Of a stretch of DNA of 64,000 bases, positions 1 through 64,000 are shown one piece after another. This stretch comes from Gemmatales bacterium (GTDB taxonomy: Bacteria > Planctomycetota > Planctomycetia > Gemmatales > HRBIN36). Numbering within the stretch: the stretch's first letter is position 1; every line of letters starts with the position of its first letter. The stretch spans positions 1,214,660 through 1,278,659 of the forward strand of contig JAXMBC010000001.1 of assembly GCA_046350055.1 (NCBI GenBank). The letters are read 5' to 3'. Under the pieces are notes generated by a model. It was not told the origin of the DNA. It was given only the letters and a program-made list of their open reading frames with translations, and ran no database searches. Position numbers and translations under genes: made by a program.

Positions 1-814
1 GTGTTTCGCCGGGGCCAGGCAGGGCCATCGAGGCGAAGTAATAGCTGAGCACGAACCCGACGTGTCCCAGCATGCCCAGTGCTACAGATTGCACCATCGC
101 CAGCGGATAACGGCGGAATTGCAGGAACGCTCCGAAGATTTTACTCAGGATCGGGCCCACCCAGCGAATACGGTGCAGCCACACCAGCAACCGTTCCCCA
201 TTGAAAGGCAACAGTGCAAAGAGTGCATAGAAGACGATTCCACCAACCGCTACTCCACAAATCACCATGAAAGCAATCTGCAGCTCATGAGCACGCTCGC
301 CCTGGAACGAGAGGATGGTGTTCAGGTATATCAGCCCGATGAGGGCCGAGAGAAGAAAGAGGCTGTACAGCCCCACGAAGCGATCCACCACAATGCTCGC
401 AAGTGCCCCGACCCGGTTACCCGGGTTCTCCTTCATGATGAACCCGGCCTTGAATACATCTCCCATGGTGGAGCCAGGCATAAACATGCCTACCACATAA
501 CCCACGAACCCCAGACGAATGGCATCCCATCGGCTGCATTTGATATGCAGGGCATGCAGCAGAATGTGCCAGCGGAGGAAGGTGGATAGCACGCTCAGCA
601 GAAACACCACCAGCCCGACGATGAACCAGCTGTAGCCGAAATCCACGAAGTTGAGGTTCGCCTGGGCCCACTGTTGTTGCAGGGTGTTCCAGAAATCCCG
701 GCCCTTGAAGTACGCCAGGATGCCGATCACAACGAGGATGACAAGCAGGATCACCCAGCGCAGCAAACGCTGGCGGGTAGACTGTTTCGAGTTATTCGCT
801 TTGTCTTTGACCAT
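1..814 (-). CDS. flippase-like / lysyl-PG-synthase TM-region (UPF0104) family membrane protein; C-terminus lies beyond the window edge
   Basis: My own minus-strand translation from the ATG at complement 814-812 gives MVKDKANNSKQSTRQRLLRWVILLVILVVIGILAYFKG...GDVFKAGFIMKENPGNRVGALASIVVDRFVGLYSLF. It has several hydrophobic helices. The frame stays open to base 1, so it is missing from the ORF track. Confidence 0.55.
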   Translation of the reverse strand, partial: MVKDKANNSKQSTRQRLLRWVILLVILVVIGILAYFKGRDFWNTLQQQWAQANLNFVDFGYSWFIVGLVVFLLSVLSTFLRWHILLHALHIKCSRWDAIRLGFVGYVVGMFMPGSTMGDVFKAGFIMKENPGNRVGALASIVVDRFVGLYSLFLLSALIGLIYLNTILSFQGERAHELQIAFMVICGVAVGGIVFYALFALLPFNGERLLVWLHRIRWVGPILSKIFGAFLQFRRYPLAMVQSVALGMLGHVGFVLSYYFASMALPGPGET

Positions 815-832
815 GATGCCTGGGGGGTACGT

Positions 833-1312
833 CTAGTCTTCCCGGCATCCACACCGCTTCTTCACCATCATCACGGCGTTGCCTGGTTCCAAGTAACTGA
901 CTTCGGACATATAGTGCTTCATCATCAGCAGGCCGCGACCACATGGCGATTCGAGGTGTTCGATCGACAGCGGATCTGCTACAGACTGGGGATTAAACCC
1001 CGGGCCTTCATCTTCAATGCAGATCTGGAAGCAGTCGTTATCCACACAGAACGAGATGTGCAGTTGCTTGGCACAATCGCAGTTATTGCCATGCTTGATG
1101 GCATTCACCAGCGCTTCTTCCAGGGCCTGACGGACATCTATGACATCCTCTTCATCGTAGCCCGATTCCCGCAACCGCTCCGTAATGTGATCGCGGATTC
1201 GGTACGCTTCCTGCGTATCACTCGGAATGACATAGCATTCCGGCAGTGTGAGATAGTGTGGAGAAGGTCGAACAGACATACCCAGCATTCCAGACGGAGA
1301 GTGAATGCCCAT
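833..1312 (-). CDS. anti-sigma regulatory factor, HATPase-type Ser/Thr kinase (RsbW/SpoIIAB-like)
   Basis: The 159-aa ORF contains EEALVNAIKHGN and IEDEGPGF ATP-binding motifs. It sits directly downstream of a STAS gene. Confidence 0.75.
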   Translation of the reverse strand: MGIHSPSGMLGMSVRPSPHYLTLPECYVIPSDTQEAYRIRDHITERLRESGYDEEDVIDVRQALEEALVNAIKHGNNCDCAKQLHISFCVDNDCFQICIEDEGPGFNPQSVADPLSIEHLESPCGRGLLMMKHYMSEVSYLEPGNAVMMVKKRCGCRED

Positions 1313-1344
1313 CCCTGGCAGGCCGATGAGGAGCGAGTCGTACC

Positions 1345-1719
1345 CTAGTTCTGCAGGAACTGCAAGGCCTCTTGCTCATCATCAAAGATCTTGAAGATGC
1401 GATCAAAGCCGGTGATCTTGAATGCTTCAAAGATGCTGGAGTCAATATTCGAGAGAGCCAGCTTGCCTTTTGCTGCCTCCACCTGCTTGCGTAGTACCAC
1501 CAGTTTGCCCAGAGCAGCACTGGAGAGGTACTCCACTTTGGAGAAATTCAGCAGGATGTGGTGATGCCCCGCTTGCTCGACCAGGCTCTTGAGCTGATCG
1601 CCAAACTGTTGAATGACCTGATCATCCAGAATGCGTCCTGCCAGGATGCTGACAACCGCCACGTTGTCAATGACCTGCACTTCGAGCAGGCGTTTAGGCT
1701 GAACGGCCATGGGGGACAC
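1345..1719 (-). CDS. STAS-domain anti-sigma-factor antagonist
   Basis: The 124-aa ORF has a typical STAS layout (LNFSKVEYLSSAALGKLVVL...ITGFDRIFKIF). Confidence 0.8.
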   Translation of the reverse strand: MSPMAVQPKRLLEVQVIDNVAVVSILAGRILDDQVIQQFGDQLKSLVEQAGHHHILLNFSKVEYLSSAALGKLVVLRKQVEAAKGKLALSNIDSSIFEAFKITGFDRIFKIFDDEQEALQFLQN

Positions 1720-2041
1720 TCCAGTGCAGTATGCTTTGATTCAAGTTCCAGACAATTATAGCCGATAAGACGACATTGGGTAGGACACGCCAGTCGAGTT
1801 CCTGCCCAGTTTGCCCAACCACCTGTTTGAACGAGAACGGATGGACACTTTCGAGCAGCCTATCCAGGGCAGGCGAATCGTCCGGCCGTACCGTTATCTG
1901 CCCCTGTGGGTACCCCTGTTCCCGGGCTGACTTCGGGAATGTCGCACCTTCAGCCGCACCTGCGGACGGTCGCACCTCTCCAACGCCAACCTTGGTCTTT
2001 CCATGCCAAGCCACTCCAACGTGGCCTAACCACATGTTGTC

Positions 2042-2620
2042 ATGTGGAGGGAGGACGCTATGTACGGCATTGACTTTGTTCTGGCAGTCTTGCTGCTTCA
2101 GGGAGCAGACGTCTCCACGTTTCAAGACGCCAGGACCATACCCGGCTGGCATGCCCTGGTCAGCAAGCCTCTCGTACAACTCGCCCTCGCCTGCGAGATT
2201 CTCGACCAGCGTGAAGTTCGTTATGTCCTTGTCAAGCCTGACGAATTTGTCAGCGACCTCCGCATGCTCCAGCGTCGCGCCCACGACCTCCAGCAAGCAC
2301 CCTTCCTGAGCGATTCCGTACGTTTCCCCGAACGGGTGATCGTGAACGAGTTGCTTCTGATGAATCGTGCCTATCGTCAGTATCTGGAAAACTGCACACC
2401 CCTGTATCCACATTCAGCGGATCTGCGTGCGGCTCGTGAGGAAGTGGAACTACTCTACCAGGTGTGGGATGCCGTGCGCGATGCCCGCTGCGAATACTAC
2501 TACGTCCACATCCGCCGCCAGGCACTAAAAAAGCTGCAGGACATGCTCGGCGAAGCTGACTACGAAAATGGCAACCTGCCACCCCACGTGCCCCACTGGC
2601 GCTTTACGGCACTGCGGTAA
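2042..2620 (+). CDS. hypothetical protein
   Basis: The 192-aa ORF has C/G-rich third codon positions. The C-terminal part (NRAYRQYLENC...VWDAVRDARCEYYYVHIRRQALKKL) looks like genuine protein. The start is uncertain. Confidence 0.45.
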   Translation: MWREDAMYGIDFVLAVLLLQGADVSTFQDARTIPGWHALVSKPLVQLALACEILDQREVRYVLVKPDEFVSDLRMLQRRAHDLQQAPFLSDSVRFPERVIVNELLLMNRAYRQYLENCTPLYPHSADLRAAREEVELLYQVWDAVRDARCEYYYVHIRRQALKKLQDMLGEADYENGNLPPHVPHWRFTALR

Positions 2621-2637
2621 CACATCATTCGCTAGTT

Positions 2638-2850
2638 TCACTCATTATCAGGTGCAGAGTCATGCAGTCGCGGGGGCGGCTTGCGCTCCAGCATCCCCAT
2701 GAAGTACAGGAAGATCATGGGTAAGATACACCATTGAAGCACTTCAGAAACGCTCTTGGAGAAGTAGTAGACGACGGCCGTGTAACACGTCATGATTAGC
2801 AGACCCAGCAAACAACTACGCTTCTGCGGAAACATCTCTTCAGAGGTCAT
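2638..2850 (-). CDS. small membrane protein (about 70 aa)
   Basis: Taken from the internal ATG of the 2638..3183 ORF: MTSEEMFPQKRSCLLGLLIMTCYTAVVYYF...ILPMIFLYFMGML, with two hydrophobic helices. The segment is AT-richer than its surroundings. Confidence 0.3.
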   Translation of the reverse strand: MTSEEMFPQKRSCLLGLLIMTCYTAVVYYFSKSVSEVLQWCILPMIFLYFMGMLERKPPPRLHDSAPDNE

Positions 2851-2867
2851 TAGAGAGGTCCCATATG

Positions 2868-3194
2868 CTAGCGAATTAAACGAGAGATCAGTAAGAACCA
2901 TCCAAACACGTAGGCCGTCACCCAGCATGCCTGGAATGGGGTAAGTGCGATGGATGAAGTCATTCTGAAGCGAAAGCGGCGAAGAACATACTTTGTCAGG
3001 ACGATGTAAATACCCGCAGAAGTGTAGATGATACCAAGAGCAATGAGCGGATGAAACTGATCTCGCGGCATCAAATAAGCTGCGAGGTACATCACCGCCA
3101 CTGCCGAGAAGGGAATCGTGACTTCCGCCAGAAGACGCAAATGGCTGACCCGCCTGGGGCCAGCCTTGAATGTCAGTGAACAATGCTTAAACAT
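2868..3194 (-). CDS. small membrane protein (108 aa)
   Basis: The ORF has three hydrophobic stretches (IPFSAVAVMYLAAYL, LIALGIIYTSAGIYIVL, ACWVTAYVFGWFLLI). It may form a single frameshifted gene with 2638..2850. Confidence 0.35.
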   Translation of the reverse strand: MFKHCSLTFKAGPRRVSHLRLLAEVTIPFSAVAVMYLAAYLMPRDQFHPLIALGIIYTSAGIYIVLTKYVLRRFRFRMTSSIALTPFQACWVTAYVFGWFLLISRLIR

Positions 3195-3235
3195 TGATCA
3201 ACATCCTCGCATTGGGTGTTCTACGCCTCGACGCC

Positions 3236-4324
3236 CTACTTCTTCTTCTTCACCTCTTCCAGTAAGCTCCGGGCTTCTACCACCTGCTTCGTATCATCGT
3301 AATCGCTGATGATCTGCTTCAGGAAGTCCTCGGCAATACTGTAATCCTTCACCTTCATTGCCCGCTTGGCGAAGTTCAGTTTCGAGAGTGCTGCCTTCTC
3401 GCGCGGATCGAGTTTCTCCTCCGCAGGCTTCTCCTTCTCAGCCTTCGTCACTTCCTTGCTGCTCTCCGGTGCTGTCTTGTCCGGGCTGGCTTGTGCCACC
3501 GTTGTCGTACGGCGAGGAATAATCACCTTCTTGTCCTTCAGCAGTGTCTTCACTTCGCTCAGATCGATGAAGGTAGATAACTGGTTGGCCGAGGTGATGC
3601 CACCCTGGGTAACACCTACCAGCTCTCCTTCATCATTCACCAGCGGGCCGCCTGAATCACCTTTGTTGGTTGGATTGGAGCTTTCAATCATGCGGGCTTC
3701 GATGGTCAGCGATTCCCCCTGCCCGATCTGCACCACAAACTTCTTGTCGTAGATGCTGCGAACACTGCCATCGGTATAGCTCCACATGCCACCCGCCCCG
3801 GTGTTGCCAATAGTATGTACTCGCGAACTGGGCCGTGGACTATTCTGGGCCAGTGGCAGCGTCGTTACTCCCTTGGGCAGTTTCTGGCCTGCATCGAATT
3901 GCACTTCGACCAGGGCCAGGTCTTTGTTCTTCAGGTACGTCACAATCTTGCCCCGGAAGGTATAGATCGGATCGCCGCTGCTTTGCATGTACTTGCTGCG
4001 ATCCTGCTCCACTTCCCCCCGGCTGTTCTTGACCGGGAACATCACCCGCACTTCCGCATGGTTGCCATCGCTCTTCACACACGGAGCCACGACATGATAA
4101 TTGGTGATGATCAGGGGCAAATTGGTGCGGGGAGACAGCCCGATGAATGATCCGGAACCCGTCGCTGCCCGGCGACTCCCATCACCCAGGGGGGACAAGA
4201 CAAAGACAGTGCTGCGGAGTGTCTTGTCGAAGACGGTCTCACCCGCCTTGGTTCCCTGCGCGTGAATGGAGTGGCATGCAATTAGGAACAGGAGGATCGT
4301 CGCTGCGGCGCGCATAGGAAGCAC
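3236..4324 (-). CDS. secreted trypsin-like serine protease (S1C/DegP-type catalytic domain) with a Lys/Glu-rich C-terminal tail
   Basis: It has a signal-peptide-like N-terminus, a TNYHV histidine motif, a DLALV aspartate motif and a GDSGGPLV serine motif. Confidence 0.8.
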   Translation of the reverse strand: MLPMRAAATILLFLIACHSIHAQGTKAGETVFDKTLRSTVFVLSPLGDGSRRAATGSGSFIGLSPRTNLPLIITNYHVVAPCVKSDGNHAEVRVMFPVKNSRGEVEQDRSKYMQSSGDPIYTFRGKIVTYLKNKDLALVEVQFDAGQKLPKGVTTLPLAQNSPRPSSRVHTIGNTGAGGMWSYTDGSVRSIYDKKFVVQIGQGESLTIEARMIESSNPTNKGDSGGPLVNDEGELVGVTQGGITSANQLSTFIDLSEVKTLLKDKKVIIPRRTTTVAQASPDKTAPESSKEVTKAEKEKPAEEKLDPREKAALSKLNFAKRAMKVKDYSIAEDFLKQIISDYDDTKQVVEARSLLEEVKKKK

Positions 4325-4514
4325 TCAGAAGGTTATCCCATAGTACCATGCAGCAACGGCTTCCACAAGAAAGGGCTAGGCTATCGTCGCTCGATCGTCA
4401 CTCGCTCAACTGCCCCAGCATAAAATCGCTGGATTCCCCCAACTTTCCTTGCCTCCTCATCAATGTCACCGATATTGACCAGAATAGTCTGACAACCCTT
4501 TCTCGGAGACTGCC

Positions 4515-4886
4515 ATGGTTCGCATCCTGTCCCTCTTCGCCCTCGCGCTCATCGTCGTCACTCCTTCCTTGGCTGACGACAAGATCGATGGCAAACTCCT
4601 CCTCGGCAAATGGGAACCCACCGGCGACAAGGTCCCCCCGGGACTCAAGGCTGTCATCGACTTCCAGAAAGATGACAAGGTCGTTGTCGAAGTCGACTTC
4701 AATGGCAAGTCGCAGAAGCTCGAAGGCAAGTACAAGATCGATGGCAACAAACTGGAAATGACCATGAAAAACCCCGACGGCCAGGAACGCTCCCAGAAGA
4801 TGACGATCGTCAAACTCAGCGCCAAGGAAGTCACCATCAAGGACGAAGACAAGAACGAAGAGCAGGTGCTGAAGAAGGTCTCGTGA
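4515..4886 (+). CDS. small secreted lipocalin-like protein (resembles the Gemmata paralogous family TIGR03066)
   Basis: It has a signal peptide followed by the pattern GKWEP...F.KDDKV...GKY.IDGNKLE. Confidence 0.55.
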   Translation: MVRILSLFALALIVVTPSLADDKIDGKLLLGKWEPTGDKVPPGLKAVIDFQKDDKVVVEVDFNGKSQKLEGKYKIDGNKLEMTMKNPDGQERSQKMTIVKLSAKEVTIKDEDKNEEQVLKKVS

Positions 4887-4934
4887 ACCGGCCTTGCCCG
4901 TTCCCCGTCATGACGCTATGACAACATCAACCAC

Positions 4935-5006
4935 TACCCCGTGGTGTAACTGGTAACACTAGAGTTTTTGGTACTCTCATTTCTGGTTCGAATCCAGACG
5001 GGGTAA
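4935..5006 (+). tRNA. tRNA-Gln (anticodon UUG)
   Basis: A hand-folded cloverleaf. The acceptor stem is TACCCCG/CGGGGTA and the D stem is GTGT/ACAC with a GG loop. The anticodon stem is AGAGT/ACTCT with loop TT-TTG-GT. The T arm is TCTGG-TTCGAAT-CCAGA. CCA is not encoded. Confidence 0.9.
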
Positions 5007-5047
5007 TTTCCTTCAGATTCCACGGTAACTGATAACAAGCCGTTTTT

Positions 5048-5085
5048 CGCAAGAAGCCCCGTTTTCACGGGGTTTCTTGCGTTTG
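5048..5085 (+). terminator. rho-independent terminator after tRNA-Gln
   Basis: A 14-bp stem CGCAAGAAGCCCCG/CGGGGTTTCTTGCG with one mismatch and loop TTTTCA, followed by TTTG. Confidence 0.6.
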
Positions 5086-5191
5086 TGACTTTGCCTGACA
5101 TCCTTCTCCCTATCCCAGCTCAATGACGGGGGCATAGGCGTTACATTTCCGTTCTGCTCACGCCTCTATGCTGTGATCCCGCACAGGAACC

Positions 5192-7645
5192 GTGAGGCAA
5201 CCCATGTCCACTGCACCAGAAATCCAGTCGTCACCGCCACCTCCTTCATTCCTCGAAAGACTCCTCTCTCCGCAGGGTATCCAGGCACTGCTGGGCACGG
5301 GTGGAGCGTTGTTCGTCGGCGGCCTCATCACCTGGCTGGCGACGCTGGGAGTATTTGATCATCCGCTGGTGCTTGCTGCCTGTCTGGGTGGGGTGAACCT
5401 GGCGTTGCTGTTTGCCGGCTTTGCCCTGGTGCTGCGGTCCCGATATCAACTCGCAGGACTGGCACTGACGCTGCTGGCGTGCCTGGTGATGCCCTTGCAT
5501 TTGTGGTTCTATCACGCCCAGCACCTGCTCACCTTTGACAACCATCTCTGGGCAGCTGCGCTGGTGATTTCGTTGCTCTATGCCCTGACGGCCCGGGTGC
5601 TGCAGAACCTCTGGTTCGTGCCTATTTTCCTGGGTGGGATCGCGATGACCACGCTGTTGATCCTCGCAGATCTGGGACAGTTCTGGCAGGTGACGGCTCC
5701 AGCCATCGCCCTGGTGGGCATGGGGCTGGTGGCGATCCACGTCGAACGGCTCTTCACGCAGGATGCCGCCAGCCCGTTCCGACGGGAACGATTCGGGCTG
5801 GCCTTCTTCTGGAGCGGACATGCCTTGCTGGGACTGGGCCTCCTGATGGTGCTGGTCGCACAACTGGCCGGCGGACCGTTGTATGCTCATTACACCAAAT
5901 CGATCTACGATCAATGGAGCTTCACACGCACGGAGCTGGTGACGACACAGTCGGGCAAAGGTCTGGCACTATTCCTGGTACTCGTGGGAGTGTATGCCCA
6001 TCTCTATTCCGATATGGTGGTTCGTCGCAAGGGGTACTGCCTGCAGATTGCAGCTCTGCTGCTGGTGTGGGTCGAGTTCATCGTCATTGATCTGCTGAAC
6101 ATCTCGTTGAGCATCGAATCGCTCCTGGGACTGCTGGCCGGTACCGGCTTGCTGATTCAACTGCTGCACCGCCTGGTGGGGCATCGGCTGCCGGGGCAGA
6201 TGCCGGTGCTGCCGTTCCTGGCAAGCCTGCTGAGCATCGGTGCCACAATCGTCGGGCTGTTCTGCTACTTCACGGAGAATGTGCATTACGTATCCAGTGA
6301 ACTATCGCTTCACACGATTCAATCCCTGCCAACATTGCTGTTATCGATGGCGGTGGCTGCTGTTGCCCTGGCTGGCGGGTCGTTCACTTCGACTGACAGG
6401 AAAGCGAAGCTGTATCACAGCGGGTTCGGGCTGGCGGTGCTGCTCGTCGGTACACTCGCGATTGGTTGCTATGCAGTGGCGAACTGGTATGTCCAGTGTG
6501 CCCTGGTTCTGGGGATGGTGTGTGTGGCTGTCGTGGTGTCCTGGCAGCTGCGACAGTTGCGGGAGATCGGTCAGTTCGCCCATCTCTTCGCTGCCTTCTG
6601 GCTGCTGGTGGGTATGCCTAAGCTGCTGGCTCTGGGCAGCAGCGACATCTGGCTCATCGTAGGTGTGCTGTCTCTGGCTCTGTTGTTCTATGCACTGTGC
6701 ACCGTGCTGCTCAAGCAGCGTGGGGCGTTCGCCCTGGCGCTGCTCAGTCTGGTGCTGATTGTGCTGCACGTGTTTGCCTGGCTGCAACTGGTGCTGGCAT
6801 ACAAGATGGCAGCGGGTGCAGTCCTGGGTGCGAGCCTGCTGGTTGCGGGCAAGGCAACTGCTCGTTCTGCGTCCCTGGCAGCCAGTGCCCGCGTATTGAC
6901 GAAGATGGGGTCGGTGATCTTCTTTGTCTCGACCCTGGCAACCATTCTGCTGGGCGTGCAGACACTCGTGGCTTACACCTCACATGCGGTCATCTGGCCG
7001 GTGTTCTTCAGTCTGCTGCTGGAAGGCATCCTGGCTGCAGTGTTCTACCTGATGAACAAGAAGGATGTGTCAGCGAACCTCTTCTTCGCTACGGCTGTAA
7101 CCAACGCCAGCCTGGCGGTCGTTCTCCTGACGACGATGCTGGAACTGCCGATGTGGCGGAAGCTGGAAGTGGCAAGCGTGGGGCTGGGTCTGTTCATGAC
7201 CGTGCTCGGCTTCCGGGCCTGGTTGCAGGAGGTGCAGGAGCGTCATCAGCAGCCTTCGGTCTCGCCCATGTTCCTGCTCGGTTCGTTGCTGGTGGGTGTG
7301 CCCATGGTCCTGGTAGTCATGGGGTACCGCAGCAGCGGGCAGTTCATGGTCCTGGACGAAGCCTCGATGTTCATCGTGGGACTGGTGATGCTGGGCCTCG
7401 GTTGCCTGTGTCAGCTCCGCATCCCCGCGATGGCGGGGGCAGCGTTGACGCTGCTGTATCTGGCAGGCCTGCTGCTGTTCGTGCCGTGGGGTCAGCTGGG
7501 AACAGCAGCCCTGGTGCTGGCTGGTGGCGGTGCCGGACTGTTCCTGATTGGCCTGGGTCTGAGCATCTTCCGCGACAGGCTGCTGGCTTTGCCACAGCAG
7601 GTGAAGCAGCGGCAGGGCATCTTTCAGGTGCTGGGCTGGAGGTAA
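5192..7645 (+). CDS. large polytopic integral membrane protein, function unknown
   Basis: The 817-aa ORF is almost entirely a series of hydrophobic helices. Codon bias is good. Confidence 0.6.
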   Translation: MRQPMSTAPEIQSSPPPPSFLERLLSPQGIQALLGTGGALFVGGLITWLATLGVFDHPLVLAACLGGVNLALLFAGFALVLRSRYQLAGLALTLLACLVMPLHLWFYHAQHLLTFDNHLWAAALVISLLYALTARVLQNLWFVPIFLGGIAMTTLLILADLGQFWQVTAPAIALVGMGLVAIHVERLFTQDAASPFRRERFGLAFFWSGHALLGLGLLMVLVAQLAGGPLYAHYTKSIYDQWSFTRTELVTTQSGKGLALFLVLVGVYAHLYSDMVVRRKGYCLQIAALLLVWVEFIVIDLLNISLSIESLLGLLAGTGLLIQLLHRLVGHRLPGQMPVLPFLASLLSIGATIVGLFCYFTENVHYVSSELSLHTIQSLPTLLLSMAVAAVALAGGSFTSTDRKAKLYHSGFGLAVLLVGTLAIGCYAVANWYVQCALVLGMVCVAVVVSWQLRQLREIGQFAHLFAAFWLLVGMPKLLALGSSDIWLIVGVLSLALLFYALCTVLLKQRGAFALALLSLVLIVLHVFAWLQLVLAYKMAAGAVLGASLLVAGKATARSASLAASARVLTKMGSVIFFVSTLATILLGVQTLVAYTSHAVIWPVFFSLLLEGILAAVFYLMNKKDVSANLFFATAVTNASLAVVLLTTMLELPMWRKLEVASVGLGLFMTVLGFRAWLQEVQERHQQPSVSPMFLLGSLLVGVPMVLVVMGYRSSGQFMVLDEASMFIVGLVMLGLGCLCQLRIPAMAGAALTLLYLAGLLLFVPWGQLGTAALVLAGGGAGLFLIGLGLSIFRDRLLALPQQVKQRQGIFQVLGWR

Positions 7646-7650
7646 TGATC

Positions 7651-7800
7651 AGGTTCTCCCCCTTACGAAGGGGGAGCTAGAGGGGGTTTCACCGTGCGGG
7701 TGGATACAGTCTTGCGAATGCCAAACCGTTGGTGTATTTCGCGTAAGCACACGCCCTTGCAAGGTGCTACCCCTCCCAACCTCCCCTTCGAAAGGGGAGG
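7651..7800. repeat. copy 1 of a ~145-bp element with GC-hairpin termini (inverted relative to copy 2)
   Basis: The terminal hairpins are CTCCCCCTTACGAAGGGGGAG (7656-7676) and CCTCCCCTTCGAAAGGGGAGG (7780-7800). About 40 nt at each end match 12575-12715 in reverse complement. Confidence 0.7.
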
Positions 7801-7882
7801 AGCAGCCAATGCCCATGAATTGGTGCATGACTGCGGGATGATGGCAAGATATGATCGATCAAACTAAGGCGTTGCCTATGAG

Positions 7883-8356
7883 GTGTCTCCTATGTGTCTC
7901 CTGATGATCTTCGGTGGAATGGCCATGCTCCTGATGGTGGTGTTCATCAAGTCAGCCATGGTGCTGTTGCCCTGGACGATCACAGCGGGTGTACTGGCGG
8001 GGCTGACTGGGCTGGGGCTGGGCAAGCTGTCTCGTGGTTCGAAGTCCCTCAAACTGGGGATTGGCATGGCATGCAGCCTGGTGCTGACCGTGGTATATGG
8101 TTACTTCGGGTACATGCTGATCAAACCACCAGGGGCAGTTCCCCGGCAGGGCATAGAGCAGTTGCTGACCCTGCCCGATCCAACGCAAGATGATCTGTGG
8201 CAGATGCTGCCGGTGCACCTGGCGATTGTGGGGATCATCACCGCGGTGATCGTCAGTCGTTACTGGTACCGCTGGTCACCGGAGCTGAGCATGGTGCCGG
8301 AGATGGGCGAGGTGGCAGAGGAGCCAGCAGGCGAGGAGCCCCCGATGGGGGTGTGA
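7883..8356 (+). CDS. membrane protein, function unknown
   Basis: The 157-aa ORF has four hydrophobic helices and an acidic C-terminal tail. Confidence 0.5.
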   Translation: MSPMCLLMIFGGMAMLLMVVFIKSAMVLLPWTITAGVLAGLTGLGLGKLSRGSKSLKLGIGMACSLVLTVVYGYFGYMLIKPPGAVPRQGIEQLLTLPDPTQDDLWQMLPVHLAIVGIITAVIVSRYWYRWSPELSMVPEMGEVAEEPAGEEPPMGV

Positions 8357-8454
8357 GGCAGGCCATTTGCGAAGTTCGCCATGAATTTTTCACTCCTGCA
8401 GCGTCGTACTCCCCTCCATAGAATACCTGCGTGCGAACCCTAGCTGGAGCAGTC

Positions 8455-9861
8455 ATGGCGGAGCGTTACGATCTGGTGGTGATTGGTGCAGGCCCCGGTG
8501 GCTATGTCGCAGCGATTCAGGCTGCACAGCTCGGCAAGAAGGTCGCCTGCATCGACAAGCGCGGCACCTTCGGTGGCACCTGTCTCAACATCGGCTGCAT
8601 CCCCAGCAAGGCCCTTCTCGATTCCAGCGAACACTACCACCAGGCCAAACACAGCTTCAGTCGGCATGGCATCTCCGTGGGTGACGTCAAGATGGATGTC
8701 CCCACCATGATCAAACGCAAGGATGGCATTGTCAAAGGCCTTGTCGATGGCATTGCCTTCCTCTTCAAGAAGTATGGCGTGAAGGGCATCTTCGGCACTG
8801 GCAAACTGCTGAGCAGGAACCAGGTGGAAGTGACGGCGAAGGATGGCACGAAGAGCGTGCTCGAAGCGGACAACATCCTGCTGGCCATGGGAAGCGAGCC
8901 GAGTGGGTTGCCGTTCCTGAACGTCGATGGCAAGAACATTGTCACCAGCACCGAAGCCCTGAACTTCGACAAGGTGCCGGAGCATCTCATCGTCATTGGC
9001 GGTGGCTACATCGGTCTCGAAATGAGTTCGGTCTGGCTGCGGCTGGGGGCGAAGGTGACGGTGATTGAGTTTCTGCCCAAGCTGCTGCCCCTCAATGATG
9101 CCGAGATTGCCGGCATGGTGCACAAGTCGCTGGTGAAGCAGGGTATGGTGTTCCACCTGGATACCAAGGTGACCGGAGCCAAAAGCGATGGCAATCAGGT
9201 GACCGTGACGGCGGAGAGCAAGAGCGGGCCGATTACGGTGACAGGCGACAAGGTGCTGGTCTCCACGGGCCGTCGGCCGATTACCAGGGATACCGGGTTG
9301 GAAACGGTGGGCGTACAGGTCGATCCGAAGACGGGGAAGATACCCGTTAATCATCACTTCCAGACGAATATCCCCAATATCTATGCGATTGGCGATCTGA
9401 TCGCCGGCCCGATGCTGGCCCATAAGGCGATGGAGGAAGGCGTTGCCATTGCGGAGCACCTGTCAGGCAAGCCGATACATATGGATTACGACATCATTCC
9501 GAGTGTGATCTATATCTGGCCGGAAGTGGCTGCAGTGGGCAAGACCGAGGAAGAACTCAAGACTGCGGGCGTGCAGTATCGTGTGGGCAAGTTCCCATTC
9601 ATCGCCAACGGCCGGGCCAAGGCGCTGGACGAAACCGAAGGCACGGTCAAGGTACTGGCAGATGCCACGACCGATCGCTTGCTCGGTGTGCACATCTTCG
9701 GCCCACGGGCTTCCGACATGATTGCCGAGGCCGTGACGACCATGGCATTCAAGGGTAGTGCCGAAGACATGGCCCGCATCGTACACGGCCACCCGACGCT
9801 CGCAGAAGGTATGGGCGAAGCAGCACGGGCGGCGTGGCTGGGGAAGGCGTTACACATCTAA
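8455..9861 (+). CDS. lpdA: dihydrolipoyl dehydrogenase (E3 component)
   Basis: It has MAERYDLVVIGAGPGGY (FAD-binding GxGxxG), the redox disulfide GGTCLNIGCIPSK and a C-terminal HAHPTL-like HGHPTLAE motif. The start was moved from the track GTG at 8431 to the ATG at 8455. Confidence 0.9.
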   Translation: MAERYDLVVIGAGPGGYVAAIQAAQLGKKVACIDKRGTFGGTCLNIGCIPSKALLDSSEHYHQAKHSFSRHGISVGDVKMDVPTMIKRKDGIVKGLVDGIAFLFKKYGVKGIFGTGKLLSRNQVEVTAKDGTKSVLEADNILLAMGSEPSGLPFLNVDGKNIVTSTEALNFDKVPEHLIVIGGGYIGLEMSSVWLRLGAKVTVIEFLPKLLPLNDAEIAGMVHKSLVKQGMVFHLDTKVTGAKSDGNQVTVTAESKSGPITVTGDKVLVSTGRRPITRDTGLETVGVQVDPKTGKIPVNHHFQTNIPNIYAIGDLIAGPMLAHKAMEEGVAIAEHLSGKPIHMDYDIIPSVIYIWPEVAAVGKTEEELKTAGVQYRVGKFPFIANGRAKALDETEGTVKVLADATTDRLLGVHIFGPRASDMIAEAVTTMAFKGSAEDMARIVHGHPTLAEGMGEAARAAWLGKALHI

Positions 9862-9923
9862 ACTGTAGCTTTAGCTGATTCCGCATTGTGTGGTGCGTCA
9901 TAACGTAGCTTGTTGATTCGATG

Positions 9924-9953
9924 AAAAGGCCACAGCAAATGCTGTGGCCTTTT
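9924..9953. terminator. bidirectional rho-independent terminator between convergent genes
   Basis: AAAAGGCCACAGC-AAAT-GCTGTGGCCTTTT: a 9-bp GC stem flanked by an A-run and a T-run. Confidence 0.7.
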
Positions 9954-9980
9954 CATTAACCTGGGTGTTCATGCCGTGCA

Positions 9981-10676
9981 CTATCGGCTGATTGTCAGAT
10001 TGGCGTCGATCACCTGACGGCGACGATAGTAATAGCCACCGATGCCGCAGAGGGTCAAGCCCGCGATCATGGCGATGGTGGTCGGTTCGGGTACAGACAC
10101 TGCATAGAGCTCAAACGCGACATCAGGCGCTACACTCGCCCAAGGTCCGGGATTCGTGACATTGGCAGTCTCAGCATGGTCGAATCCTACGGTGGAAATT
10201 GCTTCCTGCCAACCCATGACGGTTCCATCCGAGGCACTGCCCCAGGTACCGTCTCGCAGCGCCAGCCAATAGGTGCCTGCTGTCAGTACAGGAGCACCGG
10301 AAAAGACAGCGTCTACTTGAAAGATTTCCCGTCCCGTACCAGAAAGCAGCCCGGTCGTTGTCACGCTGGCAGCCACATCATTCCCGCTGAACAAAATAGT
10401 GCTGGGGATGCCACCACTGTTGGCATAGAGCGCCCATCCCAGCGTGCCGGAGAAATTGTTTGCCACCCCATCCAGCACGCCTGATTGTGCACGGTCTGCC
10501 AGCCAGACTCGCATACTCGACAGGGTCGTGGAACTGGTAAGCGTAAAGTCGTTGGCAACGACGAAGGTTGTTATGCTAAAATTATTGCCTGTCTGCAGAA
10601 ACGGCTGAGACCACACTTGGGCCGACGCTGGGACTGCCAAACCGAGTGCGACAACAATTGAATACAATAGACGCAT
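9981..10676 (-). CDS. PEP-CTERM sorting-domain protein
   Basis: It has a signal peptide. The C-terminus is VPEPTTIAMIAGLTLCGIGGYYYRRRQ, i.e. the PEP motif, a TM helix and a basic tail. Confidence 0.8.
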   Translation of the reverse strand: MRLLYSIVVALGLAVPASAQVWSQPFLQTGNNFSITTFVVANDFTLTSSTTLSSMRVWLADRAQSGVLDGVANNFSGTLGWALYANSGGIPSTILFSGNDVAASVTTTGLLSGTGREIFQVDAVFSGAPVLTAGTYWLALRDGTWGSASDGTVMGWQEAISTVGFDHAETANVTNPGPWASVAPDVAFELYAVSVPEPTTIAMIAGLTLCGIGGYYYRRRQVIDANLTISR

Positions 10677-10935
10677 AATTACCTCTCTGGTGTGAATCTG
10701 GGTGCACGCTCAAGATACTTCGCCATAACAGGCAAAACAACAGAATATTCCAAAAATTTCACATATCTCATAATTTCCAGTCTGTCATGCACCTACCCTC
10801 TTCTCATGCTTTTCCAGAAAACAGCTGGAATCCTGACGTATTCGACAGCAGTTATGGACATGTCCGAAAACTACAATACTGCACTATTCACATGCAGTAT
10901 CATCCACTCGTCCTATCCCAAAGCTGGAACCCAAT

Positions 10936-11526
10936 ATGCTCGGTACCATCCTCTTCAGTCTGGCCCTTGTCAGCACAGGCAACTCTCGCCCTGACGACAT
11001 CCCTTCTGATCTCCAGAAACTGGTAGGCACCTTCCAGGGCAAGTGGACCTTGTTCGGCATCAATGACAAGGGGGATGTCGTCCAGCGCATGGCCTGGACC
11101 GACACCATCACCTGTGCCAACCCGCAGACCAGCGACGATAAAGTCTTCGTCACGACCGTCAGTGAGATGGCCATCGAAGGCTCGACCACCAAGCGCAAGT
11201 GGGAAGGCAAGGAAGGCTACTTCCTGAACAAGGATAAGAGCCTGGGATCATACTTCATCGAAAGTCGTGGCCAGGTGCAGAAGATGGTGAAGTTGAACGA
11301 CACGACCTGGACCTACGTCAGCCCCGCCGCCTCGCAGGAACTGGGCGCGCTGGGCTTTCCCGCCAATGCCAAAGGAGAGCACGTGCTGGTCAAAGTGGTC
11401 ACCCGGGAAAACAATGTCGAAACCCATCGCATCAGCCGAGTGACCACAGTCTCATGGAAAAACAAGGAAGGCACCGAACAATGGCTTCAGTTCGTCAGCC
11501 TGCAGGGGTATCACAGGAAGCAGTAA
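10936..11526 (+). CDS. secreted hypothetical protein
   Basis: The 196-aa ORF has a signal-like N-terminus and good codon bias. Confidence 0.55.
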   Translation: MLGTILFSLALVSTGNSRPDDIPSDLQKLVGTFQGKWTLFGINDKGDVVQRMAWTDTITCANPQTSDDKVFVTTVSEMAIEGSTTKRKWEGKEGYFLNKDKSLGSYFIESRGQVQKMVKLNDTTWTYVSPAASQELGALGFPANAKGEHVLVKVVTRENNVETHRISRVTTVSWKNKEGTEQWLQFVSLQGYHRKQ

Positions 11527-11670
11527 CTACTACTACAGAGTAACATCGTTCACCGTAGCGTTCCATCGTGCTGATGCGGTGGCAATGCCCCCAAACCTTT
11601 TGATGCGATGCACTCTAAACAACATCCAAAACAGATCTAACAAGGCGAATGGCTGGCTTAGCGTTGGCGG

Positions 11671-12345
11671 CTAATCCCACTCGTACCACTTCTGCAACCA
11701 TTCAAATAATTCCCTCTCGGTGCGTGGAGACGGGTCTTGGATAATTCGCTCCTGACACTCAAAACGAACTCGATGGCCTTGCGGTAAGGTCTTCCAATAC
11801 GTGCAATGCCAGGGACTCACAGTATCCCATGTCGCAGAGTCCGATACAGCTGTCATTCCCTGCAGATGCATGAGCGAAAAATATGTCCGAACCCTGGACT
11901 CAGATGCACCGGTTATTTCGCCAATTTCGCCAGCGTCCACAACATAACCAGAATCTATGTAATCATTCCAGCGTGGTTGAGCAAATGCTTCCCAGACTGA
12001 ACCGCCAAGCACGGACAAGCGATAATACAAGCTTCTCTCATGCTGGAATGTTGGCCCTCGCCCTTCCAAGATCTCTTCTAACAATGCACGATCAACAGGC
12101 TCTGATCCCTGGCGATCCACAAAAGGAACGTGCGCTTCGATCCACTTCTTGCTAAACATCGACTCCAAAGTCTCAAGCAACTCTAGTCGAGACATCCCAT
12201 GTCCATCACGATTGAACAGCACACCAGGATTGGTGGCGTCCAGCCAATGGATCGGATAGCTATGGTGAACGACGAGATTCAGCAACCAATATTCGCCACG
12301 CGACAGACGAGGACAGTTCATAGCGGTTGGCACATGCAATGCCAA
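11671..12345 (-). CDS. hypothetical protein (AT-richer gene)
   Basis: A 224-aa ORF. The start may instead be the internal ATG at 12321. Confidence 0.5.
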   Translation of the reverse strand: MALHVPTAMNCPRLSRGEYWLLNLVVHHSYPIHWLDATNPGVLFNRDGHGMSRLELLETLESMFSKKWIEAHVPFVDRQGSEPVDRALLEEILEGRGPTFQHERSLYYRLSVLGGSVWEAFAQPRWNDYIDSGYVVDAGEIGEITGASESRVRTYFSLMHLQGMTAVSDSATWDTVSPWHCTYWKTLPQGHRVRFECQERIIQDPSPRTERELFEWLQKWYEWD

Positions 12346-12574
12346 ATCAAGGGATTCGTACTCACGATTATCTTCGCAGCTGCTTGTCTGTCAAGCAATA
12401 CCTGAAGACAGCAATCAACAATTCAGTTACTGTGCCGGGGTACTCACCGAAGTTCGACCCACCTGCCCAACTACAATCATCTCACACATACTCAGGAGTG
12501 GCAGCATCTTGTCAAACGGGGCACAATCCCTGTGCAACCCTCCTGCAAGATGCTGCCGGTCTCCAGGCATTGCT

Positions 12575-12715
12575 CCTCCCCTTTCGAAGGGGTGGTGGGT
12601 GGGGTAGCACCACGCCAGAGCAAGCGCTCTCGCGTTGGTCTACCTCAGCTTTCGCCCGACGGTCTGAACTCGCGAGGTGAAACCCCTTCCAGCTCCCCCT
12701 TCGTAAGGGGGAAAG
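12575..12715. repeat. copy 2 of the ~145-bp element with GC-hairpin termini
   Basis: The left terminus is CCTCCCCTTTCGAAGGGGTGGTGGGTGGGGTAGCACC and the right terminus is GGTGAAACCCCTTCCAGCTCCCCCTTCGTAAGGGGGAA. Both match the reverse complement of 7651-7800. The central ~65 nt differ. Confidence 0.7.
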
Positions 12716-12781
12716 CCAGACCGGCGTAAAGGGGAGAGCCAGACCGCCCTTCGCTCACGCTTCGGCTCATAGTGTTCAACC

Positions 12782-13549
12782 TCACACCACCGGAAGCTGC
12801 CAACGGCCCGTACTGGAATCATGTACTTCATGCGGGCCGAAGCGTGCTTTGTACTCTAACGACCGGCAGCCTGCGACGTAATACCCTAAATAGACAAAAG
12901 GGCGATTTCGTTCCCCGGCTTCTTTGATCACCTGCAGTACATTCCAGGTGCCCAGGCCCCATTCCCGATACTGCGGATCGTGGAAAAAGTAGATGGCCGA
13001 GAGCCCTGTCGGCACCACATCCACATAACCCACGCCAATAAGCTTGTCGCCATCGTAGTAGCACCATTCCTCGGTCGGGATGGGGTTATTGACGAAGCTT
13101 GCAACGTAAGAGCTGAAGTCCTTCGGGGGATAGCGAGGCCAGCCGATCTCTTCCGACTGATGGGTGTGGAAGGCATCGTGCAGGGCCAGCTTGCGGTCCG
13201 ACACGCTCGGCTCGCCGATCTCCAGCCGCACCCGGCTTGCATTCTCGCGGACGTTCCGCTTCTGCGACCGGTTCATCTCAAACCGCTCCGTCAGTACCCG
13301 CAGCGACCAGCATGAGGTACAGAACGGGCAGCGCGGTCGAAACAGCGACCTGCCAAAGCGACGCCAGCCATTCACCAGCATGACGTCGTACTCATCCACC
13401 GACAGCGTTTCGCAGTCGATATACTCCAGCATCGCTGTCTGGGCAGGCAGATAGCTGCATCGGTGGGGCGGCGTGACGTAGTGTGCCGAGATCTTCATCC
13501 CGACCAGCATAACATACTTCGCCGCGCTGCCAATCTGTAAGGATGTCAC
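12782..13549 (-). CDS. bpt: arginyl/leucyl-tRNA--protein transferase (ATE/Bpt family)
   Basis: It has the motif run CSYLP...EY..L...GWRR.G...FRP.C..C..C..LRV followed by YLGYY. The probable true start is MKISAHY at 13498. Confidence 0.75.
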   Translation of the reverse strand: MTSLQIGSAAKYVMLVGMKISAHYVTPPHRCSYLPAQTAMLEYIDCETLSVDEYDVMLVNGWRRFGRSLFRPRCPFCTSCWSLRVLTERFEMNRSQKRNVRENASRVRLEIGEPSVSDRKLALHDAFHTHQSEEIGWPRYPPKDFSSYVASFVNNPIPTEEWCYYDGDKLIGVGYVDVVPTGLSAIYFFHDPQYREWGLGTWNVLQVIKEAGERNRPFVYLGYYVAGCRSLEYKARFGPHEVHDSSTGRWQLPVV

Positions 13550-15867
13550 CGGGATGGAATGAGTGCACCGCCCTTTCCAGCCTGTACAACATCTACTACC
13601 AGCTGCCCATCAGCAGTTCTCCTTTGCTTCTTTCGGATTCGCCAGTGAAGTCCACCAAGCCCTCGCTCGCCGTCACTCTTCCTCGTGATCTGATGTCGGG
13701 GCTCGTCGTATTCCTCGTGGCCCTTCCCTTGTGCCTGGGAGTTGCCCTCGCCTCCAACGCGCCGCTCATCTCCGGGCTGGTCTCCGGCATCATCGGCGGT
13801 GTCGTAGTCGGCATACTCAGCGGCTCCCAGACCAGTGTCAGTGGCCCCGCTGCCGGCCTGACTGCCGTCGTCGCTGCCCAGATCGTTGCCTTCGGTTCCT
13901 TCCCGGCCTTTCTTTTTGCCGTCTTCGTTGCCGGGCTGATGCAGATCGGCATGGGAATCGCCAAGGCCGGTGGGCTGGCTGCCTTCTTCCCCTCCAGTGT
14001 TATCAAGGGGCTTCTTGCCGCCATTGGCGTCATTCTCATTCTCAAGCAGTTTCCCCACGTCCTGGGTTTCGATGCCGATGCTTTCAGCCTCGCCTGCAAG
14101 GCGAAGGGTCTCAACTGCTTGACCATGCTCCAGGAGATGTTTCAGCATCTGCATCTGGGAGCCAGCATCATTGGCGTTCTCTCTATTGCCTTCCTCATGT
14201 TCTGGGATCGCAACATGTCGTTGAAGAAGTCACCCGTGCCCGCACCGCTGCTGGTGGTGCTGCTCGGCGTGGGCCTCGGCCTGCTCTTCCGCCGCTTCGG
14301 CGATGGCTGGGCTATCGGTACCCATCAGCTTGTGCAGGTCCCTGTTGCCGAGTCCATGAATCATTTCCTGTCGTTCCTGACTCTGCCCGACTTCACCCAG
14401 TGGAGCAATCCCAGGATCTACTCCGCAGCGGCGACCATAGCCATCGTCGCCTCGCTGGAAACGCTCCTCAACCTGCAGGCTGTGGACAAGATCGATCCGT
14501 ATCAGCGCAGTTCACCACCCAGTCGTGAACTCTGGGCTCAGGGCGCGGGCAACCTGCTCGCCGGTCTCACCGGCGGCTTACCGATCACCTCCGTCATTGT
14601 CCGCAGCTCGGTCAACATCAATGCCGGCGGCCGCACCAAGCTCGCTGCTGTGTTTCATGGTCTGTTGCTCTTTATCTGTATCCTCTTCCTGGCCGAGACG
14701 CTGAACCTGATCCCCCTCTCCTGCCTGGCTGCCATTCTCATTGTGACCGGTATCAAGCTGGCCAGCCCCACCCTCGTCAAGCAGATGTGGGCTGGAGGCA
14801 CCTACCAGTTCATTCCCTTTGTCGTCACCGTGGTCGCCATCGTAATCTCCGATCTGCTTGTTGGCGTCCTCATCGGTCTGGGTGTGGCACTCAGCTTCAT
14901 CCTCTGGAGCAACATGCGCCGCCCGGTGCATACCATCATCGAAAAGCATCTGGGAGGCGATGTCATCAAGATCGATCTGGCCAATCAGGTAAGCTTCCTC
15001 AATCGCGCTGCCCTTGACCATGCCCTCCATTCCATTGAACCGGGCAGCCACGTTCTCTTCGATGCAACTCACACCAACTACATCGACCCCGACATCCTCG
15101 ACCTGATCCGCGACTTCAAGAACGAAGTGGCCCCGGCCCGCGACGTGGAAGTCAGTCTGGTCGGCTTCCGCCCCAGGTATCGGTTGCGCGATCAGATTCA
15201 GTATGTCGACTACTCCACCCGTGAACTGCAGGACGCCATCACCCCGGCACAGGTTCTCGACATCCTCAAGCAGGGGCATGAGCGTTTCCGCACCGGCCAG
15301 CAACTCACCCGCGACTTCGGCAGGCAGGTCACCGCCACCGCCCGGTCGGAACATCCCCTGGCTGTTGTCCTCAGTTGTGTCGATTCCCGCACGCCCACCG
15401 AGCTGATCTTCGATCTGGGCGTGGGCGACATCTACAGTGTGCGTATCGCCGGCACCGTCCTCAGCCGCAAGGTGCTCGGCAGCATTGAATATGGCTGCAG
15501 CATTGCCGGAGCCAAGCTGATCGTGGTGATGGGCCACACCCGCTGCGGCGTCATGAATGCTGCAGTTGAATCGGTTTGTGCACCTGCCACCTCCACGATC
15601 AACACACTCTCCAGCAATTTCGGCCTGATCGTGGACGATATCCGTCAGTCAATTTCGAAGGACGACTGCGCAGGCTACAGTGCCGACACCCTGCACACCG
15701 TGGTCGATGCCATCAGCCACAAGAACGTCCGCCGTGTAACGCAGGCACTGCTGAATGATTGCCCGCTGCTGGCCCAACTCGTCAGCATGCAGAAGCTTGC
15801 CATTGTCGGTGCCATGTACGACGTCACCACTGGTACCATCACATTCGGTGAACTGATCGAAGGGTAA
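13543..15867 (+). CDS. bifunctional SulP-family anion transporter / beta-carbonic anhydrase
   Basis: The N-terminus has SulP-type TM helices (LPRDLMSGLVVFLVALPLCLG...). The middle is STAS-like. The C-terminus carries the beta-CA motifs SCVDSR and GHTRCG. The start is uncertain; an alternative is the GTG at 13645. Confidence 0.8.
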   Translation: MSPGWNECTALSSLYNIYYQLPISSSPLLLSDSPVKSTKPSLAVTLPRDLMSGLVVFLVALPLCLGVALASNAPLISGLVSGIIGGVVVGILSGSQTSVSGPAAGLTAVVAAQIVAFGSFPAFLFAVFVAGLMQIGMGIAKAGGLAAFFPSSVIKGLLAAIGVILILKQFPHVLGFDADAFSLACKAKGLNCLTMLQEMFQHLHLGASIIGVLSIAFLMFWDRNMSLKKSPVPAPLLVVLLGVGLGLLFRRFGDGWAIGTHQLVQVPVAESMNHFLSFLTLPDFTQWSNPRIYSAAATIAIVASLETLLNLQAVDKIDPYQRSSPPSRELWAQGAGNLLAGLTGGLPITSVIVRSSVNINAGGRTKLAAVFHGLLLFICILFLAETLNLIPLSCLAAILIVTGIKLASPTLVKQMWAGGTYQFIPFVVTVVAIVISDLLVGVLIGLGVALSFILWSNMRRPVHTIIEKHLGGDVIKIDLANQVSFLNRAALDHALHSIEPGSHVLFDATHTNYIDPDILDLIRDFKNEVAPARDVEVSLVGFRPRYRLRDQIQYVDYSTRELQDAITPAQVLDILKQGHERFRTGQQLTRDFGRQVTATARSEHPLAVVLSCVDSRTPTELIFDLGVGDIYSVRIAGTVLSRKVLGSIEYGCSIAGAKLIVVMGHTRCGVMNAAVESVCAPATSTINTLSSNFGLIVDDIRQSISKDDCAGYSADTLHTVVDAISHKNVRRVTQALLNDCPLLAQLVSMQKLAIVGAMYDVTTGTITFGELIEG

Positions 15868-15985
15868 CCGGATCAGTACTGATATGGATTCCAGCATCCA
15901 GTTTTCTCATTTAGTATCAATTTTGTTGACTCCACACTGTCACAAGGTAGCTTGTGCCTAACACTCGATACTGCAACATGAGGAA

Positions 15986-16849
15986 TTGCGTATGCTGTCC
16001 TATCTTCGCTTCACATTTAGTGCTGCTCTTGTCGTGGCTTGCATGTGGGTTTGCCCCACGACCTCGGTTCATGCTGACGATCTGCTGTACGGCTCGACCG
16101 GCAGTGCCGGCCTGCTTTACTCGATCAACCCTGTGACCCAGACAGTAACACTGATTGGCAACTCCGGCATCGGCAAGCTGGGTGGCATTGCCTTTGATGC
16201 TAATGGCGTTCTCTACGGCGTCAGCGGCGGAAGTGGCGGGCCTTCTGAACTCTTCACCCTGAATACGACGAATGCTGCTGCCACCTCCATCGGAGTTGTG
16301 AACGGCATTCAAGGCGTGGATGGCTTACGCTTTGCTGCGAACGGAACCCTGTATGGCGCTGGCTGGAACGGTGTTGGCACGCTGATCACTATCGACCCGA
16401 CTAATGCTACCCTCTTGACCAGCACAGTACTCTCCGGATCTGGCAATGCGTTTGCCCCTGGCATCGCCTTTAACTCCGCAGGCACCCTGTTCGGTTCCCG
16501 CGGCAACTCGTCGGGGCATGCCGAAGATCTCGTGACCATCGATCCTAACACTGGTATTTTGACAGCCATCGGCGGCTCTACCAATATCATCTCCGACATC
16601 TGGTTTTCGCCAACGGGCACACTCTACGCTTCCTCCCCCAGTGGTGAGCTCTACACCATCGACCCGACGACTGGTGATAAGACACTGCTCTTCAACACCG
16701 GGATCTCCCAGTTTTCCGGCTTGGCAGGCTTTGCCGCTGTGCCCGAACCCACCACGTGGGCACTCATCGGAACAGCAGTCCTGGGTGCCAGTGCCATTGG
16801 CTGGAAGAAACGTCGCGCCATCAAACAGAACTACAACCGCAAGAAATAG
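15986..16849 (+). CDS. PEP-CTERM protein with beta-propeller-like GxLYG repeats
   Basis: It has a signal peptide and repeated LYG/LFG blades. The C-terminus is VPEPTTWALIGTAVLGASAIGWKKRR. Confidence 0.8.
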   Translation: MRMLSYLRFTFSAALVVACMWVCPTTSVHADDLLYGSTGSAGLLYSINPVTQTVTLIGNSGIGKLGGIAFDANGVLYGVSGGSGGPSELFTLNTTNAAATSIGVVNGIQGVDGLRFAANGTLYGAGWNGVGTLITIDPTNATLLTSTVLSGSGNAFAPGIAFNSAGTLFGSRGNSSGHAEDLVTIDPNTGILTAIGGSTNIISDIWFSPTGTLYASSPSGELYTIDPTTGDKTLLFNTGISQFSGLAGFAAVPEPTTWALIGTAVLGASAIGWKKRRAIKQNYNRKK

Positions 16850-16996
16850 GTAATCGTTCAACACACTCAAGTATCGAATCGGCACCCGCTGGTTCGATAC
16901 TTTTTCGTTGGTGCAGCCCCCGTTCCCAGTTTTCTTGCACTCTTCCCTCTCACTCTCCGGTATACTCGAAGCTCCACTTCTACGGAGTCCGGCAGC

Positions 16997-17884
16997 GTGT
17001 TTCCCTACTTCAAAGGTCAGCCGACCGACTTCATCTTCCGCTACACCGGCGGCAGTTTGCGCAGCAGCGGGCTGGGCCAGGCGTTCTTCTACTGGCGCTA
17101 CAATACCCAGGTCGTCGCCGTTCCCACGCAAAGCCAGGATGCCAGCTTCGTCTTCAACGAACTCACCCGCGACTTTCAGGAAGTGACTCTGCAAGGCCAG
17201 ATCACCTTCCGCATCAAGGATGCCAAGCTCACTGCCGGCCTCTTCAACTTCACGATCGACCCTGTGACCTACGCCTACCTCGGCGAAGACCACGACAAGC
17301 TCGGCAAACGCCTGACCAACCTGGTGCAGATCGAAACCCGGGCCGAGGTCTCACAGCGCACCCTGCAGGAAACCCTGCGCGATGCTTCGCAGCTCAGCTC
17401 CGCCGTCGCCGAGCGACTCCGCGTCGGCACGTTGCTCTCGAGCCTCGGCGTGGAACTGCTGAGTGCCGATTTCCTCTCGGTGCGACCCACGCCCGAAGTC
17501 GGCAAAGCCCTTGAAGCCGAGCTGCGCGAAGCCTTGCTCCGCAAGGCTGATGAAGCCATCTATGCCCGCCGGGTCGCAGCCGTTGATGAAGAACGGCGTA
17601 TCAAGGAGAAGGAACTCGCGTCCGACAAGGCTCTCGAAGACCAGCGCAAGGAGCTCATCGCTCTGCAAGGTGCCAACGCCCTGACCGAAGCGAAGAACGC
17701 AGCCGAAGCTCGCGAAGTAGCTGCGGAAGCCGAGGCCAAAGCCGCTGAGATGAACTTCGTGGTCTACAAGGATGTCGACCACCGCAAGCTCCTCGCCTAC
17801 GCCATCAAGGAACTGGGCCAGGGCAACATCGGCAACCTCACCATCACTACCGAAATGCTCGCGAGCCTGTTGCAGGGAAAGTAA
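16997..17884 (+). CDS. SPFH/band-7 domain protein
   Basis: The 295-aa ORF has a GTG start. A band-7-like core is followed by an Ala/Glu-rich coiled coil (EAKNAAEAREVAAEAEAKAAE). Confidence 0.6.
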   Translation: MFPYFKGQPTDFIFRYTGGSLRSSGLGQAFFYWRYNTQVVAVPTQSQDASFVFNELTRDFQEVTLQGQITFRIKDAKLTAGLFNFTIDPVTYAYLGEDHDKLGKRLTNLVQIETRAEVSQRTLQETLRDASQLSSAVAERLRVGTLLSSLGVELLSADFLSVRPTPEVGKALEAELREALLRKADEAIYARRVAAVDEERRIKEKELASDKALEDQRKELIALQGANALTEAKNAAEAREVAAEAEAKAAEMNFVVYKDVDHRKLLAYAIKELGQGNIGNLTITTEMLASLLQGK

Positions 17885-17899
17885 CAGCAACTTCCAACG

Positions 17900-18838
17900 A
17901 TGCCCTTCCAGAAGATCATCCTCGTCACCCGCAAGACCCAGCTCGAGGAGCTGGTGGAGCGGCACGGCACGCGCGAGCAGGCGGCCTTCCTTCTCCAGCA
18001 GCGCGGCCAGTCCATCGACGACATCGCCGACGCCCACCACCGCTACACCACAGGCCTCGCCCAGTTGAAAGCCTCAGTCCCCTCCTCTATCCGGCTGCAA
18101 CTCATCGAACGAAGCTTCCTGCCCAACTTCCTCTTCGGCCCGAGTGACCTCATCCTCACCCTCGGTCAGGATGGCCTCGTCGTCAACACCGCCAAGTACC
18201 TCAGCGAGCAGCCGATCATCGCTTTCAATCCCGACCCCAGCCGCATCGATGGCGTGCTGGTGCCGTTCAAGATGGAGGACGCGAAGGACGCCATCGACGC
18301 TGCCCTCAACGAAGTGCTCGACCGCAAGGAAGTGACGATGGCCCGGGCCACCCTCGACGACGGCCAGACGCTTGATGCGGTCAACGATCTCTTCGTCGGC
18401 ATCCAGGGCCACGCCTCCGCCCGCTACCGTCTCGAGTTTGACAACCAGGCCGAGGAGCAATCCTCCAGCGGTGTCATCATCTCCACCGGGGCAGGCTCCA
18501 CCGGCTGGTACCGCTCCATCATCACCGGTGCCTTCGGCGTATCGTCCACCATCATGAAGAACAAGACCCTTGCCGAGATGAAAGCCAACTACCGTTTCGA
18601 CATTGATGCCCGCGAGCTGCGGTTCAGCGTGCGGGAGCCGTTCATCAGCCAGACCTCGGGAGCTGAACTGGTCTATGGCCGCCTCGAAGCAGGCCAGCAG
18701 CTGGAGATCATCTCCCGCATGCCCCAGCGAGGCATCCTCTTCAGCGACGGCATGGAAAGCGATTACCTGAAGTTCGACAACGGCATGCGGGCCACCATCG
18801 CCATCGCCCCCCGACGCGTGCAACTCTTCTGGCGCTGA
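17900..18838 (+). CDS. NAD-kinase-like (ATP-NAD/diacylglycerol kinase fold) protein
   Basis: The DLILTLGQDGLVVNTAKY motif resembles the GGDG region, and a downstream ISTGAGSTGW motif is present. Confidence 0.5.
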   Translation: MPFQKIILVTRKTQLEELVERHGTREQAAFLLQQRGQSIDDIADAHHRYTTGLAQLKASVPSSIRLQLIERSFLPNFLFGPSDLILTLGQDGLVVNTAKYLSEQPIIAFNPDPSRIDGVLVPFKMEDAKDAIDAALNEVLDRKEVTMARATLDDGQTLDAVNDLFVGIQGHASARYRLEFDNQAEEQSSSGVIISTGAGSTGWYRSIITGAFGVSSTIMKNKTLAEMKANYRFDIDARELRFSVREPFISQTSGAELVYGRLEAGQQLEIISRMPQRGILFSDGMESDYLKFDNGMRATIAIAPRRVQLFWR

Positions 18839-18950
18839 GGCATTTAGCCCCCGGCTCTTTAAGACGGGGGCGGGTTCACGCGAGGGTCCAACACAGCCCA
18901 CTGAGGCTCGCCTAGGTCGTTATTACACCACGCAGCCATAGAACAAACCC

Positions 18951-19913
18951 ATGCCCGATACCTTCCAGCCCATGCCGCTCCTCCGCTCTGGTCACTATCA
19001 GACCATTGTCGGTTACTATGTGCGCCAATGGCAGCGGGCCTTGCCGGGCACTCTCCACAAAGTCTCCCTGCCCGATGGTGATGCACTCCACGTCTATGAA
19101 TCTTTCCCCGATGGCTGGAAGCCCGAAGATCCTATCGTCCTCATCATCCATGGGCTGGGGGGCTCCCATACCTCAGGCAGCGTCACCCGCCTGGGCTGGG
19201 AATGTATGCGCGCCGGTCTGGCTGTCCTCCGCATCAATTTACGTGGCAGCGGCGAAAGCTTGGCGGACAACCGGCTCCCCTATCACGCTGGCTGCTCCAC
19301 GGATATTCAGTATGTACTGCGCTGGCTTGTCCATCGCCATCCCGGTTCCCCGTTGTACCTCGTCGGCTTCTCCCTGGGAGGCAACATCGCCCTGAAGCTC
19401 GCCGGCGAAACACCTCAGGATGATTGCCTGCCTCTCCGCCACATCGTTGCCGTCTCCCCACCTGCCCATCTGGAGCGCTGCGCCAGCATGCTCGCGGAGC
19501 CACGCAATGCCATGTACGAAAAACGCTTCGTCGCTGAACTCAAAGCACTCGCCGAACAGCGGGCCAGGCTGCATGGCGAATCGCTTCCGGCGTTTCCCAA
19601 AGAGATGAAACTCCGCGACTTTGACGATCTCTACACGGCTCCACGCGTCGGCTACCGCGATGTGGCTGACTACTACGCCCGCGCCAGCAGCCTGCCACTC
19701 CTCACCCAGGTGGAAATCCCCACCCATATCCTCTCCGCGGAGGACGACCCGATGATCGACCCCGTCCCCATCCGCGAAGCCTTCCGTTCCCCCGCTGTCA
19801 GCATCCACCTCACACCCCACGGCGGCCATCTCGGCTTCCTCAGCACCCCCCGCAACGGTGGCTGGTGCTGGATGGAAAAGTACATCGTGCGCATGCTGAC
19901 CCAGCAGGATTGA
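18951..19913 (+). CDS. alpha/beta-fold hydrolase (YheT-like)
   Basis: It has HGLGGS, the nucleophile elbow GFSLGGN, and late Asp/His motifs. Confidence 0.7.
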   Translation: MPDTFQPMPLLRSGHYQTIVGYYVRQWQRALPGTLHKVSLPDGDALHVYESFPDGWKPEDPIVLIIHGLGGSHTSGSVTRLGWECMRAGLAVLRINLRGSGESLADNRLPYHAGCSTDIQYVLRWLVHRHPGSPLYLVGFSLGGNIALKLAGETPQDDCLPLRHIVAVSPPAHLERCASMLAEPRNAMYEKRFVAELKALAEQRARLHGESLPAFPKEMKLRDFDDLYTAPRVGYRDVADYYARASSLPLLTQVEIPTHILSAEDDPMIDPVPIREAFRSPAVSIHLTPHGGHLGFLSTPRNGGWCWMEKYIVRMLTQQD

Positions 19914-20198
19914 GATCGCCCTGGTCGAACTCTTGACCGTGCCAGCACCGACAACTGCAGGTCATCCAGGAGTTGCAACTCCAGCAGCACGGTCGTGAGG
20001 CCGGCTACCTCCTGCGTAGAAACCGGCTACAATCCTCGCAGTCCCCATCAAAAGCAGCCAGCCACCTGCCACACAGTCCATTTGTATGGTAGGATAATTA
20101 TTGCATCACAGATAAGTACGGCCCACCTCTCTCAGGTCGTACTTTCCTGGAGCAGCTATCGTACCTGTTTTTCCAAGGCAATTGCTACTACCTATCTC

Positions 20199-21155
20199 AT
20201 GGCTACTCTCGCCCAATTTGCTGAGCAGCTCGATCTTCGTCCGGAGCTGACCTGGCCTGCTCCGCCCGAAGTGCATCGCACGAAATCGAAACCCCACCTG
20301 AAGCCGCTGCCTCAGGTCCGGGCCGTGACCTGGAATGTCTACGGCACCTTGCTCGCCATCTCAGGGGGCGAACTTCTCCGCGAGCATCCCCAGAAGTTCA
20401 TCACCGACCTGGCCCTGGACAAGACCATCCAGGAATTCAAAATGTGGAAGGCCATGTCGCGCAAGCCCGGCCACCCTGCTGAGTATATGCGGGTCATGAT
20501 CGGAAATGTCCTTGATGCCATGCTCTTCCTCGTCGAAAAGGGGGAAACCCATCCCGAAACCCTGCACGAGAAAATCTGGGAAGGCATCATCCGCAAGCTG
20601 ATGCAGAATGAATACACGGTGGACACCGGCAAGTACGGCTCGCTGGAAGAGATGTCGCTCAAGGTAGCCTACTTCTACAATCGCTGTCTGCAGGGAGTCG
20701 GCGCCCAGGCCGATGCTGCCGACACCGTGCAATGGATCAAGGACAGCAATCTCTGGCAGGGTCTGCTGGCCGACGGACAGGCCTACACCGGGCTGCATCT
20801 GCAGCGCAGCCTGCAGCAGCAGAACCCTTCCGTGCTGGCGGAGTTCTGCATTCCCTCATCCCATCGCGTACTCTCACACGCGCTCAAGAGCAGGAAGCCT
20901 TCCGACAAGCTTTACAAGGAAATGATCCGCCGACTGAAGGAGTTCGGCATCTCGCCCCAGGAAACTCTCCACGTTTCCAATGACCTCAGCAACGATCTGC
21001 TGCCCGCGAAGAAACACGGCTTCCTGACATGTCTGTTCACGGGCGACAGTCAGTCGCTCCGCGCCAAACCAGAGGAAGTTGCTGACCCGAACAACCGCCC
21101 GACGGTCATGGTCACGCAGCTTACACAGATCGTGCAGATGCTCGCCGCGGAGTGA
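20199..21155 (+). CDS. HAD-superfamily-like protein with a degenerate motif I
   Basis: The start was moved to MATLAQFAEQ. VTWNVYGTLL occupies the DxDxT position, and the C-terminus has SNDLSNDL...AKKHGF. Confidence 0.4.
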   Translation: MATLAQFAEQLDLRPELTWPAPPEVHRTKSKPHLKPLPQVRAVTWNVYGTLLAISGGELLREHPQKFITDLALDKTIQEFKMWKAMSRKPGHPAEYMRVMIGNVLDAMLFLVEKGETHPETLHEKIWEGIIRKLMQNEYTVDTGKYGSLEEMSLKVAYFYNRCLQGVGAQADAADTVQWIKDSNLWQGLLADGQAYTGLHLQRSLQQQNPSVLAEFCIPSSHRVLSHALKSRKPSDKLYKEMIRRLKEFGISPQETLHVSNDLSNDLLPAKKHGFLTCLFTGDSQSLRAKPEEVADPNNRPTVMVTQLTQIVQMLAAE

Positions 21156-21259
21156 CTGGTAGGCAGCACGCTCCACGGTGATGGCAGATAACTATAGCGC
21201 GAGCACAATGAATCGCCGCCAGTGGACCGCTGCCACGTTCTCCATGAGCACGATTCCCA

Positions 21260-22222
21260 TCAATCCTTCAGCCCATCGAACAGCGCCGTGGAGAGATACC
21301 GTTCCCCCAGGCTTGGCAGGAACGTGACGATCCGCTTGCCTTTGAATTCCGGTCGTGCCGCTACCTGGGCTGCTCCCCATACATTGGCACCGCTGCTGAT
21401 GCCGGCCATGATGCCTTCATCCTTCATCATCCGCCGCGACCACTCCATGGCTTGCTCGTTGCTCACCTGCAGCGTCTCGTCCACCAGGCTCAGGTCCAGG
21501 TTCTTCGGCACGAAGTTGGCACCGATGCCCTGAATCTTGTGCGAGCCCGGCTTGAGTGGCTCCCCGGCCCGGGTCTGCGTGATCACCGGCGACAGGCTTG
21601 GCTCCACCACAATCACCTTGAAGTTCGGGTTGAACTGACGGATGTACCGTGCCACACCGGTGATCGACCCACCCGTACCCACACCACACACGATGGCATC
21701 GATGTTCTTGCCACTGTCTTCCCAGATCTCGGGGCCGGTGGTGCGTTCGTGGATGGCAGGGTTCGCCGGGTTCTCGAACTGCTGAGGCATCCAGGCATTC
21801 TTGCCCCCGTTCTGCACCAGCTCGCTCGCCTTGTTGAGTGCCCCACGCATGCCCTCTGCGGCAGGAGTCAGCACCAGGTTGGCTCCCATCGCCCGCAGCA
21901 ACGCCCGCCGTTCCAGCGACATCGACTCCGGCATCGTCAGCGTCAGCTTGTAGCCCTTGGCCGCACAGACAAACGCCAGGGCAATACCCGTGTTGCCACT
22001 GGTCGGCTCGATGATGTGCGTTTCACTGGTCAGGATGCCCCGGCGCTCCGCATCCTCGATCATGGCCAGACCGATGCGGTCTTTCACACTCTTGAGCGGA
22101 TTGAAGAACTCACACTTGGCGAAAACCGTAGCGTGCTCCGCAGGGATGACCCGGCGGAGGCGAACCATGGGAGTGTTGCCAATGGTGTGCGTGATGCTGT
22201 CAAACGTTTTGCCCAGAGACAT
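21260..22222 (-). CDS. cysK: cysteine synthase A (O-acetylserine sulfhydrylase)
   Basis: It has GNTPMVRL, KCEFFNPLKSVKDR (the PLP lysine) and TSGNTGIALA. The start is taken at MSLGKTF. Confidence 0.85.
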   Translation of the reverse strand: MSLGKTFDSITHTIGNTPMVRLRRVIPAEHATVFAKCEFFNPLKSVKDRIGLAMIEDAERRGILTSETHIIEPTSGNTGIALAFVCAAKGYKLTLTMPESMSLERRALLRAMGANLVLTPAAEGMRGALNKASELVQNGGKNAWMPQQFENPANPAIHERTTGPEIWEDSGKNIDAIVCGVGTGGSITGVARYIRQFNPNFKVIVVEPSLSPVITQTRAGEPLKPGSHKIQGIGANFVPKNLDLSLVDETLQVSNEQAMEWSRRMMKDEGIMAGISSGANVWGAAQVAARPEFKGKRIVTFLPSLGERYLSTALFDGLKD

Positions 22223-22721
22223 GGATCGGCCCTTCACTGGTGGATGCGAGTGATGAGGGCCATCTTACAGAGCCGAAGCGTTCAGCGATACGCTGAAATC
22301 GATAATCAAATATGGCGTTCAGATCACGCTGAACGATGAGTGCATGCGACAAGGTGCCGAGCGGTCCCAGCGGCAGGCGATAGCGGACGATGTCGTGCAT
22401 CAGCGTGCCCCCTGCCTTCGATTCAAACGTGTGAGTATGGTGCCAGAGGCTATACGGTCCCTTGATCTGCTGATCAACGAAACGGTAGGGAGGCGACCAG
22501 TCCAGGATCTCCGTCCGCCAGGCAACCGGAATAAGCCGCCAGCGGATGGTATAGTCGATCAGCGTCCCGGTCTTCATCACGATGGGCAGCTTCGTTTTGA
22601 TCCGGAAATGCAGCCAGGGAGGCGTCAGGAAATCGAGGTTGACGGCATCGGCAAAAAAGGCGAAGACCTCGTCGATCCCGGTGGGAATGAACTGTTCACG
22701 GCGAAGGGTGTATTCGGTCAT
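22200..22721 (-). CDS. SRPBCC-superfamily (cyclase/dehydrase-like) protein
   Basis: A 173-aa ORF with FADAVNLDFLTPPWL...GPYSLWHHTHTFE. Its 3' end overlaps the cysK start. Confidence 0.6.
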   Translation of the reverse strand: MTEYTLRREQFIPTGIDEVFAFFADAVNLDFLTPPWLHFRIKTKLPIVMKTGTLIDYTIRWRLIPVAWRTEILDWSPPYRFVDQQIKGPYSLWHHTHTFESKAGGTLMHDIVRYRLPLGPLGTLSHALIVQRDLNAIFDYRFQRIAERFGSVRWPSSLASTSEGPIHVSGQNV

Positions 22722-22857
22722 GGCTATCGCTACCGGTAGAGTTTACAGACCATTCTTCGTGGAGAACCACCCTTTGGATGACACCACTCGCGCAGGATTC
22801 GTCCGCCCGGTCACTATACTGTCACAGCATCCGCGGATGGTATTCAAAGGAAGTTCC

Positions 22858-23622
22858 ATGATCATGCGTTGCCTGGCCATCGCCTGCCTCTTCATCGCTC
22901 AGACAGCGTACGCCCAAACCGTGCTGTTTGATGAAACCGCTGGCACACTTCCCGCTGCCCAGGGCTGGCTCACCTACATCGTCCAGGGCTCCGCCACTCA
23001 GACGTACCTGACCAACCAGGGCGTGCAACTGGTCACCGATAACGCTACCCAGGCAGGCTACTTCAATCGCAATCTCTTCACCGGCACTCTGGTCAACCCC
23101 GCCTTTCCCGTCCTCCAGCGTAACCCGGGCTTTGCGGTTCGCTTTGATCTCACCGTGACCGCGGAAGCCCATCTCAACAACAATCGTGCAGGCTTCAGCG
23201 TCATCGCCCTCGCCAGCGATGGCATGGGCATTGAACTGGGCTTCTGGGCCAACGAAATATGGGCCCAGAACGACACCCCCCTCTTCACTCACGGCGAAGG
23301 CGTAGTACGCAACACCACCTCTGCTACCAGCTACCTCCTCAGCCTCGTCGGCAACAGCTATCAACTGGTAGCGGACGGTTCTCCGATTCTCAATGGTGCG
23401 CTGCGCAACTATTCCTCGTTCGGATTTCCACCCTACACCTACACCAGCTTCCTCTTTCTGGGGGACGATACCACCAGTGCCAGCGCCGATGTCACCCTCG
23501 GCCGCGTGACCCTCCTCGCCAGCGTGCCAGAACCAGCCAGCTGGATGATGATGACGGTAGCGGTGCTGGGCGCAGGCTGTTGCTATCGGCGATGGAAGCG
23601 CGGAAACATACAAGTCGCCTGA
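22858..23622 (+). CDS. PEP-CTERM sorting-domain protein
   Basis: The start is taken at MIMRCLAIACLFIAQTAYAQ (signal peptide). The C-terminus is VPEPASWMMMTVAVLGAGCCYRRWKRG. Confidence 0.75.
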   Translation: MIMRCLAIACLFIAQTAYAQTVLFDETAGTLPAAQGWLTYIVQGSATQTYLTNQGVQLVTDNATQAGYFNRNLFTGTLVNPAFPVLQRNPGFAVRFDLTVTAEAHLNNNRAGFSVIALASDGMGIELGFWANEIWAQNDTPLFTHGEGVVRNTTSATSYLLSLVGNSYQLVADGSPILNGALRNYSSFGFPPYTYTSFLFLGDDTTSASADVTLGRVTLLASVPEPASWMMMTVAVLGAGCCYRRWKRGNIQVA

Positions 23623-23758
23623 TCGTTACGGTGTAGACTTCGCAAACATTGTCTTCGGGGAGAATATCGTAATCGCTGGCCACATCATATCGGGGAATAA
23701 TCAGCCTGCCACACCCGCAAGCCTCCGCCACCGAATGTTAGGCTGTTGCATTGGCTGG

Positions 23759-24136
23759 TTATACCCCGCCCGCTGGCGGGAAGTCACCGACGCTGAAAGA
23801 GGCCCATGACAGCCCAGCGACGTGCGGTCGCCCCGACTTGGCGTCAAATACGCCTTCCAGAACGCTCACATTGTCATTCGCGATCAACGGCCCAGACACG
23901 AGCCAGTCGCTCGCAATACGGTTAGCAACGAGGAGTAATTCGAACACGCCCGTTGCCGCCGGGGATGAAAACGGGCTGCGAAGTGCGACCTCCCACAGCT
24001 CGGGCACCTTCCAATACGGCTTCGGAGCCTCGACGACTTCGGACGGAAGGACTTCGCGGGTTCGCGCAAGACACCGGTCGGCGCCCGCAGCGTCGTTCAC
24101 ACGAAACATCAGACGCCAGGCAACCTGAAGGGGCAT
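23759..24136 (-). CDS. cassette ORF g, hypothetical
   Basis: A 125-aa ORF from the ATG at 24136; the track starts it at the GTG at 24154. A GCCGAAC box lies just upstream (complement of 24157-24163) and a GCCTAAC box just downstream (complement of 23737-23743). Confidence 0.5.
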   Translation of the reverse strand: MPLQVAWRLMFRVNDAAGADRCLARTREVLPSEVVEAPKPYWKVPELWEVALRSPFSSPAATGVFELLLVANRIASDWLVSGPLIANDNVSVLEGVFDAKSGRPHVAGLSWASFSVGDFPPAGGV

Positions 24137-24172
24137 AACGTAGGTCCGGTGCACTGGTTCGGCGTCAGCGGC

Positions 24173-24493
24173 TCACCCACCGATCAGTTGCTGCCATCCG
24201 AGCAACGCCTGACGGAACTCGTCCAGCCCGACACGGCACACCGGCATGGACTCGTCCCACAGGCACTTGATCTCGGCCCCGGCAGCCGACAGGGTAAGCA
24301 GGAACGCATTGCCGGTGCCGCTGAACCCCGACTGACAACCTGCGGCGACCGCCTCTGCCATCTCCACCAACTCGGCAGCCCCGTTCGGGCTGGATTGGAC
24401 ATCCTGTTCCAAGAACCAGCCGACGGCCTCGTGTGGCGGAGCCACCTCGCACCGCGGGTAGCCATGCGCGTCTCGCAGGAACCGGGCTTCCAC
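24173..24493 (-). CDS. cassette ORF f, hypothetical
   Basis: A 106-aa ORF with a GTG start, preceded on the minus strand by GTTCGGCGGCGGAGGGCTTGCGGCA. Confidence 0.5.
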   Translation of the reverse strand: MEARFLRDAHGYPRCEVAPPHEAVGWFLEQDVQSSPNGAAELVEMAEAVAAGCQSGFSGTGNAFLLTLSAAGAEIKCLWDESMPVCRVGLDEFRQALLGWQQLIGG

Positions 24494-24600
24494 TGCCGCA
24501 AGCCCTCCGCCGCCGAACGACCCCGCTCAGCGGCCGCGGGGGCTCGGTGAGCTGTGAGTCGCAGAAACGCTACATGCCCCCGCCGGTCTGCTGCAGCGCC

Positions 24601-24834
24601 TGGATACTAATCATAGCCCTTCGGTTACAGTGAAGTCGGCGAACTTCACTCCAGGAGAGACTACGATGCGTTACTACACCCAGACTCACCCATACTACTG
24701 TGGCGTCGACCTGCACGCAAGAAGCCCGGGTGCCATAGCCTGCGTGTACTCACGCTGGCTATGCCGAGGTACCCCAAGGTTCCGGCATAGTCAGGTCGAG
24801 TACGACCAGACTAGGGCCCCCTTGCTATAGAGGG
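24601..24834 (+). mobile_element. recombinase-less remnant of an IS110/IS1111-family element inserted in an attC-like site
   Basis: The left end has the hairpin AGTGAAGT-CGGCGA-ACTTCACT and GGAGAG upstream of the ATG at 24666. It encodes MRYYTQTHPYYCGVDLHARS, where GVDLH corresponds to the N-terminal GIDxH/K motif of DEDD (IS110) recombinases. The ORF is then fused directly to module A1. Confidence 0.5.
24725..24817 (+). repeat. structured module A, copy 1 (candidate IS1111-type right end / guide RNA)
   Basis: H1 is 24734-24763 (CATAGCC-T-GCGTG TACT CACGC-T-GGCTATG). H2 is 24759-24790 (CTATGCCG...CGGCATAG). H3 is 24794-24807 (GGTCG AGTA CGACC). Confidence 0.7.
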
Positions 24835-25262
24835 GTTCGGCGTGCCTCTGCTTCTGCAGCCCACAGGGACCAATACCGCTCGGCCGCCGCCTCCAACTCC
24901 GCCTGCGACAGCGGCTGGCCCTCGGCGGTGGCTGCGTGTGTTGACGAGTACCGCGTCAGCAGGTAGCCGCCGCCCCCACGGTCCGAGCACTCGACGCGGA
25001 TGGCCCCCTCGGCCACCTCCGCCGACAGCACCTCCAGGCCGATCGCGGCGATGGCGACCGGGTCGGACACCGGCGGCCCCTCGTAGGGGTGGTACTCGAA
25101 CCGCTCGCACCCGGTGAGCGTGACCAGCACATGCTCGGCGCGGGTGGGCAGGTGGCCGCACAGGTACGAGATGCCGACTGACAGCCGGAGGTCGCCGGGG
25201 ACTGAGCCCTCGGCTGCCGACACCTCGCCGTCGTGCAGCACGTTCCAGATGGCGACATCCAC
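24825..25262 (-). CDS. cassette ORF e, hypothetical
   Basis: A 145-aa ORF with a GTG start and GGAGGG 9 nt upstream. The GCCGAAC box overlaps its last codons (CGC CGA ACC CCT CTA TAG). Confidence 0.5.
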   Translation of the reverse strand: MDVAIWNVLHDGEVSAAEGSVPGDLRLSVGISYLCGHLPTRAEHVLVTLTGCERFEYHPYEGPPVSDPVAIAAIGLEVLSAEVAEGAIRVECSDRGGGGYLLTRYSSTHAATAEGQPLSQAELEAAAERYWSLWAAEAEARRTPL

Positions 25263-25286
25263 CCGTTGCGCCCTCCGCCGCCGAAC

Positions 25287-25442
25287 AGATGCTTCTCTGA
25301 CCTATAGGTCAGAGAGTAAACTACACAGGTCAGATAATACCGGCTTGTCTCCAGCCTGGTCAAGCGATTACATCGAAACGTCGGCTTTCCTGATCTCCCA
25401 CTTTCTCCAAGCCGTCCACTAGCCACCACCCTGGTGTACAAG
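25287..25442 (-). promoter_or_regulatory. element B, copy 1 (short form): outward promoter plus palindromic operator/hairpin facing ORF e
   Basis: On the minus strand, TTGACC (25363-25358) is followed by an 18-nt spacer and TATTAT (25339-25334). A CTGACC half-site and the perfect 22-bp palindrome TCTCTGACCTATAGGTCAGAGA (25294-25315) follow. Confidence 0.55.
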
Positions 25443-25534
25443 CCTATCATAACAGGGAGGCAGGCCTGCGAAGGTCGTGGAGACGGTCTGTCTATAGAGT
25501 GCAGTAACCGTGGCACGATGAACTCCGCCGCGCG

Positions 25535-25630
25535 CCCGGGTGCCATAGCCTGCGTGTACTCACGCTGGCTATGCCGAGGTACTCCGAGGTTCGGGCATAG
25601 TCAGGTCGAGTACGACCAGAGGCCGTCCGG
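25535..25630 (+). repeat. structured module A, copy 2
   Basis: It is near-identical to copy 1, with H1 at 25544-25573. The H2 3' arm reads GGTTCGGGC. It is preceded by segment C, which ends in ATGAACTCCGCCGCGC. Confidence 0.7.
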
Positions 25631-25788
25631 TAATTGAGTTGATCTAAACTGCCTGATCTCTTGAGGTTACGTTGTTGTTTGCCAACGCCAACGCAACACA
25701 TCAGGAGATCAGGCATTGCTTAGTGCCAAGGACGGCACGTCGCTCGCCACGTTGATACAGCAAGCCATTCCTGTTTGTCAGGAAGCGG

Positions 25789-25890
25789 CGGGTGCCATAG
25801 CCTGCGTGTACTCACGCTGGCTATGCCGAGGTACTCCAAGCTTCCGGCACAGTCAGGTCGAGTACGACCAGGCTTTGGCACCCGTGCGAG
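25789..25890 (+). repeat. structured module A, copy 3, with a perfect closing stem
   Basis: The closing stem is CGGGTGCC (25789-25796) paired with GGCACCCG (25877-25884). H1 is at 25796-25825. The module ends at the stop codon of ORF d. Confidence 0.7.
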
Positions 25891-25894
25891 CCAG

Positions 25895-26413
25895 CTACCA
25901 AGTCCGATGATAGCGGAACCCATCGTGATCCGTGCCCTCGATGTATCCCATCGCTGACAATGTCTGTTCAGCCGCCCGCCGCCGCGTGAACCCGAGCAAG
26001 TCCTCGCGGCCGGCGTTCGTGAGTTCCGCGGCGACCCGCTCAAAGGTGCACCGCGGGTCGTGACCGAGCAACTCGGCCGAGCGCCACGGGAGCGGCATGA
26101 CCAAAAGCTTCTCCCGGTCGTCGTCGGGGTCCGCCAGACCCAGAGCGAGGAGGGCCAACTCGAGCGTCTCTAGGGACGCCCGGCGCACCGCCAGTGCAGC
26201 GGATCGCTCCGCGTAGCACAGCAGGACGGATGCTAGCCCGCCGTCCATGCAGCCGAGAAATTCGGCGGCAGACGGGCCAGCGTCACGGGCAGTCCGCAGG
26301 AGTGCCTCGACGGACTCATCAAGCGGATGAGGTATAGGCCGCGGGCCGTAGCCATCGTACACGCCGTCTCAGATTGCGGCGTCAACCCGGTCAGCAATGT
26401 CGTCGAGACCCAT
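25895..26413 (-). pseudogene. cassette ORF d with an in-frame TGA after codon 14
   Basis: On the minus strand, GAGGAGG lies upstream (7-nt spacer) of the ATG at 26413. This encodes MGLDDIADRVDAAI, then TGA (26371-26369), and the same frame continues DGVYDGYGPRPIP... to 25895. The track lists only 25895..26362. Confidence 0.45.
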
Positions 26414-26427
26414 CGCCCTGCCTCCTC

Positions 26428-26523
26428 GCCGAACGACCCCGCTCAGCAGCGGCGGGGCACCGGCGAGCTTGGACTCCCAGAACAGCGTCATGCCCCGCCG
26501 TCTGCTGCAGTGCCTCGTTCGGC
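26428..26523. other. intact attC-like site (96 bp)
   Basis: It runs from GCCGAAC (26428-26434) to GTTCGGC (26517-26523). The arms CAGCAGCGGCGGGGC and GCCCCGCCG-T-CTGCTG pair, leaving one unpaired T. Confidence 0.6.
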
Positions 26524-26529
26524 GTGCCT

Positions 26530-26931
26530 TTAGCTCATCTGGAGCCGGAACCCAATGCCCTCTGACGCTGCAACCCCAAGGACCCGCGCCATCTCCTCCA
26601 ACTCCTCGACCACTCCGGCGGACTCGTCGAGCCGCTTCGCCGCCTTCGGGCTGGCCTTGATGTGGTCGGCGAGGGCTTGCATCGCGGCCCGGCCCTCGGC
26701 CGGATCGAACCACTCAGTCCACTCGCCCATGACCTCCGCAAGGTCGTCCGGATCGCCGTCGAAATCCTCGGGGATCGGGCGGTTGTCCGCGAACGCCGTG
26801 AACGGCGTGAGCTTGGCCGCCCGTGCGATCTTGTCGAGTACCTCGAAGTTCGCCGCCAAGACCTCGCCGAGGGCGACGAACTTGGTGCCCGTCAGCTTGG
26901 GCTGGAACACTGGGTAGATGCCCAAGCTCAT
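26530..26931 (-). CDS. cassette ORF c, hypothetical (acidic; immunity-protein-like flavour)
   Basis: A 133-aa ORF with the ATG preceded by GGCGGAGGGCAAGCGG. It reads MSLGIYPVFQPKL...PEDFDGDPDDLAEVMGEWTEWFDPAEG. Confidence 0.55.
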   Translation of the reverse strand: MSLGIYPVFQPKLTGTKFVALGEVLAANFEVLDKIARAAKLTPFTAFADNRPIPEDFDGDPDDLAEVMGEWTEWFDPAEGRAAMQALADHIKASPKAAKRLDESAGVVEELEEMARVLGVAASEGIGFRLQMS

Positions 26932-26954
26932 CCGCTTGCCCTCCGCCGCCGAAC

Positions 26955-27173
26955 AGTTGTTTCTCTGACCTATAGGTCAGAGAGTAAACTACACAGGTCA
27001 GATAATACCGGCTCGACTCCAGCCTGGTCAAGCGATTAGCCTCGGATGGTCCAATTCCCTGACCTAAACTCTGATGAAGCTCCTCGACTACTGACAAACT
27101 CTGTCTCGACCTTTCAGTTTACTATCTGCAACTTTCTCCAAACCGTTCACTAGCCACCACTCTGGTGTACAAG
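26955..27173 (-). promoter_or_regulatory. element B, copy 2 (long form): outward promoter plus palindrome facing ORF c
   Basis: On the minus strand, TTGACC (27031-27026) is followed by an 18-nt spacer and TATTAT (27007-27002). The palindrome is at 26962-26983. Confidence 0.55.
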
Positions 27174-27174
27174 T

Positions 27175-27290
27175 CCGGGTGCCATAGCCTGTGTGTACTC
27201 ACCCTGGCTATGCCGAGATACTCCAAGGTTCCGGCATAGTCAGGTCAAGTACGATCAGACTAGGGCACCCGGGCACCCGTGCAGCGACTG
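27175..27290 (+). repeat. structured module A, copy 4, with a closing stem and full 3' tail
   Basis: The closing stem is CCGGGTGCC (27175-27183) paired with GGCACCCGG (27264-27272). The tail GCACCCGTGCAGCGACTG abuts GTTCGGC (27291-27297). Confidence 0.7.
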
Positions 27291-27304
27291 GTTCGGCGGC
27301 GCCC

Positions 27305-27772
27305 TCACTCTTTAATACCCCAGCCCGCTAGTCGTTCCTTATGAGCGGCCGTGACTGCATTTTCATACGCAGCAGGGTCATTGAGCAATGTGGGCAGAAT
27401 GATTTTCTCGATGTCATCGACGACCGCATCAACGATGTCGCGCCCATCCGTCGTTTCGACGGCCCACTGCTTTTCGTTAAACCGGACTGCGCTTTCGCTA
27501 GCCCGGCCAAGCCGTTTGATCAAGTCGTCGTGACCACAAAGGAACTTCCCGTAATCATAGTTCGGTAATCCTAACTCGTCGTACCGAACAATCAGTCCGA
27601 TCTTTACCGGAGGCCTAATGTAAAATCCGTTTGAAAAAGGGCCGCCAGAACTGACAGCATTGTGTTCGGCCTCAAAGACGAATCCGTGCGGATTCAGGAT
27701 CGGATCGAGCCGGGCGACAATTGCGAGCAGGCGATCGTGCGGTTGTCCCAGGTATTTTGAGGACTTACTCAT
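27305..27772 (-). CDS. cassette ORF b, hypothetical
   Basis: A 155-aa ORF from the ATG at 27772 (MSKSSKYLGQPHD...). The track start at 27799 lies inside the attC-like site. Confidence 0.55.
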   Translation of the reverse strand: MSKSSKYLGQPHDRLLAIVARLDPILNPHGFVFEAEHNAVSSGGPFSNGFYIRPPVKIGLIVRYDELGLPNYDYGKFLCGHDDLIKRLGRASESAVRFNEKQWAVETTDGRDIVDAVVDDIEKIILPTLLNDPAAYENAVTAAHKERLAGWGIKE

Positions 27773-27787
27773 GTCAGTCACCAAGCC

Positions 27788-27882
27788 GCCGAACGACACC
27801 GTTCACCTGCGAGGCGGCCGGTGAGACGTTGAACCCTGAAAAACCGTGATGCCGCCGCGTCAGGTGCAACGGCTGGTTCGCT
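27788..27882. other. intact attC-like site (95 bp)
   Basis: It runs from GCCGAAC (27788-27794) to GTTCGCT (27876-27882). The arms CACCTGCGAGGCGGC and GCCGCCGCG-T-CAGGTG covary relative to the site at 26428-26523. Confidence 0.6.
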
Positions 27883-27890
27883 GCGGCCCC

Positions 27891-28436
27891 TCAGTCGCAG
27901 TCTTGGTAGCCACCCAACTGACCACATTTTCTGCACCGAAACATGTACGCAGTCGGTGATCCTTCCTTGTCGAGTGCGGCGAGAAACTCCTCCCACTCGG
28001 GGCCATCTGAAAGGCCCGCGGAATCTTGAATCGCAGCTATTGCTTGTGGACCGAGAGCCTTCAACTCCTTCTTCCCAGCGCGCCCGATGAACTCAGCTGC
28101 ATCGCCACAATGGGTCCACCATTGCTCTTGTTGCCAGCCCGAGAATCCGGGAGTGCGATGGGCCACCTCCTCGATCACCTCTTCCGGCACTTCATCCCAC
28201 ATCCCGCCGCCGCCAATGCCGGCATCGTCGGTGAAGCTCGCTTCCAGTTTTTCATTAGCGGACCCGTCTGCGATGCACCAGGGGCATATGCATTGGTCGT
28301 ATTCCTCCACGGCGTAAACGGGGCCGGTGTAGATGAAGCCGCACGCCTTCCCACAGCAGGCGCATTCGGTATCGGACTTGATGACCATTCCGGTCGCCAA
28401 GGGGTCAGGGTGGTACTTGAAGGTTGGCAGTGCCAC
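27891..28436 (-). CDS. cassette ORF a, CbrC/UPF0167-family protein (colicin-tolerance-associated family)
   Basis: It reads LPTFKYHPDPLATG...CACCGK...CPWCIADGSA...FRCRKCG. It has a GTG start with AGGAG 7 nt upstream. Confidence 0.65.
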   Translation of the reverse strand: MALPTFKYHPDPLATGMVIKSDTECACCGKACGFIYTGPVYAVEEYDQCICPWCIADGSANEKLEASFTDDAGIGGGGMWDEVPEEVIEEVAHRTPGFSGWQQEQWWTHCGDAAEFIGRAGKKELKALGPQAIAAIQDSAGLSDGPEWEEFLAALDKEGSPTAYMFRCRKCGQLGGYQDCD

Positions 28437-28459
28437 GGTCGACTCCTAAAGCAGCGAAC

Positions 28460-28679
28460 AGTTGTTTCTCTGACCTATAGGTCAGAGAGTAAACCACACA
28501 GGTCAGATAATACCTGCTTGTCTCCAGCCTGGTCAAGCGATTAGCCTCGGAAGGTCCACTTCCCTGACCTAAACTCTGATGAAACTCCTCGACTACTGAC
28601 AATACTCTGTCTCGACCTTCAAGTTTACTATCTCCAACTTTCTCCAAACCGTCCACTAGCCACCACCCTGGTGTACAAG
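28460..28679 (-). promoter_or_regulatory. element B, copy 3 (long form): outward promoter plus palindrome facing the cbrC-like ORF
   Basis: On the minus strand, TTGACC (28536-28531) is followed by an 18-nt spacer and TATTAT (28512-28507). The palindrome is at 28467-28488. On the plus strand it is followed by segment C (28680-28770), but no module A is present. Confidence 0.55.
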
Positions 28680-29189
28680 CCTATCATAACAGGGAGGCAG
28701 GCCTGCGAAGGTCGTGGAGACGGTCTGTCTATAGAGTGCAGTAACCGTGGCACGATGAACTCCGCCGCGCACACAATCGCACGGTTGGTTGCATCGCCAC
28801 GAGGTGCTGCAGACGCGGCAGGATGCCGCGTCTACTTTGCGCACATGCGGTGCTGGGGATGAACCACTTCGCGTGCACGCGAGCCTTCAGATGGCGCGGG
28901 CGCGAATAGTTTGCTGCTGCATGAATCGACGGTGCACAGAATTCTGACGTAAGTCATTGACATCATTAACGATGCGCTGCGCACGAGTGGTTTGCCAGAT
29001 GAACTGAGACTGCACTGCCCCCGACTCTGCGACCCAAAGCCTCCCGCATACGGTGGATGTCGCCCTGAATCCACACCTCACCTTCACGCCAACCCTCGCT
29101 GCCATCCCTATACTAAACAGTTGCCAAGTCACCCAACCATTCGCCCCGCTCCTTCACTCTTCCGCTAAGGAGTCGGGCCAGGAAAGCAC

Positions 29190-31031
29190 ATGAAACGGAA
29201 CGATATTCGCAATGTCGCCATCATCGCCCACGTCGATCATGGCAAAACCACGCTCGTCGATGAAATGCTCAGGCAGTCAGGCCTCTTCCGCGCCGGCGAA
29301 CTCGAGAAGCTCGAAGGAGGCCAGCACGGCCTCATCATGGATTCCAACGAACTGGAACGGGAGCGGGGCATCACCATCCTCGCCAAGAACTGTGCCATCA
29401 AGTGGGGCGATACCAAGATCAACATCATCGATACCCCCGGCCACGCCGACTTCGGTGGCGAAGTGGAACGCGTCCTTCGCATGGCGGACGGTGCCGCACT
29501 GCTGGTCGATGCCGCCGAAGGCCCGTTGCCTCAGACCCGCTTCGTGCTCCGCAAGGCGTTCGAGTGTGGCCTCAAGCCCATTGTGGTGATCAACAAGATC
29601 GATCGTCCCGATGCCCGGGTGCAGGAAGTGCTCAATGGCATCTTCGATCTCTTCGTCGATCTCGATGCCGATGATGCGACCTGCGACTTCCCCGTGGTGT
29701 ATGCCTCGGGCCGCAATGGCTGGGCCAAGCTCAGCATGGATGACGAGAGCAAGGACTTGCGTCCCCTCGTCGAAACCATCATGAAGCACGTGCCGCCGCC
29801 TGATGTGAACCTGGATGCACCAGCCCAGTTCCAGGTGAACAACCTCGACCACAGCGAATTCGTCGGCCGCATTGCCGTGGGCAAGGTCTACGCTGGCAAG
29901 CTCAAGAAGAACCAGCGCGTGGCGGTGCTCTCCCGCGACAACAAGCGGACCGATTACAACATCAAGCAATTGCTGACCTTCGACCGTCTCGGTCGCAACG
30001 AGGTGGAGGAAGTGACCGCTGGCGACATCTGTGCCATCGTCGGCCTGACCGATGTGGAAATGGGCGACACGGTAGCAGATGTCGATCATCCCAATCCCCT
30101 TCCAGCACTGAAGGTCGATGAACCAACACTGACGATGCTCTTCCGCATCAACGATTCGCCCTTCTCCGGGCGTGATGGTGAGTACGTCACCAGCCGGCAG
30201 TTGCGCGACCGTCTGTTCAAGGAACTGGAACGCAACGTGGCCCTGCGGGTCGTGCCGGCAGCCAAGTCCGACGAGTTCATGGTCTCAGGCCGAGGTCTTC
30301 TGCACCTGGGCATTCTGCTCGAGACCATGCGCCGCGAAGGCTATGAGCTCAGCGTCGGCAAGCCCCGTGTCATCATGAAGGAAGAAGGGGGCATGAAGCT
30401 GGAGCCGGTGGAATACCTTGTGATCGAGTGTCCGCAAGGGTCCGTCGGTTCCGTCATGGAACTCGTCGGCAATCGCCGGGCAGAATGCCTGAAGATGGAT
30501 GCCCGAGGCGAACTGACCCACCTGGAGTTCACCATCCCCGCCCGAGGTCTCATCGGCCTCAAGACCCGGCTGCTCACTGCCACCAGCGGTCAGGCCATCA
30601 TGCACCACACGTTCTACGACTATCAGCCCAGCCGTGGAACCATCCCGTCACGGACCAACGGCGTGATGATCGCCACCGAAACTGGCCCCGCCACGTTCTA
30701 TGCCATTGAAGGCTTGCAGGACCGGGGCGTCATGTTCGTCTCGCCGCAGGATCAGTGTTATGAAGGACAGATCGTGGCCGAGCATTGCCGCGACAATGAC
30801 CTGCCTGTGAATATCGCCCGTGAGAAAAAGCTGACCAACATGCGGAACGCCAACGCCGAAAAGACGGTGGTGCTCAAGGCTCCCCGGCAGATGACGCTGG
30901 AAATGGCTCTCGAGTACATCGAAGACGATGAACTGGTGGAGATCACACCAAACTTCATCCGGCTACGGAAGATGATGCTCAAGGAAGCTGACCGCAAACG
31001 GTTCGACCGGTCGAACCGGGAGGCGGAATAA
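29190..31031 (+). CDS. typA: translational GTPase TypA/BipA
   Basis: It starts [24 protein letters not shown], has [12 protein letters not shown] and NKIDR, and is 613 aa long. Confidence 0.9.
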
Positions 31032-31116
31032 GTCTGCCTGCTGGACTTCCTCCAGAATTGTGTGATACTGGACGCTGCCTTTTACGCTAAGTAATAGAAG
31101 GCATCTGGATCAGGAC

Positions 31117-34100
31117 ATGAGTACTAGCCAGCCGACAAGCTCCGGGGCTCGCTTGTGGCAAAAGCAGACGCCGCAGAGCTTGTTCGATACCGTCGATATG
31201 CATCCAGCGTCAGAAGAGGCGATGCCTGAACGGATCGGCAACCTGCTGATCCGTCGCTGCGTCGGGCGGGGTGGCTTCGGCATCGTTTACGCCGCGTACG
31301 ACGAAGGACTGGGAAAAGAGGTGGCGGTCAAGGTGCCGCGTGCCCAGTTGATACCCAACCAGATACTGATCGACCGCTTTGTCCGCGAGATGCATTCAGG
31401 CTCGCTGGATCACCCGAACATCCTGACCGTCCTGCAGGCCGGTACCGATAATCACGTCCCGTATCTGGTGATGCCTCTCTGCGAAGGCACCGACCTGGGT
31501 AACTGGCTCGCCAGGCGGAATCAGGATGACAGGGCCCTTCCCACCGAACTGGTTCTGCACTGGGTCATCCAGATCACCAAAGCGGTGGACTACGCACACA
31601 AGCGCGGTGTACTCCATCGCGACCTGAAGCCTTCCAATATCATGCTCGATCAGTCAACAGGCTCCACCAATCCTTACGACTGGGTGCCTCGCCTGACCGA
31701 CTTCGGGCTGGCCAAGGCATTGACCAGCGAGGATAAGGGGTCGTCGCTCACCAAGCAGGGAGACATCCTCGGCACGCCAGAGTACATGTCCCCGGAACAA
31801 CTGGCTGGCGATGTCAATAACATCGGCGTAGCGACCGATGTGCATGGTCTGGGAACCATTCTGCACGAGCTGGTCTATGGCGTCTCACCCTACGGCGGAC
31901 ACGACCGCACCAATACACTGTTCAAGGTCATCAACCTCGCACCGCAGTATCCGACCACGATGAAGCGGCGCGTGCCGCCTGATCTGCGGGCGGTGATCGA
32001 GAAATGCCTGGAGAAGAAGCCGGAAGATCGCTTCCAGAGTGCCAGTGAGTTGCTGGAAGAGCTGGAGAAGGTACGCGATGGCAAGCCCACCCGTACACGC
32101 CCGCTCACCTGGCTGGGGCATGGGCTTCGCTGGGGCTGGCGTCATCCGATTGGAGCATTGGCAGCCGGCATCATTGCGGTGCTCCTGGCGATTCTGGGCA
32201 TCGGCATCGTCAAATACCAGCTCACTTCCCTCGCGAATGTGAAAGAGCTGCAGGAAAACAACAAGCGGCTGCAGGAGAAGGAGCAGGAACGAGTTCATAC
32301 GATCGGGGCGTCCCTCATGAGGGAGGCCTTCTCCTTTTACAACGATGGTCGAACCGACCTGGCACTGGATCGACTCAACCAGCCGGAAGTGCAAGGCACC
32401 ATGCCCCTGGTCGAGGGGCTGCTGCGGTATCAGCTCATGAATCGACAGGTCGTTTACTATCCGGGGCATTTTTCCCGCGTCGATCACATGGCGATATCCA
32501 CGAATGAACGGTACATCATTACCCGCAGTCACGACGAGAATGTGCTGCTGACGGATCTGGTGACTGGTACCAGGCGATCGCTGGCGGAGCCAGGCGAATT
32601 GCTGATGCTTGGCCATACGGGGCATCGTTCAATTTTTATCAATCAGTTCGGTCAGGCCTGTGTCTGGCATGCACAGGATGAACGGCGACTCCATCGCCAT
32701 ACCCTGACGCCCTTGACCAATACCAGGTACGCCAGCATCGCCTGCTCTGCGGATCGCACCCAGATCTTCGCCACGCAGCCTGAAATCGGCTTAATCTGGT
32801 ATGATGTTCGGCAACAACAGACCTTGCTGGTGCCATGGCCAAAAGGGCTCGAACCTCATTCCACTCGCACTGCTTCCACGTTGTGGTGCAGCCCCACTGG
32901 CAACTGGCTCATTATTGATCAAGTCGGGAAAGGCTATCTATCCTGGCACCGGGACGAGCCCGAGAAGCTCGTGCCACTCTGCTTGATGGCTCCACTCGAT
33001 GGGCCACAAAATCTACCCATTCAGGCGATCTCCTTTCAGGAGCAAAGTGATGAACTCTACGCCTGGGTGTATCCCCATTATCGCGCCCACTTTCGTCGCA
33101 AGCCTCATCTGGTGACCGTAGCAACCTGCCCGGAATTGGGACGATGCAGTTACAATCTGGGACCGAATCCCGAGAACCGGATGTGCTGTCTGGATCGAAA
33201 CAACAGCAACATACTCTATACCGGAAACAATTATGGCGAAGTTATTGCCGTGGACCTGGCTAGCGGGCAGGTCACCACCCTGGTCCAACATGCCAGCGAA
33301 GTGCAGGCAGTACTGCACGGAGCACCGGGCGAACTGTTCATCCTCGATGAGGCCATGCTCTTCGCCTATGATCTTCGTTCCCGGACTATCACACAGACAT
33401 GGAAGATACCAGACATCCTGCGTGATGCCAAAGTGGGAGACTTCCTGAACTGGCTGCAGTATTTCCCTTCGGAACGAGCCTTGCTTGTTGCGGGTAACGA
33501 TGGTCGCATTGCCAGGTGGAACCTCACGTATCAGCAGCCGGAAACACTCTGGCACCGCGAACGCAGTGAAGTGCATGGCATCGCGTTCTCCGACGATTCC
33601 CGTCTCCTGGCCACTGGTGCTGATAATGGCGATGTCCACCTCTGGGATCCCCAGACGCGGAAGTTGATCCGTTCCATCGACAAGGCACATGATGTCGTGG
33701 TCATGAGCCTCTGCTTCACGCCTGATGGGCAATCGCTTTTCTCCAGCAGTTACGATGGTGATATCAAGCAATGGAACGTGGCCACCGGCGCGCTGGTCCA
33801 GACCTATGTCGGTCCCCATATGCCGATTCGCTCCATAGCGTATTCCCCGAAGCATCGTCGTCTCTTTGCCGGCTGCCGCGAAGGCTTCCTGATCACGTGG
33901 GAGGAAGGGCAGCCCAACAAGTGCCTCTGGCGGCGACTGCATGAGAATAATATCAAGGGCTTCCACCTCTCTGCGGACGAATCACGACTCTACACCGGTG
34001 GCGAGGATTTCACCATCAAGTGCCTCGACCCGGCGACCGGTCAGCAACAATATGAACTCAATGATCAACAGCAATCGTGGTGTGTGGTGGAGCGGGGATC

Positions 34101-34434
34101 GCAACTCTACACTGCCGGAGCTGCTGCCCACCTGAGTGTCTTCGATCGGCTGGCGAAGCACAAAATCGCGGACTTCACTGATACTTTCAACAATCACTCT
34201 GCCCTGGTGGTCAGCCGCAATGGTGAGTACATGATTTCTGCGGGAGAGTCGGCTCCCATCCGGTTCTGGAACGTGCGGACCAGGCATGAACTGGGCATGC
34301 TTAACACCACTCAGGAGATGGTGTATATGATGGCTCTTTCCCCGGACGACAAGTACCTCGCAGTCGCCTGCAAATCAGGCAAGGTACTGATCTATCCTGT
34401 TGGTGCCCTGCCCGTACCCTCTGACAACAAATAA
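31117..34434 (+). CDS. Ser/Thr protein kinase with a TM segment and a C-terminal WD40 beta-propeller
   Basis: It has the kinase motifs HRDLKPSNIM, DFGLAK and SPEQ, and late WD-type repeats (GDVHLWD, DIKQWN, IRFWN). Confidence 0.85.
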   Translation: MSTSQPTSSGARLWQKQTPQSLFDTVDMHPASEEAMPERIGNLLIRRCVGRGGFGIVYAAYDEGLGKEVAVKVPRAQLIPNQILIDRFVREMHSGSLDHPNILTVLQAGTDNHVPYLVMPLCEGTDLGNWLARRNQDDRALPTELVLHWVIQITKAVDYAHKRGVLHRDLKPSNIMLDQSTGSTNPYDWVPRLTDFGLAKALTSEDKGSSLTKQGDILGTPEYMSPEQLAGDVNNIGVATDVHGLGTILHELVYGVSPYGGHDRTNTLFKVINLAPQYPTTMKRRVPPDLRAVIEKCLEKKPEDRFQSASELLEELEKVRDGKPTRTRPLTWLGHGLRWGWRHPIGALAAGIIAVLLAILGIGIVKYQLTSLANVKELQENNKRLQEKEQERVHTIGASLMREAFSFYNDGRTDLALDRLNQPEVQGTMPLVEGLLRYQLMNRQVVYYPGHFSRVDHMAISTNERYIITRSHDENVLLTDLVTGTRRSLAEPGELLMLGHTGHRSIFINQFGQACVWHAQDERRLHRHTLTPLTNTRYASIACSADRTQIFATQPEIGLIWYDVRQQQTLLVPWPKGLEPHSTRTASTLWCSPTGNWLIIDQVGKGYLSWHRDEPEKLVPLCLMAPLDGPQNLPIQAISFQEQSDELYAWVYPHYRAHFRRKPHLVTVATCPELGRCSYNLGPNPENRMCCLDRNNSNILYTGNNYGEVIAVDLASGQVTTLVQHASEVQAVLHGAPGELFILDEAMLFAYDLRSRTITQTWKIPDILRDAKVGDFLNWLQYFPSERALLVAGNDGRIARWNLTYQQPETLWHRERSEVHGIAFSDDSRLLATGADNGDVHLWDPQTRKLIRSIDKAHDVVVMSLCFTPDGQSLFSSSYDGDIKQWNVATGALVQTYVGPHMPIRSIAYSPKHRRLFAGCREGFLITWEEGQPNKCLWRRLHENNIKGFHLSADESRLYTGGEDFTIKCLDPATGQQQYELNDQQQSWCVVERGSQLYTAGAAAHLSVFDRLAKHKIADFTDTFNNHSALVVSRNGEYMISAGESAPIRFWNVRTRHELGMLNTTQEMVYMMALSPDDKYLAVACKSGKVLIYPVGALPVPSDNK

Positions 34435-34460
34435 AGCCCACGGGAAGTTCCCGTGGGCTT
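34434..34460. terminator. bidirectional terminator hairpin between convergent genes
   Basis: AAGCCCACGG-GAAGTTC-CCGTGGGCTT, located immediately after the kinase stop codon. Confidence 0.6.
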
Positions 34461-34487
34461 CGGAGAGCTGCTGTCGTGCTTGACTGG

Positions 34488-36302
34488 TTACTTCGAGTAG
34501 CCAGCCTGCTGAACCATGCCCGCCTTCATCATCGAGCTGATCACATCGTTGGCAGCTTCCTTCACGCGGGGATCCATATCCACCGAAGCGTGGGCCAGCA
34601 TGTTCAGCACTTCAGGACGGGTAGACTTCATCGAAGCCAGCGTGCGGATGGCGGCAACCTTCACCAGTGGTGCACGGTCATTCTGTGCCGCAGTCAGCAG
34701 CGCGTCTTCCACGTAGGGACGAACCGTTGGCAGCGTGGCCTGTTCCAGCCGCTGGGCAGCCCACTGGCGGTTTTCCCATTCCTTGGACTGGGCCAGCACA
34801 TTGATCAGCTGCATGGTGTTGGCCACAGCGTCGCCATTACCAGGATTCATCTGGTGAATGCCAGCCATGATTCGATCGTTCATGCCGTCGCCGAAGGGCT
34901 GATTCAGGCAGTAGTAAGGAACCACGTTGGGGGAGTTCATGTAGCACCGGATAGAACTGCTGTTCATGGTGCAGAACGCGGGAACCATGGGTTGAGGAGG
35001 TGGGCCACCGGGTGTGCCATTGACTGCTGTCAGGTGCACGCCGGGAACTGGCACATTGATTTCGTCCTCGCGAACGCGATGACCACGATGGCTGCGGCCA
35101 TGCCCCACTCCATGCTTGCTGCAGGCGTCGCAGCTGCCTTCAGGGCCGCCACATGTGGCACACTTCGAAGCAGCACACTGGCTATCGCAGGCCTTGGCAG
35201 TAGCACAGGGATCGCAAGCCTTGGTGGCAGTAGCACAGGGATCGCAAGCCTTGGTGGTAGTGGCACAGGGATCGCATGCCTTGGTGGCACACGGGTCACA
35301 CGCCTTGACTGGTGCAGCAACTGTCTTGTAGGGGTCACACACCTTGGCCGGTGCAGCAACCGTCTTGCAAGGATCGCAGGCCACCTTGGCTGGCTCGCAG
35401 GGCTTGCATTCAGTCTTGGCTACAACTGGCGGGCAAGCAGGCTTGCAAGGCTCACATTTCACCGGAGCAGGTGCACAGGCAACTGGTGCACAGGCAGTCT
35501 TAGGTGCACAGGCAGTACCACAGCTATCGCAGTTCAAGGTCACTACTTCGTTGTTATCCAGTGCCTGGCAGCGATGGGTCATCACGCCGTGAGCATCACG
35601 AGCAGTGCCCAGAATCTTGTACTTGCGGGCCTTGCCGTTTTCCGTGATGGTGATCACTTCGCAGCCACCTACCAGTTCACGTGTGGTAGCAGCAGCGGGG
35701 GCAGGAGCCGTTTGCACAGGTGCAGCCTGGACAGAGACAGGAACCTGTGTCGGAACCACTGGCACCGAAACCGTATTCTTGATCGTCGCTGGTGCAGCCA
35801 CTTCCTTGCGGACGGGTGCAACTTCAGACTTGATTGGCTGCGAAGCCACAGGAGCGCTGACAACAGGCTTGGCTACTTCGTTCCTGGGAAGCAGCGGAAT
35901 CAAGCCGCCGTCCACAGACTGTACCTTGTCGCCATCCACAGGCACCTGATGACCGACTTGCTTGACTGCAGCATCAGCTGCAGGAGCCACCGGGCAACCC
36001 GTCGGGCGAACGCCGTTGACCCAGCGATAGAGCTTGATGCGCTCAGCAGCGCTCTTGGCCTTGGTGTTTTCCACCAGGGTCAGTTCCGTCTTGCTGGTGT
36101 TGGTTGTGGCTTGCATCACGGGCGTGCCGTCAGCGAGACGCCATACCTGGGTAATGACAGCCTTCTCCGTGGGGAAGTTCTTTTCCACCACTGTGATAGT
36201 TTTGCCCAGGCGCTGGTCCAGGGCGGGGAATGCATCATCAGCCTGGGCTGCACTGGTGCAGGCCAGCAGACAGACGAGCAACGCGGGGGCAACACGACAC
36301 AT
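34488..36302 (-). CDS. secreted protein with a Cys-rich tandem-repeat region and C-terminal HEAT repeats
   Basis: It has a signal peptide (MCRVAPALLVCLLACTSAAQA) and KACDPCAT repeats. The C-terminus has HEAT-like helices (VKVAAIRTLASM...DPRVKEAAND). Confidence 0.7.
   Translation of the reverse strand: MCRVAPALLVCLLACTSAAQADDAFPALDQRLGKTITVVEKNFPTEKAVITQVWRLADGTPVMQATTNTSKTELTLVENTKAKSAAERIKLYRWVNGVRPTGCPVAPAADAAVKQVGHQVPVDGDKVQSVDGGLIPLLPRNEVAKPVVSAPVASQPIKSEVAPVRKEVAAPATIKNTVSVPVVPTQVPVSVQAAPVQTAPAPAAATTRELVGGCEVITITENGKARKYKILGTARDAHGVMTHRCQALDNNEVVTLNCDSCGTACAPKTACAPVACAPAPVKCEPCKPACPPVVAKTECKPCEPAKVACDPCKTVAAPAKVCDPYKTVAAPVKACDPCATKACDPCATTTKACDPCATATKACDPCATAKACDSQCAASKCATCGGPEGSCDACSKHGVGHGRSHRGHRVREDEINVPVPGVHLTAVNGTPGGPPPQPMVPAFCTMNSSSIRCYMNSPNVVPYYCLNQPFGDGMNDRIMAGIHQMNPGNGDAVANTMQLINVLAQSKEWENRQWAAQRLEQATLPTVRPYVEDALLTAAQNDRAPLVKVAAIRTLASMKSTRPEVLNMLAHASVDMDPRVKEAANDVISSMMKAGMVQQAGYSK
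35191..35380 (-). repeat. in-frame tandem DNA repeats (27/30-nt units, then ~39-nt units)
   Basis: gccttgg(tgg)cagtagcacagggatcgcaa occurs 3.5 times and ggtgcagcaacYgtcttg occurs twice. Together they encode the (K)ACDPCAT(T)TK and CDPYKTVAAP motifs. Confidence 0.8.
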
Positions 36303-36541
36303 GGCCTGGCTCTCCTTGCTTATTCTGAGCGCGCAGTCTCTGCGGGGAGACCTCTCAGTGAACCTGTGCGGGTTTGCTCACCGAGACGATGCGCGCGGCT
36401 TCTAACAGTGTTGCCCTGTGTATCGTCTTGGAAAGTTTAACCGCATGAGGGGAAGGGAACGAAGATGCGGAGGATGCACAGGGTAGGGGGCTTCAATGTG
36501 CACAACTTAACTCTGATACCGATTAGGTAAGATGGGTAACC

Positions 36542-37933
36542 CTACTCAGTTTCAATGACGGCTGGTTCAATCACCCGCATCCTGCGCCACGGACCCCACA
36601 GAAACCGACCGAAGATAAAGAGCATCAGCACGATCAGGTAGATCACAGCAAAGTTCCACGCCCAGAAAAAGCCCCAGCCCAGGACGTAACTCAGGTAGAC
36701 CGGCAAGCCCAGGGTGAACAGCCCGCAGCCCAGATACAGCCAGGAAATAAAGGCAGTGTCACCTGCCCCACGCAGGCTGAATGCCAGCAGAACATTGACT
36801 CCATCAAAGGCAGCGTAGGCGGCTACATACCAAAGTAGCCCCGGTATCAGGGCCGAGACTTCCGCCCAGATTTCCGGCTCCTTGTCACTGGCGAAGAGAC
36901 TCAGAATCGGACCGGGGGTAAGAGCAGTCAACAAACCCATGCTCGTCATGAAGATCACCGTGACTACGATGCCGATCCAGATGCCGCGCTCCGCCAGGTC
37001 AGGGCGTTCTTCTCCCAGACGCTGGCCCACATACACACCAGACGCCTGCCCCAGCCCAAGCATGGGAATGAAGAAGAGGGCATTGATCACAAAGACGTTA
37101 CTGGTCGCAGCCAGCTCCGCCTTGCCGAACCATCCCACCATCGTCGTGAAGAGGGTCCAGGCAATCAGGTCGAAAGTTGACTGGAAGCCATTGGGCATGC
37201 CGTACTTGACGAGTTTGAAGAATAAAGGCGTATTCCATCCTCGGCCCCGCACGGTGGCAAATTGCTCATCGTACTGGTGTCGCATGAAGAGGTAGAGCCC
37301 GCAGAGTGCTGAGGCAGTACACCCTGCGACTGTAGCCCAGCCTGCCCCGACGATCCCCTCTTCCGGAAAGCCGAGCTTGCCAAAGATCAGACAGTAATCA
37401 AGCAGCCCATTCACCACGCAACCGATGGCATTGATCCAGATAACAGTGCGGGTATCCCCACGCCCCGAAAAAAACGAACATACCGCTGCAGTGACGGAGA
37501 CAGGCAGGCCGCAGAAGCACAAGCAGAAGAAGTAGTCCGCTTCGAGAGCGACGAGCTTGGGGGAATGCCCAGCCAGCGCCATCAGCGGCGTAGCAACAGG
37601 GGCCAGGCAAATCATAGCCAACCCGCCCAGGATACACCAGTAGATTGCTTGCCAGACGATAGGCCCGATCTTCTCAAACTGCCTGGCCCCGAAGTACTGG
37701 GCAACAAACGTGGTAGCAAAGCTGCCCGTGTTCTGCACAAAGATCACCGGAATCCACAGCAACATCGACGAAGCCAGCGCTGCAGCGGAGGCATCAGGGT
37801 CATACTGGCTGAGGAAAGTGCGGTCGATGACAATCTGAATGCTGAAAAACAGATTGCTGAGCATGAGCGGCCAGGCGAGGCGCAGCACTTCGCGCAAGAT
37901 CTGGACACTGGAGTGAGTGGCTGAAGAGGTCAT
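36542..37933 (-). CDS. MATE-family efflux transporter
   Basis: A 463-aa ORF with 12 hydrophobic helices and a MATE-like N-terminus (LRLAWPLMLSNLFFSIQIVIDRTFL). Confidence 0.75.
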   Translation of the reverse strand: MTSSATHSSVQILREVLRLAWPLMLSNLFFSIQIVIDRTFLSQYDPDASAAALASSMLLWIPVIFVQNTGSFATTFVAQYFGARQFEKIGPIVWQAIYWCILGGLAMICLAPVATPLMALAGHSPKLVALEADYFFCLCFCGLPVSVTAAVCSFFSGRGDTRTVIWINAIGCVVNGLLDYCLIFGKLGFPEEGIVGAGWATVAGCTASALCGLYLFMRHQYDEQFATVRGRGWNTPLFFKLVKYGMPNGFQSTFDLIAWTLFTTMVGWFGKAELAATSNVFVINALFFIPMLGLGQASGVYVGQRLGEERPDLAERGIWIGIVVTVIFMTSMGLLTALTPGPILSLFASDKEPEIWAEVSALIPGLLWYVAAYAAFDGVNVLLAFSLRGAGDTAFISWLYLGCGLFTLGLPVYLSYVLGWGFFWAWNFAVIYLIVLMLFIFGRFLWGPWRRMRVIEPAVIETE

Positions 37934-38035
37934 GCGGAAGAGACAACCTCTGGTCGAGACAGGTTCGAGTGTGGAAATGAAGCAAGCCGTCTAAGGTAAT
38001 CCTCAGACGGCTTGGTGTACTCAGGGGTGAGCAGC

Positions 38036-38221
38036 TTACTCGCTGCCAACCATCGCCAGGGCTTCGCGAATCTGTTTGCGAAGCAGGTTCGCCTTGGGAG
38101 GAATGCCCATCTTGGTGGGGCACTTCCGCAGGGCGGCTCGTTCCAGTCGCTTGGCAATCTTCCGACGCTTCATGGCCCGTGTTTCCGGGCGAACGCCACC
38201 GTATCGTTTAATGCTGCCCAT
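38036..38221 (-). CDS. small basic hypothetical protein (61 aa)
   Basis: An Arg/Lys-rich ORF downstream of rpmE. I recognised no family. Confidence 0.35.
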   Translation of the reverse strand: MGSIKRYGGVRPETRAMKRRKIAKRLERAALRKCPTKMGIPPKANLLRKQIREALAMVGSE

Positions 38222-38238
38222 GCTTCGCTTCGCTCCGC

Positions 38239-38359
38239 AGTAGCTATTAGCAGGAAGCTAGTAGCTAGTAGATTCGTGATGTTGTTTCGTAACAGCAGAC
38301 CTCGAAAGGCCCGCAAGGTTGGTATTCTTCCAGCTACTAGCTTCTTGCTACTAGCTACT
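38239..38359. repeat. long inverted repeat (30-bp arms, 61-nt spacer) just downstream of rpmE
   Basis: AGTAGCTATTAGCAGGAAGCTAGTAGCTAG (38239-38268) matches the reverse complement of 38330-38359 at 27 of 30 positions. The arms are CTAG/TAG-rich. Confidence 0.75.
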
Positions 38360-38368
38360 TTATCGCAG

Positions 38369-38650
38369 CTACTTGGCTGCTGCTTCTTCCTTCTTCTTGC
38401 CGTAGTTGGCGAAGCGCTTGTTGAAGCGATCGATCTGACCGGCGGAATCGAGCAGCTTCATCTTGCCCGTGAAGAAGGGATGGCTGGCGGAGGAGATGTC
38501 AAGCTTCACCAGTGGATAGGTCTTGCCATCGCTCCACTGAATCGTGTCCTTGGTCTTCACCGTGGAACGGCAGAGGAACGCAAAGTCAGCGGCGGTATCT
38601 TTAAAGACGACTTCACGATAGTCGGGATGAATCTTGTCTCGCATGGTCAC
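38369..38650 (-). CDS. rpmE: 50S ribosomal protein L31 (type B; no CxxC zinc motif)
   Basis: It reads [16 protein letters not shown]...[19 protein letters not shown]. Confidence 0.85.
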
Positions 38651-38689
38651 ACCTGGTGGTCTGATAATGAGCTGCTGGCAGGCAGCTGG

Positions 38690-38857
38690 TTACATCTTGC
38701 CTTCTTTGTACAGCACGTGCTTGCGCAGGGTCGGATCATACTTCTTCAGTTCGAGCTTGTCCGCCACATTGCGCCGATTCTTTTCGGTATAATAGCAATG
38801 CTTGCTTTCGCTGCTTTGCAGCTTGATGATCCCGCGGACATTCTTATCTTTGGCCAT
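38690..38857 (-). CDS. rpmG: 50S ribosomal protein L33
   Basis: The sequence is MAKDKNVRGIIKLQSSESKHCYYTEKNRRNVADKLELKKYDPTLRKHVLYKEGKM. The start was moved from the track position 38932. Confidence 0.85.
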   Translation of the reverse strand: MAKDKNVRGIIKLQSSESKHCYYTEKNRRNVADKLELKKYDPTLRKHVLYKEGKM

Positions 38858-38987
38858 GTGCTCGCTCCGAACATCCCGGCTCACCGTTCGATACCGGTTA
38901 GTCAGTATAGCAGTGAGCGAAATACTGGCCATTGTGGCTGGGGAAATTCATGGGCAGATATCGCAAGATGTTGCCCTGTAAGGGTTT

Positions 38988-40001
38988 ATGTCGCTAGCAG
39001 AATTACCGCCGAATCAGCGACTCATCGACAGTTATGGTCGTGTGCACAACAACTTGCGCATCAGTGTGACGGACCGATGTAATCTCCGATGCATTTACTG
39101 CATGCCCGAAGAGGTGGTCTTCCTCGATAAAGGCGACCTTCTTTCTTTTGAAGAGATGACTCGTTTCGTCAGCGTGGCGGCCTCGCTGGGCGTGAACAAG
39201 CTGCGCCTGACTGGCGGTGAACCGCTGCTGCGGAAAGATCTCGCAACCCTCGCTGCCATGCTCAGTCGCATCCCCGGCATTAACGATCTGGGGCTGACCA
39301 CGAATGGACTTCTCCTGGCCCAGCAGGCCCAGGCACTGTTTGATGCAGGGGTGCATCGCCTCAATCTGAGTCTCGATACCCTCGATCCGAACCGGTTCCG
39401 CGAACTGGCCCGGCGGGACGGACTCGACCTGGTTCTGCGAGGGATTGAGAAAGCCCAGTCGGTCGGGTTCGCCAACATCAAGGTGAATGCGGTCATCATC
39501 CGTGGCATCAATGACATGGATGTAGTACCCCTTGCTCGTTATGGCCGCGAACAAGGCGTCCAGATGCGCTACATCGAATACATGCCGATTGGTGCCGAGT
39601 CGTGGGAACGAAGCAAATGCTACTTCGCTCACGAGATCATGGAACAGCTGGAGGAAGCTTTCGGTCCGCTGCTGCCTGCCCACGACTATGATCCGCGCCA
39701 CCCTGCAATGGAATTCGAGTATGCCGATGGTGGCGGGCGCATCGGGATCATCGCCAGTGTCTCCCGTCCGTTCTGCAAGCAGTGCAATCGTCTGCGACTC
39801 ACGGCAGACGGCAAACTGAGGCACTGCCTCTTTGCCCTGGAAGAGGACGATGTCAAACCGCTATTGCGGGCCACGACGTTTGATGAGGCAGCCCTGGCAT
39901 CACTGATACAAGGCAATGTAGCCAGCAAGTGGGAAGGGCACGAGATCAACAGTGCCCAGTTCGTGAAGCCCGGCCGGACGATGCATGCGATTGGCGGGTA
40001 A
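38988..40001 (+). CDS. moaA: GTP 3',8-cyclase (molybdenum cofactor biosynthesis protein A)
   Basis: It has the radical-SAM motif CNLRCIYCMP, the LRLTGGEPLLR motif and the C-terminal cluster motif CKQCNRLRLTADGKLRHCLF. Confidence 0.9.
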   Translation: MSLAELPPNQRLIDSYGRVHNNLRISVTDRCNLRCIYCMPEEVVFLDKGDLLSFEEMTRFVSVAASLGVNKLRLTGGEPLLRKDLATLAAMLSRIPGINDLGLTTNGLLLAQQAQALFDAGVHRLNLSLDTLDPNRFRELARRDGLDLVLRGIEKAQSVGFANIKVNAVIIRGINDMDVVPLARYGREQGVQMRYIEYMPIGAESWERSKCYFAHEIMEQLEEAFGPLLPAHDYDPRHPAMEFEYADGGGRIGIIASVSRPFCKQCNRLRLTADGKLRHCLFALEEDDVKPLLRATTFDEAALASLIQGNVASKWEGHEINSAQFVKPGRTMHAIGG

Positions 40002-40092
40002 GTCTCTGTATTGTGCTTAACAAAGCATGCGACTCGGGTGCCACGGTTTTCGTGTACGCACGATAACCGTGCCAATTCACCGCTAACAACGA

Positions 40093-40656
40093 TTACGGAT
40101 GTACTTTGTAACTCTGCCAGCGCGCCGATGTCCCCAGCGTACCGCTCCATTGTTCAACATAGCCACGATCAAGCATGCTGCCGCGCTGCAGGATTAGCCC
40201 TCGAATATCTTCCGCATCCTTGGCGCGTTCCGAGAAGAGCTTCAGCAAGATGATATCTTCCGCACTGGCAACACGAATGCTGAGGCCATTCAGTTGAATA
40301 TACCTGGCTCGCTGCATGATCGATTCAGCCCAGTCACCATCGACTGCGATCATGTCAATAGTGACAAGTCGTTGTTCTACCTTGATATGTGAGCGGAGGA
40401 TGTACATGTGCGGAAATGGCAATTGCTCGGGTTCAAACACAAAGAATGCCCTGCCATCCTTGACCAGTGCTTCCTGCAGAACGGTCCGATCCATGGCGAC
40501 AATGAAATCGACATCCGAGGTGCTGCGCGGCTGACCATAGACTGCCAGCGCCATCCCACCGATTAGAGCGAAAGGCACTTGATGACTTGAGAGAAAACTA
40601 CTTGCTACTTTGAGCGATTCGATCAAATCCGAATGCTTCAGGTTTGAGGAGTCCAT
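40093..40656 (-). CDS. nucleotidyltransferase-fold protein (MNT/DUF6036-like)
   Basis: It has IGGMALAVYGQPRSTSDVDFIV, which fits the GG...G..R.T.D.D NTase signature. Confidence 0.55.
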   Translation of the reverse strand: MDSSNLKHSDLIESLKVASSFLSSHQVPFALIGGMALAVYGQPRSTSDVDFIVAMDRTVLQEALVKDGRAFFVFEPEQLPFPHMYILRSHIKVEQRLVTIDMIAVDGDWAESIMQRARYIQLNGLSIRVASAEDIILLKLFSERAKDAEDIRGLILQRGSMLDRGYVEQWSGTLGTSARWQSYKVHP

Positions 40657-40861
40657 AGGCCTTCCATTTCTCCAGGCGGTAGCGCTCCAGCCGTTCCCAC
40701 AGGATATTGTTCACTTCCACAGGTGTGGCTTCGGGAAAATCGGCAACCACACCCGCCCGCGCGAGTTGCAGATTGAGATCACACAACCTGATGCCCTCAA
40801 GTAGACGCTGGCTTAGCACTTCGGGTGTTTCGTCGGGAAACATACGCCTCTCCTGCACCAC
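40598..40861 (-). CDS. small hypothetical protein overlapping the NTase gene start
   Basis: An 87-aa ORF that overlaps the downstream ORF by 59 nt. It may be a partner of the NTase. Confidence 0.35.
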   Translation of the reverse strand: MVQERRMFPDETPEVLSQRLLEGIRLCDLNLQLARAGVVADFPEATPVEVNNILWERLERYRLEKWKAYGLLKPEAFGFDRIAQSSK

Positions 40862-41026
40862 GATAGTCTATAGTTTTCCACGAATCAGTTCATTCCATGA
40901 CTGTCATCACCTTCATTTCTCAAGTTAGTCTTCATGCATGGCCGTTCTCTTTCGCAGTGCCTTGGTTTGTTGTATCGTTCAGATAGAATTGAAACATCTA
41001 ATCACATCTGAAGGGTACGCTATCCC

Positions 41027-41581
41027 ATGAAGCCCAGGAAGACAGTGAACGATGCGCAGGCTGTCTACAGCCTCGTGGAGCAGCGGTTTGTCGAACTCTG
41101 GGGCGACATGAGTTCCTGGTGGGGCGTCAGCCGTACCATGGCCGAGATCCACGGTCTGCTGTTTATCACCGGCACCCCTCACTCGGCCGAAGATATCCAG
41201 AACAGCCTGGGTATCTCGCGTGGCAACGTCAGCATGAACATCCGCACGCTGGTGGAGTGGGGCCTGGTTCGCCGGGTACGCAAGCGTGGCGACCGGCGTG
41301 ACTACTACGAATCGCTGACCGATGTCTGGGAAATGTTCACCGTGCTGGCAGCCCAGCGGAAACGACGGGAAATTGACCCCATCGTGAAAACGCTGAAACA
41401 GTGCCGGACGGATCTCGACAGTCTGGAGAAGGGCAAGAAAGAGACCCCCGGTCATCATGTGGCCCGGGTCGATGAATTGCTCGGCTTCCTGCAGACCGTC
41501 GAGAAGGTGGCAGAGCACTTCTTCAAGCACAACGAAGGGTTGCGGGAAGCCATGCAGTTGCTCGCCCAGGCGGAGGTGTAG
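41027..41581 (+). CDS. GbsR/MarR-type winged-helix transcriptional regulator
   Basis: WGVSRTMAEIHGLLFITGTPHSAEDIQNSLGISRGNVSMNIRTLVEWGLVRRV forms a wHTH. Confidence 0.65.
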   Translation: MKPRKTVNDAQAVYSLVEQRFVELWGDMSSWWGVSRTMAEIHGLLFITGTPHSAEDIQNSLGISRGNVSMNIRTLVEWGLVRRVRKRGDRRDYYESLTDVWEMFTVLAAQRKRREIDPIVKTLKQCRTDLDSLEKGKKETPGHHVARVDELLGFLQTVEKVAEHFFKHNEGLREAMQLLAQAEV

Positions 41582-42595
41582 TCACGGGCTGATCCGCAGC
41601 CACGTCTCTTCCAGCACTACCGTCAGTACCAGCAACACCAGCGCAGCGAGCAGAAACCAGGGACGGGTCTCCATGTGCTCAGCATACACAAAACTGGTGA
41701 TGCGTGACTTCTCCATGGAATCCAGTTCTCGACTGATCTGCGCCAGACTGGTCCCATCGCTAGCCAGGCTGGCAGCACCCTGAGTCATCTGTGAAACACT
41801 TTTCAGTATCGCTTCCGCTCGCTGTTGCTCTGCCAGACGATCCGGGTCGTTGCCAGCAGATCCAGTGAGAAAGATCGTATGCACCCGGATGCCCAGTGCA
41901 GCAGCAAGCTGCGCTGCCTGCCGGGGTTTGAGGGCGTCCTTGTCGAGTTCGGCAGGTACGGTGTGTTCGCCATCGCTGATCAGGATGATGGCGCGACTGG
42001 CTGGTTGCGAGCGCTGCAGCAGATCAACCGCCACCCCCAGTGCATCGCCAATGTTCGTGCTGCTATCAGGCACCGTGCCGATGGGCTTGGCCTGATCGAG
42101 AAAGTACCTGACCGAACTGTGCGTAAGCGTCGGTGGGCAGATATCAATCGGCCGGGCAGCGAAGGTGACTAAACCGATCGCATCGTTGCCTCTTGCAGTC
42201 CGGTCGTCCGTACTGTCAAGAAACTGCTTGATGACTGTGACCGCAGCTTGCAATCTCGTCACCGGACGACCTTCCAGCAGCACATCGGTTTCTCCCATGC
42301 TGCCACTGACATCCAGGACAAACATCAGTGCGATACCTTCGCTGGGTATAGCGCTGCCTGGCAGTGGCCAGCGTGGCCCCAGCAGTGCCAGCCACAGGCA
42401 CAGTGCCGTCAGCAGTCGGCCTGTCAGCGGCCACCATCGTGCCCAGGCAATACGCGGACTTTGATCGCCAGCAGGCAGGAAGCGCAGGTCCGGGTGTCGT
42501 AATGCAGGCCGGTGCTTCTCCCGCCACCACCACAGCGGGGCGACTAGGAAGACGAACGGGAGGAACCACCAGGCAAGAGGCCAGGCTGAGGTCAT
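41582..42595 (-). CDS. VWA-domain membrane protein (BatA-like)
   Basis: It has N-terminal TM helices and the MIDAS motif VLDVSGSM. Confidence 0.7.
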   Translation of the reverse strand: MTSAWPLAWWFLPFVFLVAPLWWWREKHRPALRHPDLRFLPAGDQSPRIAWARWWPLTGRLLTALCLWLALLGPRWPLPGSAIPSEGIALMFVLDVSGSMGETDVLLEGRPVTRLQAAVTVIKQFLDSTDDRTARGNDAIGLVTFAARPIDICPPTLTHSSVRYFLDQAKPIGTVPDSSTNIGDALGVAVDLLQRSQPASRAIILISDGEHTVPAELDKDALKPRQAAQLAAALGIRVHTIFLTGSAGNDPDRLAEQQRAEAILKSVSQMTQGAASLASDGTSLAQISRELDSMEKSRITSFVYAEHMETRPWFLLAALVLLVLTVVLEETWLRISP

Positions 42596-42700
42596 GCTGT
42601 CTTCCTAGCGGCAATCGCAGGGTGGGTCGAGTTTGATTCCGCTCGATCATATGTCCACGACGGTTTCGCGCGCCCCACCCTGCGCGGATCGTCATCGCAC

Positions 42701-43558
42701 TCAGCGCCAGCCGAATTCCTTACGAAGCCAGTCATTCAGTGGACGCCAACTATCCTTCTTCTGACGCTTCCAACATGCGAATCCATGCATGCCACAATAC
42801 TGACCATCACGCCAACCCAAATCTCGTAGTTGCGGATCTTCTTGAGGCAACCTCTGTACAGGAAGCCATGCTATCTCTTCTGCAGGGTACTCTTCTATCT
42901 GATCTCGGTGAATACTCAGCACGAGTACGCGGCGATATACTCTCCAATAACCCTGTACATGGTGCCGTTCCACTACTTCTTTGAGCTTACATTGCATCAC
43001 CTTACTTGCCGGTGGCAGACGTTTGCCGATCCAATCAAGGAAGACAACAATCGGACAATAGCCGACTTGTTTGTCTCCCTGTCGGTCAATGACGTACATC
43101 AACACCTTGTTCCCGGAACGTAACGTGTACGGGAAGATCCTGCCCACTGGCCATTCAAAGGAATCATTCCAGGTCTTCTTCGGAACTCGGATGGTCTTTG
43201 CTGCCGGTGGTGTCGAAAGCAGCCTGTCTCGGAGCTTTCCCAAGGCTGCCTTGCGACGGGGAGTGGTACCACTCATATCGCGTTGCGCCCAGCGTTTCAG
43301 AGCAGTGCCATTGTCGATGAGTTTGATTGCGCGCTGCTTAACACGCTCTTCCACACGGCCCAGGTCCCATTGCGTTGCAGCGAGTGCCAGCCAACAGGAA
43401 GGTCCGTCGTCGTAGTCCTTCACTTCCTCCCGAAAGTCGCGCAGTACTTGTCTGGTTGCCTGCGAACCGGATAGACCTTGTTCGAGTGCTTCACGATAGG
43501 CTTCGCGTATATCACACGCGATATCTTCTTGAAACAGACCGGCACCCCAAGCCCCCAT
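42701..43558 (-). CDS. hypothetical protein with a DUF4259-like N-terminus
   Basis: The N-terminus is MGAWGAGLFQEDIACDIREAY. Confidence 0.5.
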   Translation of the reverse strand: MGAWGAGLFQEDIACDIREAYREALEQGLSGSQATRQVLRDFREEVKDYDDGPSCWLALAATQWDLGRVEERVKQRAIKLIDNGTALKRWAQRDMSGTTPRRKAALGKLRDRLLSTPPAAKTIRVPKKTWNDSFEWPVGRIFPYTLRSGNKVLMYVIDRQGDKQVGYCPIVVFLDWIGKRLPPASKVMQCKLKEVVERHHVQGYWRVYRRVLVLSIHRDQIEEYPAEEIAWLPVQRLPQEDPQLRDLGWRDGQYCGMHGFACWKRQKKDSWRPLNDWLRKEFGWR

Positions 43559-43598
43559 GATCAGCCCTCATCAGTCGTGAGTTCCCGAACCTATGTAG

Positions 43599-45434
43599 TT
43601 ACGGCCCACCCAGCGATCGCTGTAACACTTCCTGCGTCAACACCTGCCGCTCGGCGTTCCCGCCCGGTTTGGCGTACCAGAACGAGGTCGCGCAGTAGTG
43701 CAGGTTGGTGTTCGGGGCATCGGCTCGCACTTCCAGCTCGTGTCGCAGAGCAGACTGGAAGGCGATGCGGTCGAGCAGCCTGGCACGGAAGAGGCTGGTG
43801 TGACCTTCATGCCCCTGCACGGAGCCGTCATGCCGGGGCTGAGCACGCCAGGGCAGGCTGAACAGTGTCTTGTCTGCCCACCCGAGACCGAAATCGTCAT
43901 CGGTGCCAGTGCCCCAATGACTGGGAAACGTGCCTCCGTCGATCCAGACCTTGCTGTCTCCCTCGCCCCACCAGTCTTTCAGCGGGTTGAAGACACTCAG
44001 CAACGTACCAACGTGATGGCCTTGACCCTGTAACTGCAGCAGGTGCCAGTCCTGAAACGGTCTGCTTTGAAAGCTGGCCGACTGCCAGCTGGTGTGAAAA
44101 TGCAGGCTCCGCTCGTTCCACCGGTAAGGTACATGCGTCAGGGAGACTTGCACGTTGACATTTTGCCCTCCCAGGTTCTTGAGCGTGAGTCGGGCATTGC
44201 GGGCATAGGGCATGATCCAGTGGCAGGTCAGCTTGCCGGAAGCAGTAACACGCAAAGGCAACGTGGAGAGTGGATTGCACCCCGGTCCGGTGCCGAAGAA
44301 GTCGCCCAGCGGTGCGAGTACTTGTGGCGACTTGGCACCATCGAAGTTGATCGTGAGTACCACCTGTCGCAGCGCTTCAGTCAGTCGTTCTGCCTGTACC
44401 TGCGCTTCGATTTGAACGATGGCTCGATTCGTGGCCTGCCCCGGGGGTTCAAGCAGATCCAGGGTTCGTTCCTGGCCCGGGTCCAGGCTGCCAGCTTCCA
44501 TGACAGCACGTTTGACGGCGTCCGTATCACCAGGCTTCACGCCTCCGAGTTTCGTTGCCCATTCACCAGCGCTCGGCGTCTGCTGCGCTGTCAATGCTTC
44601 ACCAAGTGCATTCAGTTGCTTCTCGTGTTCAACCACGTCTGCCACATTCCACGATTTGACCGCAGTGCCTTCCGGATAGCGACGGTAGCTGATCTGGTAT
44701 TGCAGCGTGGGGCGCTCAACCACGACGAGGCACCGCGATTGAAAAGGAAGGGGGTAGAGCATCTCATAACCGCGTGCCTTCACCGACGCCCAGGGGCTGG
44801 GGATGGGCTTCATCAGCTTTCCCCCATCATTGAATTGCCACTGTCCACTCAGCAGTTCCAGCAGCTTGGAATCAATGACGGGGCCAGGTTGATCGTCGAG
44901 GTAGATCTTCACCCGTCCTGCTTCACCGGGGTTGGAGGACCAGAAACGGGTCAGGCAACCGGGGCCTGCGATATCGGCCAGCACCGGACCGGATGGGTGA
45001 GGCGTGAAGGCTGCAGCATCGATGTAACCCTGATGCGACGCAGCCTGACCTTCACCATCGTAGGAATAGACATACAAGGCACCAGGGACATTCCTCCGGT
45101 GCCGTGCGATACCGACCTTGGTACCTGCGGGAAGCTTGCCTGTCGGTTTGCTGCCTCGTTGCGGAGGCTGGGCATAATAGGCAGTCTCAGCGTTCACCAC
45201 ACCTTCGTATAACGCGTGTCCCCGATCATGATTGGCGAACCAGGTTTCAGGCTGCTGAGGCGAGACACTGGCCCGGTCGTAACTGCTGACCTGATGCGTC
45301 GTGAACGGGATGGCAGGCGTTTCCAGCAGCGTGGAGAGATCGCTGGTTTCCTGCAGCAGGCTCAGCCAGTCGATACTCTTCGCGGGAGGTTGGCAGAGGA
45401 GTGTGAGGATCAACAGCAGCATGCAGCCATCCAT
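43599..45434 (-). CDS. DUF2961-family secreted protein (putative glycan-active)
   Basis: It has a signal peptide and the WWGEGDSKVWIDGGTFPSHWGTGTDDDFG signature. Confidence 0.65.
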   Translation of the reverse strand: MDGCMLLLILTLLCQPPAKSIDWLSLLQETSDLSTLLETPAIPFTTHQVSSYDRASVSPQQPETWFANHDRGHALYEGVVNAETAYYAQPPQRGSKPTGKLPAGTKVGIARHRRNVPGALYVYSYDGEGQAASHQGYIDAAAFTPHPSGPVLADIAGPGCLTRFWSSNPGEAGRVKIYLDDQPGPVIDSKLLELLSGQWQFNDGGKLMKPIPSPWASVKARGYEMLYPLPFQSRCLVVVERPTLQYQISYRRYPEGTAVKSWNVADVVEHEKQLNALGEALTAQQTPSAGEWATKLGGVKPGDTDAVKRAVMEAGSLDPGQERTLDLLEPPGQATNRAIVQIEAQVQAERLTEALRQVVLTINFDGAKSPQVLAPLGDFFGTGPGCNPLSTLPLRVTASGKLTCHWIMPYARNARLTLKNLGGQNVNVQVSLTHVPYRWNERSLHFHTSWQSASFQSRPFQDWHLLQLQGQGHHVGTLLSVFNPLKDWWGEGDSKVWIDGGTFPSHWGTGTDDDFGLGWADKTLFSLPWRAQPRHDGSVQGHEGHTSLFRARLLDRIAFQSALRHELEVRADAPNTNLHYCATSFWYAKPGGNAERQVLTQEVLQRSLGGP

Positions 45435-45451
45435 CCGAAGAGGGTCACCCT

Positions 45452-45473
45452 CTCCCCCTGTACTCAGGGGGAG
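45452..45473. repeat. GC hairpin with a TACT loop (terminator/REP-like)
   Basis: CTCCCCCTG-TACT-CAGGGGGAG, flanked by the direct repeats AGGGTCACCCT and AGGGGGTCACTCT. It lies between the GNAT stop and the next gene start. Confidence 0.6.
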
Positions 45474-45491
45474 GCGGAGGGGGTCACTCTT

Positions 45492-45965
45492 CTACTGTAG
45501 TTGCATTTCGTAGTAGATGCTATTGGGATCGAGACGGTATTCGCCGAACGGGTCTCGGCGCTGAAAGCCGAAGCGTTCATACAGCTTGATCGCCGGGTGC
45601 TGGTGAATGCCTGTCTCCAGCCGCAAAATACCGATACCATGTTGTTGAGCGAACGTGCCCAGGTGACGGAGCATCGCCTGGCCGTATCCCCGTCCCTGAT
45701 GCTCCGGACGAACGAACATGCGTTTGACTTCGCCGTAGTCGCTGAAGAGCTTGATGCCGCCACAGCCTACCGGAATGTCACCCGCGTTCATCACGAAGAA
45801 GTCGACCTGTTGTGCTACGAGCTTCTCTACGCTGAAACCATGTCGACTCTGGGCCGGGTAGCCGAACGATTCGAGATGTGCTTCCAGCTCGTTGATGAGC
45901 TCCACTGCAGCCGGAGTGTTTGGCATCACTTGCTGAATGTGAACAGGCATGAGGATGCTCCGCAA
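45492..45965 (-). CDS. GNAT-family N-acetyltransferase
   Basis: It has the QGRGYGQAML acetyl-CoA motif and is 157 aa long. Confidence 0.8.
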   Translation of the reverse strand: MRSILMPVHIQQVMPNTPAAVELINELEAHLESFGYPAQSRHGFSVEKLVAQQVDFFVMNAGDIPVGCGGIKLFSDYGEVKRMFVRPEHQGRGYGQAMLRHLGTFAQQHGIGILRLETGIHQHPAIKLYERFGFQRRDPFGEYRLDPNSIYYEMQLQ

Positions 45966-46048
45966 CCGATATCCCAGTTGTACAGGTGCAATCTGCCGGG
46001 GTCCTGCAAGGGTTCGATTTCTTTGCCACGGTAACTATCCTACCTCCT

Positions 46049-48826
46049 ATGGCACGTTACTCCATCGGCATCGATCTCGGCACCACCAACTGCGCCCTGG
46101 CTGCAGTGGAGATGGTCAAGCGCAAGCATGATGTGCTGCCGGTGCCCATCGAACAACTCGTTGCACCAGGAGAGGTGGCAACGAGACCGCTGTTGCCCTC
46201 CTTCCTCTACCTGCCCAGCGACCATGAACTGCCTGCCGGGGCGATGGTGTTGCCCTGGGATGCCGAGCGGAAGTATCTGGTGGGCGAAGCGGCTCGGAAC
46301 TGGGGGGCCAAGGTTGCCGGGCGGCTCGTCACTTCCGCCAAGAGCTGGCTCTGTCACGATGGTGTCGATCGCCAGGCTGCCATCCTGCCATGGGGCGGCC
46401 CGGCAGACGTGCCCAAGGTATCCGCCGTCGATGCCTCCACCCGTTATCTGCAGCACCTCGCGCAGGCATGGAACCACAGCCAGCGGAACGAGAAGACCCC
46501 GGCCCGTTTCGAAGAGCAGCAGATCACCCTCACCGTGCCAGCCTCGTTCGACGACGTCGCCCGGCAACTGACTGCCGAGGCAGCCCGTCGCGCAGGCTTC
46601 CTCCATGTCACCCTGCTCGAGGAACCGCAGGCGGCGTTCTATGCCTGGATCGCCCAGGCCGAGCGCGATCGCCGGCGCAAGCAACCGCTCGAAGAAGGCA
46701 TGACCTGTCTTGTCGCCGATGTCGGCGGTGGCACCACCGATTTCAGCCTGATCGACTGTGTCGCCGAGGATGGCAGTCTCGGCTTTGTGCGCCGGGCCGT
46801 AGGCGATCATCTGCTGCTCGGTGGCGACAACATGGATCTCGCCCTCGCCCATCGCATGGAAGAGAAGCTGGGCACCGGGCAACTTGATGCCGGGCGGTTC
46901 GCCCAGCTGGTGCAGGCCTGTCGGGCAGCAAAAGAAACGCTGCTGAGCGAAGGTGGTCCCAGCGAGTGCCCGGTCACGGTCGTGGGTCGGGGCCGGTCGG
47001 TGGTGGGAGCTGCGCTGACGACCACGCTCACTCGCCGCGAGGTGGAGGAGCACATCCTCGATGGCTTCTTCCCCCTGGTGCCCAGCGACAGCGAGCCGCA
47101 GCGGGCCAAGAGCGCCGGCATCCACGAGATGGGCCTGCCCTTCGTGAGCGATGCCGCCATCACCAGGCACCTCGCCAGCTTCCTCCGCCAGCACGAGGTG
47201 ACGCCCGAGAAGCCCCCGGCAGCCATCCTCTTCAACGGTGGCGTTTTCACTCCCACCATCCTGCGTGAACGCTTCCTCGCCGTGATGAAGCAGTGGTTTG
47301 GCTCCGAGTGGGAGCCCCTGGTGCTCAACACGCCATCGCTCGATCTGGCGGTAGCCATCGGGGCGGCTTACTTCGGCAGGCAGCGCGAATACGGCGGGCG
47401 GGCCATCGCCGGCGGTCTGGCCCGGTCGTACTACATCGCCATTGCCGATGCTGGTGACACGGCTACGTCACACCAGATGCTCTGCGTGGTGCCGCAGCAC
47501 ATGGAGGAAGGAAGCACCATTGATCTGGAGAAGCCGGTGCTGGAGCTGTCGCTGGGGCAGCCGGTGCAGTTTCCCCTCTACACTTCCACGGTGCGAGGCA
47601 AGGACAAGGCAGGCAAGCTGCTGTCGATCCCGGACAAGCACCTGCTCAAGCTCGCTCCATTGCAGACGGTACTCCGAGGCGGCAAACGAGCCGGCGTGAA
47701 GGGGGTCCCGGTGATGCTAACGAGCACACTGACACCGGTGGGCACGCTGGAACTCTCGCTGGTGGCGCAAAACAGCCCGCAGCGCTGGCGGCTCGAGTTC
47801 AACACCCGCGCGGTGGCAGGCAGTGCTGCGGAACCGGCCAGCGACGAGACGGAAACTGTCAGTCACCTAGATCAACCACCGGAACAGTCCTTCCCCGAAG
47901 ACCGCATCGAGTCGGCCCTCAGCGTCATGCGGGAAGTCTACTCTCATGCAAACGAAGACGCGGCCCGGCAACTCACCAAAGAGTGGGAACAACGGCTCGA
48001 GGCCAGCCGCCGCGATTGGCCCTCATCCCTCTGTCGCCGCCTGGCCGATGGGCTGATCGAGATCGCCGAGCAGCGTCGCCGGTCGCTGCCGCATCTGTCC
48101 CGGTGGTACAACCTCACGGGCTACTGCCTCCGGCCTGGCTATGGGGATAGTCGCGACCGCTTCCGCGTTGAGCAACTCTGGAAGCTGCTCTGTGCGCCGG
48201 GCAAGACCAGCGAAGGCGGCGCCGACTTCTGGATCCTCTGGCGACGCCTGAGTGGCGGCCTGACACCGAACTGGCAGATGACCCTGCTCGACCGCCTGCG
48301 TCCGGTGCTGCTCGCGGGCAAGAGCGCCATCAAGCCCAACAACAACGAGCTGGCAGAGATGTGGCGGGCCGCTGCAAGTCTGGAACGCCTCGAACCCAAA
48401 GTAAAGGGTCTGCTGGCAGAGCCACTGTTGAAGCAATACCGCCGACCGCCAGTGGCCCACTATGCCCCCTGGGCGCTGGCCCGTCTGGGTTCACGGGCCA
48501 TGCTCTATGCACCCATCAACCATGTAGTGAGTGCTGAGATGGTCAGCCCGTGGATTGAACAGCTGTTGCCCTATCAGCCAGTTCATGAATCGGACCGCAG
48601 AAGCTGGCAATGGACGCTGACAACCATGAGCCGGCGCATCGGCGTACGTGGTTTGGACATTGACGAAGGATTGCGGACAACAGTGTTAGCCACGCTCAAG
48701 CAGTATCACGCCCCGGAGCGCTATTTGCATCTGGTAGCCGAGTTGAGCACCCTGGAAAGGGAGGAAGAGCAACAGATGTTCGGGGATGAGCTGCCGCTGG
48801 GTCTCAAGGTGATGGCTACTGGTTGA
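46049..48826 (+). CDS. Hsp70-family ATPase with a long uncharacterised C-terminal extension
   Basis: It has MARYSIGIDLGTTNCALA and DVGGGTTDFSLI. The start was moved from the track position 45986. Confidence 0.75.
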   Translation: MARYSIGIDLGTTNCALAAVEMVKRKHDVLPVPIEQLVAPGEVATRPLLPSFLYLPSDHELPAGAMVLPWDAERKYLVGEAARNWGAKVAGRLVTSAKSWLCHDGVDRQAAILPWGGPADVPKVSAVDASTRYLQHLAQAWNHSQRNEKTPARFEEQQITLTVPASFDDVARQLTAEAARRAGFLHVTLLEEPQAAFYAWIAQAERDRRRKQPLEEGMTCLVADVGGGTTDFSLIDCVAEDGSLGFVRRAVGDHLLLGGDNMDLALAHRMEEKLGTGQLDAGRFAQLVQACRAAKETLLSEGGPSECPVTVVGRGRSVVGAALTTTLTRREVEEHILDGFFPLVPSDSEPQRAKSAGIHEMGLPFVSDAAITRHLASFLRQHEVTPEKPPAAILFNGGVFTPTILRERFLAVMKQWFGSEWEPLVLNTPSLDLAVAIGAAYFGRQREYGGRAIAGGLARSYYIAIADAGDTATSHQMLCVVPQHMEEGSTIDLEKPVLELSLGQPVQFPLYTSTVRGKDKAGKLLSIPDKHLLKLAPLQTVLRGGKRAGVKGVPVMLTSTLTPVGTLELSLVAQNSPQRWRLEFNTRAVAGSAAEPASDETETVSHLDQPPEQSFPEDRIESALSVMREVYSHANEDAARQLTKEWEQRLEASRRDWPSSLCRRLADGLIEIAEQRRRSLPHLSRWYNLTGYCLRPGYGDSRDRFRVEQLWKLLCAPGKTSEGGADFWILWRRLSGGLTPNWQMTLLDRLRPVLLAGKSAIKPNNNELAEMWRAAASLERLEPKVKGLLAEPLLKQYRRPPVAHYAPWALARLGSRAMLYAPINHVVSAEMVSPWIEQLLPYQPVHESDRRSWQWTLTTMSRRIGVRGLDIDEGLRTTVLATLKQYHAPERYLHLVAELSTLEREEEQQMFGDELPLGLKVMATG

Positions 48827-49006
48827 AGTTGGTCAACCTGTTTAACAACTACATGAGATTACTTGGCCTGAAGTATCACATTAGGTAACCTCTGCCGATT
48901 GCGCTCGACTCCGGCATATCCGCCACCCGGCCATGGTAATTTCTTCACAAGTTATACGTCTGTGTTGGTCGATGCCCCTACTGAGACTGTCTCCTCGGAC
49001 TTCCTC

Positions 49007-50377
49007 ATGCACCGCTGGCAAGGATGCCTGTTACTCCTCATCGCTGGGCCGTTATGGGCTCAGGAATGGCGTCCTGTCTCGCAAATACCGGCGGAGCCGA
49101 CTGCCCCTGTCATCAAACTGGGCAAGCCACGGCTGACTCGCAGCGAAACTCCCGAACTGGTAGCCCAGCCACTGCCTCGGGAATCCATCAAGTATCAATC
49201 CACTCGGTACAACGATCTGGCCAGCGTGCCCGAACCAGTCTTTGGCGGCCAGCCACTCAACCTGCTGCAAACCCGCTACCAGGGGCCGGGCAGTGCTGCC
49301 GAAGAAGCATTCAACTGCGGCCAGGTTCCCGGCTCAGGCGGCGGAGCAGCACCCCCTGCTGGAGCACCTGCTCCATACTACGGTCAGACTGCTCCTCCCC
49401 CCGGTGCTGCTCCGGGTGCCCCTGCACCGTACTACGGCCAGCCAGGGGCTCCTCCACCGGGCGCCCCGGCTTCCAGCACTACACCCTGGTATCAGCCCGT
49501 CAAAGACTGCTGGAACCGCATCTTCGGTGGCGGCAGTTCCAATAACGGCATACCTGGCACCTGGGATGCCCGCAGCGATCAGGGCTTCAAGGACTTCATT
49601 TCGCCCGTCAGCAACCCGACCTACTTCGAAGACCCCCGTTCGCTCACCGAGTTCCGCTTCATTGGCACCTACCAGAAATCGCCTGACGACAACATCCTGA
49701 TGGATGGCGGTCAGATCCTCGACTTCAACTTCCAGGGACGCATCAGCATCAATGACAACTGGTCGCTGACGTTGCAGCGGCTGGGCTTCTCCAACGTCAA
49801 ACCCGGCAGTGCTGCTCTCGGTGGCTACTCCGGCGGCACCGGGTTTAACGATCTGCAAATGGGCGTCAAGTACACCTTCCTGCGTGATACCCGCAGCGAA
49901 AGCCTGCTCGCTGCGGGCGTGAGCTTTGAGCTGCCCATCGGCAGCAGCAATGTCCTCTCGGGCAGTGGCACCGGCATCACCCCCTACCTGAGCTACGGCC
50001 AGGGCTTCATGGATAACTGGCACCTGCTTGCTGCAGGCGGTTACCGCTTCGGCATCTCCAGCGGCAGCAGCGACTTCCTCTTCCTCAGTGGCCACCTCGA
50101 TTATGGCTTCTTCAAGCGGTTCTATCCGCTCGTCGAAATGAACTGGTACTACTACACCGGCAACGGCGACCGCCAGCCAGTCGACTTTGAAGGTGGCGAT
50201 CTCAAGAATATCGGCGCCAGTGGCGTGGCAGGCAGAAGCCTCGTCACACTGGCCGGTGGCTTCCGCTTCAAGTTCAGCGAATCGCTCCAGGCCGGTATCA
50301 TCTACGAGATGCCTGTCGTCGGCACCGATATGCTGGAAAAGTACCGGGTGATGTTGGATTTCATCATTCGGTTCTAA
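49007..50377 (+). CDS. putative outer-membrane beta-barrel protein with a Pro/Gly/Ala-rich linker
   Basis: It has a signal peptide (MHRWQGCLLLLIAGPLWAQ) and an alternating-pattern C-terminal half ending ...LDFIIRF. Confidence 0.45.
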   Translation: MHRWQGCLLLLIAGPLWAQEWRPVSQIPAEPTAPVIKLGKPRLTRSETPELVAQPLPRESIKYQSTRYNDLASVPEPVFGGQPLNLLQTRYQGPGSAAEEAFNCGQVPGSGGGAAPPAGAPAPYYGQTAPPPGAAPGAPAPYYGQPGAPPPGAPASSTTPWYQPVKDCWNRIFGGGSSNNGIPGTWDARSDQGFKDFISPVSNPTYFEDPRSLTEFRFIGTYQKSPDDNILMDGGQILDFNFQGRISINDNWSLTLQRLGFSNVKPGSAALGGYSGGTGFNDLQMGVKYTFLRDTRSESLLAAGVSFELPIGSSNVLSGSGTGITPYLSYGQGFMDNWHLLAAGGYRFGISSGSSDFLFLSGHLDYGFFKRFYPLVEMNWYYYTGNGDRQPVDFEGGDLKNIGASGVAGRSLVTLAGGFRFKFSESLQAGIIYEMPVVGTDMLEKYRVMLDFIIRF

Positions 50378-50447
50378 GGTTGTAACGTCATTATTTAGAG
50401 CCTCACCAACGATTTGATGAGGCCATCACATTTAAAGTTTAGAGCGT

Positions 50448-50636
50448 TTATTTAGATTGCTGGCTAGATTCTTGCTGAGTAACCTTCAATTGCGAACTAA
50501 CTACTGGAGTTCGTGCAACGTTTACAGTGGGCTTTGCTGAGTTTTCCAATAGGTTCTGCTTCCACTCAGGCCAAGTTTGCACGACTCTCTGTGCAATCTC
50601 CTGTTGTCTCTTAAATTCGTCCCTGCTCATCATCAT
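50448..50636 (-). CDS. small hypothetical protein (62 aa), translationally coupled to the deaminase gene
   Basis: The sequence ATGATGATGA overlaps the deaminase stop codon. The gene lies in the AT-rich islet. Confidence 0.4.
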   Translation of the reverse strand: MMMSRDEFKRQQEIAQRVVQTWPEWKQNLLENSAKPTVNVARTPVVSSQLKVTQQESSQQSK

Positions 50637-51542
50637 GCCTCCTGTACTCCAAGCATTTCGGATTGGAGCTTACCAAAGAGTCTACAAGCATTTGCCTCAT
50701 CTTCCAGATATGAGGTGGGCTTCATTTGTATCCTCAGTCGTGATTTCTCGATAGTCCAATCAACTTTAGTGCCATCTGAGTTCTTCCTAACAATATCGTA
50801 ACTCGCTCCAAGGTTCATTGAGAATAAGTCGAAGAACCTTCGAGGACCAATTCCAACAAATGCGTCGAATTTAACCCTTGACGATTCTTCCGCTAATCCA
50901 GGTGGGCAGATTGCGTCTTCATGGAAGTCAAGGGCTTTGCTTTTTGGATATGGCTCGACATAAACAACCCGCTTAACCCCTGCTGCAATAATATGCTTAG
51001 CACAGTTGTGGCATGGAAAGGTCGTGCAGTACAATGTTGTACCTATGGTTGACAAACCGTTTCGTGAACAACAAAGAAGTGCCTCCATCTCGGCATGGAC
51101 TACTCTGCCGTACTCAGTCAAGTCACGAAGAGGACTTTCATCCAGCAAGCTCCTCACTTTTGCTTCATCTGCAGCAGGAATCGCAATCTTCAATCTTTCT
51201 ACGATGCGATCGATAATCTCAAGCTGTTCAGCTCTATTTGAATCACCGGCCTTTCGCATATAGTCTCTTCCATTCGGCGTGTCACATATTCTTCTAGTAG
51301 TCAGATCTCTATTGGGCCAATAAAGGCCACCCTGAGCCTTTGGGCAGTCATTTGCACCTGTTGACAATATCTGAGAATCTATTGTAACTACTGCTCCTAC
51401 CTGCCTCGACATATCAGCTGATCTTAACGCAGAAGCAAATGCCATAAACATTGCATGTTCATCGAAGGTTGGCGTGACATAAGGATCACCAAACCATAGC
51501 GATACTATTCTTGTAATATCATGTCTAAGTTGATCGCGATTA

Positions 51543-52389
51543 GGCCGTGTTGACATTGATCTAGCATAAGTTGGGGCAGAGCGGTAAACCAGTGAAGTCC
51601 AAGGAAGGATTTTCTGGAGAAAGATCATGCGACGATTCGAGCTCACGGATGAGCAGTGGGAGAAGATCAAGCACCTGCTGCCAGGCAAAGAAGGCGATTC
51701 AGGACGTACGGCCAAGGACAATCGACTCTTTATTGATGCTGTGTTGTGGACGGCCCGCACCGGTGCTCAGTGGCGTGATTTGCCTGCTCGCTTTGGTAAC
51801 TGGAACAGCATCTATCAGCGGTTCAATCGCTGGGCCAAGGCGGGGCGTTGGCAGGAAATCTTTGAGCGAATGCAAGATCCTGATCTGGAATGGCTGCTGA
51901 TCGATTCGACGATTGTCAGGGCCCACCAGCATGCAGCAGGAGCCCTGAAAAAAGGGGAGACCAAGCGTTGGGACGATCTCGGGGAGGACTGGGAACCAAG
52001 GTCCACATTGCCTGCGAAGGGCTTGGGTTGCCAGTTCGCTTCCTGCTAACTGGTGGCGAAGTGCATGATGTCACGCAGGCGTCAGCCTTGATCGATGGAA
52101 TCTCCGCGGAACAAGTCATCGCCGACAAGGGCTACGATAGCGATGCAGTCGTTGAGAAGATTGAGGAGCAAGGCGGTACGGCCATTATTCCTTCCAAGAG
52201 CAACCGCAAAATGCCTCGTCCCCATGACCGCGCGACCTATCAGGAACGGAATCGGATTGAGCGTTTGATCAATCGTCTGAAACAATGTCGCCGGATCGCG
52301 ACTCGCTACGACAAAACCAGTCGCAACTTCCTGGCATTCCTCTACTTAGCGGGCACCATGCTCTGGCTGGCGTAATTGTCAACACGGCC
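51543..52389 (+). mobile_element. IS5-family (IS427-like) insertion sequence, 847 bp
   Basis: The 13-bp terminal inverted repeats are perfect: GGCCGTGTTGACA (51543-51555) and TGTCAACACGGCC (52377-52389). They are flanked by a TA direct duplication (51541-51542 and 52390-52391). Confidence 0.85.
51627..52375 (+). CDS. IS5-family DDE transposase, made from two frames joined by a -1 frameshift at an A6G run
   Basis: OrfA reads MRRFELTDEQWEKIKHLLPG...IVRAHQHAAGALKK. The slippery run GAAAAAAG is at 51947-51954. The downstream frame reads GDQALGRSRGGLGTKVHIA...DKGYDSD...RNRIERLINRLKQCRRIATRYDK. Confidence 0.8.
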
Positions 52390-53064
52390 TAGATGATATC
52401 CTGACAAAAAAGTCTGCTAAATGAAATGTTTTGTTCACACGTTGGCCATGAACGACATTTGTTTCATCGCTATCACGAGCAATCAGGCTTCTTGCTTGAT
52501 CTTCGCTCATTCCTCGATCAGTCTGAAGGTGAACGAGCCGCCGAGACTCATCCGCATGAACCCCAATCAATACGAACCCATGTGGATAAATCCGGCGTAA
52601 TTGCGCAACCTCTTCTGGCCGTTTCAGCGAATTAATAATGTAGGCTGTTTTTGGGGATGGTTTGGATTGGTCATTCTCCTTGTCTCGCTTTGCAAAAATC
52701 ATCGATGCAGCACCTAGTGCTAATATTTCACATTTGCCACTTGCCTCCCTTGCACGATTACCCGCATCCATGAGGTTACTAATGCGCATAAACTGACATG
52801 AACCATGGTCAGGTACAGTACACAAAGTCGGAATAACCTCTTCGGATACTTTCATTGAAATGACATTGTAGCCCGCTAGGTTCAATCGCTCCTTCAGCAA
52901 TTCAGTAATCAAAGTAGTTTCAGTACCAACTGCACTAACCAAGCCAATAACAAGTTCGGAATCGAAATCTGTCGTCATGTTATCAATCCTTTTAGTGAAC
53001 ATTCCATAGTATATTTGCAAAAATGAAGTAATGCAAAAAAACATATGCATATTAACGGTTACTT

Positions 53065-56370
<3,306 letters not shown>

Positions 56371-56546
56371 CGTGTCTCAAGTCCTGGGTGCTGAGTCCTG
56401 AGTGCTAATCTGCAGTCCGTACGGGGAGGTGGGACTATGGCATGATTTACGGAATGATGGCGCATTATGTAGGGTACGCGGGGCATACCTCACAGAAGTG
56501 GTCTGGATGCAACCGGCCACTCACGTCAGCGCACGGAATGCGGTGG

Positions 56547-56775
56547 CACGGAAACGCGGTATGTCCGCTTTTCCGTGTGAGAGTTGCTGTTGTGGTACGT
56601 CCAGGCACGGAGGAGACGGAGTACAGTCACCTCCATGGCACCCCAGCTCCCCGGGCACCCCGGCTGCAACATCCGAGGGTAAGCGGGTGCCATGCTCACG
56701 GCACGATGCCGTGAGCATGAGGAGGGGGAAGAGACTTCGCGAACGGAGCCGTGGCACGGTACTTGGTACTCCAAG
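56547..56775. repeat. cluster of module-A-like hairpins in the carB/OLD intergenic region
   Basis: X1 is CACGGAAA-C-GCGG TATGT CCGC-T-TTTCCGTG (56547-56577). X2 is CGGGTGC|CATGCTCACGGCA CGA TGCCGTGAGCATG|AGGAGG (56684-56725). A third hairpin is CTTGG TACT CCAAG (56762-56775). GGCACCCC/GGGCACCCCGG occurs at 56637-56662. Confidence 0.6.
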
Positions 56776-56981
56776 TGCAGTGAAGCCACGCGAAGGTATC
56801 ACGTGATCTCAGCACTGCTTGTTGAGTACACAAAACAGTGCCACAGCATACAATCGAATTTCAAAGCAGTGCCACCAAGCCTGAGCATGCCGTGTGATTT
56901 GACGTGGCAAGCTATGATGAACCTTGGTAACTTCTTCTACATCTTTCATTAATAAGGCGATTCGCAGGGCTAGGACAAACA

Positions 56982-58769
56982 ATGAACACATTACACCGAT
57001 TTACTCGTATCGATTTCGAACGATTCAAGGCTTTCGAGAAATTCAGTATACACCTGCGTCATTTCAACATACTTGTGGGCCCAAATAACGCTGGGAAGTC
57101 TACCATCTTAACAGCCTTCCGTATCTTGGCGGCGGCAATGAGAAAGGCAGTTGTCCGAAGGCCTGAAGTAGTCATGGGCCCAAAGGGTGAAACATTAGGT
57201 TATCACGTTGACATAGGTGCCATATCCGTAAGTGAGGAGAACATCTTTTTTAATTATGATGACACTGAACCGGCATCCGTCAGATTTTCACTATCGAATG
57301 GCAGAAGGCTGGTACTCTATTTTCCAGCAGAAACAAGAAGATGTAATTTAATATGCGAAAGTAGTGATCGTTGTGACAATCCTACGGCCTTTAAGAAACA
57401 GTATAGTTGTTCAATTGGCTTTGTGCCTGTTTTGGGGCCCGTCGAACATTTCGAACCACTCTACGAGAAGGAAGCAGCACGTCAGGCACTATTCAACTAC
57501 CATGCAGCAAGGAACTTCAGAAATATCTGGTATCATTATCCGGAGCAATTTTCAATTTTCCGTGAAACACTTAATCGAACTTGGCCAGGCATGGATGTTA
57601 AGCCACCTGAGATTGAGCGTTCGTTAGCGAGGCCTCGGCTCGTTATGTTTTGCCCAGAGCAGAGAATCCCTCGCGAAATCTGCTGGTCTGGGTTTGGGTT
57701 TCAAGTTTGGTGTCAAATGTTGACTCATATTATTCAATCTAAAGAAGCGTCATTGTTTCTAATTGATGAGCCTGACATCTATTTGCATGCAGAACTACAA
57801 CGTCAACTACTTGTATTACTTCGCAATCTCGGCCCTGATATCCTTATCGCTACTCATTCTACAGAAATCATTACCGAGTCCGAGCCAGATGATATTGTGC
57901 TTATTAATAAGGAACGCAAAAGCGCACGGCGGCTTAAGAACCCTGCAGAATTATTCGAGGTATTTCATCTATTGGGATCGAATCTGAATCCAATACTAAC
58001 GCAACTTGCCAGAACTCGTAAGGCTGTATTTGTGGAGGGAAAAGACTTCCAGATACTTGGGCGATTTGCGCAAAAGCTGAAGAAATCAAAAACCAGTGTA
58101 CGTGGAGGATTTGCAGTGATCCCAGTAGAAGGATTTAACCCACAAAAGATCAAGAGCTTAAAACACGGGATGGAGACGACTTTAGGTGGCAAGATTCTTG
58201 GAGCAGCAATACTTGATAAAGACTATCGATCCAATGAAGAATGCAGTTCTATTGAAAAAGAAACTGCGTTGTTTTGCGATATCGTATCGATCCATAAACG
58301 CAAAGAGATTGAGAACTTTTTGCTAGTTCCTAGCGCCATTGATCGAGCTGCACAGCGTCGTGTCTCAGATCAAGCAGCCCGATCAGGTAAGAAGGTGGAA
58401 TATAATGCATGTGCGCAGAAAGTACTAGAACAGTTTGCTGCTGAAAAAAAAGAGGCTGTAATTGCCCAGTATCTTTCAGGTAGACGAGCATTCGAAAGAG
58501 CGCGAAGCACAGGCTCTCACGATGCAACTTTGAGTGAATCTGTATTGAAGGAGTGTGGACGTGCATGGCAATCTTTCGATTCTCAAATGCTTCTTGTACC
58601 TGGAAAAGAGGCTTTGAGCGCAGTCAACCAGCAATTACAGAAAGATTATGGAGTAAGCATCACGCCCACAGCTATTATCGAAGCAATGCGTGTTGATGAA
58701 GTACCTTCCGAAATGACAGTGCTTATCGAGACGATCGAGCAATTTGCAAATCGAAGTATTACTAACTAA
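56982..58769 (+). CDS. OLD-family ABC-ATPase / Toprim nuclease-like protein (class-1 OLD or fused PARIS-like architecture)
   Basis: It has Walker A GPNNAGKST, Walker B LIDEPDIYLH and an H-loop IATHS. The C-terminal half carries Toprim-like VFVEGKDF (Glu) and ILDKDY (DxD). The gene is AT-rich. Confidence 0.65.
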   Translation: MNTLHRFTRIDFERFKAFEKFSIHLRHFNILVGPNNAGKSTILTAFRILAAAMRKAVVRRPEVVMGPKGETLGYHVDIGAISVSEENIFFNYDDTEPASVRFSLSNGRRLVLYFPAETRRCNLICESSDRCDNPTAFKKQYSCSIGFVPVLGPVEHFEPLYEKEAARQALFNYHAARNFRNIWYHYPEQFSIFRETLNRTWPGMDVKPPEIERSLARPRLVMFCPEQRIPREICWSGFGFQVWCQMLTHIIQSKEASLFLIDEPDIYLHAELQRQLLVLLRNLGPDILIATHSTEIITESEPDDIVLINKERKSARRLKNPAELFEVFHLLGSNLNPILTQLARTRKAVFVEGKDFQILGRFAQKLKKSKTSVRGGFAVIPVEGFNPQKIKSLKHGMETTLGGKILGAAILDKDYRSNEECSSIEKETALFCDIVSIHKRKEIENFLLVPSAIDRAAQRRVSDQAARSGKKVEYNACAQKVLEQFAAEKKEAVIAQYLSGRRAFERARSTGSHDATLSESVLKECGRAWQSFDSQMLLVPGKEALSAVNQQLQKDYGVSITPTAIIEAMRVDEVPSEMTVLIETIEQFANRSITN

Positions 58770-58916
58770 GAGCAAGCTAGTTGCCCCGAACACTCCCCGC
58801 TTCCCACGCTGTAACAGGATTGTCCAGTACTCCGGATGACCCTGCAAGACCACCGCTTCATTCTACCACTCGGGAACCCGGCCAGGTGCCCGGTAGGATC
58901 ATGAGGTTGCTGTGCC

Positions 58917-58946
58917 ACGGAGGTGAGGTACTCCTCTCCTCCGTGC
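58917..58946. repeat. module-A-type hairpin X3
   Basis: CACGGAGG-T-GAGG TACT CCTC-T-CCTCCGTG, preceded by CTGTGC. It has the same architecture as H1 of module A but entirely different stem sequence. Confidence 0.6.
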
Positions 58947-59123
58947 TGGCACTGCGACTCACCCCATAGAACGATCAAGGCTTGTCGTTGACACAGTCCC
59001 TGCAACACCAGATGCGACACTCCCTTTCGCCAACTCCCTGCCAGCCCTGCACTTACGACATTCACCGCGCGACATCCATGCGACACTCACCCAGGGGAAA
59101 CGGCCATTCCCTGGAGTACCCGC

Positions 59124-60233
59124 ATGTCCCTCGTACAACCCATCCAGCCGATTCACTTCGACCAGAAGTGGTTCTATCCGCAACTGCTACCCCAGTCGTG
59201 CGTCATCCTGCTCGATGGCGCCACCGGCGTGGGCAAATCCATGCTCTGTGCCCACCTGGCCACCCAGTTCTCCCACCACTTCCAGGAAGAGAAACGGGCC
59301 GCGACCCTCTTCGTCTCCGCCATGGAGCAGGAGATCAGCCGCAACCGTCACCTCGCCCACCTGAAATGCGACACCCGCTTCGTCGGCCAGGGAAACTTCC
59401 TCGACATGTTCAACTTCAGCAAAGAGTGTGGCGAGGATTTCCAGGCCTGTTTCCGCGCCTACCTCGATACCCTCATCTCCGAAGAGAAGCCCCTCGTTCT
59501 CGTCATCGACGACATCGAGGAGATGATCGGCAGTCTGAATCAGCACATTTCGAAGGACTCACAGGGCCGCTGGTGGGCCATCCTCGGCGAGATGGCTATC
59601 AAGCACCGCATCACCATCATCGTCACCCGCAGAAACGGCATGAACGCCGCCCGCCACTACGGCACCTTCAACCGGGCCGGCACCGAGTTCTGCGACTTCA
59701 TCCTCACCATGCACTGGCATCCCTACGACCCCAACAAGCGGGTCATCTCCATCGCCAAGAACCGCTACGGCGAGCTCGGCAACCAGTGGCACCTGAACCT
59801 CGACGGGGGCAAGCCGCAGTTGCAGTTCGTGGAACGCCATGAACATGTACGCCCATCCAAGTGCCCGCAAACCTGGGTCAGCGACCCCGGCATGGTCCAG
59901 GAAATGAGTCTGGCTGTCGAGGAGATCCGCGAGTTCATGCACGGCGAAGGGACGGTCACCACCGCCCTCAAGGAGCACATGAAGAAGAAGAACTACTCCG
60001 AACGCACCGTCAGACAGGCCACCGCACGCATGGGGCTGCGACTCGTCCGGCAAGGCCAGCAGTGGTGGTACCTGCCCACCGACTTCATGCGAACCGAGGC
60101 CATCCATAAGGAAGTCGCCGCAGCGCGCACACGTGCTGCCGGGGTGGTTCCCCAGGCACTACCTGAAACACAAAGCCCTGGTAAATCCGAAGACTCTACC
60201 CCTTGCACACGCGATGCCGAGGTCGCCGCGTGA
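59124..60233 (+). CDS. RecA/RepA-like P-loop ATPase (AAA_25-type) with a C-terminal wHTH-like region
   Basis: It has Walker A DGATGVGKS and Walker B LVLVIDDIEE, and reads ...ISIAKNRYGE. This type is typical of integrative-element or plasmid replication/primase modules. Confidence 0.55.
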   Translation: MSLVQPIQPIHFDQKWFYPQLLPQSCVILLDGATGVGKSMLCAHLATQFSHHFQEEKRAATLFVSAMEQEISRNRHLAHLKCDTRFVGQGNFLDMFNFSKECGEDFQACFRAYLDTLISEEKPLVLVIDDIEEMIGSLNQHISKDSQGRWWAILGEMAIKHRITIIVTRRNGMNAARHYGTFNRAGTEFCDFILTMHWHPYDPNKRVISIAKNRYGELGNQWHLNLDGGKPQLQFVERHEHVRPSKCPQTWVSDPGMVQEMSLAVEEIREFMHGEGTVTTALKEHMKKKNYSERTVRQATARMGLRLVRQGQQWWYLPTDFMRTEAIHKEVAAARTRAAGVVPQALPETQSPGKSEDSTPCTRDAEVAA

Positions 60234-60241
60234 GCTTGCTC

Positions 60242-61990
60242 TCACTCTTCATGCTTCGGTCGGCGACGGCCAAGAAACCATAGCATGAGCAGGAACACCA
60301 CTAAGCCAGCCGCGATTCTCCACCCGCGATGATAAAATCGAATAGGCAGCTTCCAGCCTTCGAGAGTTTTCGTGTACTTGGGGAAGCCATCAGTTGTCGT
60401 GGCATACTGGCAGGTAATCAGTGTCCTGCTTGCCTTTTGTAAGTTAGTCGGTTGAGCATAGCGATTTGGCAATGATCCTACTACTAGTCCGGTGCGGCGA
60501 TCATAAAAGCGTACTTCGCTGCGAACAGGTGGAAAAACGTAGTGGAGATACTTCTCGTACCAGGCTGGAGCTGTTACTACACTGCGCAATAGATGGAAGG
60601 AGTGCTTGGCACTCTGAGCATCGCAGATAATGGTATCGTCCGTGATATACGACCATCCGGTGGGGAGAAAGGGATTCTCGCCACCATCGGGCACCAATTG
60701 TGTTTGATCCACCAGTTGAAACTGGCCATCCCGGAGTTGTACTTGCGTGATACTGTCGAGTATGAGCATGCCACCGCTTTGTGGCTTCTCGGAATTCTGA
60801 TGGAAGTACCAGCGTTCGGGCTGGCTTGGATGGTGCACCGCATCCAGGTCAAAGCTGAGCATGTGAGGATGAGTTAACTCTTTGGGCCAGTGGAGCAACT
60901 TGCCTGTACTCACATGGGCGTACTGATACCCTAATTCAACAAAACCCTTGCTGCCACCTTCCTGGGAAATCCTAAGGACATCGCCCAGCGAATCAGTTCG
61001 AACTGCCACGGGCTTCGAGTATGGTTGGAAAGGAATAGTCATCGGTTGACCCGTGTGTCCCTGGTAGAGTAATACTCCCGCAGGCAGTACATGGTCACGA
61101 TTAGGATATCCTCTTCGCTTCATGGACGACTCCCACTTTACTGGGAGCAGGCTGTCGCCACATGCTATCCACGAAAGATTCGGGCCTACTTGAAGAGGCC
61201 AGGTCCACCGGAAAAGAGGAAGTGTCCAGTTTGCCAGTGGCGTGAGTGAGGGTTGGGCCGTCGTAGGCAACGCATAGGATTGCAACCAGGGCAGCCAGGT
61301 TCCTTCAGGTTCAGTCAAACTGATCCCGCTCAAGCGACCTGTAGAGTTTCTCGGATCCTTGGCAATGGTCGGCTTGGCCAGAAGGTGAGTCAGGGCCGAC
61401 CAGCCATCCACACTTTGCAGGACCAGTGCCGGCTCCCAGGGGAAGGTGGTTTGCACAAGAAAGTACGGTGCATTGTCAGGAGCGAAAGTCACTTCAAAAG
61501 GTGTGTCAGGGCTGGTGTTCCAGGTCTTAACGACCTGCTCCGTGGTGGCGGAAGTGAAATCCCAGCGTCGCAGCTGATACGAGACTCCATCCTCTGTCAC
61601 CACGCGAACAAACCGCCAGACGGTTTCGCCGATCATCCTCGGGTAGTGGCCATGGGTTTGCAGGCCCCAGAAGTCGTTCATGTCCACTGGTGTTTCCAGG
61701 CGATGCAACAAGCGTCCCGTGGCTGTGTTCAGAATGAGGATGGAAGTGTATTGTAGATTGATCCTTTCCAGGACCAGCAGCCAGGGCTGTGTGGCATGTT
61801 CCTCTATGACGCTGTATTGGTGCTGGAGGCTTTTGAAGGAGATGCTCCACAACGGACGTGGAGTCAGTACAAAATGCAAGCCTGTCCCAACAACCCCAGC
61901 TAACAGGCAAGCTATCAGGAATCGGCTGAATGTCAGTCCGCCTGCGCGTGGAGAATGGGAATGAGAAATCATCTTCACCCTCCACACCAC
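60242..61990 (-). CDS. large hypothetical protein anchored by N- and C-terminal TM helices
   Basis: A 582-aa ORF. I recognised no family. The start is uncertain. Confidence 0.45.
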   Translation of the reverse strand: MVWRVKMISHSHSPRAGGLTFSRFLIACLLAGVVGTGLHFVLTPRPLWSISFKSLQHQYSVIEEHATQPWLLVLERINLQYTSILILNTATGRLLHRLETPVDMNDFWGLQTHGHYPRMIGETVWRFVRVVTEDGVSYQLRRWDFTSATTEQVVKTWNTSPDTPFEVTFAPDNAPYFLVQTTFPWEPALVLQSVDGWSALTHLLAKPTIAKDPRNSTGRLSGISLTEPEGTWLPWLQSYALPTTAQPSLTPLANWTLPLFRWTWPLQVGPNLSWIACGDSLLPVKWESSMKRRGYPNRDHVLPAGVLLYQGHTGQPMTIPFQPYSKPVAVRTDSLGDVLRISQEGGSKGFVELGYQYAHVSTGKLLHWPKELTHPHMLSFDLDAVHHPSQPERWYFHQNSEKPQSGGMLILDSITQVQLRDGQFQLVDQTQLVPDGGENPFLPTGWSYITDDTIICDAQSAKHSFHLLRSVVTAPAWYEKYLHYVFPPVRSEVRFYDRRTGLVVGSLPNRYAQPTNLQKASRTLITCQYATTTDGFPKYTKTLEGWKLPIRFYHRGWRIAAGLVVFLLMLWFLGRRRPKHEE

Positions 61991-62015
61991 GTAAGGCTCA
62001 ATCAGCTGATCAGCA

Positions 62016-63947
<1,932 letters not shown>

Positions 63948-64000
63948 GAAGACCTCTAGCGGGACGGCTGATGCAGGCAGACAGATATTCGATTATTCTA

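Follow-up and report, generated by a model that had tools for sequence, protein, structure and literature searches.

The minus-strand gene array at about 23718-28770 of the window (the whole 64-kb stretch of DNA that was analysed) is very probably a CALIN, a group of cassettes without a nearby integrase, and part of the chromosomal-integron system of Planctomycetota (Gemmatales). [quoted passage not shown] 2016, PMC4889954), a study that also covers integrons in Planctomycetes and discusses the origin of the class by intI loss or by insertion at secondary sites. The locus falls within this definition because the window holds no integrase: neither an intI fragment nor a tyrosine recombinase was found anywhere in the 64 kb (best tblastn E 0.17), which leaves 23-35 kb free of intI on each side of the array. 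As in CALINs and sedentary chromosomal integron arrays, at least two attC sites lie within 4 kb on one strand with no nearby intI, and the cassettes are small and mostly of unknown function. The array is unlike a CALIN in being heavily decayed, with intact attC at 2 of ~8 junctions, and in that most of its attC are replaced by three promoter-bearing attI-like modules and lineage-specific repeats. It is nevertheless a known kind of element, partly decayed integron gene cassettes in a Gemmatales (Planctomycetota) chromosome, and what is unusual about it is confined to the spacers: a junction module with a promoter, a hairpin repeat of ~100 nt and the remnant of an insertion sequence. The original prediction of an integron-like attC array without an integrase came out positive in every test run and is supported by the attC fold, an intI-adjacent repeat family, matched cassette ends and the lack of a nearby intI; three attI-like modules (LE) had been overlooked.

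Three ~98-nt sites in the array are members of a structured repeat family common in Planctomycetota, and all three lie on the plus strand. The attC of cassette c (26427-26524) is intact, with GCCGAAC...GTTCGGC boxes, an extrahelical C at position 16 and a T at 23, and that of cassette a (27787-27883) is intact with R' GCCGAAC, R'' GTTCGCT (27876-27882) and a C and a T that bulge from the 3' arm. The attC of cassette e (24511-24603) is split: R', the L' arm, the loop and the L'' arm are kept up to CCTGG (24603), the alignment breaks at CCTGG|ATACT, and ~231 nt follow before the displaced R'' GTTCGGC at 24835-24841. Two intact sites and a split one had been predicted, all keeping their box ends; the sites are as described, but the far box of attC(a) departs from the shared end. 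The recurring boxes themselves are real and non-random, since CCGCCGAAC occurs six times in 64 kb against 0.6 expected, five of the six inside the array. A covariance search of both strands, using a model built from 26 family members that probes membership of the family, not attC identity in general, matched attC(c) at 90.3 bits (E 8e-24), attC(a) at 81.8 bits (E 2e-21) and attC(e) at 66.6 bits (E 6e-17), only on the plus strand (for the ORFs, the bottom strand), and nothing else in the 64 kb; scores are strongly asymmetric between strands (90 vs 34 bits).

Folding of the plus strand gave -36.7 kcal/mol (z -6.2) and -30.1 kcal/mol (z -4.3) and confirmed the unpaired T reported earlier. The predicted fold is built of an R box of 7 bp (GCCGAAC/GTTCGGC), a central spacer of 5/4 nt and, between a base bulged out at position 16 and a T bulged out at 23, a stem of 6 bp. 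It has the canonical attC geometry, in which extrahelical bases 16 and 23 lie on the arm opposite AAC with 6-bp spacing (PMC5027507), and the family's unpaired features fall at the positions given there for the recombinogenic bottom strand. The compensatory changes also proposed were borne out across the 26 members: 94% of cells are paired and both sides are changed in 11 of 25 pairs (shuffles as high, 0 of 500; slid controls, 26-42% paired), with conservation of the 5' arm inflated because the seed set was gathered by a pattern on that arm. The fourth base of the array core GCCGAAC/GTTCGGC breaks the general consensus RYYYAAC/GTTRRRY; this C in the core is a lineage variant and no departure from the integron system. 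The extrahelical base at 16 is C and not the usual G. ORF stop codons precede the sites, whose bottom strand is opposite to the ORFs.

The family is found widely among MAGs of Gemmataceae, Planctomycetaceae, Fimbriiglobus and Limnoglobus. In all, ~125 sites (median length 99 nt) form co-oriented arrays with a median spacing of 647 nt, the densest holding up to 13 sites per 8 kb. A Planctomycetes-specific attC covariance model exists (Ghaly et al. 2021, PMC8352920), and like the Planctomycetes-type attC, the array's sites are taxon-conserved in sequence and structure and belong to Planctomycetota chromosomal arrays. In other genomes (L004, L131 and L053) the family adjoins true integron integrases. 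The L004 integrase scores 445.6 bits with TIGR02249 (cut-off 265), and the attI beside the family there ends ACTAG|TTCGGC; in L131, intI is accompanied by a sister set of five sites with textbook GCCTAAC/GTTAGGC cores and with geometry and bulges identical to those of the family. Individual cassettes carry the same core variant at both ends, and complementarity of the base that flanks the 7-bp core on the outside is seen in 70% of own-cassette pairs, compared with 47% of same-site and 40% of random pairs (permutations as high, 0 of 10000), as would be expected of crossover at G|TT. Matched ends are also present in cassette a of the window and in an SMI1 cassette of the related contig L121 (GTTATTC/GAATAAC). 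A reading of the hairpins as generic palindromes (REP- or MITE-like, or terminators) between ordinary chromosomal genes, with a coincidental likeness to attC, would suit GC-rich hairpins between convergently packed small genes and the lack of a nearby integrase, but is extremely improbable. No T tract follows the stems, in agreement with the earlier view that they are not simple terminators, and within the 64 kb the repeats are confined to the array; this explanation is already contradicted by the strand asymmetry, by bulges at the canonical 16 and 23, spaced by the 6 bp that IntI requires (PMC5027507), by integrase neighbours and an attI that shares the core, and by the matched cassette ends.

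Seven small ORFs lie on the minus strand where they had been placed. Cassette a (27891-28436; 181 aa) belongs to the UPF0167/CbrC family, and its own two ends are complementary, the 5' end reading GTTCGCTGC (reverse complement of 28451-28459) and the R'' GCAGCGAAC (reverse complement of 27876-27884). Cassette b (27305-27772; 155 aa, no family match) has a low G+C (~0.53-0.55) and a relic R''-side attC end on the plus strand (27280-27297), which agrees with the 3'-terminal part of the family consensus and reads TGCAGCGACTG and then GTTCGGC (27291-27297). Cassette c (26530-26931; 133 aa) represents a conserved Gemmataceae family without a Pfam match, and its homologue in Fimbriiglobus ruber sits in a different attC array with different neighbours. 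ORF d occupies its predicted position (25895-26413) and is read from ATG 26413, but an in-frame TGA (26369-26371) leaves only 25895-26362 open, and it is probably a pseudogene; the 155-aa call is identical in two independent Logan assemblies, and no R'' box follows this cassette. The final codons of cassette e (24825-25262; 145 aa, no family match, G+C ~0.71) pass through its own R'' box. Cassette f (24173-24493; 106 aa) is a UPF0231 (YacL-like) member and meets cassette g (23759-24136; 125 aa, no family match) at a collapsed plus-strand junction (24133-24163) with no stable fold, where R''(f) GTTCGGC (24157-24163) is 17 nt from GCATAAC (24133-24139), which reads GTTATGC on the ORF strand and holds the g start codon. 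The GTTAGGC noted at 23737-23743 is present in the distal array end (23718-23743, plus strand; repeat family D9) and is plausibly the R'' of g because g starts GTTATGC. It abuts a degenerate cassette 5' boundary, CAAGCCTCCGCCACCGAAT, the truncated head of an eighth cassette, similar to the head of f.

The array is decayed, with two sites intact, one split by an IS110-family remnant and the others, following b, d, f and g, reduced to relics. The picture of ORFs bracketed by boxes stands as far as the boxes go, but the array is partly degenerate, and the spacers are mostly 330-630-nt composites of other repeats, not simple box pairs; the long spacers and four copies of a hairpin repeat (D1) had escaped notice. 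Similarly, a GGAGG-type Shine-Dalgarno sequence was said to follow each box, and this holds, as GGAGG or AGGAGG, for c, d, e and f; in cassette a AGGAG comes after GTTCGCT, while b has a weak sequence and g none. Cassette G+C is 0.53-0.71 vs 0.56-0.63 in the flanks, and no synteny around typA is shared with relatives. Small, mutually unrelated genes on one strand, with a colicin-tolerance family (CbrC/UPF0167) in cassette a and an SMI1/KNR4 (SUKH) cassette in L121, could also be an orphan immunity-gene island of polymorphic-toxin systems, grown by duplication and homologous recombination rather than by integron recombination. We give this very little credence: no toxin gene or toxin C-terminal fragment lies beside the array, five of the seven ORFs have no immunity-family match, the junctions, being attC and attI-type sites, bear crossover signatures, and the type of cargo does not speak against integron mechanics.

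LE is present in three copies, before cassettes a, c and e, with a ~85-nt conserved core in which a sigma-70-like promoter and a palindrome precede an A-rich tail ending exactly at G|TT. LE-alpha, at the array head (28460-28770, minus strand), has the promoter TTGACC-N18-TATTAT (28536 to 28507) and a perfect 22-bp palindrome (28467-28488), and ends in AACAACTG at the crossover before cassette a. LE-beta (26955-27170, minus strand; promoter 27031 to 27002, palindrome 26962-26983) ends at G|TT before cassette c, and LE-gamma (25287-25533, minus strand; promoter 25363 to 25334, palindrome 25294-25315) has a far part (25393-25533) that is 99% identical to 28630-28770 of LE-alpha. The promoter occurs in all three window copies and in L121, with conserved hexamers and a differing spacer. 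Junctions of this type, made up of an inverted repeat, an A/T-rich tail and G|TT, also stand at the head of other arrays and correspond to the true attI of L004 and L053, and LE approximates the L004 attI in geometry, with the promoter starting 78-81 nt upstream of the crossover, followed by the inverted repeat and the A/T-rich tail. From junction position and architecture, we take LE to be a putative double-stranded landing site of attI or attG type that brings its own promoter. Like attI and genomic attG (Loot et al., bioRxiv 10.1101/2022.09.11.507474), it would be a double-stranded, non-hairpin partner ending at G|TT, with an upstream promoter that could express an inserted cassette; unlike attI, it is not beside intI and has three copies in one array.

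Judging from the family, a cassette would begin TTCGGC..., usually with a Shine-Dalgarno sequence and start codon ~20 nt on, and would in its original form have had a ~98-nt attC at the other end. Bound by an integron integrase acting in trans, the folded plus strand of an attC would be cut between A and C of 5'-AAC-3' in GCCGAAC and then exchanged with another attC or attI-type site. Since no sites but attC(a) and attC(c) remain intact, two units would still be movable, namely cassette a by LE-alpha x attC(a) and b+c as a block by attC(a) x attC(c), with the remainder presumably fixed by the split attC(e), the relic sites after b, d, f and g and the nonsense codon in ORF d. Transcription of the array would not depend on an integron Pc promoter.

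The insertion in attC(e) (24604-24834, plus strand), at or 1 nt from the G|TT of the R'' box, consists of a 62-nt left end and a Shine-Dalgarno sequence ahead of 20 codons from the start of an IS110-family transposase (ATG at 24666, last codon to 24725), and probably derives from an insertion sequence of that family that landed at the R'' end. D1, the ~100-nt hairpin repeat, has a first copy that the D1 model places at 24722-24830, with ~13 nt left up to the R'' box of attC(e), and three more on the plus strand, at 25532-25636, at 25784-25892 directly after the ORF d stop, and at 27171-27279 (118.7 bits). Like the IS1111-attC group (Tetu & Holmes 2008; Post & Hall 2009; PMC11187229), the remnant has an IS110-family transposase start inside an attC end, a fixed insertion orientation and structured non-coding D1 on the 3' side; unlike that group, it retains only 20 codons, its host is a planctomycete and not a proteobacterium, no subterminal inverted repeats are shown for it, and D1 is only putatively IS-linked.

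It is conceivable, though on balance unlikely, that the long spacers (LE plus D1) are themselves internally deleted remnants of attC-targeting IS110/IS1111-family insertion sequences, not attI-type sites, with LE an IS end kept for an outward promoter driving downstream cassettes and D1 a seekRNA-type non-coding region beside the other end. This would fit a transposase start directly beside D1 copy 1 at one end of attC(e), an LE start always right after AAC, an ATG plus 5 codons on the plus strand ~300 nt from that end in LE-alpha and LE-gamma, and the likeness of the mid-D1 GCCGA and GGTTCCGGC to the two strands of the attC core. The IS1111 members ISKpn4 and ISPst6 target one attC end and have a guide RNA downstream of tnp (PMC11187229), and group IIC-attC introns (PMC3001079) are a precedent for outward promoters in attC-inserted elements; the likeness to these introns extends to lodging in attC opposite to cassette transcription with a promoter for downstream cassettes, but the array has no group II intron RNA domains (Rfam E<=5) and no reverse-transcriptase ORF. 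An attI-type site is favored by the abutment of four different cassettes on the same base of LE, expected for a recombination site and not for an IS end, and by the resemblance to true attI described above. In addition, D1 flanks differ in every copy without target duplication, the D1 fold has a single compensatory pair and no Rfam match, and no full-length copy of an LE/D1-bearing element was found, D1 and LE being present only in the source genome and one 1.8-kb metagenome contig. After D1 copy 2 comes an unexplained stretch of 150 nt (25632-25783) with an 18-nt inverted repeat inside it (25650-25715).

The seven small ORFs (a to g) that the original prediction had placed on the minus strand between a PEP-CTERM gene and typA are borne out by the ORF listing, with the array flanked on the left by the PEP-CTERM gene (Pfam PF07589), which ends at 23622, and on the right by typA, which starts at 29190. 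ORF a belongs to the UPF0167/CbrC family (2e-60 in Pfam, 6e-43 in NCBIfam) and ORF f is UPF0231-like; nothing in Pfam, NCBIfam or PADLOC matched b, c, d, e or g, and the PADLOC defence search returned zero matches for the cassette ORFs as a set. The G+C content of the cassettes spans 0.53-0.71, against 0.56-0.63 in the flanks. The spacers between the cassettes are of two kinds, hairpins of ~98 nt (type A) and composites of 330-630 nt built from three other repeat units, and every spacer repeat is confined to the array when the whole 64-kb window is searched. At gathering thresholds the sole Rfam match in the window is a tRNA (4935-5006), Rfam having no attC family; this tRNA gene is unrelated to the array. 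A relaxed Rfam search of 23500-29200 (E<=5) revealed neither a group II intron nor any known RNA family, nor an attC, and a group IIC-attC intron remnant was rejected as the source of the long spacers as the intron domains are absent.

The evidence identifies the type A hairpins as attC sites. Two of them, attC(c) at 26427-26524 and attC(a) at 27787-27883, are the only intact hairpins, matching the predicted number, and the third, attC(e), starts at 24511 and is truncated; all three lie on the + strand, following the ORFs for which they are named. An attC site carries outer core boxes R' (5'-RYYYAAC-3') and R'' (5'-GTTRRRY-3') on its bottom strand, measures roughly 57-141 nt, and has an unpaired central spacer of ~5-6 nt. 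The bottom strand is the one opposite the cassette ORFs, with each site located after a stop codon and the arrays co-oriented. Read along the + strand, the sites in the window comprise an R box of GCCGAAC/GTTCGGC (7-10 bp), a spacer of 5/4 nt, a 4-bp inner (L) box, a bulged C, 6 bp, a bulged T, a stem of ~10 bp and a variable loop, with a total length of 97-98 nt. Extrahelical bases, one of which the original prediction had counted as part of the attC hallmark, are indeed present as C16 and T23 (numbering starts at the 3' end of R''), with 6 bp between them, in both intact sites and family-wide. This geometry can be set beside the recombinogenic bottom strand described previously, where the arm opposite AAC bears two extrahelical bases, commonly G at position 16 plus a conserved T at 23/24, and the 6-bp spacing is required (PMC5027507); the position-16 base is C here rather than the usual G. 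Folded as single-stranded DNA, the proposed check on these sites, the + strand reaches -36.7 kcal/mol (z -6.2) and -30.1 kcal/mol (z -4.3). Intrinsic terminators, in which a T tract comes after a GC-rich stem, were also considered and rejected, since none of the three terminator-like matches in the region falls at an attC site or at a copy of the ~100-nt hairpin repeat D1, and their count is not above that of shuffled sequences.

Using the 5' arm (CGCCGAACGACNCCGNTCA) as the query, a scan of a genome collection gathered 119 loci, ~40 of which are Planctomycetota MAGs with full hairpins (Gemmataceae, Planctomycetaceae, Fimbriiglobus, Limnoglobus and Pirellula); the actinobacterial and remaining matches lack the hairpin and were set aside as chance. 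No homologues of the cassette proteins were found in these 119 loci by tblastn. In an alignment of 26 sites, pairing holds in 94% of cells and both sides have changed at 11 of the 25 pairs, values that none of 500 shuffles reached; slid controls were only 26-42% paired. The AAC/GTT of the core boxes GCCGAAC and GTTCGGC is retained in 25-26 of the 26 members, and the fourth core base deviates from RYYYAAC/GTTRRRY (G/C, not Y/R) in a complementary manner on both boxes. A covariance model, R1, built from the family itself and thus a measure of family membership, matched the window at these three sites only, all on the + strand opposite the ORFs: attC(c) at 90.3 bits, attC(a) at 81.8 bits and attC(e) at 66.6 bits. 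The opposite strand of the top-scoring attC(c) reaches 33.9 bits. Integrons in Planctomycetes were reported by the authors of IntegronFinder (PMC4889954), and a Planctomycetes-specific attC model is already published (PMC8352920).

In 42 planctomycete loci scanned with R1, distinct sites number ~125. They form co-oriented arrays, the densest with 13 sites in 8 kb, and have a median spacing of 647 nt and a median length of 99 nt. Integrase genes adjoining family sites were found with an IntI1 sequence used as a probe only. At locus L004, a 333-aa protein matches TIGR02249, "integron integrase", at 445.6 bits (cut-off 265), and its gene is divergent from an attI that shares the family core and ends ...ACTAG|TTCGGCGG, beyond which lie the first cassette, an esterase, and then a family attC. 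Family sites also adjoin intI at L053. At L131 the intI is frameshifted and diverges from a set of five sites, which score 38-44 bits with R1. The L131 sites combine textbook GCCTAAC/GTTAGGC cores with the C and T bulges of the family. The C at the fourth core base, originally read as a departure from the integron boxes, can therefore be placed within the normal diversity of attC as a variant of this lineage. The arrangement of the integrase gene itself varies: it is divergent in L004 and L131, and in L129/L130 (5001-10223) and L053 (4369-5517) intI is co-oriented with the cassettes and attI lies downstream of the intI stop. At L048, a Gemmataceae MAG, two IntI C-terminus fragments of ~65 aa (1412-1609 and 4102-4287; ~60% identity to IntI1) lie within a 10-site attC array.

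If cassettes move as circles cut at G|TT, the crossover point, then the 5' end of each should complement the R'' of that same cassette, in preference to the R'' opposite it in the array. This was examined in 67 cassettes from the loci, at the base immediately beyond the 7-bp core. Complementarity there is 70% for own-cassette pairs, compared with 47% for pairs at one site and 40% for pairs drawn at random, and none of 10000 permutations reached the own-cassette value. Rare core variants, such as L088's GTTAGGT and L055's GTTCGGG, likewise move together with their cassette. In the window, cassette a starts with GTTCGCTGC (reverse complement of 28451-28459) and its R'' is GCAGCGAAC (reverse complement of 27876-27884), where its neighbours use GTTCGGC; in the metagenome contig L121, an SMI1/KNR4 cassette has the 5' end GTTATTCC and the R'' GGAATAAC. 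Family-wide, an SD-like motif occurs within 22 nt past the crossover in 60% of cassettes and 17 of 122 cassettes begin exactly GTTCGGCGGCGGAGG, so the ribosome-binding site belongs to the conserved cassette boundary in this lineage.

The attC family, its linkage to integrases and the crossover signature together support the integron reading of the array. The proposed lack of an integrase was upheld for the 64-kb window, in which tblastn with the L004 IntI and IntI1 found nothing (best E 0.17). A search with a Gemmataceae IntI fragment gave 7972 matches, and among the 120 listed none comes from the Gemmatales MAG of the window. CALIN elements are defined by at least two attC sites within 4 kb of each other with no integron integrase nearby (PMC4889954). 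The locus falls within this definition, with three attC matches spaced 1916 and 1360 nt apart in a window free of an integrase. Cassettes of a CALIN may still be mobilisable in trans by an IntI encoded elsewhere. The locus belongs to a known class, of which it is an ordinary if decayed example, and it opens no new class of system. Its practical yield, a modest one, includes a Gemmatales attC consensus (core GTTCGGC, C16) that generic RYYYAAC/GTTRRRY motif rules would reject. One cassette gene is also encountered in other settings: ORF c is identical to the NCBI protein U0796_05390 and has 116 homologues in Gemmataceae, nearly all 133 aa long, and in Fimbriiglobus ruber four family attC sites are found upstream of its homologue, which has neighbours and a chromosomal context unlike those of the window and no intI within 6 kb.

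The locus further offers a documented example of the decay and domestication of chromosomal integron arrays outside Proteobacteria, by routes that include attC loss, a probable IS110-family strike at an attC end, cassette pseudogenisation and promoter-bearing attI-like heads inside the array. Loss of attC is seen at several junctions. After b, a relic at 27280-27297 preserves only the L''/spacer/R'' end of a site; after d, R'' is wholly absent; and at the f-g junction R''(f) (24157-24163) is followed 17 nt later by a GTTATGC that holds the start codon of g. The predicted distal GTTAGGC core is present after g (23737-23743), plausibly as its R'', and adjoins a cassette head that has degenerated (23718-23736). 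Folded attC sites are known to be lost through replication slippage (bioRxiv 10.1101/2022.09.11.507474). The truncated head after g (23699-23736) resembles the head and first codons of f (24480-24518; repeat family D9, 76%), and this resemblance suggests that g is flanked by a head of f on one side and by a decayed copy of such a head on the other. Pseudogenisation is probable for ORF d, in which an in-frame TGA (26369-26371) occurs 14 codons past an SD-preceded ATG at 26413. The same truncated 155-aa call is present in two independent Logan assemblies (runs SRR26348423 and SRR26348419), making an assembly error unlikely.

The split in attC(e), foreseen in the original prediction, is the work of an insertion of ~231 nt: the site fits the model as far as CCTGG (24603) and its R'', GTTCGGC, reappears past the insertion at 24835-24841. 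Members of the IS1111-attC group encode a DEDD transposase, insert in a fixed orientation at one end of an attC, and carry a non-coding guide-RNA region downstream of tnp. Here, the insertion is located at, or 1 nt from, the G|TT of the R'' box; it begins ATGCGTTACTACACCCAGACTCACCC and is laid out as 62 nt, an SD, an ATG at 24666 and 20 codons (MRYYTQTHPYYCGVDLHARS), the probable first codons, and sole remainder, of a transposase gene. The 20-aa peptide, searched by tblastn against plasmids, is too short for a profile match and shares 65-74% identity (E ~2e-3) with the N-termini of IS110-family transposases, and all annotated features under the matches are IS110-family transposases, with no other kind of gene. 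Insertion at one particular end of an attC is known for IS1111-type members (PMC11187229).

On the 3' side of the IS remnant is a copy of D1, yet D1 is also found without any IS sequence. Its four copies (24722-24830, 25532-25636, 25784-25892 and 27171-27279) are placed after b, d and e, next to the stop or the R''. The IS110 remnant has a copy directly beside it, and in L121 one directly abuts GCCGAAC. The data fit either one long hairpin or two tandem hairpins, with a single covarying pair. Matches to the D1 model are confined to the window and L121, and Rfam holds no match to it. Neither D1 as a second attC class nor the whole 330-nt spacer as a giant attC could be sustained, since the L boxes and extrahelical bases do not fit. 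Between two D1 copies lie 150 unexplained nucleotides (25632-25783) bearing an 18-nt inverted repeat (25650-25667/25698-25715; 89% complementary).

Each of the cassettes a, c and e is preceded by a conserved core of ~85 nt, the LE module, in three copies (alpha, beta and gamma). The core carries the promoter TTGACC-N18-TATTAT at 28536->28507 (before a), 27031->27002 (before c) and 25363->25334 (before e), a perfect palindrome, TCTCTGACCTATAGGTCAGAGA, and a tail, AACAACTG, that stops exactly at the crossover. In L121 an LE precedes the unrelated SMI1/KNR4 cassette, with the hexamers kept (TTGACT, TAATAT) and a different 18-nt spacer, so that LE ends at G|TT ahead of four different cassettes. 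Because a stop codon in the L121 copy breaks the sole candidate frame common to the window copies, LE is non-coding. In L121, a further small palindromic repeat pair (CCCAGGGCAACGCCCTGGG / CCCAGGGCGTTGCCCTGGG), absent from the window, lies between LE and D1 (820-1010).

Known attI sites are double-stranded, lie directly upstream of the first cassette, end at G|TT and adjoin intI, often with the cassette promoter near. In the window, intI does not adjoin LE. Cassette heads without a preceding attC at other loci consist, as in LE, of an inverted repeat, a short A/T-rich tail and then G|TT; one such head in L053 is 170 nt from the intI stop, and others lead the array in L090, L042, L046 and L068 or are internal in L061 and L087. 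The promoter of LE lies 78/48 nt upstream of the crossover, and that of the true attI of L004 81/52 nt. Given the L121 copy, these heads and the L004 geometry, LE is a candidate attI/promoter module, and there is about an even chance that it is a landing site of the attI or attG type that brings a Pc-like promoter. The main rival, that LE is an IS end retaining its outward promoter, we regard as rather unlikely.

A stretch of 141 nt common to LE-alpha and LE-gamma is 99% identical, which points to a recent duplication and not to independent events. Both long copies end, on the + strand, at the same base with ATGAACTCCGCCGCGC (MNSAA...; 28756-28770 and 25519-25533), past which one runs into the upstream region of typA and the other into D1. 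This end may be all that is left of a divergent gene, either intI or a transposase, that was deleted. It is conceivable, but in our judgment improbable, that LE and D1 form a lineage-specific non-autonomous module that spreads in arrays via the integron crossover or IS110-type RNA-guided chemistry, installing a promoter at G|TT. If so, each copy would re-activate otherwise silent cassettes, giving a multi-headed array whose expression is independent of the integron platform.

The closest homologues of typA share 93% and 92% identity (GCA_009612795.1 and GCA_035430005.1, respectively), and at both of these loci the neighbours are entirely different and attC, LE and D1 are all absent. Upstream of typA, 23 nt (29105-29127) are 91-96% conserved in these two relatives despite the differing neighbour genes; they are probably a leader or promoter element of typA, and they mark the resumption of native sequence past the array.

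Follow-up and report, generated by a model that had tools for sequence, protein, structure and literature searches.

The interrupted attC-like site of cassette e

We analyzed a 64,000-nt stretch of a Gemmatales bacterium contig, referred to as the window. It contains a cassette array at approximately 23.7–29.2 kb, flanked by a PEP-CTERM protein gene and by ORF 29190–31031, which we take to be typA. No tyrosine-recombinase domain was detected when 37 window ORFs were scanned for an adjacent integron integrase. Because of this result and the nature of the two flanking genes, the array looks like an attC-site cluster without an integrase. The attC-like site of cassette e is interrupted by an insert of 230–234 bp. 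The features of the insert and of the sites used for comparison are as follows.

24511..24601, + strand: attC-like site of cassette e, portion left of the insert; 5′ arm of the restored hairpin
24602..24603, + strand: left GG "core" dinucleotide; GG is present at both junctions
24604..24665, + strand: IS left end and 5′ untranslated region; terminus, subterminal repeat, hairpin and ribosome-binding site
24666..24725, + strand: first 20 transposase codons, MRYYTQTHPYYCGVDLHARS; the remainder of the gene is absent
24726..24821, + strand: module A1, copy 1, joined directly to codon 20
24822..24833, + strand: IS right-end tail, TTGCTATAGAGG; geometry and sequence like the right ends of relatives
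24834..24843, + strand: right GG copy and remainder of the attC-like site; aligns with 26516–26529 of the intact site
24825..25262, − strand: cassette e ORF, 145 aa; stop codon TAG within the IS right-end tail
26425..26531, + strand: intact attC-like site used as the reference
27785..27893, + strand: second intact attC-like site; CTGGTTCG at the position occupied by the IS in site e

Relative to the cassettes, which lie on the minus strand, the + strand at 24511..24601 is the bottom strand. This part of the site begins with CGCCGAAC, the complement of the R′ core, reads GCTGCAGCGCC at 24590–24600, and aligns to 26427–26529 of the intact site. On the other side of the insert, GTTCGGC at 24835–24841 complements the R″ box, which reads GCCGAAC in the cassette orientation. 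The original prediction had described site e as collinear with the intact site and resuming at this GTTCGGC; in agreement, the joined flanks aligned to 26421–26529 with 81.6% identity over 114 columns, and the alignment was unbroken across the junction. Sites of this type also occur in related loci (denoted here by L numbers), as the site at 27785..27893 is 88% identical to a site in L128.

Deleting the insert in silico restored an attC-like fold. In single-stranded DNA prediction, the insert-free site e folds as a long imperfect hairpin, like the sites at 26425–26531 and 27785–27893. Besides the R-box stem, the fold includes an internal loop, and two single bases bulge out of the 3′ arm. The predicted energies are −31.7 to −32.4 kcal/mol for the restored site and −36.7 and −32.0 kcal/mol for the intact sites. 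The R-box stem, unpaired spacer and extrahelical bases on one arm that characterize attC hairpins appear in the predicted DNA folds of all three sites. The pair GCCGAAC/GTTCGGC corresponds to the attC inverse core (RYYYAAC) and core (GTTRRRY), which are mutually complementary, with one deviation in each box that compensates for the other.

Boundaries and parts of the insert

The insert begins with TGGATACTAATCATAGCC, and GG is found at both junctions (24602–24603 and 24834–24835). Relatives likewise read ...CCT-GG-ATACT at the left junction and ...-GG-TTCGGC at the right. From the two GG copies and the presence of CTGGTTCG in site 27785..27893, the element proper therefore comprises 24604–24833 (230 nt) plus an extra GG, and the boundaries originally placed at 24601–24834 were correct within 3 nt. 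GG may represent a recombination core shared by donor and target.

The left end holds the conserved terminus (G)ATACTAAT, which in relatives forms the −10 half of a circle-junction promoter. Also located here are the subterminal repeat ATAGC (24613–24617) and a perfect 8-bp hairpin at 24629–24650, composed of AGTGAAGT (24629–24636), the loop CGGCGA and ACTTCACT (24643–24650). The ribosome-binding site GGAGAG at 24654–24659 precedes the ATG at 24666. The hairpin, GGAGAG with its ATG, the 20 codons and their direct junction with A1 are thus all present as originally read. A hairpin of different sequence occupies the equivalent place in L002, L041 and L126. The hairpin loop, read as GGCGAAC, had also been likened to the target box, and the resemblance is real (6/7 bases). 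However, it is absent from relatives, whose loops are TCGGTG, TGTGTG and CGAA. We therefore rejected the loop as a target mimic and treat the resemblance as coincidence, because the loop sequence varies among relatives.

The right end keeps only 12 nt, TTGCTATAGAGG-GG-TTCGGC(G), in which the subterminal repeat GCTAT (24824–24828) is followed by a 5-nt extension. Neither the −35 sequence TTGACA nor the GAGG half of this repeat is retained. The circle junction of the stub would read ...TATAGAGG-GG-ATACTAAT.... Taken alone, a 5-bp repeat (ATAGC/GCTAT) and a 12-nt right tail are weak evidence. In the restored empty site, the cassette e frame extends 22 codons further into the attC-like site; the stub gives this ORF a new stop codon.

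A transposase N-terminus in the insert

We searched 7.3 Gb of plasmid sequences with the 20-aa peptide using tblastn, and 14 records were matched. All annotated matches lay at codon 1 of genes labeled "IS110 family transposase", with 63–74% identity, so the comparison with IS110-family transposases that had been proposed as a check yielded a counterpart at the transposase start. The metagenomic protein P0094 shares 18 of the 20 residues with the window peptide. At the DNA level, the match to the transposase gene (tnp) of L126 was 84% and stopped at 24724. The N-terminus of L041 has 831 homologues, many of which carry PF01548.

Two full-length relatives, L003 and L134, contain PF01548 (DEDD_Tnp_IS110) plus PF02371, and in both PF01548 begins exactly at CG[IV]DLH, residue 12–13. 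GVDLH in the window thus sits at the first catalytic-Asp motif, as had been suggested from the sequence. The window keeps only the first 9 residues of this domain. A Pfam scan of the 20- and 66-aa fragments gave no match because the fragments are too short, and the 66-aa ORF had no homologue and no words in common with any protein searched.

Several properties of the IS110 family are found at this locus. The N-terminal DEDD/RuvC-like domain with its first Asp in G-[IV]-D is recognizable via the relatives, and the insertion is site-specific, with a putative short core and neither long terminal inverted repeats nor a multi-base duplication. PF02371 and an intact transposase gene of ~340 aa are missing. 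As the gene ends after codon 20, the insert is a remnant of an IS110-family member rather than a functional member. On sequence grounds, the peptide represents the start of a DEDD transposase of the IS110 family.

Ends and junctions of related elements

The left end was aligned to full-length elements, and its counterpart was found at their 5′ end. In Gemmataceae MAGs and in 32 metagenome contigs, the left terminus TGGATACTNATCAT(A/G)GCC adjoins the position that it has in the window, within one attC-like site family, and TGGATACTNNTCAT(A/G)GCC is common to L041, L126 and L130–L161. The junction position is identical in L041, L124, L126, L128 and the 32 JGI metagenome contigs; L041, L124 and L128 were found via the protein, not via the junction. 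In L126, an attC-like site with 85.6% identity to the left part of site e runs directly into TGGATACTCATCATAGCC. Many of the JGI contigs carry ORFs of 346–350 aa, and right ends were identified in several. Where the window reads ATAGCC at the left end, most relatives read ATGGCC.

The right-end consensus of relatives is TTGACA-N5-6-GAGGCCATAGAAG-GG-TTCGGC. Ends like the window's tail were found in L155 (...GAGGCCATAGAAG-GG-TTCGGCG) and also in L125, L132, L134, L156 and L161, and the flank at 24834..24843 recurs 3′ of the right end in L125, L132 and L155. The left and right subterminal repeats lie at matching offsets in the window and in relatives. Cassette ORFs around L127–L129 are all opposite to the tnp strand, as in the window.

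The 5′ region of relatives spans 75–190 nt and the 3′ non-coding region ~730 nt in L128 and ~600 nt in L134. These 3′ regions differ greatly among subgroups of the clade to which the relatives belong (see below). Gemmataceae-type 3′ regions carry the segment ...CGAACCATCC..., and a motif, ...TGTTTGG(T/C)GC..., is found clade-wide. Other internally deleted derivatives in this IS group are L125, L130, L132, L087 and L094.

Lineage of the element

The IS1111-attC group (ISPa21, ISPst6 and ISKpn4) was reportedly described by Tetu and Holmes in 2008 and by Post and Hall in 2009, and the abstract of the former is said to mention degenerate "footprints" in chromosomal arrays. The original prediction assigned the insert to an element of this kind. 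Its fixed position near the 5′ end of an attC-like site and its antisense orientation to the cassettes fit, as IS1111-attC elements insert near the R″ (5′) end of attC, antisense to cassettes (Léon and Roy 2010, PMC3001079). The transposase, however, lies outside that clade. The ISfinder relatives of the element are ISGsu4, ISMahy12 and ISGsu5, which share 15–23% identity with ISPst6, ISKpn4 and ISPa21 and 14–24% with all listed IS1111-group members (supplement matrix, PMC11187229). In BLASTP, L003 matched ISKpn4 with 22% identity over the C-terminal 144 aa only. The full-length transposase relatedness that defines IS1111 (Siddiquee et al. 2024) is therefore lacking, as is membership in the ISPa21/ISPst6/ISKpn4 clade by these pairwise identities of 15–23%.

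The sequence signatures differ as well. The N-terminus of the element's clade follows M.FY..H.YYCG[IV]DLHAR, whereas that of the IS1111-attC group reads MKRIAVDLAKS. ISGsu4 and ISMahy12, starting with MRFYTKTHKYYCGIDLHARK and MNFYHSTHRHYCGIDLHARS, share the signature of the element. With ISGsu5, they encode ~347 aa with the domain pair of the full-length relatives, whereas the window copy keeps 20 codons. In one NCBI record, a Gemmataceae homologue carries the name "transposase of ISGsu5".

The two groups share a DEDD transposase, one fixed attC position, a 3′ non-coding region, subterminal repeats and a circle-junction promoter. The long non-coding region 3′ of tnp expected of IS1111 (Siddiquee et al. 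2024) is present in full-length relatives; in the window, A1 stands in its place. The same definition gives subterminal repeats of 11–13 bp with terminal extensions of 7 bp (left) and 3 bp (right). In contrast, relatives of our element carry repeats of 8–9 bp (ATGGCCTC/GAGGCCAT and GAGCCTCC/GGAGGCTC) located 9–10 and 5 nt from the core, of which ATAGC/GCTAT is all that the window shows at these distances. The hosts and attC families, Planctomycetota and marine Gammaproteobacteria, are also unlike those of the IS1111-attC group. On sequence evidence, the element belongs to the ISGsu4/ISMahy12 clade and behaves like the IS1111-attC group without being a member of it. This clade looks like a second attC-targeting lineage. 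It was not previously described as such in the literature searched, in which we found no description of the target specificity of ISGsu4, ISMahy12 or ISGsu5.

Module A1

A1, an imperfect palindrome of ~100 nt, folds as one long hairpin, with fold z-scores of −4.85 and −4.32; its best copy reads CCGGGTGCC...GGCACCCGG. Four direct copies were found (24725–24823, 25535–25630, 25787–25885 and 27174–27272), all in one orientation, inside the cassette array and within 3 kb, in four different left-hand contexts. A covariance model (R1) detected only these four window copies among 45 sources, which included complete 3′ non-coding regions. A1 was absent from 44 related loci by the covariance model and from 160 loci by blastn, and pattern scans gave zero matches in species-representative genomes and in JGI metagenomes. 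No similarity was found between the 3′ non-coding regions of L125 and L128 and A1 or the D2/D4 modules. Conservation with the IS lineage, by which a seekRNA or bridge RNA is recognized, was thus not observed for A1. A1 was found only in the window and was missing from the 3′ non-coding regions of all relatives. This makes the stub a composite rather than the outcome of internal deletion alone, and the IS is probably not the source of A1.

A1 was also considered as an attC site and rejected, since AAC...GTT is lacking at its ends. It carries CATAGCC/GGCTATG, also the IS left subterminal repeat, three times, and its apical loop, GCCGAGG...GGTTCCGGC, resembles the target GCCGAAC...GTTCGGC. The repeat motif and the target-like loop would suit an IS-related origin.

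Origin of the insert

We consider the insert to be, with a probability of roughly 0.85, the stub of a site-specific IS110 element of the ISGsu4/ISMahy12 clade at the attC-like site of cassette e, in which the interior has been lost and A1 is foreign. A full-length element of ~1.7–2 kb would once have inserted into this site. Elements of the clade combine a DEDD transposase gene with short subterminal inverted repeats and an extended non-coding region 3′ of the gene. Insertion was site-specific, between ...GCAGCGCCT-GG and TTCGGCG, beside the R″ box and with tnp opposite to the cassettes. RNA guidance and a circle-junction promoter are known in the family, and the 3′ non-coding regions of ISKpn4 and ISPst6 give rise to an 82–86-nt seekRNA matching both target strands (PMC11187229). 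By analogy with such IS1111/IS110 elements, an RNA from the 3′ non-coding region, pairing with both target strands, probably chose the position, and a circular IS copy may have recombined with the target at a common dinucleotide, here GG. The interior would then have been lost. The remaining IS sequence consists of the left end with its 5′ untranslated region, the first 20 codons and the final ~12 nt at the right. A1, a repeat local to the cassette array, would most likely have come by insertion or inter-copy recombination. Within this account, we infer the guidance by RNA, the role of GG as the core, the succession of events and the loss of attC function.

The original prediction described an internally deleted copy. 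The loss of the interior with both ends kept stands, as in MITE-like IS derivatives, which lose the transposase gene in the same way; but the present interior is A1, which no relative carries. The sister derivatives L125, L130 and L132 (~456–780 nt) retain 200–400 nt of 3′ non-coding sequence and an entire right end that includes the −35 box; the window copy has neither.

A deletion in one step, in which A1 would be the IS variant's own 3′ non-coding region and a guide (seek/bridge-type) RNA gene, is unlikely. The insert would then be a 234-bp miniature non-autonomous IS, mobilizable by a full-length copy, and the other A1 copies would be relics of right ends. A1 does lie between the tnp remnant and the right end, where relatives keep the 3′ non-coding region, and the mini-derivatives L125, L130 and L132 retain that region. 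Such regions also vary greatly between subgroups of the clade. The nearest relative, L126, ends inside tnp, and no full-length copy of the exact window variant was found; A1 might yet represent the 3′ region of this variant. At ~100 nt, A1 was counted as "within" the 82–96-nt size range of IS1111-family seekRNAs (PMC11187229); it is strongly structured (z = −4.85) and contains the IS subterminal-repeat motif three times. Its apical GCCGA (target bottom strand) also lies 5′ of GGTTC(C)GGC (top strand), the order reported in PMC11187229.

However, these target-like segments (GCCGA and GGTTC(C)GGC in copy 1, GGTTCGG in copy 2) match over 5–7 nt and are within chance expectation, with a probability of ~0.17 for a chance 7-mer match by hand estimate. 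No A1-like sequence or structure was present in complete 3′ non-coding regions, including those of L128, L134, L149, L155, L156 and L161, which have the identical target. The window lacks both ...TGTTTGG(T/C)GC... and ...CGAACCATCC.... The other three A1 copies continue as GGCACCCGTGC... rather than into the right-end tail, and copy 4 lies inside an attC-like center, left of ...GTGCAGCGACTG-GTTCGGC, which is not the IS insertion position. The missing −35 box and half right subterminal repeat also argue against a one-step deletion.

It is very unlikely that A1 was a passenger module on the IS, comparable to ssr9 of ISPpu9, with circles of tnp alone, tnp plus module and module alone, although this would explain the solitary copies. 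ISPpu9 of Pseudomonas putida, an IS110-family element that targets hairpin repeats and has a separable structured module that also occurs alone, is a possible analogue: it forms modular circles, and ssr9 is found with and without tnp, always at REP hairpins (PMC12288879). A1 likewise occurs inside the stub and alone, in constant orientation and always in the cassette array. However, independent mobility of ssr9 was shown experimentally, whereas A1 is known here from sequence, and its solitary copies lack IS-end-like borders and lie off the IS target position. No relative has such a module. With just four copies, none outside a 3-kb stretch, A1 is explained equally well by local duplication.

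A group IIC-attC intron fragment or another attC-specific non-IS element can be dismissed: such introns (e.g. S.ma.I2) share the niche, inserting into the attC bottom strand near the 5′ end, antisense to cassettes (PMC3001079), but a ribozyme and a reverse transcriptase characterize these retroelements, and neither is present in the insert, whose coding fragment and both ends match IS110-family elements. An Rfam scan of 24400–29200, including group II intron models, returned nothing at the gathering thresholds or at E ≤ 5, which also rules out known RNA families.

Returning to the stub of an ISGsu4/ISMahy12-clade element, we predict that it is almost certainly immobile, because the transposase, the −35 half, half of the right subterminal repeat and any recognizable guide-RNA region are absent from it. 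An integron integrase should no longer excise cassette e at the interrupted site, as the stub lies between the R″ box and the remaining attC hairpin. It is improbable that the 234-bp insert is a mini-IS that can still be mobilized, that A1 serves as a new type of guide RNA, compact at ~100 nt, or as an ssr9-like passenger hairpin, and that a second, deep-branching DEDD lineage (ISGsu4/ISMahy12-like) is represented in which attC targeting evolved separately from the IS1111-attC group, all together. If true, such a mini-IS would amount to a naturally occurring RNA-guided recombination module of very small size, suited to folded recombination sites.

Apparent attC targeting across the clade

Locally, the event is of an ordinary kind: a decayed IS split one cassette recombination site, which probably fused two cassettes and gave one ORF a different end. 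Insertions and stubs of this kind also matter for integron annotation, as they hide attC sites from detection tools and can lock cassettes in place. The clade shares the orientation of the IS1111-attC group, yet transposase identity is ~20%; should this be borne out, RNA-guided DEDD recombinases acquired attC targeting at least twice. The 3′ non-coding regions of the clade would be useful natural material for studying how guide RNAs read structured DNA targets.

ISGsu4/ISMahy12-like elements were found at a fixed position of attC-type sites in marine Gammaproteobacteria, in Planctomycetota and on a Candidatus Manganitrophus plasmid. The sequence TGATACTCATTGAGCC is common to ~40 gammaproteobacterial copies, in which TG takes the role of GG at the junctions. 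Their right flank is GTTA(G/T)RY-like, with TT in 37/38 copies, followed by A in 35/38. An inverse-core-like TAAC[GA]C was present 48–110 nt upstream in half of the copies (19/38), versus 0/38 and 2/38 in control regions. Two other searches of the left flanks were uninformative: exact 7-mer inverse boxes matched in 4/46, and ungapped complement search gave a mean of 11.9 matches versus 11.4.

The true right end of the gammaproteobacterial elements reads ...GGCTCATATG-TG-TTAGGC. Another candidate, ...GCCTCTATATG-TGTTTGC..., was rejected as an internal look-alike located ~140 nt further upstream. In the 3′ non-coding regions of the clade, sequences resembling the IS-target junction are conserved.

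An attC-like site split by an IS remnant

The region at ~23.7-29.2 kb of the window contains a row of small minus-strand ORFs separated by attC-like sites, which on the plus strand start with CGCCGAAC and end with GTTCGGCG:

26425-26531, plus-strand reading, intact attC-like site, uninterrupted
27785-27893, plus-strand reading, intact attC-like site, uninterrupted
Downstream of ORF 24825-25262, interrupted attC-like site, split by the insert at 24601-24834

The original prediction that an insert splits this site was confirmed. The two flanks, when joined, were 81.6% identical to an intact site over 114 columns, with the alignment continuous across the junction. The predicted single-stranded DNA fold of the joined flanks is a long imperfect hairpin matching that of both intact sites: the two end boxes pair into an 8-10-bp stem, and the hairpin has an internal loop and, on its 3' arm, two bulges of one base each. 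Both insert junctions carry GG (24602-24603 and 24834-24835), and one intact site reads CTGGTTCG at this position; thus, the inserted element proper is 24604-24833. As the insert parts the GTTCGGC box from the remaining hairpin and the end-box stem is absent from the predicted fold of the occupied site, this site should no longer serve as a recombination site. The stop codon of the cassette ORF is now a TAG within the right-end tail of the insert; without the insert, the frame would be 22 codons longer.

No tyrosine recombinase was found among the 37 scanned window ORFs, so the array resembles an attC-site cluster that lacks an integrase. Two cassette ORFs on the minus strand belong to families of unknown function, UPF0167 (27891-28436, E = 2.4e-60) and UPF0231 (24173-24493, E = 2.7e-06), and the remaining cassette ORFs had zero Pfam matches. 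The sole match in the window at the Rfam gathering threshold was a plus-strand tRNA gene (4935-5006, 56.5 bits).

Origin of the coding fragment and the left end

All features described earlier were found at their stated coordinates: the perfect 8-bp hairpin, GGAGAG, the ATG (24666), 20 codons of a transposase gene (tnp), and the direct joining of these codons to module A1, a palindromic repeat. The coding fragment was too short for a Pfam assignment, and a protein word-search with the 66-aa read-through ORF returned zero homologues. A tblastn search of 7.3 Gb of plasmids with the 20-residue peptide returned 14 records, and all annotated matches lay on codon 1 of 'IS110 family transposase' genes (63-74% identity). 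Among species-representative genomes, a degenerate DNA pattern for HPYYCG[IV]DLH matched 120 loci, and many of these have 347-aa ORFs beginning M.FY...HPYYCGIDLHARS. Full-length members matched PF01548 (DEDD_Tnp_IS110) from exactly CG[IV]DLH onward, as well as PF02371; GVDLH had therefore been correctly placed at the first catalytic-Asp motif. The left termini were as follows:

Window: TGGATACTAATCATAGCC
Approximately 40 gammaproteobacterial copies: TTGATACTCATTGAGCC
Planctomycetaceae MAG contigs: TTGATACTCATCATGGCC
Gemmataceae MAG (L041): TGGATACTACTCATGGCC

In all four sources, the terminus is followed by a stem-loop, a ribosome-binding site, and then ATG. Judged from these sequences, the coding fragment and left end derive from an IS110-family element.

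Relatives at the same target and the right end

With the L041 N-terminus as query, a protein search returned 831 homologues; one of them, the metagenomic protein P0094, was identical to the window peptide at 18/20 residues. On its contig (L126), an attC-like site 85.6% identical to that of the window continues unbroken into TGGATACTCATCATAGCC. The junction ...GCAGCG(C/G)C(T)-GG-ATAC was common to L041, L124, and L128, loci that were retrieved via the protein and not via the junction. Scanning JGI metagenomes for CTGCAGCGCCTGGATACTNNTCAT identified 32 contigs, many with 346-350-aa ORFs, and in L127-L129 all adjacent small ORFs were on the strand opposite tnp, as in the window. L128 also carries a second, unrelated IS110-family element (METIYLVCAGLDVHQK..., ~4790-6270), inserted directly after ...TTCATTCAAG, ~20 nt away from the first element's right end; an IS end here holds a nested insertion.

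Relatives with a complete 3' side (L132, L134, L155, L156, and L161) terminate in ...TTGACA-N5-6-GAGGCCATAGAAG-GG-TTCGGC, with close variants in L125, L146, and L149. In their right ends, GAGGCCAT is the inverted partner of left-end ATGGCCTC. In a circular copy, TTGACA and the left-end GATACT would form a promoter spanning the joint between the two ends, as has been reported for ISEc11 and further members of the family (PMC11187229). The window right end reads ...TTGCTATAGAGG-GG-TTCGGCG; its final 12 nt match the relatives in sequence, and GCTAT pairs with ATAGC of the window left end, both at the offsets seen in the relatives. The GAGG half of the right repeat and the -35 box are missing from the window copy. 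The feature is an IS remnant of an ordinary kind and almost certainly dead.

Lineage and attC targeting of the clade

In the ISfinder transposase set taken from the supplement of Siddiquee et al. 2024, the signature was present in ISGsu4 (MRFYTKTHKYYCGIDLHARK...) and ISMahy12. These shared 14-24% identity with ISPst6, ISKpn4, ISPa21, and other listed IS1111-group members, and BLASTP aligned L003, a gammaproteobacterial relative, with ISKpn4 over 144 C-terminal residues only (22%). IS1111-attC elements insert close to the attC 5' end and in antisense orientation relative to the cassettes (PMC3001079). The window element does so too, but belongs to a separate transposase clade; given the low identities and the matching insertion, the behavior is common to both groups and the clade is not. 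Subterminal repeats plus a long 3' non-coding region make its organization IS1111-like; the repeats are shorter and further from the ends than in the published definition. The proposal of an internally deleted IS1111-attC-type element was supported for an attC-targeting IS110-type remnant, but not for the lineage, which lies outside that clade, nor for the interior, which is probably not a simple internal deletion.

Flanks on both sides were available for 38 gammaproteobacterial copies. Their right flank was TG-TTA(G/T)RY-like (TT in 37/38, A at the following base in 35/38), and their left flank followed the pattern GTCC...TT.A...GC(C)T. In 19/38 copies, an inverse-core-like TAAC[GA]C was located 48-110 nt upstream, compared with 0/38 and 2/38 in control regions. 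A Planctomycetaceae MAG (L091) also has copies of this site with no insertion, and these are ordinary GCCTAAC...GTTAGGC attC sites. Overall, attC-type sites seem to be the target throughout the clade. In this MAG, D1_Bin_8 (L091 reverse strand 5735-7770; L094 2302-2394), the related IS lies 2-4 nt before GTTAGGC of such canonical sites, and both copies are without the right side.

No description of attC targeting by this clade was found in the literature searched. A Shewanella integron survey recorded IS110-family insertions (ISSde13) in variable regions and reported no IS interrupting attC. The novelty is modest, consisting of clade-level attC targeting outside the IS1111-attC group and the unexplained A1 hairpin.

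The 3' non-coding region and module A1

The internally deleted L125, L130, and L132 retain 200-400 nt of the genuine 3' region, including conserved ...TGTTTGG(T/C)GC... and ...CGAACCATCC... segments; nothing of this region remains in the window copy. Metagenomes contain recurring miniature derivatives of this IS group:

L125, 1218 nt
L130, 2014-2460
L132, 217-672
L087, ~990-1560
L094, 2394-~2910

They combine the left end and 25-100 N-terminal codons with the final 200-400 nt of the 3' non-coding region plus the right end. The exception is L094, which has an N-/C-terminal fusion ORF and in which no right end was found. That several independent deletions keep the non-coding region might indicate a requirement for it in cis.

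We examined the clade 3' regions (gammaproteobacterial L001, L003, and L005-L123; L002, L125, L128, L130, and L132). They hold an internal look-alike of the right junction: GCCTCTATATG-TG-TTTGCTGTAAGCG in gammaproteobacteria, ~140 nt upstream of the true end GGCTCATATG-TG-TTAGGC, and GAGGCC...AAAGC-TG-TTAGGCACC in L125. Accordingly, ...GCCTCTATATG-TG-TTTGC... was rejected as the gammaproteobacterial right end. A left-junction-like GAGCC-TG-ATACTAA is also present, and TGTTTGG(T/C)GC is conserved across phyla. All these segments are candidate donor/target-reading parts of a guide RNA of the clade.

A1 is an imperfect palindrome of ~100 nt predicted to fold into a single long hairpin (z-scores -4.85 and -4.32; consensus with 41 base pairs). 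Its four copies, all on the plus strand, lie within 3 kb behind four different left-hand sequences. In the long inter-cassette element 26938-27302, A1 lies inside the site center, left of ...GTGCAGCGACTG-GTTCGGC, a place different from the IS insertion position. Neither blastn nor a covariance model detected A1 in relatives; the model was run over 44 related loci, among them complete 3' non-coding regions of copies inserted at the identical target. Two public collections, scanned for exact patterns, gave zero matches. Because A1 is absent from relatives and the window lacks the 3' region that other deletion derivatives retain, we read the stub as a probable composite in which the IS ends flank a local palindromic repeat. 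An IS-related origin of A1 is less likely. The closest relative, L126, terminates inside tnp, short of the 3' region. In favor of such an origin, CATAGCC/GGCTATG, also the left subterminal repeat of the IS, occurs three times in A1, and the apex of A1 (GCCGAGG...GGTTCCGGC) is similar to the target boxes, arranged in the order reported for IS1111 seekRNAs, with matches of just 5-7 nt. IS110-family elements are able to carry separable small modules, as in the ISPpu9/ssr9 case.

Other modules of the array

The inter-cassette spaces 25270-25894, 26938-27302, and 28444-28770 hold ~340-620-nt elements, compared with ordinary ~105-nt sites. They begin directly after (C)GCCGAAC or GCGAAC with AG(A/T)TG(C/T)TTCTCTGACCTATAGGTCAGAGAGTAAAC, a stretch that includes a perfect 22-nt palindrome and, behind it, a -10-like GATAAT. 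Modules D2/D4 (±D3) are common to them, and A1 ends two of the three. As 26938-27302 retains the end boxes and ...GTGCAGCGACTG-GTTCGGC, it is an element in the center of an attC-like site. No relatives of the three were found in any fetched locus. Module D3 starts with TATCATAAC and contains TGTCTATAGAGTG:

25443-25508, module D3
28680-28745, module D3

These sequences have a short similarity to the IS stub, at its left end (TAATCATAGC) and at its right-end tail (TTGCTATAGAGGG), and D3 may be another, still smaller remnant of that IS.

Follow-up and report, generated by a model that had tools for sequence, protein, structure and literature searches.

Element B, a non-coding repeat of 156-220 bp, stands in three co-oriented copies at damaged cassette junctions of an attC cassette array in a Gemmatales (Planctomycetota) genome. 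To the favoured explanation, that B derives from a site-specific, attC-targeting element, as a terminal fragment or a non-autonomous form, and that an outward promoter in it would feed the next cassettes, we give a probability of roughly 45%. The copies share one orientation, have sharp boundaries, conserve their motifs and lie among attC sites and insertion sequence remains; an origin from a mobile element and a subsequent spread of copies are what we infer from them.

Expression of cassettes that lie far from Pc, or in attC clusters that lack an integrase, is a live integron question. The known routes are promoter cassettes and the outward promoters of attC-inserting introns. If the reading is correct, a repeat that replaces an attC arm and sets a possibly regulated promoter right at the recombination core would add a third to these routes, and Planctomycetota would have their first case of it. 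Any cassette recombining in at a core adjoining B would be expressed instantly, and a regulator binding the TGACC and palindrome sites, if there is one, would make expression of the cassettes here conditional.

The cassette array and the copies of element B

The window, meaning the whole 64-kb stretch of DNA analysed, carries a canonical attC cassette array on its minus strand (Table 1). ORF a encodes a protein of the UPF0167/CbrC family (Pfam E = 2e-60). No Pfam family matched ORFs c and e; ORF c is a member of a conserved Gemmatales family of 133-aa proteins, in which it has 116 relatives. An earlier, sequence-only reading had described B as consistently oriented toward three unrelated ORFs, one of them CbrC-like, in an array missing intI and Pc. 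Both points hold: tblastn with an IntI1 sequence found no intI-like sequence in the window, which has no Pc either, and translations of the region beside copy 3 contained no intI or intI pseudogene. Copy 3 lies at the array head, between the first cassette and non-integron DNA (typA); the closest relatives of this genome have no integron beside typA. The two intact attC sites retain both R'' and R' cores and fold with z = -6.6 and -4.9, their cores paired and bases bulged.

Table 1. Coordinates, in the window, of element B, its motifs and its neighbours
Feature	Position	Strand	Remark
B copy 1, short form	25287-25442	-	Abuts GTTCGGC and ORF e
B copy 2, long form	26955-27173	-	Abuts GTTCGGC and ORF c
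B copy 3, long form, array head	28460-28679	-	Abuts GTTCGCT and ORF a; nhmmer E = 6e-79
R' core GTTCGGC, copy 1	25280-25286	-	
R' core GTTCGGC, copy 2	26948-26954	-	
R' core GTTCGCT, copy 3	28453-28459	-	
Promoter-like site, copy 1	25334-25363	-	TTGACC-18-TATTAT
Promoter-like site, copy 2	27002-27031	-	TTGACC-18-TATTAT
Promoter-like site, copy 3	28507-28536	-	TTGACC-18-TATTAT
Palindrome, copy 1	25294-25315	.	
Palindrome, copy 2	26962-26983	.	Independent 9-bp stem in predicted 5' UTR
Palindrome, copy 3	28467-28488	.	
Inverted upstream GGTCAG half-site, copy 2	27059-27064	-	
Inverted upstream GGTCAG half-site, copy 3	28564-28569		
Element A, copy c4	27171-27270	+	Directly adjoins B copy 2
Element A, copy c1	24722-24821	+	
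Element A, another copy	25532-25631	+	
Element A, another copy	25784-25883	+	
Element C, copy 1	25443-25533	-	91-nt spacer between A and B
IS110-family remnant, 65-nt left end and first 20 codons	24601-24725	+	Codons 24666-24725
ORF a	27891-28436	-	Cassette ORF
ORF b	27305-27799	-	Cassette ORF
ORF c	26530-26931	-	Cassette ORF
ORF d	25895-26362	-	Cassette ORF
ORF e	24825-25262	-	Cassette ORF
ORF f	24173-24493	-	Cassette ORF
ORF g	23759-24154	-	Cassette ORF
Cassette ORFs a-g together	23759..28436	-	
Intact canonical attC (GCCGAAC...GTTCGGC)	26428-26523	-	Between cassettes c and d
Second intact attC	~27787-27885		

The array is strewn with debris of an attC-targeting IS110-family insertion sequence. 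The 20 codons (MRYYTQTHPYYCGVDLHARS) of the remnant are the sole IS110 match in the array; the remnant runs antisense to the cassettes and is followed by copy c1 of element A, a 100-nt long imperfect hairpin, and then by the R'' core. This position at the R'' end of the neighbouring attC is the geometry of ISKpn4, and the antisense, R''-end arrangement has been described for IS1111-attC elements. Two of the three B copies lie downstream of such hairpin debris. Element C of copy 1 agrees at 89/89 positions with 28680-28770, which lies upstream of copy 3; it starts with GCGCGGCGGAG, similar to the conserved cassette leader GGCGGCGGAGGG, and has no GTT core at its 5' edge.

The positions and minus-strand orientation first proposed for the copies were recovered, and B proved to be the discrete module it had been taken for. 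Its 3' edge is sharp, at 0 nt from the R' core (G|TTCGGC or G|TTCGCT) in all three copies, and its 5' edge, CTTGTACACC, is also sharp, with no GTT core there. Copy 2 sits within the disrupted attC of cassette b. The short form differs from the long one by an internal deletion of 63-64 nt and a diverged 23-nt stretch, and the 3' block is 80/84 identical in each pair of copies; set beside the 89/89 identity of C between copies 1 and 3, this makes the copies mosaic and points to recombination among them. With a G+C content of 47-51%, B lies below the window (57%) and the cassettes (55-74%). Contigs of the same strain from short-read metagenomes end inside B and A, as fits repeats.

All copies lie within one 3.4-kb stretch. 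Searches of about 185,000 species genomes, of JGI metagenomes, of plasmids and viral contigs and of a protein collection turned up no relative of B, and neither a second locus nor a copy outside this array was found. No terminal inverted repeats join the ends of B, no direct repeat or target duplication flanks it, and neither a transposase in or beside it nor an empty site was found. The earlier view of B as a mobile unit is therefore not borne out, and a MITE was rejected for want of terminal inverted repeats and a target-site duplication. As no homologue was found, it is from sequence that we infer mobility, promoter activity and a role for the palindrome.

The promoter-like site and the palindrome

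All three copies contain TTGACC-18 nt-TATTAT, as the sequence-only reading had reported; the site agrees with the sigma-70-type consensus at 10 of 12 positions, in a group, the planctomycetes, whose promoter rules are poorly known. The 18-nt spacing lies within the sigma-70-type requirement of 16-18 nt. B copies supply three of the four promoter-like sites in 5.8 kb, where shuffles predict 1.4, and about 0.05 matches per element of ~220 nt would be expected by chance. CTGACC stands directly 3' of the -10 hexamer, and a GGAG-type SD lies 7-12 nt ahead of the start codons downstream of B. Among the last 84 nt of B, 6/6 variable sites fall outside the -35, the -10, CTGACC and the palindrome, which is consistent with the functional role proposed for these motifs (p = 0.017, a weak test with three copies and motifs defined post hoc). 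The hexamers are invariant among copies and the spacer between them varies; the most variable part of the 3' block is the 8-nt tail from palindrome to core, where copy 1 differs at 2/8 positions.

The 22-bp perfect palindrome TCTCTGACCTATAGGTCAGAGA occurs exactly three times in the window, where 0 chance matches would be expected with up to 3 mismatches. An extra upstream GGTCAG is present in both long copies, and TGACC/GGTCA occurs 5 times in their last 116 nt, against ~0.31 predicted from its window-wide frequency, an enrichment of ~16-fold. These half-sites, the extension of the palindrome arms, and the GTTCGGC/GTTCGCT box and SD ahead of the start codons had all been pointed out before and are seen on reading the sequence. 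A metagenome contig (L004) carries the identical 22-mer within a 44-bp perfect palindrome with CTGAAC/GTTCAG flanks, a match that may be due to chance and came from a search with the exact 20-mer core; in L003 and L005 the same 20-mer lies between TTGACT and TAAACT.

Two other assignments of the palindrome were compared with their defining features. A MerR-type promoter, suggested by the arrangement in L003 and L005, was rejected: such promoters carry a palindromic operator inside a 19-20 bp spacer between -35 and -10, the hexamers of B that would correspond, TTGTTT...TAAACT on the plus strand, are 22 nt apart, and no site of this kind came out of the promoter scan. That the palindrome with its flanks forms a minimal attC, as had also been suggested, is improbable. 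The imperfect extension of the arms to 16 nt stood, and the R' core is present; no R'' precedes the hairpin, however, the arms are perfect over 9-11 bp and free of extrahelical bases, with only a 3x3 mismatch further out, and the hairpin, at 36 nt (~50 nt with cores), is shorter than attC sites of about 57-141 nt.

Possible origins of element B

On the favoured explanation, B would stand in place of the 3' (L') arm in three attC sites, stopping exactly at the R' core. A sigma-70-type promoter predicted in its last ~90 nt would fire across that core into the next cassette, and in this integrase-less, Pc-less array each copy would drive one cassette block (a-b, c-d and e-f-g). By analogy with the outward promoters of attC-inserting elements, B probably restarts transcription at damaged junctions, in two of the three cases downstream of the debris of element A. 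The palindrome and the TGACC repeats, whose same-orientation copies are 21 nt apart, would most likely bind one protein, which may be a repressor gating the promoter or else the parent element's recombinase. In the transcript, the palindrome is also predicted to fold into a stable stem-loop, at about +13 to +34.

Crossover by IntI takes place at G|TT. B therefore belongs to the upstream attC remnant, outside the cassette that it precedes, which does not support the original proposal of a promoter brought to individual cassettes; in this position, ordinary cassette exchange can place unrelated ORFs behind B. In L095, a relative of ORF c, an ordinary attC arm lies directly 5' of the GTT core, and B is thus foreign to cassette c. 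The insertion point said to be shared with the IS110 remnant turned out to be its mirror image: B meets the GTTCGGC core at the mirror-image position, and the remnant lies at the R'' end on the opposite strand. Known IS1111-attC elements are antisense and near R''. Taking B as a right end would place its parent in sense orientation at R', an arrangement of which we know no described case. Comparison of B with A, with the IS110 remnant and with the non-coding DNA of related IS110 elements gave no significant match. Elements of this family are expected to carry a guide (bridge/seek) RNA with segments that match the target and the element ends; relative to shuffles, B shows a moderately better fold (z = -2.3 and -2.9), and an 11-nt guide-like dual match from A to B is at chance level, occurring also in 13-16% of shuffles.

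A more ambitious version, which we consider possible but improbable, makes B a previously undescribed kind of non-autonomous, attC-core-targeting promoter-delivery element, mobilised in trans and inserting in sense at the L'/R' boundary. Its mobilisation could fall to an IS110-type RNA-guided recombinase or to a different site-specific recombinase, with the TGACC repeats and the palindrome as binding sites, and the regulated promoter of an inserted copy would take over the following cassettes in arrays without Pc. It is likewise doubtful that the 36-bp hairpin at the R' core is a leftover short attC or REP-like hairpin, and the rest of B plus A an internally deleted antisense IS110-family element with an outward promoter in the tip of its left end, like those proposed in ISPa21 and ISPst6. 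The plus-strand order of GCCGAAC, hairpin, rest of B', A, 12-20 nt and GTTCGGC would put the IS-like part near R'' and antisense, as in ISKpn4 and the IS1111-attC group; A does follow an IS110 transposase remnant in the neighbouring attC, and both the variable 8-nt tail and the longer palindrome of L004 would suit such a hairpin. But the hairpin has the shortcomings as an attC given above, R'' is absent from copy 3, nothing complements the retained L'' (cagtcgctgcac), B' bears no relation to the left end of the real IS110 remnant, and L004 may be a chance match. The three copies also share a 22-bp core with 100% identity, an unexpected finding for independent host sites.

That B, with C, is a gene-less promoter cassette mobilised by an integron integrase whose gene lies elsewhere in the genome is unlikely. 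Its sense-strand promoter-like site ahead of cassettes, its 3' end exactly at the G|TT crossover point, the leader-like start of C and precedents in Vibrio superintegrons and oral Treponema arrays (PMC11014356, PMC6557892) speak for it; yet B contains no attC, as both an R'' core and an imperfect stem that would pair with R' are missing, a GTT core is absent from the 5' edges of B and C, and copy 2 adjoins IS-derived A within the attC of another cassette. Quite unlikely, too, is inert debris, spread by unequal or homologous recombination in the array, with hexamers and palindrome irrelevant to cassette expression. The confinement of B to one short stretch, its mosaic copies, the lack of homologues and a chance promoter frequency above zero would agree with this; the avoidance of motifs by variation, the enrichment of TGACC, the consistent orientation and the constant distance to the R' core argue against it. 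Very unlikely is a relic of an integron platform, in which B would be attI plus Pc, with TGACC repeats as integrase-binding sites and the integrase gene later lost. The integrase-binding sites of attI1 are DR1, DR2 and a simple site; B similarly has several repeated sites upstream of the crossover point, its promoter would point at the cassettes, and copy 3 occupies the position expected of attI, between the first cassette and the typA side. However, attI and Pc are single-copy beside intI, whereas B has three copies, two of them internal to the array, with no intI or intI pseudogene beside copy 3 or in the window, and the typA locus of the closest relatives is without an integron.

Comparison with known systems

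The sequence-only reading had called a cassette-associated promoter an unusual solution, but outward promoters (PMC3001079) and gene-less promoter cassettes, the latter in Vibrio superintegrons (PMC11014356) and an oral metagenome (PMC6557892), have already been described. Like gene-less cassettes, B is non-coding, lies in an array and has a predicted sense-strand promoter that would keep distal cassettes expressed; those cassettes are bona fide, with their own attC, whereas B lacks one and occupies a broken attC by IS debris. In the modular IS110 element ISPpu9/ssr9, a non-coding module spreads as solo copies at the specific target of the element (PMC12288879). For B there is no sign of a circular form, a transposase partner or homology, and the analogy would fit A better than B.

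Closer parallels are found among elements that insert into attC. Group IIC-attC introns have a described outward promoter, Pout, and putative ones were suggested in IS1111-attC elements (PMC3001079), among them ISPa21 and ISPst6. As with the Pout of these introns, an attC-inserting element would block read-through and express the next cassette from its own outward sigma-70-type promoter. Unlike the introns, B measures only 156-220 nt, lies at the R' end instead of near R'', and has a palindrome and repeated TGACC sites; an intron of this group was rejected, as no Rfam match at gathering score or at E <= 10 was found across 23500-29300, nor was a reverse-transcriptase ORF. The IS1111-attC elements (ISPst6, ISPa21, ISKpn4) belong to the IS110 family and insert site-specifically a few nucleotides from the attC core in one orientation. 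B differs from them in having no transposase, in showing no homology that could be demonstrated with the remnant, with A or with the non-coding DNA of IS110 relatives, and in standing at the opposite end of attC, the mirror image of the remnant and ISKpn4; the N-terminus of the remnant itself differs from that of ISKpn4. Like them, B has a fixed orientation, a constant position 0 nt from the R' core and no target duplication, and the array itself contains what remains of one such element.

The cassette array and the position of element B

The window belongs to a Gemmatales (Planctomycetota) genome. The array occupies about 23.7 to 29.1 kb of the window on the minus strand and holds seven small ORFs (a-g) in one orientation; the sites between them have GCCGAAC as R'' core and GTTCGGC as R' core. 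Two of these sites are intact and take the classic attC hairpin fold (z = -6.6 and -4.9), in which the cores pair, the spacer stays unpaired and some bases are bulged. Because an IntI1 query detected nothing resembling an integrase in the 64-kb window, the array is an attC-site cluster without an integrase. The nearest typA loci, from Gemmatales metagenome-assembled genomes with ~83% nucleotide identity, contain in a synteny comparison neither the array nor elements A, B or C, nor homologues of the cassettes.

Positions of the features discussed, in the window and in outside loci retrieved for comparison
Feature	Position	Strand	Remark
Element B, copy 1 (short)	25287-25442	minus	precedes ORF e
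Element B, copy 2 (long)	26955-27173	minus	precedes ORF c
Element B, copy 3 (long)	28460-28679	minus	precedes ORF a
typA	29190-31031	plus	bounds the array on one side
PEP-CTERM protein gene			other border of the array; Pfam scan of ORFs
IS110-family remnant	24601-24725	plus	N-terminus MRYYTQTHPYYCGVDLHAR
Leader, cassettes f, e, c	24490-24518, 25258-25286, 26926-26954		directly after R' core
Degenerate leader copy	~23715-23740		distal array end
Short ORF of cassette d	26365-26412		14 codons, ATG start
Segment between two direct A copies	25632-25783		152 nt
Inverted repeat GCCTGATCTC / GAGATCAGGC	25705-25714 / 25651-25660	minus (reading)	within the 152-nt segment
Tandem GGGCACCC	27263-27283		3' edge of A copy c4
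AbiEii/DUF2204-type nucleotidyltransferase	40093-40656	minus	divergent from the MarR-family gene
MarR-family regulator	41027-41581	plus
~970-nt unit, example	L095:300-1360
Cassette array, GCA_022842245.1	L101:4528-7427
20-bp palindrome	L003:4580-4611, L005:1029-1060
44-bp palindrome	L004:471-514
Non-coding region of IS110 element	L007:3551-3810

A leader beginning with GTTCGGCGGCGGAGGGC is conserved in cassettes f, e and c, where it supplies the SD; its degenerate copy, AACATTCGGTGGCGGAGGCTTGCGG, follows GCCTAAC. In cassette d, the short ORF ends at a TGA just ahead of the GTG-initiated ORF d (155 aa), and the pair could be one gene interrupted by a frameshift or nonsense mutation, or the short ORF could be a leader. 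The R'' core is absent 3' of the stop codon of this cassette.

The sequence-only reading had described element B as a repeat with one short and two long copies, and all of the features it listed are present. The 22-bp palindrome occurs exactly three times, where chance would yield none; TTGACC, an 18-nt spacer and TATTAT are found in every copy; CTGACC adjoins the -10 hexamer on its 3' side, and an additional inverted GGTCAG is found upstream in the long copies. B is followed at once by the R' core, then by an SD and a start codon. In copy 2 the hairpin element A comes immediately before B; in copies 1 and 3 this place is taken by element C (91 nt), whose two copies are identical to each other at 89/89 positions. 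The ORFs behind the three copies are not related to one another: the product of ORF a is UPF0167/CbrC-like, that of ORF c is a member of a conserved Gemmatales family of 133 aa, and ORF e has no family. The ORF c protein is already recorded, in exact form, as a hypothetical protein from Gemmatales.

Integron integrases cross over within the R' core, after its G and before TT, so the sequence 5' of that point (G/TTCGGC) belongs to the attC of the preceding cassette. In all three copies the 3' edge of B is exactly the crossover point, and B occupies the expected place of the L' arm, the 3' arm of attC. A relative of cassette c (L095) has an ordinary attC arm just 5' of its GTT core. The cassettes behind B therefore do not include it; B has taken the place of the 3' arm in the attC upstream. 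The inference that B was placed separately in front of each of the three ORFs is weakened, as any cassette recombining at the core lands behind B. The G+C content of B is 47-51%, against 57% for the window.

Conservation and predicted function of element B

The last 84 nt of B are identical at 80 positions in every pair of copies. The six variable sites lie in the promoter spacer (3), the gap between half-site and palindrome (1) and the 8-nt tail (2), and none falls within the 40 positions that make up the -35, -10, CTGACC and palindrome (p = 0.017, for motifs chosen post hoc). A stretch of 116 nt holds five occurrences of TGACC/GGTCA, where about 0.3 would be expected; four occurrences have in common the longer consensus TTCYC-TGACC-TA, and neighbouring copies of the same orientation are spaced by 21 nt. 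This arrangement would suit a DNA-binding protein on one helix face. Among the 30 window ORFs scanned against Pfam, the only HTH regulator is of the MarR family, divergent from a nucleotidyltransferase gene, and no TGACC palindrome was found in the intergenic region upstream of it.

In the predicted transcript, the palindrome would fold by itself into a 9-bp stem-loop at ~+13 to +34. It is not an intrinsic terminator because no U-tract follows it. Sequestration of the SD by the hairpin was rejected, as pairing between the two is not consistent across the predicted 5' UTRs of the three copies.

Relatives and origin of element B

B is an orphan among the collections searched. The exact 22-mer has no match in about 185,000 species genomes, and blastn against plasmids and two scans of viral contigs returned no match to B. 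Profiles of B, the B core and A, run with nhmmer against 89 loci and against eight ORF c loci (L095-L102), recovered only the window's own copies. No protein relatives were found for a 91-aa open frame through B, and searches for known RNAs with Rfam (gathering score; E <= 10), ARAGORN and tandem-repeat scans gave nothing relevant. Contigs from short reads of the same strain break off within B and A, as is typical of repeats.

A 20-mer of the palindrome is present at four loci with unrelated contexts in JGI metagenomes. At two of them (L003 and L005, from a low-G+C organism) it is the operator of a MerR-type promoter, and at the others (L002 and L004) it forms intergenic hairpins. The promoter, TTGACT...TAAACT, is flanked by two genes, one MerR-like and the other for a flavodoxin-like/NAD(P)H oxidoreductase, and holds the 20-bp palindrome within its 20-bp spacer; counted with one flank, the identity to B is 29/32. 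The sequence can therefore act as an operator elsewhere. In L004, a 44-bp perfect palindrome, CCTGAACACT-TCTCTGACCTATAGGTCAGAGA-AGTGTTCAGG, encloses the identical 22-mer and has core-like ends (GAAC/GTTC), directly 3' of a DegT-type aminotransferase gene on a high-G+C contig.

Homologues of ORF c in other Gemmatales have upstream regions with their own attC sites and repeats, whose likeness to B is at chance level. By eye, the upstream sequences in L095-L102 (AATCGCTTG..., CTGACTGTGT) suggested that B might be native to this position in the family, a reading that was rejected, since shuffled sequences aligned just as well. Six contigs (L095-L100) carry an identical ~970-nt unit between differing outer flanks, which is made up, in this order, of a module with the promoter-like sequence TTGCGT-18-TATATT, a hairpin resembling attC (GTTCAAC...GTTGCAG), an ORF c homologue (86% identity) and another attC-like site; in L095 it lies between 60-nt direct repeats that are 90% identical. 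It may represent another, unrelated promoter-plus-cassette unit in Gemmatales. The cassette array of another metagenome-assembled genome (L101) contains four 227-nt repeats, each comprising an attC (GGCGAAC...GTTCGCC, ~75 nt), ~45 nt conserved before R'' and 55-110 nt after R'; with these conserved flanks the repeat unit is much longer than attC alone.

Element A, a 100-nt long imperfect hairpin, has four copies, all of them on the plus strand. Behind ORF e, the attC contains the left end (65 nt) of an IS110-family element and its first 20 transposase codons (65-74% identity to annotated IS110 transposases by tblastn), followed by A. A would therefore most simply be the 3' non-coding part of the same IS. 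The remnant is antisense to the cassettes and adjoins the R'' core, the same geometry as that of ISKpn4 in a class 1 integron. A search of IS110 non-coding regions with A or B (nhmmer) found nothing. Four marine gammaproteobacterial IS110 elements (L007, L091, L092 and L093) have a transposase N-terminus resembling that of the remnant and a common left-end motif, TTGATACTCATTGAGCC; after the transposase stop they carry a conserved ~260-nt non-coding region, probably their guide RNA region, with a ~145-nt hairpin and repeated CTAACTGG motifs. Homology of A or B to these regions was rejected, the resemblance by eye being not significant (z <= 2.4). A guide-RNA-like match was likewise rejected: segments CCTGTGT and CAGGTCA of A (c4) both match ACACAGGTCA in the reverse strand of B, and such dual matches arise in 13-16% of shuffles. 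GGGCACCC is repeated 2.6 times in tandem and may have arisen by a small duplication where A meets attC. The segment between two direct A copies has its own inverted repeat, which encloses a second pair, GTTGCGTTG/CAACGTAAC.

B is a real and organised feature, and its interpretation as a promoter is plausible; its mobility and regulation are unproven. The best reading of the sequence is that B would derive from an element that targets attC site-specifically, as a fragment of it or in a non-autonomous form, and that the outward promoter would drive the cassettes downstream. The sharp 3' junction of B, site-specific at the attC core, mirrors the position of the attC-targeting IS remnant two cassettes away; B is also foreign in composition, keeps one orientation and has a promoter block that is conserved. 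In a possible alternative that builds on one in the sequence-only reading, the hairpin would be a residual attC or REP-like site, with the rest of B plus A forming a deleted antisense IS with a left-end outward promoter (Pout). The known orientation of IS1111-attC elements agrees with this proposal, but the hairpin does not have the properties of an attC, and the left end of the true IS110 remnant is unrelated to the reverse strand of B. It is less likely that B is a relic of the integron primary site attI and the cassette promoter Pc, a promoter cassette moved by an integrase, or inert debris.

Comparison with known systems

A transposase, terminal inverted repeats and a target duplication are all absent from B. 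Group IIC-attC introns, through their Pout, and promoter-bearing gene-less cassettes are precedents for B (PMC3001079, PMC11014356, PMC6557892). The Pout of the introns works as proposed for the promoter of B, which lacks the intron RNA; the gene-less cassettes also act in the proposed manner, whereas B has no attC of its own. B is thus a member of neither group, but the concept that it would embody already has clear precedents.

Follow-up and report, generated by a model that had tools for sequence, protein, structure and literature searches.

Between two small genes of a Gemmatales (Planctomycetota) MAG, two units stand in tandem with different left parts and the same right module, designated A. 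The junction lies at 25280–25897 of the window (the whole 64-kb stretch of DNA that was analysed). What kind of genetic unit does A belong to, and how did the tandem arise? A sequence-only reading of the locus had proposed repeated insertion beside a regenerated target, or recombination between copies of A.

The cassette array and its repeated modules

The MAG carries an integron-type gene-cassette array at 24.1–28.8 kb of the window, with the cassettes on the minus strand. Its six ORFs (24.1–28.5 kb) are small, co-oriented and on the minus strand; one matches UPF0167 and one UPF0231, and the remainder have no Pfam family. On its own strand, each ORF is preceded by GTTCGGC, GGCGGAGG (a GGAGG-type Shine-Dalgarno sequence) and a start codon, and is followed by GCCGAAC. 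Of the 19 occurrences of GCCGAAC/GTTCGGC in the window, 10 fall within 24157–27794. The genes and intact sites needed below are as follows.

24825–25262, minus strand: ORF e, a cassette ORF with no Pfam family
25895–26362, minus strand: ORF d, a cassette ORF with no Pfam family; stop codon at 25895–25897
27305–27772, minus strand: the cassette ORF upstream of A4 on the gene strand, that is, the gene followed by A4
26428–26523, minus strand: J3, an intact plain attC (GCCGAAC..GTTCGGC) of 96 nt, a paired-core hairpin with a fold z of −5.4
27788–27880, minus strand: J5, an intact plain attC, a canonical ~95-nt hairpin whose terminal 7-mers pair

An attC site has inverted 7-nt cores, R'' (RYYYAAC) and R' (GTTRRRY), at its two ends. 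It is an imperfect palindrome of about 57–141 nt that forms a single-stranded hairpin, with unpaired central spacers and with extrahelical bases in the folded bottom strand. In a co-oriented array, it immediately follows a promoterless ORF, and the next cassette begins at the crossover. The anatomy of J3 and J5 (~95-nt imperfect palindromes with paired terminal 7-mers) is that of integron attC sites.

No integron integrase was detected in the 64-kb window by tblastn, including the DNA after the second C copy, nor was a transposase body detected there. The 24.1–28.8 kb region is a CALIN-like cassette array, integrase-less within the 64-kb window. Rfam gave no match in 24000–29500 at E up to 5, and only one tRNA in the whole window. 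The array edge is followed by unique DNA and then by the native typA upstream region. Four relatives were fetched (92–99.7% TypA identity), and the array is absent upstream of typA in three of them, the sequence of the fourth (contig L032) beginning just 26 nt upstream of typA; the array is therefore strain-specific at this position. Contig look-ups with the cassette proteins of the window gave only ~1-kb Logan contigs, which break at the repeats.

A repeat search of the window gave 3 modules.

24722–24821, 25532–25631, 25784–25883 and 27171–27270: 4 copies of A (A1 to A4)
24727–24809, 25537–25619, 25789–25871 and 27176–27258: the 83-nt cores of A1 to A4, from CGGGTGCC to GACCAG, pairwise 91.6–96.4% identical
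25282–25442, 26950–27173 and 28455–28679: 3 copies of B (B1 to B3)
25393–25533 and 28630–28770: 2 copies of C (C1 and C2), 99% identical

Every copy of A, B and C lies inside 24.5–28.8 kb of the window, a clustering that cannot be chance; the A copies are confined to one 3.5-kb array, and the rest of the 64 kb has none.

The repeat search and alignments bear out much of what the sequence-only reading described. On the plus strand, the junction reads GCCGAAC, B1, C1, A2, a 166-nt unique segment (U), A3 and the stop codon of ORF d, and segment C does recur, 99% identical, at 28680–28770. The observation of a common right module behind different left parts also stands: the left boundary of A is constant and site-specific, and it is abutted by at least six unrelated sequences, namely B2, C1, U, an IS left end with 20 codons, an IS110-type N-terminus in contig L021 and a plain GCCGAAC core in contig L011. 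B, C and A are linked as it had supposed and do not occur independently at random: their order and orientation recur within the window and again in L011, which is from a second organism.

The A hairpin and the IS110-family remnant

A1, A3 and A4 run ~14–16 nt past GACCAG (ACTAGGGCACCCG..), and this extra tail pairs with the 5' end of A. A and its tail form one ~105-nt imperfect-palindrome hairpin; A2 has only a degenerate version of the tail (AGGCCGTCCGG). Compared with shuffled sequences, the RNA fold has z = −7.2 for A4 and −5.9 for the second L011 copy, and the ssDNA fold has z = −4.6 to −5.2. Seven copies from three sources were compared (4 in the window, 2 in metagenome contig L011 and 1 in L021), across which 36 pairs are kept, including one compensatory pair with both sides changed. 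Both arms carry bulges, and no T-run follows the hairpin.

24724–24841, minus strand: A1 hairpin; core 24727–24809, tail to ~24826, 7 nt, and an R''-type core GTTCGGC at 24835–24841 beside the end of ORF e
26948–27297, minus strand: junction J4; R' core 26948–26954, B2 26955–27173, A4 hairpin, 7 nt and R'' core
27176–27275, minus strand: A4 hairpin in J4, followed by an 8-nt duplication, 7 nt (27284–27290) and the R'' core (27291–27297)

A search of 185,579 GTDB representative genomes with the short A hairpin motif gave chance matches and no true copy, and a short 18-base A pattern gave six single matches in unrelated viral contigs, which we assumed to be chance. A blastn search of plasmids with B2 and A4 gave no match, and protein searches with ORFs read across A, B and C likewise gave none. 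The metagenome scan for A returned one real relative, L011.

A1, A3 and A4 follow ORF e, ORF d and the ORF at 27305–27772, respectively, and the L011 and L021 copies are again located just after small ORFs. At A1 and A4, 7 nt separate the hairpin from the R'' core (GCCGAAC); at A3 this core is degenerate. The layout R''-7 nt-TGCA is common to the plain sites J3 and J5 and to the A-type site J4, with close variants at J1 (the junction of A1) and A3. The 7-nt R''-side spacer at A varies in sequence, as it does in J3 and J5, and so appears to behave as an unpaired spacer would, unlike a transposon terminus. The ~105-nt palindrome is within the attC length range of about 57–141 nt, and a single-strand hairpin fold is predicted for it.

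We propose that on the gene strand the site would read cassette ORF, R'' core GCCGAAC, 7 nt, TGCACGGGTGCC, ~105-nt palindrome and R' core GTTCGGC; that is to say, the plus-strand "left boundary" of A would be the downstream cassette boundary. Such a boundary in an array would explain why the neighbours of A differ from site to site. In the second L011 copy, A on the gene strand is followed directly by TGC-GTTCGGC-GGCGGAGG and an ORF, which reads as an unoccupied site with both hairpin and downstream core. It is the only A copy with R' (GTTCGGC) directly after it, on a 1.8-kb contig that ends before the R'' side is visible. The gene-strand sequences after A1, A3 and A4 start with TTC, (C)TTC and TTG (TT in 3 of the 4 window copies) and were likened to cassette 5' ends.

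Several features depart from a canonical attC. An intact GTTCGGC directly at the downstream end is found at 0 of the 4 window copies, and A2 and A3 have neither intact core. At the A1 and A4 junctions, TT is preceded by C, where an integrase crossover would be expected to have G. The hairpin arm in L011 runs straight into R', although an attC typically has an unpaired spacer there. Something other than a core precedes 6 of the 7 A copies; truncated IS110-family transposase N-termini, unrelated in sequence, precede 2 of the 7 at the identical base of A. With this evidence on both sides, we put the probability that A and its tail are the body of a second, lineage-specific attC-like class at about one in two. 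A would then be a candidate substrate of an integron integrase.

The junction that neighbours the tandem, J1, holds an IS remnant.

24512–24595, minus strand: plain J3-type attC body; R' core GCCGAAC on the plus strand at 24512–24518; 81% identical to the attC at 26428–26523
24596–24725, plus strand: IS1111/IS110-family left end (GGATACTAATCATAGCC..) and 20 codons of a DEDD transposase; ATG at 24666, peptide MRYYTQTHPYYCGVDLHARS

The attC body lacks an R'' box of its own, and its R''-proximal end is interrupted by the IS remnant. This remnant runs antisense to the cassettes and joins A1 without a gap. At 24666–24725, part of a gene, an IS110-family transposase, is indeed fused to an A copy. 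By phmmer against 1.8 billion representatives and by profile search, the N-terminus at 24666 falls in an IS110-family (PF01548) clade, whose members carry PF01548 or IS110-family names; neither the 20-aa nor the 54-aa peptide matched a family in Pfam or NCBIfam. The 70 nt upstream of 24666 align with the left ends of relatives (0 of 200 shuffles reach the observed score), and the left repeat region 24603–24617 aligns with L022, L025, L026 and L028.

IS1111/IS110 elements carry subterminal inverted repeats of 11–13 bp, set back by 7 bp on the left and by 3 bp on the right. For the left end at 24606–24617, no right-hand subterminal partner was found beside A1 or nearby. The sequence GCTATAGAGGG after A1 was considered as such a repeat and rejected: it is homologous to the R''-side spacer/arm of A4 and has no repeat partner. 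At 25280–25897 there is no DEDD transposase (PF01548 and PF02371), the only such codons being the 20 at 24666–24725. The full-length relative L022 is IS1111-type: its subterminal inverted repeats are 12 bp long, and 365 nt of non-coding DNA follow tnp.

IS1111-attC elements are reported to insert near the R'' end of attC sites, antisense to cassettes (PMC3001079). In the ISKpn4 control (L024), the element is antisense to the cassettes and its right end lies 8 nt from the R'' core; in L028, the same IS clade as at 24666 occupies the same position in a J3-type attC. We conclude that attC-targeting IS1111/IS110-family elements have been active at these boundaries.

Could A itself come from such an element? 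It might be the right-end non-coding module of an attC-targeting IS1111/IS110-family IS, either seekRNA-like or a hitchhiker like MITEPpu9/ssr9. In that case B, B-C, U and the 24596 sequence would all be left ends, and the units internally deleted or modular derivatives; the tandem would stem from repeated RNA-guided insertion beside the same R'' core, or from independent movement of the A module. Set against J3, J1 does look as if left end, 20 codons, A1 and tail had been cleanly inserted into a plain attC, between its R'' core and its spacer, with 13 identical bases (GTTCGGCGTGCCT) on the far side. On that reading, A1 would be inside the inserted element, antisense and beside the R'' core like the IS1111-attC elements and ISKpn4. 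In L021, a different, unrelated IS110-type N-terminus of 17 codons (MSTILAIDLGKYNSILC) is fused to A at the same base. The apex of A (GCCGAGG..GGTTCGGGC) resembles both strands of the target GCCGAAC/GTTCGGC. The length of A (83–105 nt) compares with the 70–100 nt of the seekRNAs encoded downstream of tnp in IS1111 elements (PMC11187229), and the small-RNA module of ISPpu9 occurs in modular circles and in tandem copies (PMC12288879).

The following points stand against an IS module: (i) two dissimilar transposase N-termini and several unrelated left ends would need to share one right module that is 86–96% identical; (ii) the right-end non-coding regions of L022, the nearest full-length relative, and of ISKpn4 have no A-like hairpin; (iii) the right subterminal inverted repeat is absent beside A1; (iv) the 7–20 nt beyond the hairpin are wholly different in A1, A3 and A4, although transposon termini should be the best-conserved part; (v) J4 and J2 keep no attC body on either side of the supposed element; (vi) the second L011 copy of A stands alone against an R' core; and (vii) B and U have no similarity to IS left ends, and B has no transposase remnant. 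We therefore regard an IS origin of A as unlikely, if still a serious candidate. A mobile unit with B or C on the left and A on the right is not supported either: A has the R''-7 nt-TGCA architecture of plain attC sites, lacks a left partner in L011 and has no counterpart at the right end of the closest full-length IS.

A related idea is that A is a guide-RNA-type attC mimic that hitchhikes with unrelated IS110/IS1111 transposases to R'' cores, with B a mobile promoter module at the same cores. If true, the locus would hold an ecosystem of non-coding parasites that rewire expression in integron arrays; we consider this improbable.

IS110-family elements use REP elements as landing sites in Pseudomonas and E. 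coli. A could accordingly be a REP-like or terminator-like extragenic palindrome that is unrelated to recombination and serves IS110-family elements only as a landing site. It is a long hairpin after genes and is abutted by IS110-family remnants, and the same IS clade adjoins hairpins beginning GGTGC in L022 and L026. Against this, all A copies of the 64 kb are inside the cassette array, A shares its flanking cores with the plain attC sites, the T-run of a terminator is missing, and the short A motif has no copy in the representative genomes. This explanation is highly improbable in our view. A MITE has terminal inverted repeats and a target-site duplication, and its copies are dispersed in the genome; A has inverted arms of ~15 nt with no flanking direct repeat among the seven copies. 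A plain MITE was ruled out because the target-site duplication is absent.

The B and C modules and the tandem junction

The modules on the far side of A2 and at the array edge are as follows.

25287–25442, minus strand: B1 promoter module, with TTGACC-18-TATTAT at 25363–25334 and the 20-bp palindrome CTCTGACCTATAGGTCAGAG, ending G/TT
25443–25533, minus strand: C1, 99% identical to 28680–28770; its right end, 25518–25533 (ATGAACTCCGCCGCGC), holds CTCCGCCG
28448–28770, minus strand: junction J6 at the array edge; R'-type core variant GCGAAC, B3 28455–28679 and C2 28680–28770

B1 is a variant of B2 and B3 with a 65-nt internal deletion. Each of the 3 copies has a minus-strand TTGACC-18-TATTAT that points to the next ORF, and the B relative in L011 retains the hexamers (TTGACT-18-TAATAT) around a diverged spacer. 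The promoter is followed by the 20-bp palindrome, a 7-nt spacer and G/TT. Conservation among the 4 copies, including that of L011, ends exactly at G/TT, with TTCGGC.., TTCGCT.. and TTATTC.. beyond; thus, B ends in a core-type junction. The sigma-70-type promoter of B would supply the next cassette ORF, as judged from its hexamers and direction. We suggest that B, or C together with B, may be a repeated cassette-like module, ORF-less or with a micro-ORF only, whose 3' end would consist of a small hairpin, a 7-nt spacer and G/TT.

The sequence-only reading also proposed that a deleted gene once lay between C and A. No evidence for such a gene, with the ATG of C as its start, was found: both copies of C end at the same base despite different right neighbours, and their end contains CTCCGCCG, which is the 5' Shine-Dalgarno/core motif of cassettes on the other strand. 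The window contains this 8-mer 14 times, where 3.8 would be expected, and 6 of the 14 are inside the array. The 35-codon ORF after C2 has no relative in protein searches.

B-C could alternatively be the remnant of an integron platform (an attI-like site, Pc, a divergent promoter and the start codon of a lost intI) that was copied three times into the array. B does end at a G/TT core preceded by AAACAAC, its outward promoter is aimed at the first ORF, B3-C2 sits at the array edge, where a platform is expected, and C ends in an ATG on the strand where intI would be read. However, no integrase similarity is present in the window, including after C2, both copies of C stop at the same base after five codons, and in L011 the B-like module lies between two ordinary cassette ORFs. 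We know of no precedent for three platform copies inside one array. We judge a platform origin of B-C very unlikely, and equally give little credence to its corollary, a tandem junction made of a platform remnant joined to attC sites.

The remaining parts of the tandem junction are listed below.

25280–25286, minus strand: R'-type core, GCCGAAC on the plus strand and GTTCGGC on the gene strand, followed there by GGCGGAGG and the start of ORF e
25537–25631, minus strand: A2 hairpin; core 25537–25619 and a degenerate tail, with no adjacent R'' or R' core
25620–25788, no strand: U, the unique segment, with its own ~115-nt hairpin closed by GCCGTCC/GGACGGC (25622–25736)
25786–25901, minus strand: A3 hairpin; core 25789–25871, tail GCTTTGGCACCCGTGC to 25887 and 7 nt (25888–25894)

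In U, GCCGTCC (25622–25628) and GGACGGC (25730–25736) close a larger hairpin around a 10-bp stem, with an ssDNA fold z of −5.2. The inner stem, previously described as perfect, is indeed exact and unique in the window, and its position is 25651–25714, one base off the 25650–25713 given before. No relative of U was found. On the gene strand, 45 nt lie between A3 and the U hairpin. The degenerate R'' position of A3 (CTACCAA, 25895–25901) overlaps the stop codon of ORF d, and no GTT follows the hairpin. Two further candidates were tried: U as another IS left end was ruled out because its similarity is not above that of shuffles, and a group II intron remnant was ruled out by the lack of a GUGYG start and of a domain V match.

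If A is an attC-like site, the gene strand would read ORF d, A3 (cores degenerate), ORF-less U, A2 (R''-side arm degenerate), the C-B promoter module, an R' core, a Shine-Dalgarno sequence and ORF e. The junction most likely preserves what is left of at least two or three cassettes that lost, or never had, coding content. Since neither A2 nor A3 keeps a GTT core, the two sites are probably dead and the arrangement frozen; the loss of the crossover cores would have fixed the tandem. Integrase recombination at secondary sites, IS-mediated deletion and microhomology are possible routes to it, with the order of events inferred from one genome. The way in which integron cassettes insert at an attC core resembles, in spirit, the earlier idea of insertion beside a regenerated target. 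Overall, the locus is probably a scrambled, likely frozen piece of a known gene-capture system and no new kind of element.

Meaning and comparison with known systems

If A is a second attC-like site, the locus would be (i) a Planctomycetota chromosomal cassette array in which two attC classes coexist, (ii) a case of a repeated promoter-bearing module that could drive distal cassettes and (iii) a case of array decay by attC-targeting IS110-family elements. It would also be an example of an array becoming fixed after its crossover cores were lost. To our knowledge, Planctomycetota integrons have barely been studied. The truncated IS110-family left ends joined to the foot of a hairpin, here and in L021, L026 and L028, offer a lead on the scars of RNA-guided IS110/IS1111 elements. 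The understanding of integrons and IS110 elements themselves is unchanged by the locus.

The attC sites of sedentary chromosomal integrons and CALINs (e.g., the ~120-nt Vibrio cholerae repeats) are the closest counterpart of A. Like A, they are ~100–125-nt imperfect palindromes right after promoterless, co-oriented small ORFs, with high similarity within an array and a sequence that varies after the downstream core; their inverted 7-nt cores ending in AAC or beginning with GTT, and the ~7-nt spacer between core and stem, have apparent counterparts at A. By contrast, no A copy of the window keeps an intact downstream GTT core, A has an exceptionally long, almost perfect stem with alternative hairpins inside it, a spacer is missing on the R' side in L011, and an integrase was not found within 64 kb.

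The remnant at 24596–24725 resembles the IS1111-attC group (ISPa21, ISPst6 and ISKpn4) and seekRNA/bridge-RNA-guided IS110-family elements in having an IS110-family left end near the R'' (5') end of an attC, antisense to the cassettes. Unlike these elements, it consists of a left end and 20 codons only, has no right subterminal repeat, and derives from a transposase of a different clade (MRFYTQQH.YYCGIDLHARSMY..); the A hairpin that adjoins it at J1 has no counterpart in ISKpn4 and L022. MITEPpu9/ssr9 of ISPpu9 (Pseudomonas putida) is, like A, a short structured module with constant boundaries that occurs behind IS110-family transposase genes, by itself or in tandem. However, boxes copying the ends of the IS flank ssr9, which lies in REP sequences, whereas A has no such boxes and is joined to unrelated transposase remnants in cassette junctions.

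Finally, B shares with the Pout promoter of group IIC-attC introns, and with promoter-bearing or ORF-less cassettes, a promoter in a cassette junction that is aimed at the next cassette. It differs from the intron in its length of 160–225 nt, in the lack of an intron/ribozyme signature (no Rfam match) and in its own core-like G/TT end. The B promoter would allow cassettes distant from Pc, or behind structured DNA, to be expressed again.

IS110-family left-end remnants in the window and elsewhere

The window carries a remnant of an IS1111/IS110-family element (24596–24725), consisting of the left end and 20 transposase codons fused to a copy of A, the attC-like hairpin. Another cassette array (L028:3655–3925; JGI 3300037760 Ga0395787_0034557) holds the same IS110-family clade; the insertion position in its attC, which is of the class of the plain attC J3, is identical to that in the window, and the transposase N-terminus is present there as 2 truncated pieces, of 31 and 16 codons, stacked in succession. 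This array is a second case of stacked left-end fragments. In L025, the transposase break follows the same codon (..HARS) as in the window. The best 120 matches of a profile search with the transposase N-terminus were all ORFs of 31–74 aa, a result that is partly a ranking effect of the HMMER length model and partly due to frameshifts; several of these matches sit on contigs of 50–130 kb. Despite both effects, solo remnants of this clade comprising the left end and N-terminus seem to be common.

Cassette junctions and the start of ORF d

A junction in metagenome contig L011 contains, between a B-like promoter module and an A copy, a palindrome of ~200 nt (L011:830–1020, minus-strand reading; GATAGGACAGCCCAGGGCAACGCCCTGGG...CCCAGGGCGTTGCCCTGGGCTATC), which is distinct from A and is another hairpin element within a cassette junction. 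At 26369–26413 in the window, downstream of the intact J3 (26428–26523), a core, GAGGAGG, and ATG lead into a frame of 14 codons only, and the cassette gene ORF d (25895–26362, minus strand) uses a different reading frame, with a GTG start at 26362. Possibly the cassette gene has undergone a frameshift, or the 14-codon frame is a short leader.

Right edge of the array and other parts of the window

Unique DNA (28771–29100) separates the repeat copy C2 (28680–28770) from the upstream region of the native typA, which is conserved in relatives from ~29070. The array's right edge is located somewhere within this segment, which contains a hairpin with a 10-bp stem (AGACGCGGCA..TGCCGCGTCT) and in which no integrase similarity was found. 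Farther along, a 30-nt unit (TGGCAGTAGCACAGGGATCGCAAGCCTTGG) occurs 3 times head-to-tail (35195–35289) within a long ORF (34476–36440). Positions 1069 and 35510 each have a weaker copy. The G+C content of 50000–53000 and 57000–59000 (0.43–0.49) is markedly below that elsewhere (~0.58), and these stretches are possibly foreign DNA.

Likeness of the B/C boundary outside arrays

The boundary between B and the adjoining repeat C (..GCCACCACCCTGGTGTACAAGCCTATCATAACAGGGAGGCAG..; 28651–28700) shares 82% identity over 51 nt with a related Gemmatales contig without an array (L031:480–530; E = 2.6e-8 in a 26-kb search), where the match is intergenic and upstream of proS. The two sites may have a promoter-like or regulatory motif in common.
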